DNA of 64,000 nt from Oopsacas minuta (Eukaryota > Animalia > Porifera), in NCBI GenBank assembly GCA_024704765.1, contig JAKMXF010000022.1, forward strand, positions 376,981-440,980, given 5' to 3'. The stretch's first letter is position 1, and every line of letters begins with the position of its first letter. The notes beneath the pieces were generated by a model. It searched no databases. It worked only from the letters and a program-made list of their open reading frames with translations, and had not been told where the DNA came from. The position numbers and the translations under genes were made by a program. Positions 1 through 64,000 of the stretch are shown one piece after another.

Positions 1-136
1 TTAAGAAGTTATTCTAGTTAGAGAAGACTAGCCTTTCCTCTAAACATGAATATTAGTGTGTTGTGATATGTATATCTCATATTATTTGTATTTACATCAG
101 TATTTTATTCATTATATCCAAACTATTCTTTCAATA

Positions 137-252
137 TACTAGTATACGAGCCTTTGGCTCGTCGCTTCGCGATGAACTCGGCTCATTGCGCCTCGGGTTA
201 TTCAACGGACAAACAAACAGATAAACAACAATTGATATTTAATAATATTGAT
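137..252. mobile_element. Short non-autonomous Helitron/Helentron-like (HINE-type) repeat copy
   Basis: Starts ACTAG, has a GC-rich hairpin segment (gagcctttggctc...cttcgcgatgaactcgg), an (ACAA)n seed and ends atttaataatattgat. Both ends recur at 41851-42482. Family assignment is by resemblance only. Confidence 0.45.
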
Positions 253-267
253 GTTGTTTACAATATT

Positions 268-600
268 CAGATTCAGCATACTCGATTACCCCAATATAGC
301 CGTTGAAAGTATAATTCTATTTCAATTTTGAAATGTTTTTTTTATATTCATAAAAACAACAATAAATTTACATATGAGAAACTTGAAAATCGAAATTCTG
401 ATTCAACGTACTTAGTTACCACTGAATTGCCGTTTGGAGCAAGGCTGTACGTATATTTTGAGATTTGGCTAATTGTTTACTTTATATTCATAAAAACAAC
501 AATAAATTTACATATGATTAATCCAAAAGTGCGATCATCGGAGTCACTAAAAATGTTCGACATATTTAGTGCAGTTTCATTGAATAAGCAACAATTGAGA
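268..600. repeat. Dispersed repeat with ~140-bp internal subrepeat (homologous to 42040-42350)
   Basis: The motif tttatattcataaaaacaacaataaatttacatatga occurs twice here and twice (one degenerate) at ~42100-42285, with alignable flanks. Confidence 0.8.
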
Positions 601-814
601 TTTAATAATATAGATTATTCATTAAATATTTGTATTTTCAATAACATACTTTGTCCATGGCTGACAAGTTTAGAGTTAAAAAATATATATAATAAACTAC
701 CTAATAAGAACATTATTCTAGTCCCGAGAATATTCTAAGGTTGATGTGTTAACGACCAAAGTTAGTATTTACCAATTTTAATATACAACATATGTACTCA
801 ATTAACAATATAAG

Positions 815-939
815 ATGGGAGAAAGAACTACATTGTGAGGGATGAGAGGCCTAATCATCTGTTACACTGTTTAATTACAGTATTCTGCCCATGGTGGGTG
901 TTTGTATGGCTACTGGTGTGTTGTTGTTATGGTTGTTAA
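815..939 (+). pseudogene. Cys-rich hydrophobic microprotein paralogue 1 (1-nt frameshift relative to its ATG, or 5' exon unresolved)
   Basis: One frame reads ...IVRDERPNHLLHCLITVFCPWWVFVWLLVCCCYGC*, alignable to 1211-1354. ATG 815 to TAA 939 is 125 nt, one short of a whole number of codons. Confidence 0.6.
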
Positions 940-1210
940 CTGTTTCTCACAAGTATAAAAGCTCTCTTTAGTTGTTAATTATTTTTATATGACATATATG
1001 TGATGTGGAAATAATTATTATATTAAACGATAATATTTAAGTATTACCTTTAACTTAATTTTAATAATCTCAGATTATACATATATTGATATATTGTCAT
1101 TCTAATAAATACAACAATCTGTGATTTATTAATGATAACTAACTCAATAATTAATATTCCCTTATTCTATGAGCCAACAGTAAATCCCAGCATACAGCTA
1201 TAATTGTCAG

Positions 1211-1354
1211 ATGGGAGAGACAATTAGTGCACAAGTTAAAACTGTCCTACTCAGAGATGGTAGACCAAATCACCTGGTACACTGCTTGATCACACTATTC
1301 TGCCCTATTTGGGTATTCGTGTGGCTCTGTCTTTGCTGTTGTTATGGTTGTTAA
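1211..1354 (+). CDS. 47-aa Cys-rich tail-anchored-like microprotein
   Basis: MGETISAQVKTVLLRDGRPNHLVHCLITLFCPIWVFVWLCLCCCYGC*. Conservation with the 815-939 copy is at protein level with many synonymous-type changes. Confidence 0.7.
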   Translation: MGETISAQVKTVLLRDGRPNHLVHCLITLFCPIWVFVWLCLCCCYGC

Positions 1355-1709
1355 TTAATACTGCAGTTACTTCACTATTTTAGTTACTAATTGGTTTGAT
1401 TTATATCATAGATATGGTGTCATTTTGTAATAATATTGGTTATATTTTTATATTATTTTGGATGTATAATTAAAATTGATATTTCTTTACTAATGATAAC
1501 TCCAGTAGAGTGTCACTACAGGAGACTTCTGATCTGTGGTTTCTTCTTAACGATAATACACTGTATATACTTATACAGGGATTGTCTACAATTCTACATA
1601 TATCAACCTTACCTGTTCATAACGGCCACTTGGTTCCAGTCCTTTTGGAGACCGTAACTTGTCATATAGATAAATTCTAACGTAATATACTCGTAATAAC
1701 ATTCATATC

Positions 1710-1885
1710 CTAGCGATTTCGTTCAACGGCTAGTTTTAAGGGTAATGGATTCTGAAATGGACCTCAAGAAGCAGGGCAGCTAAACGATCTCGACGCCCAT
1801 CGAGCGGCGCCTAGGGAACGTCCTCCGGTTTCCCTCAGCGACGCCCCTGTCAAGGACGACTGACCTGTCCAACCAAAACATCTAA
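1710..1885. other. GC-rich island with several predicted hairpins; unidentified (candidate ncRNA or element remnant)
   Basis: About 64% GC over 1781-1860 (hand count) in AT-rich DNA. Stems CTCGA/TCGAG, GGCG..AGGGAA/TTCCCT..CGCC and GTCA/TGAC. No convincing ORF. Confidence 0.3.
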
Positions 1886-2171
1886 GGTACTACAGCTGTA
1901 CAAACAGTGTATGTATATTAATGGACTCATAAAAATAAGTATTCTATAAGTAAACTAGTAAGAATACACCAAAGACAATAATATACTAGGAGACAGGAAG
2001 TCTAGTACCATTCATGTGTTTAGTAATAATAATAATAATAATGTTATATTTATACCATAATAAGATAATTACTAGCACTTATGATTAGAAATTAGAGTAA
2101 ATGTGCCTTCACAGATCAACTAAACTGCACCAGACATCAGTTTCCTATGTCTTTATATGCTTGCGTGTTAC

Positions 2172-5100
2172 CTATTCAAAAGCTATATACAAGGGAAAGA
2201 TAGGATATAAAATAATTCTAAAATATGAATACATTTATACTTACCCTGTAGAGCTTCAATCGCGAAGAACCTGACATCAGGATCTGTATCTGTTTTCATA
2301 ATTTCCAAACACGGCAGTACTTTACTCTTTATTAATCTAATACACAAAATATATAATTACTAGTAGCAATAGCTGGACATTCGTGAAATTTGAACTTACG
2401 ATTGTTCTAATTTCGGCTTCATTTTTATTAGTGTTTTGGATGTATTGAAACGTACATTAGCAACATTGTCAGTAGCCAAATCAACCACAATAGGAAGGAA
2501 TGTGTTATTTACACACTCAGGAGTACAAACCAGGCATAAGTGCTATAAGGAAAAATATTTAATCAAATTACATTTTAGAAAATGAATATATAATATCGCT
2601 AATAATTATGAATATCTTACGTTAAATGCGAATAATGTAGTCATTCTGTGTAGATAGTTAGTGTCTTTCACGAGGGCGATCACTTGAGGTAAAAGAGTTT
2701 CCTAGCACAATGAGATAAGAATCATAAGATTAATACTAGACAATAATATATTAGATTACTACCTCTCCCCATTTGGGACTGAATTTCTCGACTAGCTTTT
2801 TGAGATTCTCAATACCAGCTTCGCGAATGGAGTAAACTAGAAATATTTAACAAATCATAAAGAGACAATTAACTGATAATAAAACTCGCAATTATAAAAC
2901 TTACCATTATCAATAAGCCAACTCAAACAGAGAGCTGATAATTTCTCTCTAAATACTTCAATTCCCTAGAAATATTTCGTATTAACCTAATACGACCGGG
3001 AAAATGTGTGATTTTACGACGTCGAAAAGGTGCTAAAATCTCAAAAGTGATGTTCCTTTTCGTTATAAATGTAACACTTCGGCCGTAATTGGTTAATCTC
3101 TTCGTAAGATATGCATTTAGAAAACTAAATAGTATAGAACTTACCAATTGTTCAGCTAATAGTGGCATATACTCTATGATAGCCATTCTTACTCGCCATT
3201 TGGAGTCATTTGCAAGTTCAACAATAGCAGGTAAGAGAGATTGAGATAGTTGTGTTATCCCAATAACTGAAATAGTAAAATAAATAAATAATAATTAAAT
3301 AAAATGTATAGAAGTTATTTACCTTTATTGACGTGTTCTAGACTTGATATTATATTCAATCGAACTTCAGGGCACTAAGTCAAATAAAAATTTTAAAGTA
3401 AAGAATTGCTTTACTCTAAATTTATCTATAATTACCTCATCCTTCAAAAGTGCAAGATAAATTTCTAATAGATGTTCAATCGTCCTGTAATAGGATAGAT
3501 TATAAATAGTATAAACAAATTAATTAAAAATAGAAGAATATATATATAACTCACTGATCTTTTCCTACAAGAGGAGATAGTCCCATTATAACTGATGCCA
3601 GAGCTGTTTTAACGTGTTGATTCGCATCTTTAGCCAACGACTAATAAAAATTATTAAATGCGTATTTTGTTAAACATTGTAAACATCTAATGTTAGGAAT
3701 TTACATAAAGCAACATGTCAACAGCAAAGTTAATCATAGTTGGTCCTTGCAAATCTGGAAAGACCTACTTTGCCAATTTTCTTGCTTCCTCGACAACTGC
3801 CTCTTCAGGCGAGTACTATCCCACGAAAGGAGTTCGTATTCTAGAATTTTCTTCTGCTACAAATCTCCCACAGACTGGAAAGCCTGTGGACTGTGAGATA
3901 GAGCTTTGGGACTGCAGTGGAGACAGAACATACGAAGCCTGCTGGCCTGCGATAACGAACGGAGCTCAAGGTGTGCTGCTCTTATACAACCAAGATCAGT
4001 TCGAAGCATATGAAGTGGAATCTTTCTACAAAGATTTTGTGGGAAAGATTGGCTTGAAAGAATATCAGTGTCTCCTTATAGCGAACAAGAAGTCTAGCGT
4101 ACAAGGAAGAACTATACCCTCTCCTATCCCCAATGTTAAGCAGATCCATACTGATTTAGGACAGGATCCTGATTATGTGAGAACAGAGTTTAACGAGTTT
4201 CTAGGTAGGATATTCTCTGGAATTAAGAATGTACAGGACCAGGAAGAACTAGGGATTGTAGGAAATACTCAGTGAGGAACGTGGATAAAACTTTACATAA
4301 AACCAGTGTCTATTATAAGAGCAACAAAATCACTTATTTGTTAAGCTAATTCCATACAAATTGATATACTTGCTATGCTGCCCTGATACTAGCTCTTTTC
4401 TTGCTATCTCTACATATTACTAGCTATATATGTATAAGGTTGTAAAGGATTTCCTTTTACCTTTGAATTATTATTCGATTAAATAAACGCTTTTATAGTA
4501 TTTCTTAGTCATTTAATACTGTAAATCTTTGTCCTAATTCCGCATTCTAAATTGCTAGAGAATACAAAGTTAGACAGCTGGTAGTACCTGAAGCTATACA
4601 CACAAATGACTCCAGAAGCCCAAAGGTTTTCTCATTTTTTGAAGAATGGCTAGTTAACTACCTGAAATTCACATATACGGATTCAGATAACGTATATTGT
4701 ATATTTAAAGAGCCAACTTGGAACTGAGGTCATTATTTATCAATGAAATTCAATTCATTCATTGCCAAAAAATGTAAACTCAGATTTTGTATAAAAATTT
4801 TTGTGAGTTTGGTTTTTATTATATTTTTGTTTCTGATATACAAATCAAGATATTCAGGTGAAGACTTAGGAGAAAAACCAATATTTAGACGCACTTTAAA
4901 GAGAGTGCTAAAAAGAGAAGGCATTAGCTATCATATGTTTGGAAATGAAAGTGATATTGAGGTAGTTAGGCAATTGTGGGGTAAACTTAATGATTCACAA
5001 ATTCAATACTATATTCCTGAGTCAAGAAACATAATGGATAAAGCCAATGTAAAATCAAATAATCGAAAGATTTATTATGAGGGAAGAAACATAACAAATA

Positions 5101-8100
5101 TTCTTCATAATTACAAAATAATATACAAGAATAATAATCAAAAGGCCAAATGGCATGTCCTTATGTATACGAATATAGTGGTGAATAATACCGCGATTCT
5201 TGATGAGCTGAACAGATACAAATGGTATCACCCAATACTTATAACCTTCAGCATAGAATCAATGAAAGATAAATTTCAATTCGATTCTTCTAAAATCGTT
5301 GTTAGCATTGTGAGCTCTACAATGCTTGAAAAGTTACAGAAAATGAAAAACTTTGATTTTGTCAAGGAACTAGGAAATCAATGGATTAGATACCAAATTC
5401 CGGTCAGTTGAATTTTAAAATATTCAGTTTATAATTTACGATTTTACTAACAAGATTTATTTAATCAGGCTAAACTCTCAAATAACCTTTGTCCTCATAA
5501 CAACAAACAAGAATGTCATATACAATCTCAATTACAGACAAGCATGGTATGTCTATTACCGGGATTACAACTACTCTCTTATGCTATCTCTCTGCTACTT
5601 ATCAACGAGAAGAGACACAGGCATCAGCAGCTAGCAGAAGAAGCAAGAGAGTACAGTAGAGATTTAAACTTAATACCGCACAAGTTCGTCTGCATAGTAA
5701 GCGTTAGTATAGCAACCAAACTAACATTTAGTTATTTAATAATTGCTAAAATATAGATTGTACTAATTATTTTAACTCTCTAGATATATGCATGAAGCGA
5801 GAGAGCTGTATGACCGTGAAGAGGAGTGGGGATGGAGCGCTATGAGTAGATGGGAGTTGTTAGATCTCCCAATCGTGTGCAGAGAGTTACAAAACAGCTG
5901 TTTTATAAGTTATCTACTAAAGAATAGTATGCCTGTACCACTGAGAGTAGGAAACAACACAGGAGAGCTGGAATGGAAGATATTACGTGCTTACAGTAAG
6001 TTCAGTTTACATAGCTGGGAGGAATACCTGTTACTAATGGAGAATAGAGGGAGCAGATATTTATACAGGATAGTTAATACAATAGAATATCAATCAGAAA
6101 TGGTTATGATAACTGAGAAGAAGAGTGGAGGACTCATATTGGTACAAGAGGGAGAGAATAATCCAATGGACAAGTTAGATCAATATCACAATTTGTTAAA
6201 ACAACAGGAGAAATATCTAACTTCAACACGATACCCGATGCTATTCTCAATTCATCTCGTATTGAGTACCAACAGTCTGTATACGGAGTTATTAAATATC
6301 AAACTGAATACGCTAATACAAGATTTTCCGGAACTAGATATACAATTCTGGGACAAGAATAGAGATCCTGATTTCTTATTAGATATCGTTTCAGTACTTA
6401 ATTCGAATAACGTGGTGTTATCTAATAACCTTAACAAGATGCCAGACTATAATATTATCGAGAAGTGTTATTCTCATACACAAGTAGGTGTACAGATATT
6501 CCCAATCCCTGGTTCTAACGAGTGTATATGTGTTTCTATAGAAGATTATGTACGAGCTATAAAAGGACACACAGACAATTTAAAGTCACTCTCTGACATA
6601 AATACACTATTCAAAAATTTAAAGACTGTCACATTCCTTCAATAATAAATACAAATAATAATATATACATATATATCCAATTATTATATTTTATTCTTGT
6701 TTTTGGAAATGAAAATATATTTAGTAATAAATAAATATATTACCTGAATGCAAGGGTAAAATTGTTGAAGAATTATTTCTGCTCGTCCTTCTTCAGGAAG
6801 ATTTTCACAGAAAACTAACATATTTAAAATATAAAATGATAGGAAATAGTATACAGAGTTAAATGTAAATAGAGCGAATTTCTAGCCCCATACAAATGGG
6901 GAACGGGGTAACATTTTTCGGCCCTGACACCCCTTTCGTGGAGATTACACTGTATGCATATAAAATAACACCTTTGATTTTGCTGGCAGCTGCAGCTCTC
7001 ACTTCAGCCTCTGCGTCTTTGAGCAGATTAGAAAATGCAGGAACAAGATCCTTCTTTGTCAGAACAGGACCTATCGATGTTTGTAGCTAGAAACGATAAA
7101 ATATTAAAGGAATTTGCGGATAATAAGGTTAACTAGAGTATAACTGTTACCTCTTCAAACTTGTCTGTTACCATGTATCTAACCCTCCAAGATTTGTCCT
7201 ACAATAGAATAAATAGAAATTTATTTCTCCTCTACCGAAATCTAATTAGTACCTTACTTTGCATTTTGAGGTAAGAACTGGCATTAAAAGTTGTTCTGCT
7301 TCTGACTTATCTAGAATGTATGCTATTGATACACAAGCTGATATAACGAGTAATCGTACTGAATCCTGAGTGAGAGAAAGAAAATATATACGCAAATGAA
7401 TCTCATAATATATTACTAACTAGATTATACCTGATCGTCTTCTGCTAGTGCAGAGAAGAGAGGAATGAGATCTCCCTTTACATGCTCTTTATCCATCACT
7501 TTAGCTATTTCCTATACGATTTCCGAAATAGAAGTTAATCCGATTTGTATAATCAGTATTGTAACTAACCCCTATTTTTCCTGCTGCTGCTCTTCGTACC
7601 ATGGGTGTGTCATCTTGACATAAGTTCTTTAAATGCCTAATTAGAAGATAAGCTATAAATTGTACTGATACATGTAGATAACTAATCTTACATTCTCAAC
7701 TCTTCCTGTGTCTGTTGAGACACCTTCTGATAGACAACTGAGTATAGACCACAGGCTGATGTACGTGAAGTAAACCACTCAGCTTTATGAGAAATTTGTA
7801 ATTATCAAATTATAGTAATTTGGATAAAAATAACTTTACAACCTGTAGTTAATCTTTTTATTAAAGGTATGTAGTGATCTTGTAAATCTTTTGTAGCATG
7901 TGAGCTCACAAGATTTCGAAGTGATTCTACAGCCTAAGTTTATATCCATAAAATAATAATAAAATAATAAAATAACAATTTACTCCTATGTAGAGAGAAT
8001 TTTTACATTAAAACCCTATCCCCTCAGAAAACAAAGCGAGCTTTCACTAATCTGAAAAAAACTTGAACTTTCAACCACTCAAAAGTGAATAGAAAAATCT

Positions 8101-9639
8101 TGCCGAAATATATGTAAATTGATAAAAAAAAATACTTTATTTATATGTAGACGAGATTTTTTATTATCACTTTTCACTGTTGGGAATGTCACTTTTTTTA
8201 TTCTGATGGATAGGGTATTCAATAACTTCCGCAGACATAAGTAAACCCTAAAAGAAAATACTATACTAATGCGGCGAATTCATAGTAGTGTTGTATAATA
8301 TTTTGAGGCATGTATTATATTACCATGGATATTCAACATCTATAATATTTTGGGGGGAATGCTGCAAATTAAATATTATACAAAAGTACTATCAGGCGGT
8401 ATCCATGATCATTCTTGAAGATAATCTGTATATGTGAGATAAGGTTAAAGTAATACAAGCTAATGATGATATATTATACCATGATCGTTGTAGTATAACG
8501 GATTTCAATACTCATAAAATATAAAATGTAGTGAAGATATTGGATTGTTTATTAAATCCATACAAACATCTCACCTTATCTCTTACAAATGTTTCCTCCA
8601 CCATCGCCAGATTCTCCAATGGGGCCTAGCACAAATAAATAAGAATGAATTTATACACAGTGTATATTAACCATGGATTAACTTTTATTGCTATTTTAAA
8701 AACTCACCAGGAGACAATGTGCATACTCTTGTCCTCCAACAAGATGTATGAAGCCCTTATCACCTAACTATAAACAAAATAAGAGTAAATATATCCAAAT
8801 ATATGTAGAAGAGATAGCATACGAACTTGTTCAGCTAGTGCATGCAGTACTTCATCCTCATCATCAATTGTATCTGAAAATACATGTGAGATTACTGTAT
8901 GTAAACTGTACAGTGAATAGAATAGTTGAGAAAGATAGTAACCAACCTGTGAGGAAAGGTATAAGTTCCTTTCTAGTACGTTCACATCCAAGTGCAAGTG
9001 CTATGGTACTTAGTTTACGAATTGAATTCAATCTGAGCTATAAGATACATTATGAAGGGATTTATAATCACATTGACTATCAGAGACCCTAGATAATCTG
9101 AACAGCGGGAATTCAAATCTATTTTTATTTGATATCCATACTACTTCACTACAGACTCTTTTCTAACAGTATGATTAGGTTAAATAACTTAGCTACATAG
9201 CTGTGGTGATATAAGTATTAATACAAAATATTCCTATTATAAATCCACACATACTAATTACTTCACGTACAAATAACCGATAATATTTATTATTTATAAT
9301 CACGTATCTGAACAACTCTTGAATATCGGAACTAAGAGACTGAGTTGCTCAGATAACGAGGGTGTGGTGTATACTAGAATTACTCCATCAGTGAGAAGTG
9401 TCTCTACATGATGCTGAGCACCGTTCAGTAGTCTAACATGTAAACACATCATTTGAAGCATACAATTACAAGTGACAGATCGATAATATAGTATGAAATG
9501 ATAATAAATTGTGGGTGACTTTTATTGAAATTGAATAGTGTCAGTTAGTTACCTGGACATCTTCATTTCTCAGCTCATCAATAAGCACAGCAATTGGGTA
9601 TAGGGAGTCCTCATCCACGCCATCTTGAGTTGAAGCCAT
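2172..9639 (-). CDS. PPP2R1A: Protein phosphatase 2A scaffold (A/PR65) subunit, 23 coding exons
   Basis: Exons traced by hand: [29 protein letters not shown] (9639-9553), [98 protein letters not shown], then AFE* at 2172. Introns are GT-AG. Confidence 0.97.
2982..3096. mobile_element. piggyBac-like MITE in PP2A-A intron
   Basis: TTAA at both ends (2982-2985, 3093-3096). Imperfect TIRs cctaatacgaccg / cggccgtaattgg match 10 of 13. Excision would shrink the intron from 179 to ~68 nt, like its neighbours. Confidence 0.55.
3715..4275 (+). CDS. IFT22: Intraflagellar transport protein 22 (RABL5), intronless, nested antisense in PP2A-A intron 13
   Basis: GPCKSGKT P-loop, [21 protein letters not shown] and EACWPA match IFT22/RABL5. 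Confidence 0.92.
   Translation: MSTAKLIIVGPCKSGKTYFANFLASSTTASSGEYYPTKGVRILEFSSATNLPQTGKPVDCEIELWDCSGDRTYEACWPAITNGAQGVLLLYNQDQFEAYEVESFYKDFVGKIGLKEYQCLLIANKKSSVQGRTIPSPIPNVKQIHTDLGQDPDYVRTEFNEFLGRIFSGIKNVQDQEELGIVGNTQ
4743..6645 (+). CDS. Uncharacterised type II membrane protein, 3-exon model (~555 aa), nested antisense in PP2A-A intron 13
   Basis: ORFs 4743-5411, 5544-5756 and 5788-6645 join in frame via introns 5403-5537 (GTCAGT...TACAG, phase 0) and 5684-5783 (GTTCGT...CTCTAG, phase 2). N-terminal basic tail followed by a single TM ([17 protein letters not shown]). Confidence 0.6.
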
Positions 9640-10168
9640 TATATCAAATTAAAAGATCGGAATATGTAATATAATAAATAATAACTATTCCTAATGAATG
9701 GTACTACTAGCTAGAAAGATAACAATTCAATAGAAAATGTGTAGTTTGTCAAAATATGGAGAGGTAAGAACTTTTGTAAAGGGTATTCCCCATTTAACTC
9801 ATAAAGCCTAATAACCAACATGTTCTATCCTGCAGTTTCTCACACAAATAGCAAATGGGCTTATGGATAAGATCAGATTTAGTTCAATGTATGCTGTAGT
9901 AAGATTGAAATTTGATAAGTCAGCAAAAGCCAACGAGATTTTAACTCTAAGTCACTAAACAGTTTAGAGGCAAACTGTGGGCTAGTAAAACACATTTCTA
10001 TGTTTTAAAGGTAAATAATATTTGAGTAAAAAAGTTTGGGTTGAAAAAACAAATAATTAATAGAGCAAATAACATTCAAGTAGTCCTAAGTAAAATAAAG
10101 TGATAAATGAACACACTAATAGGATGTGCGTATGTGCATGTGTGGGTATTGACAACACAAGCGAAACA

Positions 10169-10357
10169 TCAAATAATAGAACAGCAAGAAGTCCCCTGTT
10201 TGAGGAAAGGGTTTTGACTTTTGGGGAGTCCGTCTCTGAGAGGGTCTGGCTCTGTGGTACAGAATCTCACTATCTCGACTGAGCTCTCTGACATTTTTAT
10301 TCGAGGATTATCCAGCTCTTTCTTGTACTGTTCGATCTGTATTTTAATTCTTTCCAT
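10169..10357 (-). CDS. GNG: Heterotrimeric G-protein gamma subunit
   Basis: 62 aa with RIKMSESSVEIVRFC, DPL, NPF and a C-terminal CaaX (CSII): the GGL-domain pattern. Confidence 0.93.
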   Translation of the reverse strand: MERIKIQIEQYKKELDNPRIKMSESSVEIVRFCTTEPDPLRDGLPKSQNPFLKQGTSCCSII

Positions 10358-10588
10358 TGTAGTGAGGATGGTTGTTGTAAAGTGCTAATTCGGTGCTTCA
10401 TATATAGAATGAATAAAAGGAATATTCGAGGAAATTTGATAAAATAAAATTTAGAACAAAGTCTATTTGGCTATGTTAGACAGAGCAAATTCGATTTGGC
10501 TCTCAAACGTAAACTTATTCGGTTTAAAATATACCTTTATGAGTAATCTATCATTTTGATAAAGTGAAAAAACCATATATTTGAATAA

Positions 10589-11350
10589 CTAATAGAAGTT
10601 TCCTTCTATATCAGGATGCTTATATGTAGGAATAGGCATGAATTCTGGCAGCCAGAATATCCTAGTGATGTCTCCAGTTATTTTCTGTTTGCTCATTTCT
10701 TCAAATTCTTCTAAATTAGGCATGAGAGGGGGTAGAGGGTTACCCTTATATTCTATAAAAGCAGATTTTTGGTTTGTATTAACTCTATTGGGACCTGGGA
10801 ATATAGATACATAGTCTCCCCGAATACCAGAATATCTCTCTGCTATGTCATACAGTTGTGGGACTAGGTAGAGTTGCTATAGTATTAAAATGTAATGTTT
10901 ATAATTATGTATATAACTTGAAATGATAAAAACTTACATTGCGAAGTAGAATCATTATCTCCTTTCGACTGGCTGGATCATCAATCTTTGCATAATCTAT
11001 CAACTACGAAAAGGTATATATGTATTAACAATTATCCGGTGGATAAATTAATGACGTAGAAGGTCGTATTCTCACCAGATTCGCTTCCTTTTTAAGAATT
11101 TTAGCTCTATGGGGAGTGATAAGCAGACGTTCATATTTAACTAACTGCTGAATTAGAATTCTAAGCTTTCTAATATGCTCTGAATACATCGCATGTAACT
11201 GAAAGGCTTTCCACTTTCCTGGCATCTCACAATTGTTTCTATGCTATTTACACACAAATATATACAATCTTAATATGGAGTACTAATGAATAGAAGAAGT
11301 ATACACATAAGATAATAGTTACGAATAAACGTGATGTTACTTACAAACAT
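10589..11350 (-). CDS. MRPL17: Mitochondrial ribosomal protein L17 (bL17m), spliced
   Basis: Exons encode LRILIQQLVKYERL, LIDYAK and AFIEYKGNPLPPL; stop at 10589. Start is uncertain: a 6-nt ATGTTT exon at 11350-11345 giving MFHRNN, or ATG 11225. Confidence 0.8.
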
Positions 11351-11488
11351 ATGTTCATTACAGTTCAAAGATAAGAAGAAAACAATATACGTATACAAAC
11401 ATTAGCATTCACACCAAAATCCTGTAAAATCCTCCAATGTATAAATAAGAAGTAAAAACTGTAAAAAAAATTAAAAGAGCCTCAACCG

Positions 11489-12721
11489 TCAACTCTCAGT
11501 AGAATCGTCCTTCAAATCTGAAATAGATTTTTCCTGTGAATAATCTTCACTCTTGGCAAGAACATTGAACCTAGCTAGATTAATACAAATTTTGTTATGA
11601 TTTAACTCCAACAAATTCACAAAAGTATATCCAAACGATATCTCCGCGCCCCTATATGATGTCATTACCTGTGTAGTAGACCCTGTACCCTCTACAATAC
11701 CCTCTAACACTACAACTATCTCGAAATTATCTTGTCTCAATTGTATGGGAGATATCTTGAAGAGGGGACTAGAGGGATTGATCTCATGGCAAACCTCTGA
11801 TGGTAAAATCAGCTGTAACCGGTCAATACCTTCATCATACCCAACATCTAAGTTATTACAGTCATAATGAATCCCATTTTTACCTGCTGCATCGCTGAGA
11901 TAGAACAGAAATAGTTTTACGTGTGGTTCTACTAGTTTAACCTTCCTGATATCTGTAACACGAAACTTAAACCACCATCTGTCATTCCTATCTCTACATA
12001 CACAAGCTTTACTACTAAAAAGAATGGTTGCTTTACGTCGGTAAGGTCTAGATATTTTCGTGACAATAAGCGCGAGGTAGAAAGCATCTATAAATAACCC
12101 TGCAATCGTCTGAGTGAAGAGAATCAAGAAATCTGGAATACAACTATAATCAGACCTAGGATAACGATGTCCGAAACCAATAGTAGACTGTACTTCTATC
12201 GATAAGAAAAAAGCCGAAAGTGGATCGTCAACTCCCTGTACACATGTGGTATTTTTATCATCATGGTCTGGAATAAAAGAAGCACCATACCAGAAAATCC
12301 CGAACATTAGATAACTAAAAATATATGTGAATATTATTAGCAAAATAAATACCCACCACTTGCAGTCTATCAGTGTAGTGTACACATCGAAAACATATGC
12401 CTTACCTCTCTGAGAGTTTGAACTCTTAAGTAAAACTCCAGATGTTCCATTCTTGTGTACCAATCGGTTTGGGAGGTGTGTGTGTGTTGGTACACTTAAT
12501 GATGAGTTTATTGAACCCCCCCTGTATTTACTATCCATTACATACTCATTGTTATGAACTGAGTGTAATGAGAACCTAGTTTGTGTCTGATCGGTATTAG
12601 CTTTGAATTGAACATTCGAAAGACTAGATTCTGATTCAATCAGGGGCTCACTGCAGGCCATGCTAGAATACTGCCTCACACTATAATCACACAGAATAGA
12701 TTGCTCGTCAATATAACGCAT
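11489..12721 (-). CDS. KCNJ-like: Inward-rectifier K+ channel (Kir), intronless
   Basis: VYTTLIDCKWW slide helix, two TMs, pore IEVQSTIGFG, two extracellular Cys, cytoplasmic FEIVVVLEGIVEGTG. Confidence 0.96.
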   Translation of the reverse strand: MRYIDEQSILCDYSVRQYSSMACSEPLIESESSLSNVQFKANTDQTQTRFSLHSVHNNEYVMDSKYRGGSINSSLSVPTHTHLPNRLVHKNGTSGVLLKSSNSQRGKAYVFDVYTTLIDCKWWVFILLIIFTYIFSYLMFGIFWYGASFIPDHDDKNTTCVQGVDDPLSAFFLSIEVQSTIGFGHRYPRSDYSCIPDFLILFTQTIAGLFIDAFYLALIVTKISRPYRRKATILFSSKACVCRDRNDRWWFKFRVTDIRKVKLVEPHVKLFLFYLSDAAGKNGIHYDCNNLDVGYDEGIDRLQLILPSEVCHEINPSSPLFKISPIQLRQDNFEIVVVLEGIVEGTGSTTQVMTSYRGAEISFGYTFVNLLELNHNKICINLARFNVLAKSEDYSQEKSISDLKDDSTES

Positions 12722-12890
12722 ATCAAAACGAATATTCTATTCCCATATAAATACAATATATAACTTAATATAACTAGAATGATCTAATAAATAAAATACC
12801 TAAATAAATTGTATTTAATACAGTCACTACAAATCAATGTATAAATGTATAAAATTGTGCTTTCACATACTATACATAAATTCATTAACA

Positions 12891-14357
12891 TCAGGGTGGT
12901 GTAATATTGACATTAATAACTTGATCATCAGCTGACTCGTGGGTTATGGTTATAATATCAACATTTCGTACAACAGTATATTTGATGTCAGTTGCCACTA
13001 TCACTTTTGGGTTACCGCTATAGTGTCTATTAGTATTCACATAGATTTGTGTCGTAGTGTCGGGAATGTGTTGACGAGTTCTATACACTAAATTAAATTC
13101 GGAATCTTTCGAATTGAAAGAAATGCTCTCAACCTCTCCAGCTACAACCAGAGGGTAGCTTCGACTTAAAATGTCAGAAATCTTCTGATTAACCTCTCCA
13201 GTCTCAGGGTCGAACAGTCCTGAACAGTCCCCAGTAATATTTCCGTATAGTTTGTACATCCAACCTGTCCATGATTGTTTGTACTCGTCACAAGCATTCA
13301 AAACCTTTTCTATTAGGTCAGCTCCATTCCCACAGATTGCGTACTCTGTTAGGAAACCGCCACATTTTAGTTTTTCAAGATCTGCCATTCTAACTTCAAA
13401 CTGTTCCTTAACAAATGGCATATCAGGTGGTACATAATAATGGTATGATAGGACACTTCTGTTCCGGTACAGGTCCCCTCCTGGTACCTCTTTGAACCCT
13501 GTACCTAAATCCGCCCAGGTTACCGGTTCAAACATTATCACATGGTTCTGATCAACTTCTCTGATAGCAGAGCTCAGCTTTTGATAAAGTGGTGCCAGAT
13601 TTCTGAGGTCAGCTTCACCAGGATCCACTAGCCATGGTTTAGTGTACAAGTCTCCTAACCAAGGTTCATTTATCAGCTCATAACCTATAACAGATTTATG
13701 GTCTTTGAATTCAGAAGCAGTTTTCTTCCAAAACCCTGCTAGACTGTCTAAAATTCCGTCTGTGTTATCGTAGATATTCTGGAATGCAGCTCCTGCAGCT
13801 GTCGTAGCGTAGTATTCAGCCCAGAGATGTTCTAAACAATTTGTTTTATTTGGGATTTGTTCCATACTTGAAAAACTGAAAGGAAAAGGAAATTTCGAAG
13901 CATTTCCTGTATTTATAGCCCAGCTAGGAGCCCCTTCCCCACAGAACTTTTCAGATAGCACATCTTGATGCATATCGAGTATCGTATAAATATTGTATTT
14001 ATAAGCTTTGTCTACTATAGATCGAATCGCCTCGTAGTAAGTCTCATTAAATTGGCCTTTCTGAGGCTCCGCCCCCGGCCACATTAATCCAAGTCGGATT
14101 ACATTGAGGCCGAGTCCCGAGAGTATCTTCATGTCCTTCTCCACGAAGGAGTGGATTGGGTTGAAGGAATCAGTCCTAGGGACATAGGGAGGAACTTTAT
14201 ATACAACATTGACTCCATGGAAATATACCTCACGGCCAAACTTGTCGATTAGACGTTTTGTTTCAGGATTGACACTTATGGAGCCAAGGTTTTGAAGAGT
14301 TGCAGCAAGCGATATGCCCAGTGTTAAGAAGAATAAAATGTAGATTTCCTGATTCAT
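12891..14357 (-). CDS. Secreted endoglycoceramidase-like GH5 glycosidase, intronless
   Basis: Signal peptide; GREVYFHGVNVVYK, ILDMHQD, acid/base YELINEP, nucleophile FLTEY; C-terminal LSRSYP beta-sandwich. Confidence 0.9.
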   Translation of the reverse strand: MNQEIYILFFLTLGISLAATLQNLGSISVNPETKRLIDKFGREVYFHGVNVVYKVPPYVPRTDSFNPIHSFVEKDMKILSGLGLNVIRLGLMWPGAEPQKGQFNETYYEAIRSIVDKAYKYNIYTILDMHQDVLSEKFCGEGAPSWAINTGNASKFPFPFSFSSMEQIPNKTNCLEHLWAEYYATTAAGAAFQNIYDNTDGILDSLAGFWKKTASEFKDHKSVIGYELINEPWLGDLYTKPWLVDPGEADLRNLAPLYQKLSSAIREVDQNHVIMFEPVTWADLGTGFKEVPGGDLYRNRSVLSYHYYVPPDMPFVKEQFEVRMADLEKLKCGGFLTEYAICGNGADLIEKVLNACDEYKQSWTGWMYKLYGNITGDCSGLFDPETGEVNQKISDILSRSYPLVVAGEVESISFNSKDSEFNLVYRTRQHIPDTTTQIYVNTNRHYSGNPKVIVATDIKYTVVRNVDIITITHESADDQVINVNITPP

Positions 14358-14390
14358 TTATATTTCTACATCAATACACCTTATTGTGAA

Positions 14391-14981
14391 AGTACTGAGA
14401 GTATTACTCATAAGGGACCGAGAGCATCTTCACTATTCAGCATATACATATAAAGTCGAGCCTAACCAGGTTTTGCTGTGCGGGCCTTCTACGGACCTGC
14501 GGATTAGTATATTCGAGGGCCTACAAAAATTTTCAGATACCATATATTAATATTAGGCCCCTACTACAAGCCCTTAGCTAAGCCTCTACTTGTATATATT
14601 GGTTGTAGTACAGTATTATTGGATTTAATGTGACACTATTCTAAGTGGTATTTCAGATTTCTACCTTGCTTTGATGTCAAGGAATGCTTCTGGATTGTGT
14701 CCAGATGTTTTAACTACACGTTAGTTGTGATTCTGGGTATTTTTAGCGCGATAAAAGGGAGTTGAATGAGATATTTGTGGAATTAGCGAGGATATTGGAT
14801 GTAATTCGTAAGTGGAGTATTATTGCATTTCATGAAGCTATTTTCTAATTGTTTCTAGAATTTTTCATTGGAATACTCCACGGACCTGTGTGGATTTGAT
14901 CATGCGTATTAGGCTCGGTGGGCTGTGCTTGCTTGGCTTTTTATTATATGCTCAGTACTTAGTGAGCATACTCTCAGTACT
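14391..14981. mobile_element. MITE-like element (~590 bp), TA-flanked TIRs
   Basis: Perfect 14-bp inverted repeat agtactgagagtat (14391) / atactctcagtact (14968-14981). Confidence 0.5.
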
Positions 14982-16252
14982 GTTTGATACCTACAATACA
15001 ATGGGTTGTTAAATGTAATTTGGTGTTAAAGTACAGCTTGTTTCTATTAATTTGTTAGACCTACCATGCAAAAACCGTTTTAGACCAGAGGTTTCCTAAT
15101 TTGACGATCTGGCCAGCCCTAGTTAGTTATAGTTTCAAGGCCAGGAAAACGACCATTTTATCAAATAAAACTCGTTCCGTGAGGCCAAGAACGGATGTTT
15201 AAAGGTGCATAATATTTTGCCAGTGTTGATAAATTTGAATTTTCAGAAAATTTTATTTTTGAGTGAACTAGTGTTTTCAGAATTTCAGAGTTGGAATTGG
15301 TTCACTTTTCAGAGGATTGGAACTGGACCCGAAAACCAGAACCCAATTTCAATACCCTGTTTGTTATAACAAAGTGCTCGAGAACTTAAATTCATTTGGT
15401 TATAAACGGAATCTAGTGTAAACCGAGTAAAATCAGTTATTTTCAAGATATGGGGTTAAAGAGTCACTTCGTTATAACGGGGGGAGTTTTGAAACCGTTG
15501 AAACCCGATATTTTGCACATAATTCCACGAAAGATTTATTAAATTTATATACTAGCTATTTGGTACTTGTCTTCACAATCTAACTTTAAAATTTAGTCAC
15601 TTGCTCGCAGTTGCATTTATATACTATATGTATGGCATAGCTTCTGATAACTAATCCAGATGAGTTAATTAAAGCAGCCGTACGGTTAGTATGTAATTCA
15701 AGAAACCTACTTTTGACAACAAATAGCAAATCCTAACAATTTATGAGAATAATTTATCAATTGAACAATGTTATGTTTTATAGGAATTCTGTGTAAATAT
15801 TTAGTGCCTATTTTAACGATGCCATTGTATGTGAAGTCATAGGTTCAGGCACATGCTAAGATCAAATTCAACAAATGTGTTAATGTTAAATTGTTAACCA
15901 TGCATAGTGATAGTGTCCCAGCAACTACTTTTTCTACAATTAATATTATGAATAACGATTAAATTTGTAAATTGTTTGCAATCAGAAGCGCGCTCCGGTG
16001 TAAGTGTCCACTCATCCTAAAACAGAGCGGGCTCCACCTTCCGCTCCTTTAATGCTCTGGCCAAATGGCGAATTACGATCCCACCTATCTCTAAGCGTTA
16101 AAAAGCGGTTGTTTACCGAGTATATATTGCAGTAAATGCACCAAACGGTTAATCCGCCAAATTTGTAACGGAGAAGTGGCGGTTCTTTATCTACTCTATA
16201 AATTTGATATAATACTATTATTGATAAAATTGATTACTATTCAGACGAACTA

Positions 16253-17290
16253 ATGTCAGACAGCCCTGGACCTGTTCCCAAAAAGCCCGGACGGCCACCA
16301 CTTAAAGCGACCCACTTTTATAGTCAAAAACCTACCCCAGATGGTCTTAGCCAGCCACCATGTCCTCCCACTAAAGTAATAATACCTCGACAACGTAAAC
16401 TTCCGTTTGGCCGCATTTCCCCACCTGAAGCTAGAACAAATATCAACAGACTAAACGGTATTCACAGGACTGGATCTCTCGGATCTCTAGACCGATCTCT
16501 AAATTATTTCGCCTCTCCTCGCCTATTCCCTCCCAGCCCCATTCTACCCCATTCCCATATCAGAACATCTCCCTTGGTATCCTCGAGTCCTAGTGACTGT
16601 AATAGCGTTCAGATAAAGCCTGAGTCTGTCCGCAAGTCCAAACGACCTAGACCTATTCGCTCTGCTTCTCTCGATTCTGAGGATTCTCCAAGAGGTATAA
16701 CGAATGATCAAACAGAACCTTCTTATCCTCTCGAATCACTTAATCCTCTACCTCCACCTCTACCGATTGAAGCTCCTATCAAATTCTCTCCTCTTAACAA
16801 CATCTCGCACAGTCGACGGGTATCAATAGAGGATGAAGATGACGAGATCGCTCTCGCCTTGAATGGACTCACGATAGCAGATCAACCCGAGGTATGTCCT
16901 GATGGTCACGTAGCTCCACCCCCAACAGTAAAAAGGGTGCAATCAGCTGGACCTTTCATTTCCCCGCGAAAAAGGCTAGACACATCTGCTATCGTGATGT
17001 CAGCACGAGCCTCTACAGGATACGCTTGCTCCTCATCACCTGATCTCAGACCTCAAACTTTCTTCAGAGGACACTCTTCTAGTCCAAGGTGTCTCTTCAA
17101 TCACGAGCCTCCAAGAAACGCCATCAGCGTTGAGATGCGTATGGCTAGCATATCAGCTGTCCAGATTCAAGCCCCTGATCCTCGTAAAGTTGGTGTTGTG
17201 CTAACTGGTGCTGGGTTTGCGTCTGCAGCTTCTGCATTCAAACCGATTCATCAAATTCAAGACGGCAAGCCAATCACTCTTTCTACATAA
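16253..17290 (+). CDS. Uncharacterised Pro/Ser-rich, probably disordered protein (345 aa)
   Basis: Long GC-richer uninterrupted ORF with many SP/TP sites and basic patches; no recognised domain. Confidence 0.65.
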   Translation: MSDSPGPVPKKPGRPPLKATHFYSQKPTPDGLSQPPCPPTKVIIPRQRKLPFGRISPPEARTNINRLNGIHRTGSLGSLDRSLNYFASPRLFPPSPILPHSHIRTSPLVSSSPSDCNSVQIKPESVRKSKRPRPIRSASLDSEDSPRGITNDQTEPSYPLESLNPLPPPLPIEAPIKFSPLNNISHSRRVSIEDEDDEIALALNGLTIADQPEVCPDGHVAPPPTVKRVQSAGPFISPRKRLDTSAIVMSARASTGYACSSSPDLRPQTFFRGHSSSPRCLFNHEPPRNAISVEMRMASISAVQIQAPDPRKVGVVLTGAGFASAASAFKPIHQIQDGKPITLST

Positions 17291-17600
17291 TTCTCTTACC
17301 TCTACTTTGTTAAATATTATTATTCTTGAATTATCAAAATTGTCATTATTGATAACTTATTTTTGAGTTAATAATATAAACCTGTAACCTGATGCTGTAA
17401 TCTGACACACATCAGTTACACTCTTCACTTCAATACTTATTGGTTTATCCACTCTAAAATTCTGCACATCTAAGGAATCATTTTGAGTCAGATTGATTAC
17501 AATTAGAAATTGGTCGGCGATGTTAAGTGACTGTTTAAGCACATAAACATATAACTTTAAGTTAAAAATTATCTAATTAGATAGCTGATGTAGGTATATA

Positions 17601-20600
17601 ATGGCTGAATACAGACAAGCACTAATTGGAAGTGAGTGAATGATATATAATATGTAATCACTGTGATAATATTTATTTCATTTATCTGATTCAATTCAAT
17701 AGGATCTGCCGGTCAGAGAGTTCCACCACTAATTAACGTTATCATCAGCACACTGAAAAATTATCCAGATGGAAGTCAGATTCTTAAGGTGAGAGTTTTT
17801 TACTTGTAGAGAATACTGGTATTATCTATTGTTTTTAGGAACTACTTCAAAATGCAGATGACGCACATGCTACAGAAGTTCATTTCTTATTAGATGAAAC
17901 ACAACATGGAACTGAATTCCTACTACACCCTGACGTTGCTAAGTACCAGGGTCCTGCACTTTATGCCTGGAATAATGCAGTATTTGACGATGAAGATTGG
18001 GAAGGAATTCAGAATATTAGCATTAGTCACAAAGAGAAGAAGTTACTCAAAGTTGGAAGATTTGCTTTAGGATTCATTTCAGTCTATCATATTACGGGTG
18101 TGTAATTTCGAGTTATTTATCAATGAAGAAGTGAAATTAATATATATTTCTCTTAATAGACTTTCCTTGTATTCTCAGCAACGACAATGCTCTTCTGCTA
18201 GATCCCCACATGATTATTGACAGAACTGGAGGACTGTTGATTGGATTGGATCAGTTTACATCTGATGCTACTCTTCCTAATCTTAAGAACCATCTTGATT
18301 GTTTCAATGGATATTTCGGTTATGATGGTAGTGACCATTACAATGGTACAATATTCCGATTTCCCTTAAGAACAGGCAAATATACAACTCTCCTACCAGA
18401 TAATAAATATGATTCAGAAAAGGTTCTAGAATCTTTGTTCGATCCTTTCAAAAATGAGATTGAGAATTGTCTCCTATTTATGAAGAACTTAAATAGAATC
18501 CGTGTATCTGTTAAGGATCATTCAGGCTTAATTAGACAACTTTATTCAGTTGAAATTTCCCCTAATGTGTACCGAGAAAGGCTAGGAAAACAGAGACAAG
18601 AGATATTTGAGTTTGTACAACATGAGAAATACTTGAAATTTTCTAAAATCTTTATTTCCATCTTCCCAATATCTTCTATTAGTCAGGATCTTTCTACAAC
18701 TCTTAAGCTCTGGCTTGTAGTTAACATACTCGGTTTGCCAGATGGTGTATTAACATTAACTTATCGTAGACTATCTGATTCCTACTTGCCTTGGGTAGCA
18801 ATCGCTGTTCCTCTACCTTACAGCGAGGATATATTTTCTTGCCTTAAATATGGGAATTGTTGGTCCCTTCAATTTGATAAGATTGACCAAATTTTCAATT
18901 TTATTGCAATACACTTACCTACTATCAATTTGTCAAATACAACATTTGACTTTACTGGGAATATATTCTGTTTCCTCCCAATCGCAGCTAGTTCAAAATT
19001 GCCATTTCACGTACAAGGCTACTTTGCTCTAAGCACAAATCGTCGTTCTATTAAGTGGCCGAGATATGACGACATGAGCGATGAAGCTAAATGGAATAAA
19101 CACCTTGTGGAGAGTTTAAGTACAATCTGCTATGCAGTACTTGTATATTTCAGTGTATCTAAATTCCGAAGTGAGTACGGCGTATCAACTTTCATCTACA
19201 ACTTATGGTCATGTTTGCCTCCAGGTAGTGAGCATGATCAGTTACAAGCTGTACTACATAACGGTGCCTTGTCTCTGCTACAAGACAGACCTTTGGCATT
19301 TAGAACAAACGATATGAAATGGTGTCCACTCGAATCTGCGTATTTTCTTCCGTCTCCTTTCACAAATTGCAGTATTGTTCATGAAAAGGTCTGTAACGAA
19401 TTTCTTATTTCTCTGTCTCAACCAGTAGTTGAAGTTCCAGTTAATATAGCCCAAGTTTTGATTCATTACCAGTTTCTGAGACCTAAAATTCAAATCCTAT
19501 CTCCAAATTTGATAAGACAATTTTTGCTTAATTATAAGGGAAAAGAGTGTTTAATTGATTTCTTACGAGACAATGATAACGTAATTCCCCTATTAGAAGT
19601 TGTTCTTTCAGATCTCAATTACTCTTCACAGGATATATCTTCAACACTTAATGGAATTCAATTAATACCTATATGCAATTCAGATTTGCCTCATGCATTT
19701 GGTGGTTCTAACGTATTTATTAGCAGTCAACCTCAGAAAATCATGAAACTATTCCCTGGACTTGAGACTGTTTTCGTTGAGCCAGAAATTCCTTCTCATA
19801 TTTATTCTTCTCTATTAAAATTGTGTGACATTAAGAATGTGAATCTAGTTAATATTACGGATTTGAAAAGTAGACCTCAACTATTTTTTCAGTTCCTAAA
19901 GCGTTCAATGGAATCTAAATTCGTAATAGAATCAAATGTGAAGTGGACACCTGGGGTTAATAACCAACCAGAGAAACAATGGATTAAGTCCGTGTGGGAG
20001 TTTATTAACGAAGAATCCCCACTAATTGAAATTCTAAAACAACACAAATTACCAATTTTCCCAAAACAAAATGTATCCTCAGCTTCTAAAATTGATCTCC
20101 TCTCACTCAGTATAAATGCTATGCCTTATATTAAACTGAGTGGTGTGAATGCTTACTCAGAGATTGAGAGTATGTTAGCTTCTAGTGGCTGTCATATTTG
20201 TTACAAGAATCAATTTATCTTAAATTACAGTCGATTTGTTATGTCAGCCCTACCAAAGGGTCTCTTTCCATTACTACGACTAAGGGACATTCGTGATAAA
20301 TTCATTAGCAATTTATCAAATGCTGATACTCCAACTCGAGAATCTTTGATTAATATTGTTTTGAATAGCGAACCTACCAGCAGTAGTGACAAAAACACAC
20401 TCAAATTGTTCCCCATTTTCATTTCCATATCAAATCATTGGATTAAGATTGATAACATCCTATTCGTCATACCTCATAATTCTATCCCTAAAGATATCAG
20501 TTTCTATCCCAGCAATTTTCTTAGCCCTTTTCACAAGACCAATGTGAATTTATGTGCCCTAATTAACATACATCCTCTTTCTCTTGATGATACAGTTCTC

Positions 20601-23600
20601 AAATATTTGCTGCCATTGATTGTTGATTGTAAAAATATTCATTCACAGCGAGAAGTTCTAACACTTTGGTTTTTTAACAATTTACACTCTTTTAGCCGAA
20701 ATACATCCAATAAATTATCCACTGCAAAATGGCTCTGTGATTCTACTATAAATACTAATTCAGCCACCCAACTCAAGCTATATTCTCCAGTTGAACTATA
20801 TGATCCACAAGATAAGCATTTGTGTAGATTGTTAAGTACAGAATTGCAGGGAATATTTCCCAATGCTATCTATAAGGATTATTATCAGATGTTGAGAAAT
20901 CTGGGAATGCGATCTTGTGCGAATATTACGAATCTCTCTGCTATGATTACTATTATATTGCGCAAAGTTCCTACCGTAGGCTATTCAGATTGGGTGAATT
21001 CTCTCTTGCATCTATTAAGTCAGCATTTTGATAAGATAGAACACGACAACCACTTCTGGAGTGTATTTACACCGAGTTATTTCTTGTTATCTTCATCGAG
21101 TTCCCAATGTAGTTCTTATCCAACCTTTTTACCATATTTTACTCATATCAATGCATTTTGTAAACCTCAAGAAGTTACATTATGTTCACAGGCTGATTCT
21201 AGTTTAATTGCAGGTGTGACTCCTGTATTGATTGTGGAACCCAATAAAATGGAGAAATACAAGAAAATATATAAATGCATGGGAATAAAGACCATAATTT
21301 CACCAGAACTAGTTTGCAAGCAGTTTACACTCATTGTAGCAGCTGTTACAAACAATGATTCTTATTTAAGTAGTAAAGAAGTGCAATTACTCGTAAATAG
21401 AATATACACATATTTAGGACAACTACTGTCATCGAATCCTGATATATCACGGAATATCCAATTACCTAAAAATTGTATTTTTATCCCAAAGTTGGGTTTC
21501 TTATGTCCAGATCGATTTGCTCTATCTTGTGACAGTTGTGTATTTCCTTACATTATTTCTGTCGACAAACAATATTTCCTTTCGGATGTTAACTTATCAG
21601 AATTCTTCAAATTTTTGAAGGTTGATAAATGCCTCAATTTTCAAAAATATCAGTCCATACTGAATCAACTCCAATGCAATCATCTTTCTGAAGATCAGAT
21701 CGATTTAGCTCTCTCAGTTATTCAATATTCACATAGAATAGCTCGACATGAATTTGGAGGCATAAATGCATACTATATCCTGGCTCAGAATTCTATGATT
21801 TATCCTGCAAGAGAATGTATATTCAATGATTTATCATGGTTGCAACGTTCCGATTTATCAACTGCAAGACCTTTAGTCCATTCGAGTATTTCCAATCAAA
21901 TAGCCAGTGACTTTGGCTGTCTTCCTGCTAGTACAGCATTGGTTCCCACTGCACAGTGTATCTCATATACTTCTGCCTTAGGATGTGGTCAGAGTGAAGA
22001 CATAGTCGCTCGACTGAATGGAATACTCAAAGGATATCGTATGCATATGGATGTATTTAATGAGCTTATTCAGAACTCAGATGATGCAGGTGCACACACA
22101 GTTAAAATCCTATTTGACTTTACAACACACACTTCTGTGTCTGTATTAGATCCAGCCATTAAGGATATCCATGGTCCTGCTCTATACTTTTACAATGACG
22201 CTATGTTCTCGGAAACAGATTTTAAAAGCATTTTGAAGCTCTCTTCTGGGAACAAATTAAACAGTACAGACAAAATTGGTAGATTTGGTATTGGATTTAA
22301 TGCAGTATATAACTTCACAGATTGTCCAAGTTTTGTAAGCGATCGATACGTTCAAATATTTGATCCTCTCCAAAAGTATTTAGGATCCTTTAAACGTTCT
22401 TCTGGTGTGAAGTTTACCTTTGTTGACGATTCAGTCACGGTCATATATAAGGATCAGTTTAAAGTGTATGATAAATTATTTGATTGTAACATTTTGGAAA
22501 AGTCCCATACAAATATACTCTCTTTCGGTTGCCCTTTCGTCTTACTCCAAGTGACCTGTCTTATCAAACATACCGTCGGGAAGACATTATTAAGATCCAA
22601 GAACTAGCTCAACAGGAGATTTCTAAAACGATGCTTTTCTTGCAAAATATTGTTTGCATTGAAATTTACGAGAGAACTACAGATAGAATCAAACTACTTC
22701 AAACAGTAACTAAAAAAAATGATTGTAAAACTACACATTTCATTCAAAATAATCTTGAATATTTTCATAATTACTTACAGTTGGTGGATAGACCAAATAC
22801 GATTATTACTTCCTCAGACACAATATCTATAATTTCTAAATCTGAAGCTGAGCATTCTAAGCAAGATTTCCTAATTTCCTATGCTAGTGGAACTTTAGCT
22901 TGTTTTGACGTTTTACAGAGATTCAAAACCTCATCAGTCGACGTTACATTCCTACCACTGTGTGGAGTTGCTATTCCATTACAATATCTGGAACATATCC
23001 CAGATATACCGATTTGCGGTTTATATACGTTTTTACCTCTGCCCATTAAGAGTCCTCTTTTTCTTAACATTAATGGTTACTTTTCGCTTTCTGATTCAAG
23101 AAAGAACTTATGTGACGCTATAACAAGTCAGAGTAACTATACAAATTACCAAGATCTACCCACTGAGTGGAATTTTGCTTTAATAAATGATGCTCTACCA
23201 AACGCTTTGATCTGTGCTCTCAACAGTTTACCCAAAATCAATTCCACTAATTTCTATAATAATTATTTGTCTCTATGGACTAATACAACTAGCACTGAGT
23301 TATTGTGGAAATCTTTCCCTCTAAATCTTGCCAAACGAATTATGCAATCACCTGCCTGTATATTTTCTTGTGCTCAATCTCCTACCATCTGGGTTGCATT
23401 TAGAGACGTATCTTTTCTATTTCTTGAGCTTTCCTTGAAAACAAATGCTCCCTTTATTCAATGTATTTATGAATTATTTATTAAAAAAGGTATAAGATTA
23501 GCAAATGCTTCGCATTCATTTTTCTCCACAGATTTATATAAAGCATTCTCAGAGCTTGCACCTCAGAAGATATTTGATCTTGAGAGAATTATCAAAACTG

Positions 23601-26600
23601 TGATTTCTCCCGATTTACATAATTTGTCGCTCTCTCAGATAATTATTATCATGAAAGCAATCATACCATTATGTATCTACCCGCATAAGGAGTGGTTATT
23701 CAATTGGTTGTCTCAAACTGAATGTATCCCATGTGGACTTGATTCTGTTAACTTCAAATTAAACTTTCCTTGTAAGGTAGTTTGTCCAAATACGATTATT
23801 TCAAAACTCTATTATGCTAAAGAAATGAGACAACCAGTACCTGAACTACGTCAAATGTTCACTTTCAACGATCCTAATAATGCAGATAGTATTGTCCTTC
23901 AGAGATTGGGAGTTATTTCGCAAACTCTACCTGAATGTGAAATAATCGAGCGTTGTGGCATTACTGGAAATTTAGAAATTGGATTAGCAATGGAACATTC
24001 ACTTATTCTTATTGAGTATCTGTCACGAGAAAATTCAGAGGTTTTTAACTCAGTTTATCCTAAGATACGATCAATTCGTTTTATACCCACGTATACAGAT
24101 GAAATAACTAGAGTTCTTTCAAGCCAAGTTCACCCTTTTGCTGCTCCTATAGAATGTTATTCATTTTATGATCGTCATCTAGTCACTCCATTTTGTACGT
24201 CAGCCTGTAGTGAAGTTAAGGAGACAGCTGAGGTTCTGAAGCTTTTCCATAATCCTTCATTTGATACCGTCTTTCAAGTTTTGACTACCCTTATAGCACA
24301 ACCAGACAAAATTCGTGATATCAAAATTGATGATAAGATTATCGCTATATACCGATACATTTCTTCATCTGATCCTGAGTATTTGCCTCAAATCATAACA
24401 GACGGTAAGCAGTGGATATGGGAACCAGAAATGAGATCGTTTTACGCATCTGATCAAGTAATACTATCTCCATACTTAATGGGTGTTCCAAAAAATAAAT
24501 ATTTGGTTAGTTTTCCATATAGAGATATGTTAATGGATAAGCATTTTGAAACTTACTTAAATAATGTTGGTATCAAAAATCGAATCGATGACGAAACAAT
24601 AATTGATTGTTTTGAGAGAATTTACAATGATTATGGTGAACAACCCGTTGATGCAAATCTGATTGCATTCATTCTAAAACTAATTGATTCAATTCAAAAC
24701 TTCGGGTATTGTTCAGAGAAAGTATTCCTCTTAAGTCAGTTAGATATTCTCCATCGTCCGAGAGAACTATATGTTAACTATAAATCTCATTTGTGTAGTT
24801 TTTTGAACGATGAATGTTACTCTAAATATATTGTAAAGCTTCAAATCCATCCTTCAAGAGCTTTCCAACTAGGAACTCGGTCTTGTGAAGAATTATTTTG
24901 TACAGATGATTCTGAGTTTGGGTTAAGTGAAGAAATCACTGATCGTATAAAAGGCTTGATAAGAGAAATGCCAATTGAATCAGTTTTTAAAGAGTTAATA
25001 CAGAATGCGGAAGATGCTAAAGCTACTGAAATGGTATTTATACTAGATGATCAGGATTACAGTACCCACACAAATACTCTAGTTGAAAACAATTTCAATT
25101 ATCCCAATTTGAAAGATCTTCATTCTTATCCATCACTTAATGTATACAATAATAAGGGATTTTCAGAGGGTGATATTAAAGGGATACAGAATTTGAGTGT
25201 TGGAGGGAAAACGAATGATAGAAATACTATTGGAAAATTTGGCCAAGGTTTTAATTCTGTCTATCATATCACTAATGCTCCAACCTTTGTTTCTACACTG
25301 CTTGAGAAAAAAGAAATATCATTTTGTTGTTTTGATCCATTCCTGAAGTACACAAATTGTAAATTCCAACAACAGAATTTAAAACGTGGATTAAGAAGAA
25401 ATATTCCTTTTAATAACACAAACAAATTTTCCGATCAATTGTTTCCTTTCAAATACGAGAACTTTAATAATAATAATACAGTTAATGAAAGTCTTACTAA
25501 CATCAGGAAAAATAAAGAATATACAATGTTTCGTTTCCCCCTTGACATTCAAAAACCTGAAACCAATACTTCTATCCTAGGTACTGCTTACGAAAATGTA
25601 AGAATCTCCTACTCTCTTGAAAATTTGGAAACAGAGTTATTGAAAGTAATCGAATCATATCCTGATATTCTCCTCTTCTTGACTCATCTTTGTAGCCTTA
25701 AAGTATTAAGAATTGATAAAAATAGAAATGTTAAATTGCTCAGTTCACTGAATGTTAAACCCAGAAAACCAATTTTAACTGAACTTCCGTGTTGGTTTCC
25801 TTTGAAACATTCTCCTTTCTTAAAGATACAAGAAAAAGAGAATAAATCTTTGCAATCTGATAAACGGAAATGGCTTATCTATTCTATTCCGGACATTCCA
25901 ATTGCCGAGTATGTTGTTGAGGATCCTTCTCTTACAGAATATTCACATTATTACTCTAATGAAAAGTTATCAGGATATGGCTCTGTAGCAGTGAGAATTT
26001 CTAATCTCAACAACCGTTCAAACTATTCAAATTTATTTACTTTTTTACCAGTTGGATTGCTAGCTGATTTTCCAGTTCACATAAATGCTGCTCTTATACT
26101 TGATTCTTCGAGACAAAGTGTCCACGATAGAAAGATTGATTGGGAAATTAGATGGCACTCTTCCATCATTAAACTCATTCTAGTGCCTCTCTATACAATG
26201 CTTTTATTAGATCTCCGGGATCCAAGAACTGTTATCAACGACGTGTCAACGAATAAAAAACGCTATTTTGATTGGTATTATTCACTATTCCCATGTACTG
26301 AACCCAAAAACATTTTCTTATCAGAGATTAAGAAGACACTCTACGATTTTCTTGTCAATGTTAACCCAGAAATCTTACTAGCAGATAATCTGCTAGTTTC
26401 AGAGACAAGGATTTGGTACAACTTAAAGGGTACTAATTGCGGTATTTTTAAACCATCTTCTTTTTTCAAACTTCCGTCTACTGATATTGATAGAGATTTT
26501 TATCACCAAATTATTTCAAATCATGAATTAAGAGAATCTGAGATTAGCAAGTCTCTTATTATAATTAAATTTCCCCTCACTTTTGCTCCTCTTCGCCTCT

Positions 26601-29600
26601 TACATTTATTTAAGAGTAATGAACTAAATCCAATAAAGCTTCTCAGATACTTGAATAATAATCCAAAGTGTGTATTTAGAGAAAATGCTGCTTCTAATAA
26701 CCTTGAATCCATGGTTCTTACTTTTCCACAATTACTAACGTTTTTAGAATACATCCTAACTGATAGTAAAGATTACCCATCCACACATAAAATTCCTTTA
26801 AGAATTGATTTGAATACTAATTTATGCGATTTTGACCCACAAAATCCTTCTTTTATTCCAACTTTCTCTTCGCTGTTACCACATTGTGCTGAACATTTTA
26901 TTTCTTCAGATTACAACTGTGAAGTTATACAAAAATTGTTATACATTGGATATGTTAGGGATTTAGATTCGGATTATCTAGCAAAACATTTGGAAATAGA
27001 ATCTTCAAGCAAATGCTTAATATTTTGGGAATATATTCTATTTAATAAAATAGATCAAAATGGGTTAACCCAATTTAAAAATCACCTTCTTCTTCCAGTT
27101 TATGATCGCGATGATGATCATTTCATTTACTATCCAATTAGTAAATTGGAATTTCTATTAACTTCAGCTCTCGAGCAAAATGATAAGATTCTCTTTAGTG
27201 CATTGAATAAACTAGGATGTCCACTTTTGGGTTTAGAGTTATTTAAAAGTTCATACTTATCCAGTAGTAATACATTTAATTTGGATACATTCCTCACTGA
27301 AATAGAAAAATTATTAAATCCTATTGCAATATCCACAAGTAGATCTTCTCATATAATTCTTGGTTCAATTGAATGTTCTACTCTTTCATCTGCTGATCTT
27401 GAACCGACAGAATCTAGCTTGTTGCTAACATTATTTTCTACTCTCCAACCATGTAAACTTTCAAATAACCAGCTCCGTATATTCTCTACTCTTAAGATAT
27501 TTAAAAGCATTAACTCCAAATGCTTCTCTTTAAAAGAATTCAATATTTGCTTTGTGAATGACCACCGTATTCCTATTGGCACTGAACTGTTTGATCTGCT
27601 ACACGAAAGACATAAATTAATCGTTTTCCAACCAACTTGTAGTATTGTCCTCCAAAATTTCTGTCTAAAACTGGGAAAAGACTTTCTCGATCTCAGTAGA
27701 TTATTTATTGAATATATATTCAAATATCTGTCAACTCTTCCTTTCGTTGAACAAAATAGTTTAGTCAGTTTTATAGCTGGAAAACTTGCCGAGAACGAAG
27801 TTGATTATCTTCCATATCTTATTGATAATTTAAAACAAATTTCTTTTATTTTGAATGCAGACGGCTTGCTTTGTACTGTTAATGAGTTTTATTGTGGTAA
27901 TTTACCGTTCGTCAATACATTCCTGGCAAATTATTCACTTCCTGAGGACTGGAGAGGTGAGAATCTAAAACCACTTTTTCTAAAACTTGGCTTACAAACT
28001 TCTGTCAGTTTAGATAAGCTATTGTTTGTTGCTAATGAATTTTCACTTAAGAAATTCGAGAGTGAAAAATTAAAAATCTTTTTGGTGGAATTTGCGCGGA
28101 TTTTACAAAATCTTAATAATTTCGAAACGAATGAAATCGCTATTATTCAACAGATCTCAAAATTGAAGTTTCTCCCTGTTTGGAGATATGCTAAGATCAC
28201 TGATCGCCAAATACAGGAATCTTCTACATTGGCTAAATTCTCTGAAGCTCAGTTATACGAAAATCAACATTGCTGTTGTTGTGCTTCTTGGGTACACACA
28301 TACAGTTTAAATTTGCCGGATAGTTCATACGAAATTTTGAATATTCAAAAGACACCTCCACCAGATGTTGTTAAACAACACCTGCATCTAATAACAACTC
28401 ATATTTTACAACAGTATTCTCCACCTACACAAATTCCGAATTGTTATGGTGAGTACTTCAGATCTTCATATGAGTATTTCCAGCACTTGTTAGATAGTTG
28501 TGACATTTCTCTGGTAGAATTTTATGATGTACGTTGTATATTATGGGAAAGACAGTTATTCTATCCAGTTAATATGTTGTTCACTACTACTGAAGGGATC
28601 AAACCCTTTATAATACAACTCCCATCTGAGTTGTCACATTTATTCAGTAAATTCTTTGAGTGTATTGGAGTTAAACAGGCTGCAGATTACACTCATTACT
28701 CTTACGTGTTAAAGAAAATACATCGAACCTTATCACAGAGAAATGAAAATTTAGCTGGAAGTTCTTACGAAGTTCAGATCAATATTGTATTCGCTCTATT
28801 CATCAAAACATTACGAAGTTCCAATATTAACGAAATTAGACTTGATTTGGATAGTACTTTAGTTTTGACGAGAAATCCCAAACCAAAACTTCTCCCATGC
28901 TCTGAAGTTGTATATGCTGACAATCAAGCTCTTCTCTCAAGAGTTACAAAAAAAAATATTGAGATTAACATACTCAAAACCTTAGAACCTGATGGAAGTA
29001 ATTCTTGTGTACCTCCTGACTGTCTAAAATTAAAAAGACTAAGTAAGGTCATCTCAGAGAATATTGATCCAATAGTCAACTCTTACAAAATTACAAATAC
29101 TGGTTTAGCAGATTATTTGGAAAAGAAATTTAATGACCCTTTATTTTACCGATTATTACGTAGACTATTTTATCACTTAACTAAGAAGGATTTGAATAAT
29201 ATGAGATTCAAAGGTTTCACAATCCAAGATCTTCTTAACAATCTTAAAGTTGAATCTGTAAAGCAAATAGATATTAATATTAATGACAAGCGTTATGATA
29301 GGCAGTATAAGCTAGAAAATGCCTGTGGATGTTACATATGCACGAATACCAATAACAATATATTCCTTCTGTCTGACCATCACACAATGCGTGATTGCAT
29401 TTTCAAAGACATTGCTTTCTATCTGAATACTTACCTTGAGGAAATATTCAGCGAAGTTCTAGCTCATTTAGAAATATGTATACAATTGATAGATTATTGT
29501 AAAATTATGGAAAAGCTGAGTGAGTTCAACATAGATCTAGATCCATGGGACCTACCAGGAGAAATTATAAAAACAGATGATCAAATTAATACCCACCCTC

Positions 29601-30238
29601 ATTCGAATTTTTCAAATAATTACCATGGCCATATGTCCTATGGTACCCCTTTCCAACCCCCAAGACCAGAGGGTATATCAATCGGAGAACCAGATCCTTC
29701 TGCAGCTAAACTATCTATAAATGTATCACAATGCAACCTCTTAGCAGCTAAACATTTAATCACACCGATCCCTCCTACAAACCTAACCTTCCCAGCTCTT
29801 TCTTGCTTCCTCAGCTTCGAAGCACTTATCAATATCTTTCATGCTCTTTTACATTTTGTCGGTTCTCGAAACAGACTTACAACAGAGAGAAACTTAAGAG
29901 TTTATTTCAACTTAATCTCTCAAGTACTCCCCGAAGATATTAGTAAAGAAATTCATATGTTAACGTGTTCCCTCATGGACTATGACTTTGACACCAGATA
30001 TCCCTCTGCTTCTCTCATTCCTTGCCTATGCAATTACATTCCACAACAACTATACTCTCTAAATCAAGCTGAAGATGCTATTGTAATAGTTAATCAGATA
30101 ATAATCCTGGTAACGAATACATTTCCAGATTTGAGAAAAATGCTTGCCCCACAGAATCATCAGATGTTCACATGTAGTACTGCTACTTCTAGTCCACAGC
30201 TTATTACGAGACTTCCATGTAGTAAGTTGAAGTTGTAA
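17601..30238 (+). CDS. SACS-like: Sacsin-like protein: three SRRs (HSP90-like GHKL) plus C-terminal HEPN, ~4,150 aa after repairing one frameshift at ~22500
   Basis: Exons 17601-17631, 17703-17788, 17839-18097, 18160-30238. Three ELxQNxxDA ... GxFxxGF.xVY...TxFRxP blocks. C-terminal EPDPSAAK...DTRYP...AEDAI is HEPN-like. Confidence 0.93.
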
Positions 30239-30250
30239 TGCCAATTCCGT

Positions 30251-30347
30251 CAGTGGCGTAGCCATTTCAGGCCTAGGCCTGGGCCTGGCTAGTAGAGGTT
30301 GTGATTGTGTAATATAGCCTATCTAGACCTGGGCAACCACGCCACTG
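30251..30347. mobile_element. hAT-like MITE (97 bp)
   Basis: TIRs CAGTGGCGT / ACGCCACTG; flanking 8-mers aattccgt / atttctgt match 6 of 8, consistent with an aged 8-bp TSD. Confidence 0.65.
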
Positions 30348-30548
30348 ATTTCTGTATGTTTACAATCTATTATGATACGTAGTTACGTACGTATATACGA
30401 TTATACTTATACGGCGCCAGTACGATAGATTCATAGACAAATAGTACATAACATGGAGCATTTATATTAAAGTTTGCTTAACATGGAGTTTCATTTATCG
30501 CGAACTACGCCTTTATATGAATAGTGTGTTTTTGTCCTGTGAGAGTTC

Positions 30549-31217
30549 ATGATAAGCGACCCTGACCTGGCTCACTGTATCTTATTTCCATCTGATGTTC
30601 TTGTTCTATTAACCTTTATACTATATATTTATTATTTAGTTGACATGTGTCAGGGGATTCGTCAAGTTGCTCTTGAGACTGACAGTAGTGAATTTGCTGC
30701 AATCACACGTAGATTTCATCAATCTATGCCATACGCTGGAGTTATCACGATTACAAAGATAATCAATCCAGATAGTTGGAAAATGTTTGAGGCGAATATT
30801 AAGCAAGAACTTCCCAGATTCCCAAATATATGTCTAACTATTCGCCTCCTCTTCCACGGTTCTAGCAAAACTGATCCTAATATTATTATCAAAGATTCCA
30901 CCGGATTTAATATGAAGTTTGCAGACAGAGGCTTGTGGGGTCATGGAATTTATTTTGCTTTCAGTTCCTCCTATGCACATCGCTATTGTTTCAATATTGC
31001 AAAAGAAAGACATTGTATATTTGCTGCTTCAGTATTAATTGGAAATTCAAAACAATTGCCTCAGAATAGAAGTTTAACTGGGCCTCCTCCCATGCCTAAC
31101 GGTAGAGATAATTACCACAGCGTCCAGGGTACACGTGATGGAGAACTGATTCATGTTGTATACAAGAATTCTATGGCTTATCCTAACTATCTGATAACAT
31201 ATGCAACTCATACGTAA
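30549..31217 (+). CDS. PARP-family catalytic domain, H-Y-I triad (mono-ADP-ribosyltransferase type); possibly the terminal exon of the sacsin gene
   Basis: LLFHGS, GHGIYFA, ELIHVVY and AYPNYLITY. A strong acceptor at 30639 suggests the hydrophobic N-terminal stretch of the ORF is intronic. Confidence 0.9.
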   Translation: MISDPDLAHCILFPSDVLVLLTFILYIYYLVDMCQGIRQVALETDSSEFAAITRRFHQSMPYAGVITITKIINPDSWKMFEANIKQELPRFPNICLTIRLLFHGSSKTDPNIIIKDSTGFNMKFADRGLWGHGIYFAFSSSYAHRYCFNIAKERHCIFAASVLIGNSKQLPQNRSLTGPPPMPNGRDNYHSVQGTRDGELIHVVYKNSMAYPNYLITYATHT

Positions 31218-31715
31218 GCTATTTTATTATTTGTTAGATCATTTTAAGTTTATTATAGATTTATATTTTCGATCTATTTTCGTGGGATTTTTATTTTATC
31301 TACAAATTATTTATTTATTTATTTATTGTATTTTCTGACTTAATAGCTGTCTCTTAGTAGCTGGTATTATGTGATTATTTCAAAATATGTAGACCATTCA
31401 TTACGTATTTGATTATATTAATTTCCTAGACAGATTGCATTTTCATAGGGGTAATTATTGAATTGGTAATCGATCTAGGGGAATAGGGGTAATTGAATCA
31501 ATTGTTTGGGATCCTCCGCCTATTCTGATTCTAAATATTCTGCCTTTTATCGATTATATTAGCCAATAAGGAATATGATGTGGCATTGAAATAGCATGTG
31601 GTTACGGGAATTAATAGGAATCAAGCAACCAACTTAGGGCTATCTATACCTGATCACGTAATTCTTTTTATCTAGCTATCTTAATCCTAATCTTAACTAA
31701 TTCTACAAACACAAT

Positions 31716-33278
31716 ATGGTTCGAAAACTTTACGATTTATGCATCTTAGCTATTGAACTGAATCTCAAACACATTCCTAAGTTGAGAATTAATCTGCCTG
31801 GCTACCTTAGAGAGCTCCTCCTCCATAGACTAGCACTTCATAACCATCTCAGTCCTCCTCACAAACCTTACGTAACGTACAACTTATTCTCAGACTCTCT
31901 TAAACACATTAATTTTAGCTATTGTACACAGATAACTGATGATTTGTTCTGTCTACTAAACGATTGTGGTTGTAAACTGACAAGTTTCTGTTTGAATACT
32001 AGTTTAGGATTCTCTGTTGAAGGGCTAGCTAATTTTCTACTCGCACAAGATGAATTGGAAATATTAAAATTGAAAAGACTGCATACTCTGTCTTTATTGG
32101 ACTCGTTTGAAGGGAAAATTCGATCTACAAGGCTAAGCGAGCTTTCCTTCACATATTGTGATTTTATGACAGACAAGATTTTGTGTTCAATAGGTTTGTA
32201 TTCCAAAGGTATAACCAAGTTAAGGCTGGAGCGAATGAAGCTGATAACAGATGAAGGAGTTGTAGGCTTGTTGAAGCAGCAAACTGAAGGGAAATTGATA
32301 ATTTTTAAAGTTTATCGAATGTTTGAATTGTCAGGGAAAACATTGGATTCATTTTCAGAATTCTCACCCAAATTAGAACAACTTATTATACCAAATTGCA
32401 CTAAAGTATCTTTATTGTCTATTTATACTGTTCTCTCTAAATGCGGCAATTTAAAAGTATTGGATATTCCAATTACAACCAATCTTACCGGTGAAACTTT
32501 TGGCGAGATTATCTCACAGAAATGGAATAGTCTCCAACAACTGAATATTAGCGGCAATACTATTGTTCCTGAGACGATGGCACTGCTGTCTGTAGCATTC
32601 CCAAATTTAAAGAAATTCTATTTTGGAGGTACCGAAATCAACAACTCTATTTTTGAGCAACTTCTAATGAATTTTAATGGACTAACTACTTTTGATTGTA
32701 TGTACTGTAGGAATGCAGATCAGAAAACTTCTGAATTAATCTCAGAATATTGTCACTCTTTGGAGACGTTAGCGATTGGAGCTTGGAAACTTGACGGAGA
32801 GGGATTGTTACCCTTGTTTGAGGAGAATAGAGCACTTAAGCTAACTTCAATTGAGCTTACAGGTTGTAAGAACACTTCTCCAAGAGTACTAAATTCTCTA
32901 ATAGGAAACTGTAAGAATCTAGAGGTTCTATTTCTACGTGGAATTAACGCTGTAGACGATCAGACTGTCTATGATATTGCTAACAACTTAAAACAGCTTA
33001 AAAAGATAAGTTTTCGCGGTTGTACTCACATATTGTTAGAAGAAAGTTTAGTCGAATTGATCCTAGAGTGTAGAATGCTACAAATGATTGGATTCCCTGG
33101 TCTTTTGTGTGTACGAGACAGACTAATATATGTAATAGCTGATAACCTATTTGATCTGGAAGTGTTGTATATTGACGGATGTAATTATGTCAGTTCACAT
33201 GCACTGGATTATCTACGTAGAAAGACTACTTCTACCTTGTATATCGAGCATAAACTGGTTGGAGCTATACACATATGA
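31716..33278 (+). CDS. Leucine-rich repeat protein (FBXL/AMN1-type LRRs) with N-terminal BC-box/Cul2-box-like motif, intronless
   Basis: KLYDLCILAI (LxxxCxxxI) then LPGYLRELLL; repeated LxxLxLxxCxxITD units. Confidence 0.85.
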   Translation: MVRKLYDLCILAIELNLKHIPKLRINLPGYLRELLLHRLALHNHLSPPHKPYVTYNLFSDSLKHINFSYCTQITDDLFCLLNDCGCKLTSFCLNTSLGFSVEGLANFLLAQDELEILKLKRLHTLSLLDSFEGKIRSTRLSELSFTYCDFMTDKILCSIGLYSKGITKLRLERMKLITDEGVVGLLKQQTEGKLIIFKVYRMFELSGKTLDSFSEFSPKLEQLIIPNCTKVSLLSIYTVLSKCGNLKVLDIPITTNLTGETFGEIISQKWNSLQQLNISGNTIVPETMALLSVAFPNLKKFYFGGTEINNSIFEQLLMNFNGLTTFDCMYCRNADQKTSELISEYCHSLETLAIGAWKLDGEGLLPLFEENRALKLTSIELTGCKNTSPRVLNSLIGNCKNLEVLFLRGINAVDDQTVYDIANNLKQLKKISFRGCTHILLEESLVELILECRMLQMIGFPGLLCVRDRLIYVIADNLFDLEVLYIDGCNYVSSHALDYLRRKTTSTLYIEHKLVGAIHI

Positions 33279-33385
33279 TTGTTAACGTTTGTTGTTGTTG
33301 TTTTTGTTATGTTTTGTATTTTTATTCGTTTGTTCGTGATTACTGATAAATTATTTTCTACTACACTTCAGTTCTCTTTTACTCC

Positions 33386-33522
33386 CAGGGCTGTGGCTTC
33401 GGATACTAAGCATCACCTGTGACAATTACGTCATAATTTCGTCATAGGTGTGAATTTTCTTCCAAGACTCGAACTTGTCCGAGTCAGGCCCAAACACCCC
33501 TGTATCCCATAAATCAGCCCTG
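33386..33522. mobile_element. Possible hAT-like MITE remnant
   Basis: Inverted ends cccagggctg...ggatac / gtatcc...cagccctggg; no matching TSD found. Confidence 0.3.
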
Positions 33523-35002
33523 GGGTCTTCCAGTCCCTTCAATCAATCCTGGATTTACAAACATATATAGTTATATACACATATATGATAGATTAATTGC
33601 GTTTTCATAATGTAGATTCTACTGTTTACTATTACTAATGTTTCTATATATTTTTCATATTAATTCATCACCTAATGAAGTTTCTGACAGATGAAATGCT
33701 TCAGATGAATACCATTATCTAGTTATTTCATTACTTCACAATATTGCTCTCCGCCATACATTCTTTGGTGAGTTTTTGTTCAATTATCACATTGTTAATT
33801 AGCGAAAGTAACTCATCCCATGATCTTATCAATAATGTAATTAATTGTTTATCCTCACATTGTCTACATTCTAAGTAGCATAAGAATTAATAAACTTAAA
33901 ATAGACTCAACTTTAATTAGTTCTGTTGTATTGGTACTTGTACAACTCATTGTAAACTTTAACGATTTTGTAAGATGTTTTTACAAGAATTATTTTTTCG
34001 TTGTATCTGTTTCCTTCCATATGTTGCATCCCGTATATGAGTACAATTTGTGTAATATTGCTATTCCTAGCTATCAAGAAGGATATCTTTGATTCGATCT
34101 TATAAGATATCTTTACTATAAGTTAATGTATTCTTGCTTTCTCTCTTATTAGCGAACAAGGAAGCAATATTTCTTTATTCGAATCCTTCCAACGAGCCAT
34201 ATATAAAGATAAATACCATATAAACGCTTCTGCAGATTAGAAGGTACGAATCTGTTAGTTGTATAATAAACTAGTTTGAATTGAATTTACATATGACTTC
34301 AGAATTGTTCTTATTCGGAGATTCATTCATTCGAATTATTTCCTTACTAATCATGGAAGTCAATTGTACCAGCCAGTCATGTGAAATTACTTAATTAGAT
34401 AGTTCACTACTATTGTAATAATAGGTGTATAGAGATGGCACAATTATCTACCAGTACATGATAATGAACTTATTCATGTGTAATATTATTTTCATATTTT
34501 AATAATTAATAACAATATCCCTGCACATTTGAGAAAATATATTTCATGTTCATTATTTCTGATTCCTCCACCCATATCCAACCAATGCTCCACCTTTTTC
34601 ATCATATTTCGTATAACACAATGCCTGTGCTTAATTAATTAAAATCGTACGTAAATACGAAATCCAATAAACTCTGCTCGATACTAACTTGATTGTTCAA
34701 GGGCGTATTCGTTAATAGAGAATGGGAGTACATTATATTAAATATATTCAAATTAGCTACACTGACTGGTACACACAATGCAATCTAGCCAAATTAAAAT
34801 GACTTATCTGGATAAGTATCGGATAACATAGTCAATTAGGTTTCTCTATCACAATTACCTGCTCTATATGACTTCATTAACCTTATTGAACTTGGATACT
34901 ACGGAGATGTATTTAAAGCAATAATGTCTATTCTGCAAATTAATACTATAGTCAATAATCATAAATATATACTATATTTCACATTTTCCATATCTTTCAA
35001 CA

Positions 35003-36181
35003 ATGAATTCTGCTATTGACTCTTCTGCTTGTTTGAATTGCAAAATTATCTCAAATGAATGTAAATTACTAAATTGTTGCCATTCGCTATGTGACGTTTG
35101 TTTCTACAATTTCCTATCCAATGATACCCTTCATTGCCCCAACTGTCAAATCCACACCCAGTTATCAGACCTGCAAGACAACTTTGTCCTCTCAGAGGTT
35201 ATGAATGCCCTACAGTTAGAACAAAAATTCCAGCATGGAAAGAAGTGTGGCAATTGTACATCATTTTTTCCTTCCAAAGCAATGTATTACTGCATTGAAT
35301 GTAAGAAGTTTTATTGCGCTTACGACTATACTGAACACCAGAATCTCCTTTCCCCACCCTACTACCATCACGTCGTTAAGAGCAACGGCAGAACTCCTAC
35401 ACCACAACCAGTTTCAAGCACAACCTGCCGACACATTAATAAAGCTAGTTACTACTGTCTCGGCGAAAATCAAGCTATCTGCAGATATTGTGCTAAGAAA
35501 GATCATTCAGGTCATGAATGCGTTGCCATCGCACAAGTGCAAATAGAGAAAGTGGAAGAAATTAATAATCAACTTCAGATAATACTCAATAAAGTTAATT
35601 CCATCAATGATTATGTAAAGTCACTTGAAACTATGAGTCTTGATTTGGAACGTTATGAGAAGCAGACAGTGTCGGAGATAATAGACTACTATGACAATGA
35701 AATACGAAATATCCAGGAGAGACAACGCCTCGAACTTAATGGCTTCTTTACCGAAATGGAAAGCAGAAGAACTTCAATGTCGAATACAGTTCATCAAGCT
35801 AAACAACTCAAATCATTTTTAAAGCAAACTCATAGATTCATAAAATCCAGTACTTCCGTGCTCTCTCCTCCGACCTTCATTTCTAAAGCACATTTCCTTA
35901 GCACTCGTTGTGAAGATATCATAAATATAACTCAGGACTTTAATTTTAACCTCCGAACAGTTATAGGACCATTTGACCATGACTTTTACAGGAAACCTGA
36001 AAGAGAGGAATCTATCCCTGGCTCCATGATTTCACTGGACTCTAGCATAGTTAATGCTAGAACCTGGTATAACAGCTCACAGTCTACTCGGAACAACAGT
36101 CAAACTAATCAGCATCATCTTGTATCACCACAAAGAAATTGGATGCGTTTTAGTCAATCCAAAGCAGCTACACTTCTCTAG
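35003..36181 (+). CDS. TRIM/RBCC protein (RING, two B-boxes, coiled coil; no recognisable C-terminal domain), intronless
   Basis: RING CLNC...CCHSLCDVC...CPNC; B-box1 CGNC...YYCIEC...H; B-box2 CRH...YYC...ICRYC...DHSGH; helical coiled-coil region follows. Confidence 0.9.
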   Translation: MNSAIDSSACLNCKIISNECKLLNCCHSLCDVCFYNFLSNDTLHCPNCQIHTQLSDLQDNFVLSEVMNALQLEQKFQHGKKCGNCTSFFPSKAMYYCIECKKFYCAYDYTEHQNLLSPPYYHHVVKSNGRTPTPQPVSSTTCRHINKASYYCLGENQAICRYCAKKDHSGHECVAIAQVQIEKVEEINNQLQIILNKVNSINDYVKSLETMSLDLERYEKQTVSEIIDYYDNEIRNIQERQRLELNGFFTEMESRRTSMSNTVHQAKQLKSFLKQTHRFIKSSTSVLSPPTFISKAHFLSTRCEDIINITQDFNFNLRTVIGPFDHDFYRKPEREESIPGSMISLDSSIVNARTWYNSSQSTRNNSQTNQHHLVSPQRNWMRFSQSKAATLL

Positions 36182-37930
36182 TGTTTCATTACAACTCATT
36201 CTCAGCCCTCAGATTCATTATGATAAGTACATTTAATTAGTCCAATTTATTCAATTTATCAATTAAAACACAATTTGATACTCTTTCATGTTTCTAATAT
36301 AATATTATATATTTACTTATGTAAAGTGTTTAATTAATAAAAGAATTAAAATTTTAGAAATAATAATTATTACTCCGAGCAATATTTGTTAATTGATTAC
36401 TCATACTCATGAAAAATTAGCTGTCAAATTGTGTCTTGTAAGATTATACATGTCCCTTAGCCATAATACATTGGTTCATATATACTCATATTCCTGAGCA
36501 AGTTAATTACTGTAGCTATGTAATAGCACCCTTTGAGGGTAGAAAATACAGATACCTACATGCTAAATAAAATTAATCACAACATTGTATGCATTCATTG
36601 ATTCATTAACTTCTATAATATGCTTTATGGCGAAGTAAGTTATGCCTAGTTAGCTCTTTGATTTTGGTTACACCCCAGCAATGGTTGAAATGTGGGCGTT
36701 TACTCGAGACATATAATAACCAGCTTACCCTATTTTCACTTGAACAACAGATAAATAATAATTACATACGCATATGCTATCTGTTTTGGTTAAGTCTAAG
36801 TATATGGGTGTTTAACCTAAAGATCTCCTCCTCACTTTCACTATATTTTATCTCTCACTTGTTGTTAATGAATTGCAAAACAATTAAACTCAATGTTGTT
36901 TTGGGCAGAAAGGTTGGAGTCCCTCCAAATTTACATAATTGTTTTGCATAATTATCCTATTTGAAATTATTGAATAAGAACACTGGGGTGAGACAGATTG
37001 GGAAGGTTATTAATACTTTGACCTGAGAATTATTTGAAGAGAATTATCGGTCTTATATTGGGAAGTTTAGTCTTCTCCATAAAGAATTGATTACAAAAAC
37101 ACTATTAAACCTTGACCTAAGTAGTAGACTTTTCTTCAACAATCGAGTGATATCTTTACTGATACAATCAATTATCACTAATATTTGTGAGAAACTATTC
37201 TGTTAACATAAGCAAGTATTGATTTTTTGCAATCAAATCACCTACTCGTCAATTCTGGGCACATTTTACAGGACTACGAAAGCGCATTCAAAATCATAAA
37301 CCCATCCCTTTTCTACATATAATCTGACCAGACAAAATATTCAGCCATTTCTAAAATTCCATACAAATAATACTATTATTTATAATGTTTTAACACTAAT
37401 TTCTGCCAGACTCTGACTGTTTTTTATTATATAGTGGGTCTATTCTTGATGGTCAATACAATAGTACATTATTATTCAGAAGATATCTATATTTGGTATC
37501 AAATTTGCAATCTACTTATTCTGATAAATAAATTTCTAAGATTTGTGTGAAATACTCATTAATATGTTTAAAAATTTCCGACCCTGTGTCACTTAGTAAA
37601 ACCTATCACCATATGTATAATGGCTGTGTAAAGTGGCAGAAAGTGTAATGAGTCGAAAATAATCAGTATTAGCATTTAATATCTAAGCAGGAATTCCATA
37701 TGCTGATGTTTTCAAATACGTAGAATGCAAATTTGACATGGGATATACTCTAAATATTACAGTTTTAGTGTATTGGCCCCTCAAGAATTGATCAGTACTA
37801 TATTTAAATGGAAATTTTAGCATTGACTGAATACTTTTGTTGGCAAGGTATATAATATTTATAATAACTGGGTGACGAATATATGTATAGCCATGTTTTA
37901 ACATAAAATGGACAACAGATTCCTTATATA

Positions 37931-38081
37931 TAGCTCAACTATACTATAGTGCAGTTTTTTGTAATACAAAAACCCCAAACCCTCATTCCAAAAGGTGATT
38001 TTCATTAGGCCTAACAAATGACCTTTCCTCGAACATAGAAAAGCTAATACACAAAAACTGTACTATAGTATAGTTGAGCTA
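37931..38081. repeat. Long inverted repeat (MITE-like foldback)
   Basis: tagctcaactatactatagtgcagttttt vs aaaaactgtactatagtatagttgagcta (one mismatch) around a spacer of ~90 nt. Confidence 0.65.
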
Positions 38082-40625
38082 TGTAGAAGTTATTTGAATG
38101 GGGGGGGACAATATTGTCATGTATGCATAATCTGAATAAGTTGCAATAGGTCAGAAACGTGGGATATTGGACATAAATCTGATCTAGATAGTAGCTATGC
38201 ATTGAAATCCACTCATGACTCATTTTGCATATTGTCATCTTTCTGATTGTATCTCTCATTTCTTCATTAATTGAGGAAGGAGCTGATATGTAAATGATAA
38301 TATATTTTGTATAATAATATTAAAGTGTTACTTTTTCCAATCTACGTACCTGAAATCTTCAAATATTTTCAACCTACTTTTACCAATATACTCTATATGT
38401 GGATTTTGATCGTGATAATGTAATTGTGTGTGGAATGTAGTATATGTTCGCAATATGTTGTATTAGCATATACTATTTAGAACACTACATTACATAGTTC
38501 TAAATTATAGTTCAGCCCAGTTACCCTAACATGTAAATGATATTTGATATTAATATTGCCATGTCCTAATTCGTAAGTTATGCTTCTAGGGACACTATTT
38601 GCAAATCCGTATTTGCTGATTATCTTTTTTATCTACCATATTTTTATAATCTATTGCATTCCATGAATAAGCACCTGACGCTTAGTTTGGTTCAATGAAA
38701 CCCTCGCTTATTCACGAAAAAGAATCTATTACTATTTTATGTGGAAACAACAATTCCCACTTCTCTGACTACGTATAATATTTAACTATTGAGCATAATA
38801 TAATTCAAGAGAGAGGATCGTATCTTGTGTAACCTATAGCGTAACTAGAATTAATGTAGAGGAGACAGTTGCCTCACCTCCCTATTATAATCGCCATAAT
38901 ATTAGGGAAAATATCCATCCTTGCCTCCTCGCTCTGAGATCTCTAGTTACGCCCAAGGTAACACATACGCTATTCTGATTTTGAGAATAATTATAAATTC
39001 AGTTATGGAGAGTGTCGATTTTAACTCTACATATTGTAATGCATTGTGACTTCTCTTTCTTCTGATTTCTTTGTACCAGTAACTAATGACTGTATCTCAT
39101 GTTCTGATACTTTTGCAACTAACTAATTTAGATCTAACTTTCAATAATGCAATAATGCTTGTGCATTAGTTACTGTGTACTCCCTCACAATTACCTGAAT
39201 GGCCCTAAGCTCCTTGGAGGGGTTCCTAGAAATAATTAAATTTAGCCCTTCCCAAAATATATATTTTTAGAAAGTTTGGTACTTTTGTCGTGAGGAATTG
39301 ACTGATACTAACCAACTACACAATGCATTCAGGACGAGACGTACATTATTTCCTTAGGAAAAGATCGCGTAAGCATCTTAATAGCACGATTCAGCTTGGC
39401 ATCGAGAAATAGTATAGAGGGAGGGAATTCATTGAAACACATTTTGTGAGAATGTAAATGGACTGTGTAATCAATTCCATCCAACTAGCATATTCATCGA
39501 ACTTAATTATTGCTGTACGTAGTATTACGTTGGGCAACCATCTGAGGGTGAATTATATACAGATTCCACAGTCTCTAATCTTTATCTCTTTGTCATATTT
39601 TCTTATCACTATCTGTTTTTGTAATCTTTATTTTCGTAATTACGTAGGTGGTTTTACATATACTGGATATTCGTGAAACTCAAAAGGACATTTGAACAGT
39701 AACTTATTGAGACTTAAGGCATAAGCTCTCAATAACTGGCAAGCAGGAACAGAACCCAACATAGAATAATCGAAACGATATAACACGAAATTAAATGAAC
39801 CGAACATTTTCATAATGTTACCGTATAATTTTTATCAAATACTTTTGCAGATATAAATAATACAATATTATAAACTAACGGCCAACATTAGTATTATTCA
39901 TGTGTCTGCTTTTTGGCATCCCCAGTCACTCTCCAGTTTCTGCTTTACATTCTTCTTGTTGAGGAGAGGATTTGCAAAAAGTCCGTGAAATACTAGGACA
40001 ATGGATATCTACGATCTTACAATATCCCCTGTACACTGTGTATACTGAAATTCAATCCCAAAATAGCATACCATAACTTTTCCTTAACAACGGATATATA
40101 GACAAAATAGCAATCCCTGTCATCTTTAACGCTCCAATATGATATTTTACCATAAGCTAGATCTTCTGATGCTATTAATCCAACTCAGATAAATACGATA
40201 TATTATGTTATTAGTAATTCAGTTTTCTCTTAGCCTATTTTAATGATCTAAGTATAATATACTTTCATGTTTATGTTATTCTCGCAATTACCCCATCTGA
40301 CAGATTAATAAAACTGCTATCAATCAGCAATATTTATCTTACAACATGCTAGACATGTGGTAAACATTTTCATTTATTGAAGAGATACACAGTGATATAC
40401 GTATTTGCATTATAATACCTGTAATAGAATTTTCTAAGTTTGCTGATTTTATCATCTTTCGGTGATTATTATATCTTACAGTAAACTCTCGTTATAACCA
40501 AGTGCTGGGGACCCCGGTTTGATTTATGAGTCATAGGATTCATAGTTTTTACTGTGCCGAATAATACTATTACATAAGTATAGTGGCTCAGTTCTAAAAT
40601 TATTGGCTTAGTATATTAGTTACTA

Positions 40626-40727
40626 CAGTAGAACTCGGATAAGACGTACCCCCTCGGGAAACAGAAATTAGTACGTCTTAACCGAGTGTACGTCTTAAGC
40701 CGAGTACGTCTTATCCGAGTTCTACTG
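40626..40727. mobile_element. Tc1/mariner (pogo-like) MITE, 102 bp
   Basis: Perfect 24-bp TIRs CAGTAGAACTCGGATAAGACGTAC; TA on both sides; interior includes gtacgtctta..ccgag subrepeats. Confidence 0.85.
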
Positions 40728-41641
40728 TATATATGGATGTGTATGTTTTCGCTCTGCTATTCACACCTTTAGAGATTAAGACGCCAAATATGGCACGTGC
40801 ACCCATAGTGACATCTATTGTGTACCTGACATTTGAAAAATTTCATGTGTATATTTTCACACCTTTTGACACTTCTGTATTTTAGCCCAATCAGATTGTA
40901 GGGTTTTAAAAATAGGCTTAAATACATAAAATTAGTTCTGGCGGAGTATTTGTAATTAAATTAGCGCTGGAATATATTTGTATTGATGTAGACTGTAATT
41001 CTATTGGTCAATATATTCAATTAAATATGTATATACGGTAGACATTATCATATGATTAATCATATTTTCACACCTTTGGTGAACATTTCAATATTATCCT
41101 AGAGATTAGCTTCCACTTGTTAAATTGGGGTAAACGGGGACGTATAATTCGATTTTTAACATTTAAATGTCTAACAAGATTAGTAAAATTCAATTTTATC
41201 TTTCTTTGCTATAATAGATATTTAGTAGAATAATATAGTTCCAATAATCCACTAAAATTTGATATGTCATCTGATGTGAAAATTACTGTTTAATTAATAA
41301 TTATGATTCCTGATATTAAAGTCATCTTGGTCATATAAATATCACAATAATCGGTAAATGCTGTTCGTAACAGGCTCAATATCCAGGTTACGAAATAACC
41401 ATCTGTACAACTAATTCATATTCATATTCATCATGTTAGGCTAGGCTATTCTCCTTTCAGCTACATAGTATACGTACGTATAATCATGGGAGAGACGGAT
41501 TCAATTTCACATAGCATCCATAGTGGATGACATCTCACTGTACTTCATCACGCATGTATAAAATCATGTATAAACTTACACTTTGCATACGATTATTTTT
41601 GTTGATTGATTTGCTAATACATTCATTATTTAACTACAACG

Positions 41642-44600
41642 ATGGTGGACCGTTTGGCTGCCATTTTTTTGCTATTTTTGGCAATATTGTCTTCATTTGG
41701 TAAGTTTTGTATACAATAGAAACAATTCGTCTAAAATCAAATTTTTTGCATGATTGCAAAAGTCGCTTATTAGCAAAGAAAATTCTTGCAAAAATACGAT
41801 TTGCTGATAGGCAGTTTTAATTGTACTGATATTAATTAGTCGTTATTTCAATACGTAAGAGCTAAAGGTTCGTCGCTTTGCGATGAACTCGACGCATTGC
41901 GCCTCGAGGTATCCATTATTTTCCCAATTGACGGCTCCTTTGAGTATTATAATATTGATATATTTAGAACAATGTAATTCACAAATATACATATATGGCA
42001 TGGCGTATATGTTAATGAAAATATTTTTGGAAGATCAACATCCTTTGTAGCCGTTAAGGTGAAGTATCTACTTAAATTTGGAGATTTTGCAAATTTGTTT
42101 CCTTTATATTCATAAAAACAACAATAAATTTACATATGAGAACCTTGAAAATGCGAAATTCGGTTTCAGCATACTTAGTTACCCCTGGGTAGCTGTTTAG
42201 AGCACCCCTGCATGTATTTTTTGAAATTTTGCTAATTTGTTTACTTTACATTCATAGAAACAACATTAAATTTACATATGATTAATCCAAAAGTGTGAAA
42301 TTCGGATTCAGCATGTTTGATATATTTAGTGAAGTTTTATTGAATTCTATATACTTCCTTGATAAACACAATAAATACATAGTTATACGACTATTTCAAC
42401 TTTGCATACCGAAAATCTTTCCTTGACAACGGACAAACAAACACAATCAAACAAACAATCATTGATATTTAATAATATAGATTTAGTTAATTATATTTAT
42501 GTGTTAATTACTACAATCGAATATATTTGTAGTTGGGCCTTCAGCTATTCCTGGTTGTCCTACTTGTGACTTACTATTCAATGGCACATGTTACTCCCAT
42601 TTCTCAGACCTTAAAACCTGGCATGATGCCAACTCTAGTTGCTACGATTGGGGAGGGAATCTTGTATCTAACTATCCTTACCATTTCTCCATCCTACACG
42701 ATTCTACAAACTCATGGAATAGTCAAAAGTCAGATAGACTATGTGGCTATTATACTGCAGACGGAGAGTTAAGTTCTATTGATTGCTCCCGGAATTTTAC
42801 TTATGGTTGCATTCGACCAAGTAAGCTATTTTAATTTATTTATTTCCTTATTATACAGTACGTAATTATTTATTCTGAACTTTACGTTTGCGTAAAATTC
42901 TAGGAATAGAGTATCAAATAATATAATAAATTGCTTCTACCTGAATCGACATACTATGTAATTAGCTATATGCTTTCACTTGTGTAATAATACCACATAA
43001 ATCAATCCCCTACTAATTGCCATTTCATAATATTTTATATATTAGCCACACCCAAGTCAATCTGCTGGTATTCATTAGAATTATAAAAGAATTAATGTAT
43101 GAATTAATTTATCTTACACTTCAACATGTCTTGTTCCAACCCACTACATGATGTAATACCCAATGATAATAATTGGCAATCCTTTATTCCTTACAATATG
43201 CATTTTTCAATGGGTTAATGACTGTTATCTTTTAGTATCCTGCAATACTGAATGTGAACTGTTCTATGATGGTAGATGTTATAGTGGAAACTTTAGTGTT
43301 ACAAGGACACACACTCAAGCTGCAGATTCTTGCGTGGAAAGTGGTAGTTACCTAGCATCCATTCTGTCTCCACTTATTCCACAAATATTCCAAGCTTTGG
43401 ATCGAATTTACTGGATTGGATTGCGAGATATATTTTCCAATGAAACATTTGAATGGATAGACGGATCTGAGGTTGTCTATACGAATTTCTATTATAATTT
43501 GAATTATACAAATACCACTTCTAATTCTACAAATATGCCAGTGACTGAATGCATATTGGCAGGGTATGAAGGTTCTCGAAACTGGACTTATGCTGATTGC
43601 GATTCGACATATAGTTATCTTTGCAGTGCTGGAGGTATGCTTAAAAACTAATAATATTATACCTTTTCATGCTCACATATTCTTGTTTATTTTGCTATAA
43701 TTTCTATTTTTCAGTTATAACAAGTCCTCCTTACAATTTCGCCTCATCTGCTATTACTGACTCCTCCTTACTACTATCATGGGATGAAATACCATTAATC
43801 GATAGATTTGCTCCGATCCTAGGATACATAGTTGAATATTACGGTATATCTTCAGATGCAACAGAGAGAAAAATTCAATTTGAATCCGATTCACTGAATG
43901 TAACAGTCGACGATTTACAGTCCAATGTGACATACAACTTCACAATAAGAGCGAATGGCGTACTAGGGGATGGTCCTGTTTCCGACATACAAATCACTAC
44001 ACCATTTAAAGGTATATTTTACTACATTTATTGTTTTGCTTAGTAAATTATTAATGTATTGCTTTAGAGCTCACTACTTCAATAAGAAACCTGACTCAAC
44101 TTTTTGTAACTTCAACTACATCTGTTATCCAATGGTTAAGGCCCGTCCTGACGCCAGCACATGGAAGTATACAGAGTTACACTATAGAAGTACTTGATCA
44201 AGATGATGAGCTATTGATACAGAGCACTAGTGTTTATACATCTTACTCTATTTCTGACCTATCTCCTTACTCTAACTATTCTGTAGAAGTATATGCTAAT
44301 TCAACTGCTGGACAGAGTCCATCTGCAACTATTCAGATACAGACTTTAGAAGATGGTACGTAATATGGTTATTTTAACTATTGTACAACTATTAAATGTT
44401 TATTGTATCCACTAGTTCCATCAACCGGTCCGAGAAACTTTACACTTTCAACTCTGAACTCTACAGCTCTGCAAGCTAGCTGGTCTCCCCCTCTCATTTC
44501 TGATAGGAATGGGGTTATAACCACATACTATATCACTGTGACCGTAGCTAGCCAGGAGGTGTACATGACAGAACGTAATATACAAGTATCAGAAAGTGTA

Positions 44601-47600
44601 TCGAGTGTTGAGTTGTCAGGACTTGAAGAGTATACGCGGTATGGTGTTGTACTTACTGCAGCAACCAGTGTAGGAAAAGGACCAGAAATCAATGCTACTG
44701 CAAGAACGGATGCTGCTGGTATGTAATCCACATCTTCCATTGGTATGTCTACATAAATAATTTATTATTCAATTTACTTTAGTGCCCACTGGAGAAGTAC
44801 AAAATTTGACAGTTATAGAAGTAGATAGCAGAGGAGTGGTCGTGTCCTGGAGTCCCCCAGCTGTGAGTCTTCAGAACGGTGAGATAAACGGGTACAGGAT
44901 AGTGACGAGAAGAGATTCTACAGTAGTGTTGAACATCACTACAACATCTGCATGCTACTCCATATCAGATCTATACCCTCATATTAACTACAGTGTGAGT
45001 GTATCTCCTATAAATTCTGAAGGAGAAGGACCTTCTCTTTCAATCTACCAATACACTGAATCTGAAGGTAAATATTCATTCGACAATTAACTACTAAACT
45101 ATATTTACTAAAATTTATTAATATTAATTTTATTTGGGATTTTCTAAGAATCTTTCTGTGAAGAACGGATGAGATTTCGCCACTTTCCCTTTCCCGAAAA
45201 AGCTCTCTATTTTCGGATTATCGTTGTCTTCCTCATCTTCCCATTCTACTTGGTATGCTTTTTCGAGCTTTTTTCGACAAGTTGACCATCCAAACCGCAC
45301 AATATTTGGGTATCCAAATACTTTATCCAAATTTCCACTCAGCCATGCTTTAGTATTAGGATCCCCGGTATAGCCTGATCCTAGTTTACTAGTAAAATTC
45401 ACATTTTCTTTGAACACCCAATTATCTAAGCACCAATCCCTAACAACTTTAGCACAAATACTAGCAGCTCCAACTATAGGAAACTTGCTATCAGCTTTTA
45501 TATGTACTTCTATCTTGAACTTTCCCTCGAATTCTTTGTTGAGTTTCTTTTCATAAGACTTAGCGTCCCCTACCGTATCCAACAACACCAAAGAGATATT
45601 AACTCCTCTCTCTAACAATCTTCTAATCATTCTAATTGCAGTGTTATGAGAGATTACATTGAGATTAATTTTGTCTCGAGCAAGCATACAATTTGAGATA
45701 TAATTGGGGCTGAGAACCTCAACTCCTCTCCCTATCATACCCGATTGTTGGATCATAATTTGCATAAGTGTATCTCTTTTAGATGGTTTTAATTCTTTAG
45801 AATCAGCGAAACCCAACGAAGCTAAGGTATCTGTTTTAGAAACAGGACAGTAACATATCCCATATACCATTGGTCCTAATACCGGTCCTCTTCCTGCTTC
45901 ATCTATCCCAACAATACAACTTTCTTTGAATGTAACATCTGGTGATTCTGGGAACAATTCCAAATTATGACCCCTGTTGTATTCTTCTTCCCTATGGTTC
46001 TTATAGAATTCTCCTAGTATGTTTGTTTGATTTGAGATTAATTCATCTCTTCCTTGTGTACTGCATTCATCATCTGTATAATTTGATTCCGCACTATCGT
46101 ACCCAGCTGCCATAAATCAAATATGTGTAACACGCGCTTCGCATAAATACCTTAATTTGTATGATTATTCTGGTTTAGTATCAACTAATTGATGTTAAAT
46201 TATTTAATATTAAAATGCCATATTTAGGAATATTTGTGCCTGGAATTATTTCTTACAGTTTTGCTTATAGACAGCATTTTTTCTATTACATAATTATGTC
46301 GATCCGTTTGCATACAACAATACTACAGGTGGCAAATGATTGGATTATGAAAATGTATTGCTAGTGGTTACGAAGTGGTTCTATTCAAACATTGTAAGCT
46401 TTGAATCGTAAATCATTGAAATTTTAGATTTACACATCATCAGTAGACCATACAACTAATCAGAAAATAATTAATCCAAAATAGTAAACTAACCTTGGAT
46501 ATACTAAGAATAATGAAAGTCATGTATACTACTTTAGGAAATACGGACTTGGGAATTTCACATAATTGTGTACAACAATACTGTTTTACGTATGAATATT
46601 ACCATATTTTGCAGTTCCATCATCTACAGTCCGTAACCTGACTGCTGTACCTAGTTCCAGTTCCATTACAGTAAGCTGGTATGAACCAATCATGGATGAC
46701 TTGAATGGTGTACCAACTTACTACACACTGAGATACTCTGGAGTTGAGTTTCAGAGTGAAGAGAAGACAGTTGTAGTCAACTACACTTCTTCTGGAAATG
46801 AGACTGTCTCTCTAACTGGTTTAGAGGCTTACACAATGTACGAGATATCCGTTACTTTGTCTACCAGTATTGGAGAGGGAGATCCTGCAAATATTGATAT
46901 TCGAACACTGGAGACAGTTCCCACTGGTACACCCACCGATCTCAACACTAATGTCCTCTCTGCTAACATCATCAGTGTGACATGGGGTCATCCTATCTCC
47001 ATTGACCAGAACGGAGTGATCACTGAATACACTCTGACATACAGAGGCGTGGAACGAGACACAACATCTCGTGAAGTAACTCTCTATTCAAATGATACAT
47101 TCTTTACTAACTACATTCTATCAGAACTTGATGAACACACAAACTACAACATTTCTGTATCAGCCAGTACATCTGTTGGAAGGGGTCCGGTCTCTTCTCT
47201 CCAAACAATAACAGATCAAGATGGTGAGACTACTGACTTAATTATATTTATTAAATTCTATTCTGATCATTTATCCTATTTCTATTCTTGTAGTTCCTTC
47301 TGCTGCCCCTAACAACGTTGCAACTAGTGTAGTTAACTCTACAGCCATTCTCTTAACATGGGATGCTCCAGACCTCTCTGATAGAAATGGAATCCTCCTC
47401 TACTACACACTGACTTACTTCGGTGTAGAATTGGATCAAATAGTACGAGTAGTTAATTACACCATTGAAGGTTCTAATCACTCCAATCAGACATATGAAT
47501 TCTCAGGACTACAGGAATACACTGTGTATGAGTTTACTGTTGCTAGTTATACTACAATTGGCAAAGGCACCGCAGCTACTATTGGTCAGAGGACTCTACA

Positions 47601-50600
47601 ATCAGGTATTTAAATGTTTATATGTGTGTTTAGCTTAATTGTATCTATTTGTTGATTACCTAATTTTATCCAGGTGTGTAGAAGCGCCATTGGCTATGAA
47701 TATTGATCTGTTTGAGCAAACGTATATTCTTGTTGGAATTGTTGTTGCATTTTGGTTTCTATTTTGTTTTATACTTGTATCTTTAATCCTTGTCTTTTAG
47801 TTCCCAGTGCCCAGCCATCCAATCTGAATGTACAGATCCTATCGTCTTCAATCTTAATAGCAACTTGGTATGAACCTCCCTTCTCTGAACAGAACGGTAT
47901 ACTAACAAAGTACAGAATAACATGGCGTGGTTTGGAGAGGGACACAGAAGTGAGACTAGAAGACATTCCAGTGAACAGTACCTCCAATACATCTTACGCA
48001 TTGACTGATCTAGATGCATACACAAACTATGAAGTGAATGTGAGTAGTTTCACTTCAGTAGGAGCTGGTCCAATCTCCAGTTATACAGTGACTACTCTAC
48101 AAGATAGTGAGTTTAATTTGTTGATACATTTGTATTTTGGAATGTTGTATCATTCATTCTTTCTCTTTTAGTTCCTTCTTCATCTGTTCGTAATCTAACA
48201 ACCTCAACAGAAGATCAGAATGCTACATCGATCTTTGTTCGTTGGGAAGTACCAATCTTGAATGACCTGAATGGTATTCTAGTCAATTACTCCATCAACT
48301 ACTCTGGTATAGAGATTGATACAGTTCCCAGAGTCATCTACTTGTCCAATCCTAATCTCACTAACCAATCTATAACTCTAATCGATCTGGAGGAATACAC
48401 CACTTACTCAATCAATGTGTCAGCTTACACGAGAGTGGGCAAAGGTCCTGATGCTATCATCACACAAAGAACCAATCAAGATGGTGAGTGTTGTTTAGAT
48501 AGATGTTTATTGTTTTGTTGATTGTATTTTAACCATTCTTATTGTGTTCTAGCTCCATCTAGCATTCCTACATCCCTTCAAGCTACACCTCTCTCCCCCA
48601 CCATCCTTAGCATCACCTGGGAGAATCCTGTCTATATCAATCAAAATGGTATCATCACTACCTACATACTGACTTATGAAGGCATAGAGAGAGACACACA
48701 GCTACGTACACTGACACTCCCTCAGACTAACCTCTCTCTCACCTGTCATAACTTGGATTCTCTTGAGGAGTATACCACTTACAAGATTTCGGTCTCAGCC
48801 TCTACCACTGTTGGAGCTGGACCTGTTTCAAGAGTTACTGTGAGAACTCTTGAAAATGGTAAGACTTTAGTGATAGTATCCTCTATTATTATTTGCGGAA
48901 ATACTTACCCCCGAGAATACATTTTGGTGCGTTTTACTGAAGAACATCTTATCCGAAATTTCTTCCTAACAATTATTAGAGTTTTGGAGAGAAATTCCGT
49001 ATTACCGAAAGTAGGACTTTACTCGATTACATATTACCTGAGTTATACTGTAGTTAATTCCATTTAATTATAACTCAGCTTAGCTTGACTTTTCAGAGCA
49101 GACGCGTCTTAGTCGAGTTGAGTCAACCTACAGATTATTGGCTAATCTCTTGTATTGTGTATCAACTGAAATTGAGCGAAACATATTGTATAGATCAGTT
49201 TTCGTTAAGACAATTATTCTCCTATTCTAACAAACAATATTTCTAGTTCCATCATCTACAGTCCGTAACCTAACTGCTGAATCTAGTTCCAGTTCCATTA
49301 CGGTAGGCTGGTATGAACCAATCATGAATGATTTGAATGGTGTACCCACTTACTACACACTGAGATACTCTGGAGTTGAGTTTCAGACTGAAGAGAAGAC
49401 AGTTGTAGTCAACTACACTTCTTCTGGAAATGAGACTGTCTCTCTAACTGGTTTAGAGGCTTACACAATGTACGAGATATCCGTTACTTTGTCTACCAGT
49501 ATTGGAGAGGGAGATCCTGCAAATATTGATATTCGAACACTGGAGACAGTTCCCACTGGTACACCCACCGATCTCAACACTAATGTCCTCTCTGCTAACA
49601 TCATCAGTGTGACATGGGGTCATCCTATCTCCATTGACCAGAACGGAGTGATCACTGAATACACTCTGACATACAGAGGCGTGGAACGAGACACAACATC
49701 TCGTGAAGTAACTCTCTATTCAAATGATACATTCTTTACTAACTACATTCTATCAGAACTTGATGAACACACAAACTACAACATTTCTGTATCAGCCAGT
49801 ACATCTGTTGGAAGGGGTCCGGTCTCTTCTCTCCAAACAATAACAGATCAAGATGGTGAGACTACTGACTTAATTATATTTATTAAATTCTATTCTGATC
49901 ATTTATCCTATTTCTATTCTTGTAGTTCCTTCTGCTGCCCCTAACAACGTTGCAACTAGTGTAGTTAACTCTACAGCCATTCTCTTAACATGGGATGCTC
50001 CAGACCTCTCTGATAGAAATGGAATCCTCCTCTACTACACACTGACTTACTTCGGTGTAGAATTGGATCAAATAGTACGAGTAGTTAATTACACCATTGA
50101 AGGTTCTAATCACTCCAATCAGACATACGAATTCTCAGGTCTACAGGAATACACTGTGTATGAGTTTACTGTTGCTAGTTATACTACAATTGGCAAAGGC
50201 ACCGCAGCTACTATTGGTCAGAGGACTCTACAATCAGGTATTTAAATGTTTATATGTGTGTTTAGCTTAATTGTATCTATTTGTTGATTACCTAATTTTA
50301 TCCAGGTGTGTAGAAGCGCCATTGGCTATGAATATTGATCTGTTTGAGCAAACGTATATTCTTGTTGGAATTGTTGTTGCATTTTGGTTTCTATTTTGTT
50401 TTATACTTGTATCTTTAATCCTTGTCTTTTAGTTCCCAGTGCCCAGCCATCCAATCTGAATGTACAGATCCTATCGTCTTCAATCTTAATAGCAACTTGG
50501 TATGAACCTCCCTTCTCTGAACAGAACGGTATACTAACAAAGTACAGAATAACATGGCGTGGTTTGGAGAGGGACACAGAAGTAAGACTAGAAGACATTC

Positions 50601-53600
50601 CAGTGAACAGTACCTCCAATACATCTTACGCATTGACTGATCTAGATGCATACACAAACTATGAAGTGAATGTGAGTAGTTTCACTTCAGTAGGAGCTGG
50701 TCCAATCTCCAGTTATACAGTGACTACTCTACAAGATAGTGAGTTTAATTTGTTGATACATTTGTATTTTGGAATGTTGTATCATTCATTCTTTCTCTTT
50801 TAGTTCCTTCTTCATCTGTTCGTAATCTAACAACCTCAACAGAAGATCAGAATGCTACATCGATCTTTGTTCGTTGGGAAGTACCAATCTTGAATGACCT
50901 GAATGGTATTCTAGTCAATTACTCCATCAACTACTCTGGTATAGAGATTGATACAGTTCCCAGAGTCATCTACTTGTCCAATCCTAATCTCACTAACCAA
51001 TCTATAACTCTAATCGATCTGGAGGAATACACCACTTACTCAATCAATGTGTCAGCTTACACGAGAGTGGGCAAAGGTCCTGATGCTATCATCACACAAA
51101 GAACCAATCAAGATGGTGAGTGTTGTTTAGATAGATGTTTATTGTTTTGTTGATTGTATTTTAACCATTCTTATTGTGTTCTAGCTCCATCTAGCATTCC
51201 TACATCCCTTCAAGCTACACCTCTCTCCCCCACCATCCTTAGCATCACCTGGGAGAATCCTGTCTATATCAATCAAAATGGTATCATCACTACCTACATA
51301 CTGACTTATGAAGGCATAGAGAGAGACACACAGCTACGTACACTGACACTCCCTCAGACTAACCTCTCTCTCACCTGTCATAACTTGGATTCTCTTGAGG
51401 AGTATACCACTTACAAGATTTCGGTCTCAGCCTCTACCACTGTTGGAGCTGGACCTGTTTCAAGAGTTACTGTGAGAACTCTTGAAAATGGTAAGACTTT
51501 AGTGATAGTATCCTCTATTATTATTTGCGGAAATACTTACCCCCGAGAATACATTTTGGTGCGTTTTACTGAAGAACATCTTATCCGAAATTTCTTCCTA
51601 ACAATTATTAGAGTTTTGGAGAGAAATTCCGTATTACCGAAAGTAGGACTTTACTCGATTACATATTACCTGAGTTATACTGTAGTTAATTCCATTTAAT
51701 TATAACTCAGCTTAGCTTGACTTTTCAGAGCAGACGCGTCTTAGTCGAGTTGAGTCAACCTACAGATTATTGGCTAATCTCTTGTATTGTGTATCAACTG
51801 AAATTGAGCGAAACATATTGTATAGATCAGTTTTCGTTAAGACAATTATTCTCCTATTCTAACAAACAATATTTCTAGTTCCATCATCTACAGTCCGTAA
51901 CCTAACTGCTGAATCTAGTTCCAGTTCCATTACGGTAGGCTGGTATGAACCAATCATGAATGATTTGAATGGTGTACCCACTTACTACACACTGAGATAC
52001 TCTGGAGTTGAGTTTCAGACTGAAGAGAAGACAGTTGTAGTCAACTACACTTCTTCTGGAAATGAGACTGTCTCTCTAACTGGTTTAGAGGCTTACACAA
52101 TGTACGAGATATCCGTTACTTTGTCTACCAGTATTGGAGAGGGAGATCCTGCAAATATTGATATTCGAACACTGGAGACAGTTCCCACTGGTACACCCAC
52201 CGATCTCAACACTAATGTCCTCTCTGCTAACATCATCAGTGTGACATGGGGTCATCCTATCTCCATTGACCAGAACGGAGTGATCACTGAATACACTCTG
52301 ACATACAGAGGCGTGGAACGAGACACAACATCTCGTGAAGTAACTCTCTATTCAAATGATACATTCTTTACTAACTACATTCTATCAGAACTTGATGAAC
52401 ACACAAACTACAACATTTCTGTATCAGCCAGTACATCTGTTGGAAGGGGTCCGGTCTCTTCTCTCCAAACAATAACAGATCAAGATGGTGAGACTACTGA
52501 CTTAATTATATTTATTAAATTCTATTCTGATCATTTATCCTATTTCTATTCTTGTAGTTCCTTCTGCTGCCCCTAACAACGTTGCAACTAGTGTAGTTAA
52601 CTCTACAGCCATTCTCTTAACATGGGATGCTCCAGACCTCTCTGATAGAAATGGAATCCTCCTCTACTACACACTGACTTACTTCGGTGTAGAATTGGAT
52701 CAAATAGTACGAGTAGTTAATTACACCATTGAAGGTTCTAATCACTCCAATCAGACATATGAATTCTCAGGACTACAGGAATACACTGTGTATGAGTTTA
52801 CTGTTGCTAGTTATACTACAATTGGCAAAGGCACCGCAGCTACTATTGGTCAGAGGACTCTACAATCAGGTACTTCGTTATTTATGTTTGTTTGACCATC
52901 ATTATGTCTGTTCAGTTTTTATCACCACATTTCTTCTGGAGTGCTAGAGGGCAAGTGATTGTCAGGATTCATGTAGTATACATTCGGAATATCCCGTATG
53001 CTATAGTATTTCCATTATCCCTATTGTTTCAGAGTGTAAATAGGAACACAAATGCGTTTTTTTACTCTAATAGTAATCATCGTTCACTATTTTGATACTA
53101 ATTGCATATTACTCTTTTCTTAATACTACATCCTTGTCTTTTTAGTACCTACTGCTCAGCCATCTGAATTTAATGTACAGATCCTATCGTCTTCAATTTT
53201 AATAGTAACTTGGTATGAACCTCCCTTTTCTGAACAGAACGGTATACTAACAAAGTACAGAGTAACATGGCGTGGTTTGGAGAGAGATAGAGAAGTGAGA
53301 CTAGAAGACATTCCAGTGAACAGTACCTCTAATACATCTTACGCATTGACTGATCTAGATGCATACACAAACTATGAAGTGAATGTGAGTAGTTTCACTT
53401 CAGTAGGAGCTGGTCCAATCTCCAGTTATACAGTGACTACTCTACAAGATAGTGAGTTTAATTTGTTGATATAATTGTATTTTGGAATGTTGTATCATTC
53501 ATTCTTTCTCTATTAGTTCCTTCTTCATCTGTTCGTAACCTAACAACATCAACAGAAGATCAGAATGCTACATCGATCTTTGTTCGTTGGGAAGTACCAA

Positions 53601-56600
53601 TCTTGAATGACCTGAATGGTATTCTAGTCAATTACTCCATCAACTACTCTGGTATAGAGATTGATACAGTTCCCAGAGTCATCTACTTGTCCAATCCTAG
53701 TCCAACTAACCGATCTATTACTCTAATCGATCTGGAGGAATACACCACTTACTCAATCAATGTGTCAGCTTACACGAGAGTGGGCAAAGGTCCTGATGCT
53801 ATCATCACACAAAGAACCAATCAAGATGGTGAGTATCCTTTGCTTTCTTTTCATGATTTGTTGTGATAACATTGATTTATGAGTGACTTATTGTTTAGTT
53901 CCAACTGATATTCCCACTTCATTCTCTGCTAATGCCATCTCTCCCAACATCATCAACACAACTTGGGAACCTCCAACAGCTTACCACTTGGGTGGAGTTA
54001 TCACATCCTACACACTGACCTATGCTGGAAGAGAGAGACACTCTCTCCTAAAAACTAAAGTCCTTACTGTCCTGGATGGTAGTATTTACATTACTCCTGC
54101 TCTGACTGATTTACAAGAGGACACTCATTACTTGATATCTGTTCGAGCTAACACGAGTGTAGGAGCAGGACCTTGGACTACTCTGACTGTACACACCCCT
54201 GAAGATGGTGAGTTAATGTGATTTCGGCATTCTACACATTTGTTGCTTTTAGTACAATTTTTCACTTTTCTTATATATCGTCATCTTGGTTCTCTAGAGT
54301 CTCTATTATTCAATGTTTCCAAAACGTTAGTAATTCTTATTGTACAAGGCCTTTTTACCTGATTCTTTTGAAATTCCTCCTCAGATTCAACCAGAGACGA
54401 CGCTAATGTAGGGCCAGTTTGGACCTGTGCCCTCTTATTAATATTAGTATGCCTCAGTTTAATTACCCGTGCCCCACCAGAAGCGGCTAGCTATCGTCGC
54501 CACTGGCTTCAACTAATCGATTTTCGATTAGAAATTTGATGGAGAGGCATAAGTACTCAGCGTAATGGTTAATATTTTTCAAATATGTTCTACTAATTCT
54601 TCTGGATAAATGCATTTCTGTATTGTTCAATAGAATCCGAAAGATTCTTTCTTCGATGATCCAGCATTATTCGTGCATGCATAAATCTAAAATGTTCGAT
54701 TCATAAAGTGATTTCTACAGTATTCGATTATTTCATACTATGAAACATTAACGACTTGATAACCAAGTCCATGCATTGTGGAGACCTTCAAAACTTCGAT
54801 CCACGATTTCCGATTAGCATATATCTACCTTGTTAATTCGCAATATATAGATTCTGTATAACATGCATTTTTGCCAGCAAATCTTTTGCCGTTGTAAAAG
54901 TTTTAATTGTATATATTTTTGAAAGCAATGTTTACACATAACTGAGCAAAGTTATCTGTGTTTATTGTTGAGAAATGTTTTCCTAAATCCTATAGTGCCC
55001 TCCTCATCTGTTCGCGAGCTAACAACATCAACTGAAAACCTTAATGCTACTTCCATCTTTGTCAGTTGGGAAGTACCAATTTTGAATGATCTGAATGGTA
55101 TTCTAGTCAATTACTCCATCAACTACTCTGGTATAGAGATTGATACAGTTCCCAGAGTCATCTACTTGTCCAATCCTAATCTCACCAACCAATCTATTAC
55201 TCTAATCGATCTGGAGGAATACACCACTTACTCTATTAATGTGTCAGCTTACACAATAGTGGGTAAAGGTCCTGATGCTATCATCACACAAAGAACCAAT
55301 CAAGATGGTGAGTGTTGTTTAGATAGATGTTTTTTGTTTTGTTAACTTGTATTTTAACCATTTTTATTGTGTTCTAGCTCCATCTAGCATTCCTACATCC
55401 CTTCAAGCTACACCTCTCTCCCCTACCATCCTCAGCATCACCTGGGAGAATCCTGTCTATATCAATCAAAATGGTATCATCACTACCTACACACTGACTT
55501 ATGAGGGGATAGAGAGAGACACACAGCCACGTACACTGACACTCCCCCAGACTGACCTCTCTCTCACCTGTCATAACTTGGACTTTCTTGAAGAAGACAC
55601 TACTTACTATATAACAGTCTCTGCTTCCACTTCTGTAGGATCTGGACCTGATACAAGTATATTCATGAGTACACTTGAGAGTGGTAAGAATTTTTAATAC
55701 CATATTTATGGATATGACGCATCCCCTTGGGAATCAAAATTTTGTATGTTTTAACCCAACTAAAACTTTTCCCAATGTTATTCCTAGCCAAACAATTAGT
55801 AGAGGAATCGATAATCTGTTTTAGGGAAATATCTTTATTCACTGTTTAGAACAGATGTGTCTTAGTTACACGGAGTCGGCTATATTTTTCAAATCTCTTG
55901 TACAGTTTATCTACTGAAATTGAGCAAAAATAGTATAGTTCAGTTTTCGCTAAGATCATCAATCTCGTATTCTATTTTAAAAATCCCTATTTTGTAGTTC
56001 CATCATCTACAGTCCGTAACCTAACTGCTGAACCTAGTTCCAGTTCCATTACAGTAAGCTGGTATGAACCAATCATGAATGATTTGAATGGTGTACCCAC
56101 TTACTACACACTGAGATACTCTGGAGTTGAGTTTCAGACTGAAGAGAAGACAGTTGTAGTCAACTACACTTCTTCTGGAAATGAGACTGTCACTCTAACT
56201 GGTTTAGAGGCTTACACAGTATACGAGATATCCGTTACTTTGTCTACCAGTATTGGAGAGGGAGATCCTGCAAATATCGATATTCGAACACTGGAGACAG
56301 TTCCCACTGGTACACCCACCAATCTCAACACTAATGTCCTCTCTGCTAACATCATCAGTGTGACATGGGGTCATCCTATCTCCATTGACCAGAACGGAGT
56401 GATCACTGAATACACTCTGACATACAGAGGCGTGGAACGAGACACAACATCTCGTGAAGTAACTCTCTATTCAAATGATACATTCTTTACTAACTACATT
56501 CTATCAGAACTTGATGAACACACAAACTACAACATTTCTGTATCAGCCAGTACATCTGTTGGAAGGGGTCCGGTCTCTTCTCTCCAAACAATAACAGATC

Positions 56601-59600
56601 AAGATGGTGAGACTACTGACTTAATTATATTTATTAAATTCTATTCTGATCATTTATCCTATTTCTATTCTTGTAGTTCCTTCTGCTGCCCCTAACAACG
56701 TTGCAACTAGTGTAGTTAACTCTACAGCCATTCTCTTAACATGGGATGCTCCAGACCTCTCTGATAGAAATGGAATCCTCCTCTACTACACACTGACTTA
56801 CTTCGGTGTAGAATTGGATCAAGTAGTACGAGTAGTTAATTACACCATTGAAGGTTCTAATCACTCCAATCAGACATACGAATTCTCAGGACTACAGGAA
56901 TACACTGTGTATGAGTTTACTGTTGCTAGTTATACTACAATTGGCAAAGGCACTGCTGCTACTATTGGTCAGAGGACTCTACAATCAGGTATTTAAATGT
57001 TTATATGTGTGTTTAGCTTAATTGTATCTATTTGTTGATTACCTAATTTTATCCAGGTGTGTAGAAGCGCCATTGGCTATGAATATTGATCTGTTTGAGC
57101 AAACGTATATTCTTGTTGGAATTGTTGTTGCATTTTGGTTTCAATTTTGATTTATACTTGTATCTTTAATCCTTGTCTTTTAGTTCCCAGTGCCCAACCA
57201 TCCAATCTGAATGTACAGATCCTATCGTCTTCAATCTTAATAGCAACTTGGTATGAACCTCCCTTTTCTGAACAGAACGGTATACTAACAAAGTACAGAG
57301 TAACATGGCGTGGTTTGGAGAGAGACACAGAAGTGAGACTAGAAGACATTCCAGTGAACAGTACCTCCAATACATCTTACGCAATGACTGATCTAGATGC
57401 ATACACAAGCTATGAAGTGAATGTGAGTAGTTTCACTTCAGTAGGAGCTGGTCCAATCTCCAGTTATACAGTGACTACTCTACAAGATAGTGAGTTTAAT
57501 TTGTTGATACATTTGTATTTTGGAATGTTGTATCATTCATTCTTTCTCTATTAGTTCCTTCTTCATCTGTTCGTAACCTAACAACATCAACAGAAGATCA
57601 GAATGCTACATCGATCTTTGTTCGTTGGGAAGTACCAATCTTGAATGACCTGAATGGTATTCTAGTCAATTACTCCATCAACTACTCTGGTATAGAGATT
57701 GATACAGTTCCCAGAGTCATCTACTTGTCTTATCCTAATCTGACTAACCAGTCTATTACTCTAATCCTTCTGGAGGAATACACCACTTACTCCATCAATG
57801 TGTCGGCTTACACAAAAGTGGGTAAAGGTCCTGATGCTATCATCACACAAAGAACCAATCAAGATGGTGAGTATCCTTTGCTTTCTTTTCATGATTTGTT
57901 GTGATAACATTGATTTATGAGTGACTTATTGTTTAGTTCCAACTGATATTCCCACTTCATTCTCTGCTAATGCTATCTCTCCTAACACCATCAACACAAC
58001 TTGGGAACCTCCAACTGCTTACCACTTGGGTGGAGTTATCACATCCTACACACTGACCTATGCTGGAAGAGAGAGACACTCTCTCCTAAAAACTAAAATC
58101 CTGACTGTCCTGAATGGAAGTATTTACATTACTCCTGCTCTGACTGATTTACAAGAAGACACTCATTACTTGATATCTGTTCGAGCTAACACAAGTGTTG
58201 GAGCAGGACCTTGGACTAATCTAACTGTACACACCCCTGAAGATGGTGAGTTGATTGTTTAGTTTCATTGTATTTATCTCTCGTCGCATTCGTCTGTGAA
58301 TATTTAATGTTGCACCTGTTTGTAGTTCCCTCAACTGCTGTTAGAAATGTGAGTACTCTTTCTCCCACCAGCACTTCCATATACGTGTCTTGGTCTGTTC
58401 CTATTCCTGATGACCTGAATGGGGTTCTTACTCACTATACTGTAACTTACTATGGTGAAGAGATTGACTCTACTGTACGTGTGATTCAATTGAATACATC
58501 TAGTCACGGAGACATGAATCTGACATTGACTAATTTGGAGGAATATACTACTTACTCTGTGAATATATCTGTCTACACCAAAGTAGGGAGAGGTCCAGAT
58601 GTTCTAATTTATCAAAGAACCCTGCAGGATGGTGAGTCATTTTGTTGTTTTATGAGTTCACTTCATATTCCTTAGAATTTATTCACACATTATTGAATGA
58701 GAGTATCAATAAATGCCTCTTTATTTCTAGTGCCATCTGCCACTCCTACTTCTCTAGTTGCCAATGCTATCTCTCCTAACATCATCAATACTACATGGGA
58801 AGATCCTCCACCATACCATCTGGGAGGAGTTCTTACATCCTACACTCTCACTTACAGAGGGTCAGAGAGAGACACCGAGCTTGAAACGATTGATATTCCA
58901 GTCTTGAATGGTAGTGTTTATATCACTCCTGCTCTGATTGATTTAGAGGAAGATACTACTTATGAAATTTCCGTGAGAGCACACACGACAGTAGGCAGTG
59001 GACCTACTCTCAATACCACTGTTCACACACCAGAAGATGGTTGGTTCTGATTAATTATTCTAATTTTGTGATTAGTACTCACGATTTATCATATGTTACT
59101 AATATTTGTAGTTCCTTCCTCTTCTGTCCGTAACCTAACAACCTCAACTGATGGAATGAATGCTACTTCCATCTTTGTTAGTTGGGAAGTACCAATCTTG
59201 AATGACCTGAATGGTATTCTAGTCAATTACTCCATCAACTACTCTGGTATAGAGATTGATACATTTCCCAGAGTCATCTACTTGTCTTATCCTAATCTGA
59301 CTAACCAATCAATTACTCTAATCGATCTGGAGGAATACACCACTTACTCTATTAATGTGTCAGCTTACACTAAAGTGGGTAAAGGTCCTGATGCTATCAT
59401 CACACAAAGAACCAATCAAGATGGTGAGTATCCTTTGCTTTCTTTTCATGATTTGTTGTGATAACATTGATTTATGAGTGACTTATTGTTTAGTTCCAAC
59501 TGATATTCCCACTTCATTCTCTGCTAATGCCATCTCTCCTAACATCATCAACACAACTTGGGAACCTCCAACAGCTTACCACTTGGGTGGAGTTATCACA

Positions 59601-62600
59601 TCCTACACACTGACCTATGCTGGAAGAGAGAGACACTCTCTCCCAAAAACTAAAGTTCTTACTGTCCTGAATGGTAGTATTTACATCACTCCTGCTTTGA
59701 CCGATTTGCAAGAAGACACTCATTACTTGATGTTTGTTCGAGCTAACACGAGTGTCGGAGCAGGACCTTGGACTAATCTGACTGTACACACCCCTGAAGA
59801 TGGTGAGCTAGCTTTTTATATACCGTAAACTCGGGCTGCTTTGGCCCACTGGGTTTGCTTTAGCCCGAATGTTGAAATCTTCTTACCTATCGATTGGATA
59901 TTGTATTTGTATTCGAAATTGTCTATCGATATTTGAAAATTCTTTAAATATTTGTAAGTCATTTTCAAGTAGAACACTGAATCTGATCTAGTTTCCTTGA
60001 AACTTTGATATTTGGGCTAATGCAAACCCAGTGAGCCAAAGTAGCCCCAGACTACGGTATTTGCTTTTTCCTTCTCGCTATTTTGTTTTATCCCTTCGTT
60101 AATTTGGACCTCATTAGCTAACTAGCATCCGAAATGTGGTTAACTGCTTTCATATTTGACGTTGCAAAATAGGTAGAAAGATCTAATCAATTTTACACGT
60201 TCTATCCAAATCTATTACTCTCCGATTAATTACGCATTCTTCTGTGAGGATTGATGAATTTGTACTCCAAATTAAGGTATAATCAGTGCTGCCAGGAGAC
60301 GTGCCCACGAATTTCATGCCAACCTAATAATCCTAACTAATTTCTTGCTATAAGTGTTGTTACATTACAAGTCATGTCAAAGCCAAAATTTATATATTTG
60401 TTCAACATTTGGCAACACTGACTTTCCCCTTCACCACTGCATTGTTTGATCTAATTCAGTAATCCCTATTCCTTACGAATTCTCACCCAGATGCTTAATT
60501 ATGGTTGGCACATATTTGGGAAATTTCTAATAATCTGAGATATATAGTATTTAGTATTTACAGATTTACATTATACATCTCTGATCGCCTGAATACACTA
60601 TATTCAACGAACAAACTTTCATTATTTATTTAGTACCATCATCATCTGTTCGTAACCTAACAACCTCAACCGAAGGAATGAATGCTACTTCCATCTTTGT
60701 CAGTTGGGGAGTACCAATCTTGAATGACCTGAATGGTATTCTAGTCAACTACTCCATCAACTACTCTGGTATAGAGATTGATACAGTACCCAGAGTCATC
60801 TACTTGTCTTATCCTAATCTCACCAACCAATCTATTACTCTAATCGATCTGGAGGAATACACCACTTACTCAATCAATGTGTCGGCTTACACAAAAGTGG
60901 GTAAAGGTCCTGATGCTATCATCACACAAAGAACCAATCAAGATGGTGAGTATCCTTTGCTTTCTTTTCATGATTTGTTGTGATAACATTGATTTATGAG
61001 TGATTTATTGTTTAGTTCCAACTGATATTCCCACTTCATTCTCTGCTAATGCCATCTCCCCTAACATCATCAACACAACTTGGGAACCTCCAACAGCTTA
61101 CCACTTAGGTGGAGTTATCACATCCTACACACTGACCTATGCTGGTGAAGAGAGACACTCTCTCCTAAAAACTAAAGTCCTTACTGTCCTGAATGGTAGT
61201 ATTTACATCACTCCTGCTTTGACCGATTTACAAGAAGACACTCATTATTTGATATCTGTTCGAGCTAACACGAGCGTAGGAGCAGGACCTTGGACTAGTC
61301 TAACTGTACACACCCCTGAAGATGGTTAGTTGGTCTAGGATTTTTCTGTTTTACTATTTTGTTGAAAGTTGGGAGCTAGTTGTGCCCAGAGGATGAACTA
61401 CGTTTATCAATTTTTATTTGCTAAATTCACATTCTTCAAATGTCCTTTTCCTATTATCCGTCAAGGACCATATTGAGTTAACACTAGTTAGGGCAGCAGG
61501 TGGCGGATGGTCCGCAACATTATTTAATGTGCCCGCCCCCATTGACTCATTTTATCCTAGATTTGGTACCCTAATGTATTTGCAGGCTAGCTAAATGAAA
61601 ATTTCTTTATATATTTACTGTTATTTAGTACCTTCTTCTTCTGTTCGTAACCTAACAACCTCAACTGAAGGAATGAATGCTACATCCATCTTTGTCAGTT
61701 GGGGAGTACCAATCTTGAATGACCTGAACGGTATTCTAGTCAATTACTCCATCAACTACTCTGGTATAGAGATTGATACAGTACCCAGAGTCATCTACTT
61801 CTCCAATCCTAATCTCACCAACCAATCTATAACTCTAATCGATCTGGAGGAATACACCACTTACTCCATCAATGTGTCGGCTTACACAAAAGTGGGTAAA
61901 GGTCCTGATGCTATCATCACACAAAGAACCAATCAAGATGGTGAGTATCCTTTGCTTTCTTTTCATGATTTGTTGTGATAACATTGATTTATGAGTGATT
62001 TATTGTTTAGTCCCAACTGATATTCCCACTTCATTCTTTGCTAATGCCATCTCTCCTAACATCATCAACACAACTTGGGAACCTCCAACAGCTTACCACA
62101 TAGGTGGAGTTATCACATCCTACACACTGACCTATGCTGGAAGAGAGAGACACTCTCTCCTAAAAACTAAAATCCTGACTGTCCTGAATGGAAGTATTTA
62201 CATTACTCCTGCTCTGACTGATTTACAAGAAGACACTCATTACTTGATATCTGTTCGAGCTAACACGAGTGTAGGAGCAGGACCTTGGACTTATCTAACT
62301 GTACACACCCCTGAAGATGGTGAGTTGATTGTTTAGTTTCATTNATTTGTTGTGATAACATTGATTTATGAGTGACTTATTGTTTAGTTCCAACTGATAT
62401 TCCCACTTCATTCTCTGCTAATGCCATCTCTCCTAACATCATCAACACAACTTGGGAACCTCCAACAGCTTACCACTTGGGTGGAGTTATCACATCCTAC
62501 ACACTGACCTATGCTGGAAGAGAGAGACACTCTCTCTTGAAGACTAAAATCCTTACTGTCCTGAATGGTAGTATTTACATCACCCCTGCTTTGACTGATT

Positions 62601-64000
62601 TACAAGAAGACACTCATTACTTGATATCTGTTCGAGCTAACACGAGTGTAGGAGCAGGACCTTGGACTAATCTGACTGTACACACCCCTGAAGATGGTGA
62701 GTTCTTGATAACTTTATGATATGCATATTTGAATTTAAACTCGCAATCTTTTTTCCTTGCGAATCCATATCCGAATATTTCCTTATGATATTTCTCATTC
62801 ACCTTTGCATTATCGTGGCGTACTATATTTACTAATATCTACATTGCAGTTCCTTCCTCTTCTGTTCGTGGCCTAACAACCTCAACTGATGGAATGAATG
62901 CTACTTCCATCTTTGTCAGCTGGGAAGTACCAATCTTGAATGACCTGAATGGTATTCTAGTCAATTACTCCATCAACTACTCTGGTATAGAGATTGATAC
63001 AGTTCCCAGAGTCATCTACTTGTCTTATCCTAATCTGACTAACCAATCTATTACTCTAATCGATCTGGAGGAATACACCACTTACTCTATTAATGTGTCG
63101 GCTTACACAAAAGTGGGTAAAGGTCCTGATGCTATCATCACACAAAGAACCAATCAAGATGGTGAGTATCCTTTGCTTTCTTTTCATGATTTGTTGTGAT
63201 AACATTGATTTATGAGTGACTTATTGTTTAGTTCCAACTGATATTCCCACTTCATTCTCTGCTAATGCCATCTCTCCTAACACCATCAACACAACTTGGG
63301 AACCTCCAACAGCTTACCACTTGGGTGGAGTTATCACATCCTACACACTGACCTATGCTGGAAGAGAGAGACACTCTCTCCTAAAAACTAAAGTCCTTAC
63401 TGTCCTGAATGGTAGTATTTACATCACTCCTGCTCTGACTGATTTACAAGAAGACACTCATTACTTGATATCTGTTCGAGCTAACACGAGCGTAGGAGCA
63501 GGACCTTGGACTGGCCTAACTGTACACACCCCTGAAGATGGTTAGTTGGTCTAGGATTTTTCTGTTTTACTATTTTGTTGAAAGTTGTGAGCTAGTTGTG
63601 CCCAGAGGATGAACTACGTTTATCAATTTTTTATTTGCTAAATTCACATTCTTCAAATGTCCTTTTCCTATTATCCGTCAAGGACCATATTGAGTTAACA
63701 CTAGTTAGGGCAGCAGGTAGCGGATGGTCCACAACATTATTTAATGTGCCCGCCCCCATTGGCTCATTTTATCCTAGATTTGGTACCCTATTGTATTTGT
63801 AGGCTAGCTTAAATGATAATTTCTTTATATATTTACTGTTATTTAGTACCTTCTTCTTCTGTTCGTAACCTAACAACCTCAACTGAAGGAACGAATGCTA
63901 CATCCATCTTTGTTAGTTGGGAAGTACCAATCTTGAATGACCTGAATGGTATTCTAGTCAATTACTCCATCAACTACTCTGGTATAGAGATTGATACAGT
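41642..64000 (+). CDS. Giant secreted/receptor-type protein: signal peptide, 2 C-type-lectin-like domains, >=42 FN3 domains; 3' end outside window
   Basis: Exon 1 41642-41699 MVDRLAAIFLLFLAILSSF; CTLD exons 42533-42820 and ~43236-43634 (YWIGL); FN3 exons from ~43714 onward, with phase-1 GT-AG junctions wherever checked. TM and cytoplasmic part not visible. Confidence 0.9.
41851..42482. mobile_element. Helitron/Helentron-like non-autonomous element in first intron of the CTLD-FN3 gene
   Basis: Ends match 137-252 (cgtcgctttgcgatgaactcg...; acggacaaacaaaca...atttaataatatagat); interior matches 268-600. Confidence 0.55.
45130..46113 (-). CDS. RNASEH2A: Ribonuclease H2 catalytic subunit A, intronless, nested antisense in intron 45068-46614 of the FN3 gene
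   Basis: GIDEAGRGPVLGPMVYG, FADSK, LDTVG, KADSKFPIVGAASICAKV, GSGY-GDP and VRFGW. Confidence 0.97.
   Translation of the reverse strand: MAAGYDSAESNYTDDECSTQGRDELISNQTNILGEFYKNHREEEYNRGHNLELFPESPDVTFKESCIVGIDEAGRGPVLGPMVYGICYCPVSKTDTLASLGFADSKELKPSKRDTLMQIMIQQSGMIGRGVEVLSPNYISNCMLARDKINLNVISHNTAIRMIRRLLERGVNISLVLLDTVGDAKSYEKKLNKEFEGKFKIEVHIKADSKFPIVGAASICAKVVRDWCLDNWVFKENVNFTSKLGSGYTGDPNTKAWLSGNLDKVFGYPNIVRFGWSTCRKKLEKAYQVEWEDEEDNDNPKIESFFGKGKVAKSHPFFTERFLENPK
46615..52868 (+). repeat. Near-identical 2,632-bp tandem units (5 exons plus introns), 2 full and 1 partial copy
   Basis: ORF starts 46692/49324/51956 and 47431/50063/52695 are exactly 2,632 apart; intron sequences are also near-identical by eye. 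Confidence 0.97.
54392..54505. mobile_element. hAT-like MITE (114 bp) in FN3-gene intron
   Basis: TIRs CAGAGACGACGCTA / TATCGTCGCCACTG; flanks gattcaac / gcttcaac match 7 of 8 (TSD). Confidence 0.7.
59823..60057. mobile_element. Tc1/mariner-like MITE (235 bp) in FN3-gene intron
   Basis: 48-bp TIRs beginning CCGTA (41 of 48 identical); TA on both sides. Confidence 0.8.
60284..60420. mobile_element. Possible hAT-like remnant
   Basis: CAGTGCTGCCA ... TGGCAACACTG ends; no TSD match. Confidence 0.3.
62344..62344. other. Single N: probable contig join or assembly gap inside the FN3 array
   Basis: attnattt; the left side matches the intron after exon ~57938 and the right side matches a different (D-to-F) intron. 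Confidence 0.75.

What the first reader, a model, noticed from the sequence alone, without database searches (positions are those of the whole stretch)
17601..31217. Cryptic sacsin-HEPN-PARP fusion: in-phase splice route joins the giant sacsin-like ORF to a mono-ART domain
Seen: a perfect GTAAGT donor at 30222, 14 nt before the sacsin stop codon (phase 1), and a strong ttattatttAG acceptor at 30639 (also phase 1). Splicing gives ...RLPC-I-DMCQGIRQ... and a ~4,340-aa protein: 3x GHKL SRR, HEPN, PARP(H-Y-I). The PARP ORF alone has no regulatory domain and an intron-like N-terminus. Established: H-Y-I/L PARPs are mono-ADP-ribosyltransferases, several antiviral; vertebrate sacsin ends in J-domain plus HEPN with no ART. 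Inference: an ATPase-gated ADP-ribosylating machine, architecturally like sensor-effector conflict systems. Counterpoint: an ATTAAA at ~30460 and an alternative first exon (ATG 30549, 63-nt intron to the same acceptor) allow a standalone PARP.
Basis: partly seen in the sequence, partly recalled or inferred. Interest (0 to 1): 0.82.

Follow-up and report, generated by a model that had tools for sequence, protein, structure and literature searches.

The report
Sacsin-like giant spliced to PARP
In the glass sponge Oopsacas minuta a 418-base intron joins a giant three-ATPase sacsin-like gene to a small ADP-ribosyltransferase exon, giving one protein of about 4,300 residues; the combination recurs in related sponge assemblies and is already in GenBank, but I found no paper that describes it.

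Summary
GTAAGT sits at 30222, 14 nt before the sacsin stop. The acceptor AG is at 30638-39. Both are phase 1 and read ...RLPC-I-DMCQGIRQ.

The predicted splice is real. In one public run that behaves like RNA (X4), a 6.5-kb contig lies on 27800-30221 and then 30640-31703. It skips exactly those 418 bases (GT..AG). Three DNA-like runs of the same sample are colinear.

The GenBank model KAI6660974.1 ("Sacsin-like", 2722 aa) already carries this joint. It starts only at 22631, because the assembly has a frame break at an A-run (22498-22501).

In ten further genes from six other datasets, a PARP exon follows a sacsin/HEPN reading frame. In eight of these genes I mapped a phase-1 GT..AG intron at the same point.

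The sacsin-linked PARP domains form one clade (100/100 support) with an invariant H-Y-I triad.

The HEPN fold is confirmed (Z 13.5 to human sacsin HEPN). Its R-x4-H motif reads R-x4-R here.

No J domain and no ubiquitin-like domain were found. The standalone-PARP alternative has no support in the RNA-like run.

The function proposed (an ATPase-governed mono-ADP-ribosyltransferase, perhaps in defence) is inference. This scan had already found the same architecture on other pieces of this genome (s1-226647 and others).

The parts
17601..17631 (+). Exon 1, with the start codon; ends in phase 1 before GTGAGT
   Evidence: Sequence. The residue numbering fits the full-length paralogue P0009 exactly: its residue 12 falls at 17705.
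17703..17788 (+). Exon 2, the start of the first sacsin repeat (..[14 protein letters not shown])
   Evidence: Sequence. tblastn of P0009 residues 12-39, 89% identity.
17839..18097 (+). Exon 3, the ATP-binding motifs of SRR1 (ELLQNADDA at 17839, GRFALGF at 18055)
18160..30221 (+). Exon 4, the 12-kb body: rest of SRR1, then SRR2 (motif I at 22062), SRR3 (motif I at 24992) and HEPN. The frame changes at the A-run 22498-22501.
   Evidence: ORFs 18210-22607 and 22529-30238. Pfam SACS. Motifs. Colinear with orthologue P0002 and paralogue P0009 across the break. The RNA-like contig covers about 24786-30221.
22498..22501 (+). Frame break: the reading frame shifts at a run of four A. Upstream it reads ..DCNILE, downstream [13 protein letters not shown].
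   Evidence: The relatives read straight through. The public model KAI6660974.1 starts after the break, at 22631.
29681..30139 (+). HEPN domain. The R-x4-H position reads RLTTER (from 29873), so the catalytic histidine is absent. A DTRYP motif is present.
   Evidence: AlphaFold model with pLDDT 75.7. Foldseek's top match is 3o10, the human sacsin HEPN. VIA gives Z 13.5, rmsd 3.3, 131 aligned; the next five matches are also HEPN at Z 11.3-12.9. Alignment A1.
30222..30639 (+). Phase-1 intron of 418 nt, from GTAAGT to ttattatttAG. It holds the sacsin-frame stop (30236-38), an ATTAAA (30466-71) and the ATG at 30549.
   Evidence: A joint 30221/30640 'skips 418, GT..AG' is seen in run X4 only, in a 6500-nt contig. 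The same joint is in P0001.
30640..31217 (+). Exon 5: PARP catalytic domain with H at 30855, Y at 30951 and I at 31149; stop at 31215-17
   Evidence: Pfam PARP, 64 bits. Best solved relatives are PARP12, 14 and 15. The triad is invariant in 7 sequences. Coordinates.
31218..31703 (+). 3' untranslated stretch, at least as far as the spliced RNA-like contig reaches
   Evidence: Record 25 of X4 ends at 31703, where it overlaps the next contig by 30 nt.

Best explanation
SHOWN. Positions 17601-31217 form one five-exon gene of Oopsacas minuta. Three short 5' exons and one 12-kb exon encode a sacsin-like protein. [quoted passage not shown] A conserved phase-1 intron (30222-30639) removes the last five sacsin-frame codons and the stop. 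It joins the HEPN domain to a terminal exon encoding a PARP catalytic domain with an H-Y-I triad, of the PARP12/14/15 kind. In the one RNA-like run available, the spliced form is the assembled one.

The same arrangement occurs in ten further genes from six other datasets. In eight of them I mapped the intron at the same point. All sacsin-linked PARP domains form one clade. This fits a single ancient fusion followed by duplication.

INFERRED. The protein is a mono-ADP-ribosyltransferase whose target choice or activation is governed by the sacsin body. ATP-dependent conformational cycling of the GHKL modules, together with HEPN-mediated pairing, would position or release the C-terminal transferase. 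Here the HEPN is probably a non-catalytic dimerisation or nucleotide/RNA-binding module.

A role in defence or stress is suggested by four things: tandem paralogue arrays, many replacement polymorphisms, the antiviral-type PARP clade, and the reported kinship of sacsin ATPases with the Tiamat defence proteins. I put about 0.9 on the gene structure and about 0.35 on the defence reading.
For: Splice and public model:
- the X4 contig (6500 nt) has the joint 30221/30640 with GT..AG ends. X1-X3, from the same sample, are colinear with even depth. The intron carries only a 194-nt contig at depth 2.5.
- KAI6660974.1 holds ..RLPC-I-DMCQ.. exactly.

Related genes:
- syntenic orthologues L002, L003 and L005 share the neighbours IRK, GH5 cellulase, LRR_FBXL15 and B-box.
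- more sacsin-then-PARP genes in L001, L004, L006, L007, L008 and L009.
- a phase-1 GTAAGT/GTATGT/GTAAAG donor, and an acceptor AG followed by the bases that complete the junction codon and an Asp (or, in L007, a Pro) codon, in nine genes.
- in P0005 and P0007 a 93-nt intron-like stretch is open in frame, so the PARP stays in frame spliced or not.
- sacsin-linked PARPs form one clade with 100/100 support.

Domains:
- H-Y-I is invariant.
- HEPN fold.
- three intact ATP-binding motif sets.

Searches and papers:
- in the nearest 150 of 1.84 billion representatives, the only other proteins over 1,500 aa are macro-WWE-PARP proteins (five scanned), none with a sacsin domain.
- The preprint 10.64898/2026.09.30.754977 relates SACSIN to Tiamat and describes C-terminal effector swapping.
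- PMC3710099 reports sponge sacsin-Death fusions.
Against: - The kind of run X4 is not on record. Calling it RNA is my inference from the joint, the uneven depth between neighbouring genes and the adaptor remnants.
- Contigs drop rare variants and cannot prove that one molecule runs from exon 1 to the PARP exon. The contig reaches back only to about 24786.
- The GenBank model may rest on the same RNA data, so it is not independent.
- The frame break at 22498-22501 may be real. In that case the PARP-bearing product here would be shorter, or the gene decaying.
- Nothing was measured: no enzymatic activity, no target, no induction.
- The HEPN lacks its catalytic histidine.
- A chaperone-type role, as proposed for vertebrate sacsin, fits the data equally well.
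Confidence: 0.8

Rival explanations
1. The PARP exon is also, or mainly, expressed on its own. This could be from a promoter inside the intron (ATG 30549), or by adding a spliced leader to the same acceptor at 30639 and starting at the in-frame ATG 30645. It would give a free 190-222-aa mono-ART. The fusion transcript would then be read-through.
For: - An ORF from ATG 30549 runs uninterrupted into the PARP domain.
- An in-frame ATG lies 6 nt after the acceptor here and in L002 and L005.
- A leader-like 18-19-nt sequence is joined to acceptors of the next gene in X4.
- A spliced leader is reported in the glass sponge Aphrocallistes vastus (PMC10282587).
Against: - In X4 nothing lies on 30474-30639, and no loose end is listed at 30640. 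However, 35 loose ends were not shown.
- The in-frame ATG after the acceptor is absent in L003, L001, L004, L006 and L007.
- The donor inside the last sacsin codons is conserved in phase in nine genes. A separate gene would not need that.
- In P0005 and P0007 the frame stays open through the intron.
Confidence: 0.12
2. This copy is broken. The frameshift at 22498-22501 is real. Then the first 1,600 or so residues end at the stop at 22605, and the PARP-bearing part is made only from an internal start (as in the 2722-aa GenBank model) or not at all.
For: - The assembly reads four A and the frame shifts there.
- The annotators split the gene at this point.
- The RNA-like contig I could see does not reach the site.
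Against: - Both halves are free of stops over 1,446 and 2,573 codons and are colinear with relatives without loss of residues.
- All motifs are intact on both sides of the break.
- The break sits in a homopolymer, a typical place for a long-read assembly error.
- Downstream exons are expressed and spliced.
Confidence: 0.25
3. The fusion is real, but it works in protein quality control rather than defence. The sacsin body would act as a chaperone, as proposed for vertebrate sacsin, and the PARP domain would mark clients or co-chaperones by mono-ADP-ribosylation.
For: - The SRR layout is the same as in vertebrate sacsin, and the HEPN fold is closest to human sacsin HEPN.
- PMC3710099 summarises the chaperone evidence.
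Against: - No J domain and no ubiquitin-like domain, the parts that tie sacsin to Hsp70 and the proteasome.
- Many tandem paralogues.
- 10 of 14 differences between assembly and reads in 27896-29378 change the residue.
- The nearest PARP relatives outside sponges are of the macro-PARP/PARP12 kind.
Confidence: 0.3

Closest known systems
Vertebrate sacsin (SACS, ARSACS protein)
   Same: - Three SRR (Hsp90/GHKL-like) modules with long-short-long spacing (1408, 977 and 1563 residues between landmarks).
- A HEPN domain after them. The predicted fold is closest to the human sacsin HEPN structure 3o10 (Z 13.5).
- Like human sacsin (PMC3710099), the HEPN here lacks the R-x4-6-H motif.
   Different: - No N-terminal ubiquitin-like domain: the protein starts 11 residues before SRR1.
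- No DnaJ domain in Pfam scans.
- A PARP catalytic exon added after HEPN.
PARP12 / PARP14 / PARP15 / ZAP group of mono-ADP-ribosyltransferases
   Same: - The catalytic domain is most similar to these (E 1e-14 to 1e-11).
- It has the H-Y-I triad.
- The nearest non-sponge long relatives are macro-WWE-PARP proteins.
   Different: - No zinc fingers, WWE or macro domains.
- The domain forms its own long-stemmed clade.
- It hangs on a sacsin body.
Oopsacas minuta paralogues: KAI6651970.1 (4346 aa) and the 5379-aa gene of earlier finding s1-226647
   Same: - The same sacsin-HEPN-PARP order.
- Named 'Sacsin-like' in GenBank and 'Poly [ADP-ribose] polymerase' in UniRef.
   Different: - 41-46% identity over the body and about 50% in the PARP domain.
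- Different contigs.
- The present gene is the member of a conserved synteny block, and its public model is cut short by the frame break.
Sacsin-like proteins with Death domains in the sponge Amphimedon queenslandica (PMC3710099)
   Same: A sponge sacsin-like body with an added signalling or effector domain, read by those authors as apoptosis- or immunity-related.
   Different: The added domain there is a Death adaptor, described as N-terminal in sacsin paralogues of certain animals. Here it is an enzyme at the C-terminus. No PARP fusion is mentioned in that paper.
Tiamat and Tiamat-like GHL ATPase defence proteins (bioRxiv 10.64898/2026.09.30.754977)
   Same: - The preprint places the ATPase family next to SACSIN.
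- C-terminal effector domains are swapped among members.
- The family is common in sponges.
   Different: - Tiamat has one ATPase, a DUF3684 middle part and a PD-(D/E)xK nuclease.
- The preprint does not contain the words PARP or ADP-ribos.
- Pfam gave no DUF3684 match here.

Membership tests
Sacsin family | Repeated SRR supradomain with an Hsp90/GHKL-type ATP-binding site | tested here: met
   Pfam SACS PF25794 at 6e-65 and 3.6e-53, far above the 32.8-bit cut-off. Three ExxxNAxDA motifs, each with a G-x-F-x-x-GF loop.
Sacsin family | C-terminal HEPN domain | tested here: met
   No sequence match. The model's best structural matches are all HEPN: 3o10 at Z 13.5, then 1ufb, 2hsb, 1wol, 1o3u and 4nqf at Z 11.3-12.9. 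The catalytic histidine is absent.
Sacsin family | DnaJ domain before HEPN (vertebrate sacsin) | tested here: not met
   No DnaJ match in Pfam scans, even at E up to 10 over 25502-30220.
Sacsin family | N-terminal ubiquitin-like domain (vertebrate sacsin) | tested here: not met
   SRR1 starts at residue 12 of the model, which leaves no room for one.
PARP (diphtheria-toxin-like ADP-ribosyltransferases), mono-ART class | PARP catalytic domain | tested here: met
   PF00644 at 64 bits against a cut-off of 26.7. PDB matches cover nearly the whole catalytic domain of PARP12 (residues 5-190 of 191).
PARP (diphtheria-toxin-like ADP-ribosyltransferases), mono-ART class | H-Y-[hydrophobic] triad in place of H-Y-E | tested here: met
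   H72, Y104 and I170 align with the PARP12 triad and are invariant in seven sponge sequences.
PARP (diphtheria-toxin-like ADP-ribosyltransferases), mono-ART class | NAD+-dependent mono-ADP-ribosylation activity | not testable with these tools
   Needs a biochemical assay.
PARP12 / PARP14 / PARP15 orthologue groups | Accessory zinc-finger, WWE or macro domains N-terminal to the catalytic domain | tested here: not met
   The only Pfam hits in the body are SACS and HATPase_c_3. The non-sponge relatives do carry macro and WWE domains.
Tiamat-like GHL ATPases | DUF3684 middle region and a C-terminal PD-(D/E)xK nuclease | tested here: not met
   No such Pfam match. The C-terminus is HEPN plus PARP. 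Kinship of the ATPase itself was not tested here; it is taken from the preprint.

The most novel reading that the evidence does not exclude
Glass sponges carry an expanded family of self-contained sensor-effector proteins. Three sacsin-type ATPase modules would sense a foreign or damaged molecule. HEPN pairing would then switch on a C-terminal mono-ADP-ribosyltransferase. This would be a natural fusion showing that the sacsin lineage began as an immune machine related to bacterial Tiamat, and it would point to a sacsin-PARP partnership to look for in vertebrates.
Probability: 0.3. Interest if true: 0.8.

Novelty: new variant of a known kind. Interest (0 to 1): 0.55.

Why it matters
What sacsin does is still unclear, even though it causes a human ataxia. 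A conserved natural fusion of the sacsin body to an enzyme with a readable output, ADP-ribosylation, gives a functional hint of the 'Rosetta stone' kind. It also gives a tractable assay: which molecules does the protein modify, and does ATP binding control that?

For the PARP field it adds a new kind of regulatory partner for an H-Y-I transferase of the clade that includes antiviral PARPs. For sponge biology it marks an expanded, polymorphic gene family that is a candidate for innate immunity.

The practical points are smaller. The public model of this gene is truncated by a frame break. ORF-based gene calls in sponge assemblies split the PARP exon off as a false small gene.

Tried and rejected
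- The 222-aa ORF at 4743-5411 has the same length as the PARP ORF, but it is unrelated.
- Sequence searches for HEPN gave nothing: the last 400 residues against the PDB, and Pfam at E up to 10. Only the fold search settled it.
- I first read P0005 and P0007 as intron-less single-ORF fusions. The DNA shows a GTAAGT..AG stretch of 93 nt that happens to be open in frame. They are therefore not evidence of intron loss.
- A short intron to explain the frame change near 22500 was rejected. The candidate GT..AG pairs are 17-39 nt long and out of phase, and the relatives are colinear there.
- Paper searches for sacsin-like + PARP + immune, and for Oopsacas minuta + sacsin, found nothing.
- The leader-like 18-mer is not in the window.
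- I could not name the organisms behind the ENA assemblies ERZ25071281, ERZ25766962, ERZ25069837, ERZ25072730 and ERZ25072740, or behind run SRR2064712. That they are glass sponges is my guess from synteny.
- The joined five-exon protein was never built, searched or folded. Exons were searched by reference, and the frame break was never bridged with real letters.
Full report
**What the sequence shows**

The window is AT-rich eukaryotic DNA. It comes from the glass sponge Oopsacas minuta.

- GTAAGT is at 30222-30227.
- The sacsin-frame stop is at 30236-38.
- The acceptor AG is at 30638-39.
- Both splice sites are in phase 1, and the junction reads ..RLPC / I / DMCQGIRQ.
- A 222-codon ORF (30549-31217) carries a Pfam PARP domain at 64 bits against a cut-off of 26.7.

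An in-phase GT/AG pair alone means little. Fourteen such pairs exist around this spot.

**RNA evidence**

One study has four public runs of one sample that hold this stretch. I laid them on 27800-33500.
- X1-X3 behave as DNA. Their contigs are colinear across 30222-30639 and their depth is even, about 90-135 except for one short contig.
- X4 behaves as RNA.
  - A single 6500-nt contig lies on 27800-30221 and then on 30640-31703.
  - The tool lists this as a joint that "skips 418, GT..AG", seen in X4 only.
  - The intron is covered only by a 194-nt contig (30240-30433) at word depth 2.5, against 104 for the spliced contig.
  - Nothing lies on 30474-30639, where the alternative first exon would be.
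  - The neighbouring gene has a different depth (322).
  - Adaptor remnants end some contigs.

The contig extends about 3 kb upstream of 27800, so it links SRR3, HEPN and PARP.

Limits: the run type is not on record, contig depth is crude, and contigs drop rare isoforms.

**Public annotation**

P0001 (2722 aa) is identical to the window from ATG 22631 to 30221 plus 30640-31214, and it holds the predicted joint. The fusion is therefore not cryptic. UniRef even names the protein "Poly [ADP-ribose] polymerase".

A second O. minuta protein, KAI6651970.1 (P0009, 4346 aa), has the same architecture at full length.

**Gene structure**

I compared the window with P0009 and with the orthologue P0002 and read the sequence directly. 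This gives five exons:

| Exon | Coordinates |
|---|---|
| 1 | 17601-17631 |
| 2 | 17703-17788 |
| 3 | 17839-18097 |
| 4 | 18160-30221 |
| 5 | 30640-31217 |

Together they hold 13,013 coding bases.

Inside exon 4 the frame shifts at the A-run 22498-22501. Upstream the reading is ..DCNILE. Downstream it is [13 protein letters not shown]. The relatives read straight through at this point. This explains why the public model starts only at 22631. I could not tell whether the break is an assembly error or real.

**Domains**

- *SRR modules.* There are three, each with an intact ExxxNAxDA motif and glycine loop, at 17839, 22062 and 24992.
- *HEPN.*
  - The last 190 residues of exon 4 gave no sequence match.
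  - An AlphaFold model built from eight homologues (pLDDT 75.7) matches HEPN structures first.
  - Human sacsin HEPN 3o10 scores Z 13.5, rmsd 3.3 with 131 residues aligned. Five more HEPN proteins score Z 11.3-12.9. Unrelated helical bundles score near 5.
  - The R-x4-H position reads RLTTER here. Two paralogues in another assembly keep the histidine.
- *Absent domains.* No J domain was found and there is no room for a ubiquitin-like domain.
- *PARP.*
  - The PARP exon is closest to PARP12, PARP14 and PARP15 among solved structures.
  - H72, Y104 and I170 align with the PARP12 triad and are invariant in seven sponge sequences.

**Comparative evidence**

Three ENA assemblies hold syntenic orthologues (L002, L003, L005). 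Their neighbours are the same as here: inward-rectifier channel, GH5 cellulase, a 340-aa ORF, sacsin, PARP, an LRR_FBXL15-like gene and a B-box gene.

Further sacsin-then-PARP genes lie in L001 (two complete, in a tandem row of three sacsin genes), L004, L006, L007, L008 and L009, the last a short Logan contig.

In the nine genes whose junction I mapped, this one included, the splice signals are conserved:
- A phase-1 donor (GTAAGT, GTATGT or GTAAAG) sits just before the sacsin stop.
- An acceptor AG sits just before the first PARP-frame codons, most often read as ..AG|ttgay.. or ..AG|tcgat...
- Intron lengths range from 59 to about 1115 nt.

In P0005 and P0007 the 93-nt stretch is open in frame, so ORF callers read one 4,250-aa protein.

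An exhaustive search of 1.84 billion representatives with the PARP exon gave these results:
- The closest hits are the window's own protein and short ORFs that turn out to be PARP exons behind sacsin genes.
- The other proteins over 1,500 aa among the best 150 that I scanned (five of them) are macro-WWE-PARP proteins without a sacsin domain.

A maximum-likelihood tree of 43 PARP domains puts all ten sacsin-linked ones in one clade with 100/100 support and a long stem. Four short ORFs join them. Three of these proved sacsin-linked as well, and the fourth has no context.

One fusion followed by duplication is the simplest reading. The root of the tree is not established.

**Literature**

- The HEPN survey (PMC3710099) describes sacsin-Death fusions in Amphimedon and notes that some sacsin HEPN domains have lost the catalytic motif.
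- A 2026 preprint (10.64898/2026.09.30.754977) places SACSIN next to the bacterial defence ATPase Tiamat and reports swapping of C-terminal effectors. It contains no mention of PARP or ADP-ribosylation.
- Searches pairing sacsin with PARP or with Oopsacas found nothing.
- Within this scan, the same architecture was already reported on other pieces of this genome: s1-226647 (followed up, 5379 aa), s1-284924 and s1-205331.

**How it likely works**

Shown: one gene, one spliced mRNA form, an intact transferase triad and intact ATP-binding motifs.

Inferred: a mono-ADP-ribosyltransferase tethered to, and probably controlled by, a large ATP-driven scaffold whose HEPN domain serves pairing or ligand binding rather than RNA cleavage.

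A defence role is suggested by four things:
- Tandem expansion.
- Ten replacement changes among fourteen assembly-versus-read differences in 27896-29378.
- The PARP clade involved.
- The Tiamat link.

A chaperone-linked role is an open rival.

**Verdict**

- The mechanism is plausible but untested.
- The architecture is in databases, yet I found no description of it in the papers I could search.

Noticed in passing
window 31674-31749: In the RNA-like run X4, contigs carry 18-19 letters (TCTTCATAAAAAACTTAC, or the same with one more A) that are absent from the window. They are joined just before the AG acceptors at 31674/75 and 31748/49, at the start of the LRR gene. This is a candidate spliced leader. 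The sacsin-PARP contig overlaps the next contig by 30 nt at 31674-31703, so RNA words run on from the PARP 3' end into the next gene. That may mean a polycistronic precursor.
   Followed up: partly
window 22498-22501: A frame break in the 12-kb sacsin exon at a run of four A. Relatives are colinear and unbroken. The GenBank model KAI6660974.1 starts after it, at 22631, and so lacks SRR1 and half of SRR2.
   Followed up: partly
window 29198: A>G (Asn to Asp) is seen only in the RNA-like run X4, not in the three DNA-like runs of the same sample. It could be RNA editing or an expressed allele.
   Followed up: no
window 27896-29378: Fourteen differences between the assembly and the reads (thirteen of them in all four runs) fall within 1.5 kb before the HEPN domain, and ten change the residue. 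Only one further difference (31483) was listed in the rest of the stretch up to 33500. This may be a second, divergent haplotype with many replacement changes.
   Followed up: partly
window 11489-36181; L002, L003, L005: A gene block is conserved across four assemblies: inward-rectifier K channel, GH5 cellulase, a 340-aa ORF, sacsin-PARP, an LRR_FBXL15-like gene and a B-box gene. The LRR and B-box genes always follow the PARP exon on the same strand.
   Followed up: partly
L001 (ERZ25071281), whole locus; L004 8001-28762: Tandem rows of sacsin-PARP genes lie head to tail, three in L001 and two in L004. This points to a local expansion in that organism.
   Followed up: partly
P0004 and P0007, HEPN region (alignment A1, columns 78-85): Two paralogues keep a canonical R-x4-H (RLDSKH), where the window gene and five other sequences have arginine in place of the histidine. 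HEPN catalytic capacity seems to vary within the family.
   Followed up: no
P0010 (ENA, 1154 aa): A protein with five consecutive PARP catalytic stretches is among the nearest relatives outside the sacsin-linked clade. Its origin and meaning were not examined.
   Followed up: no
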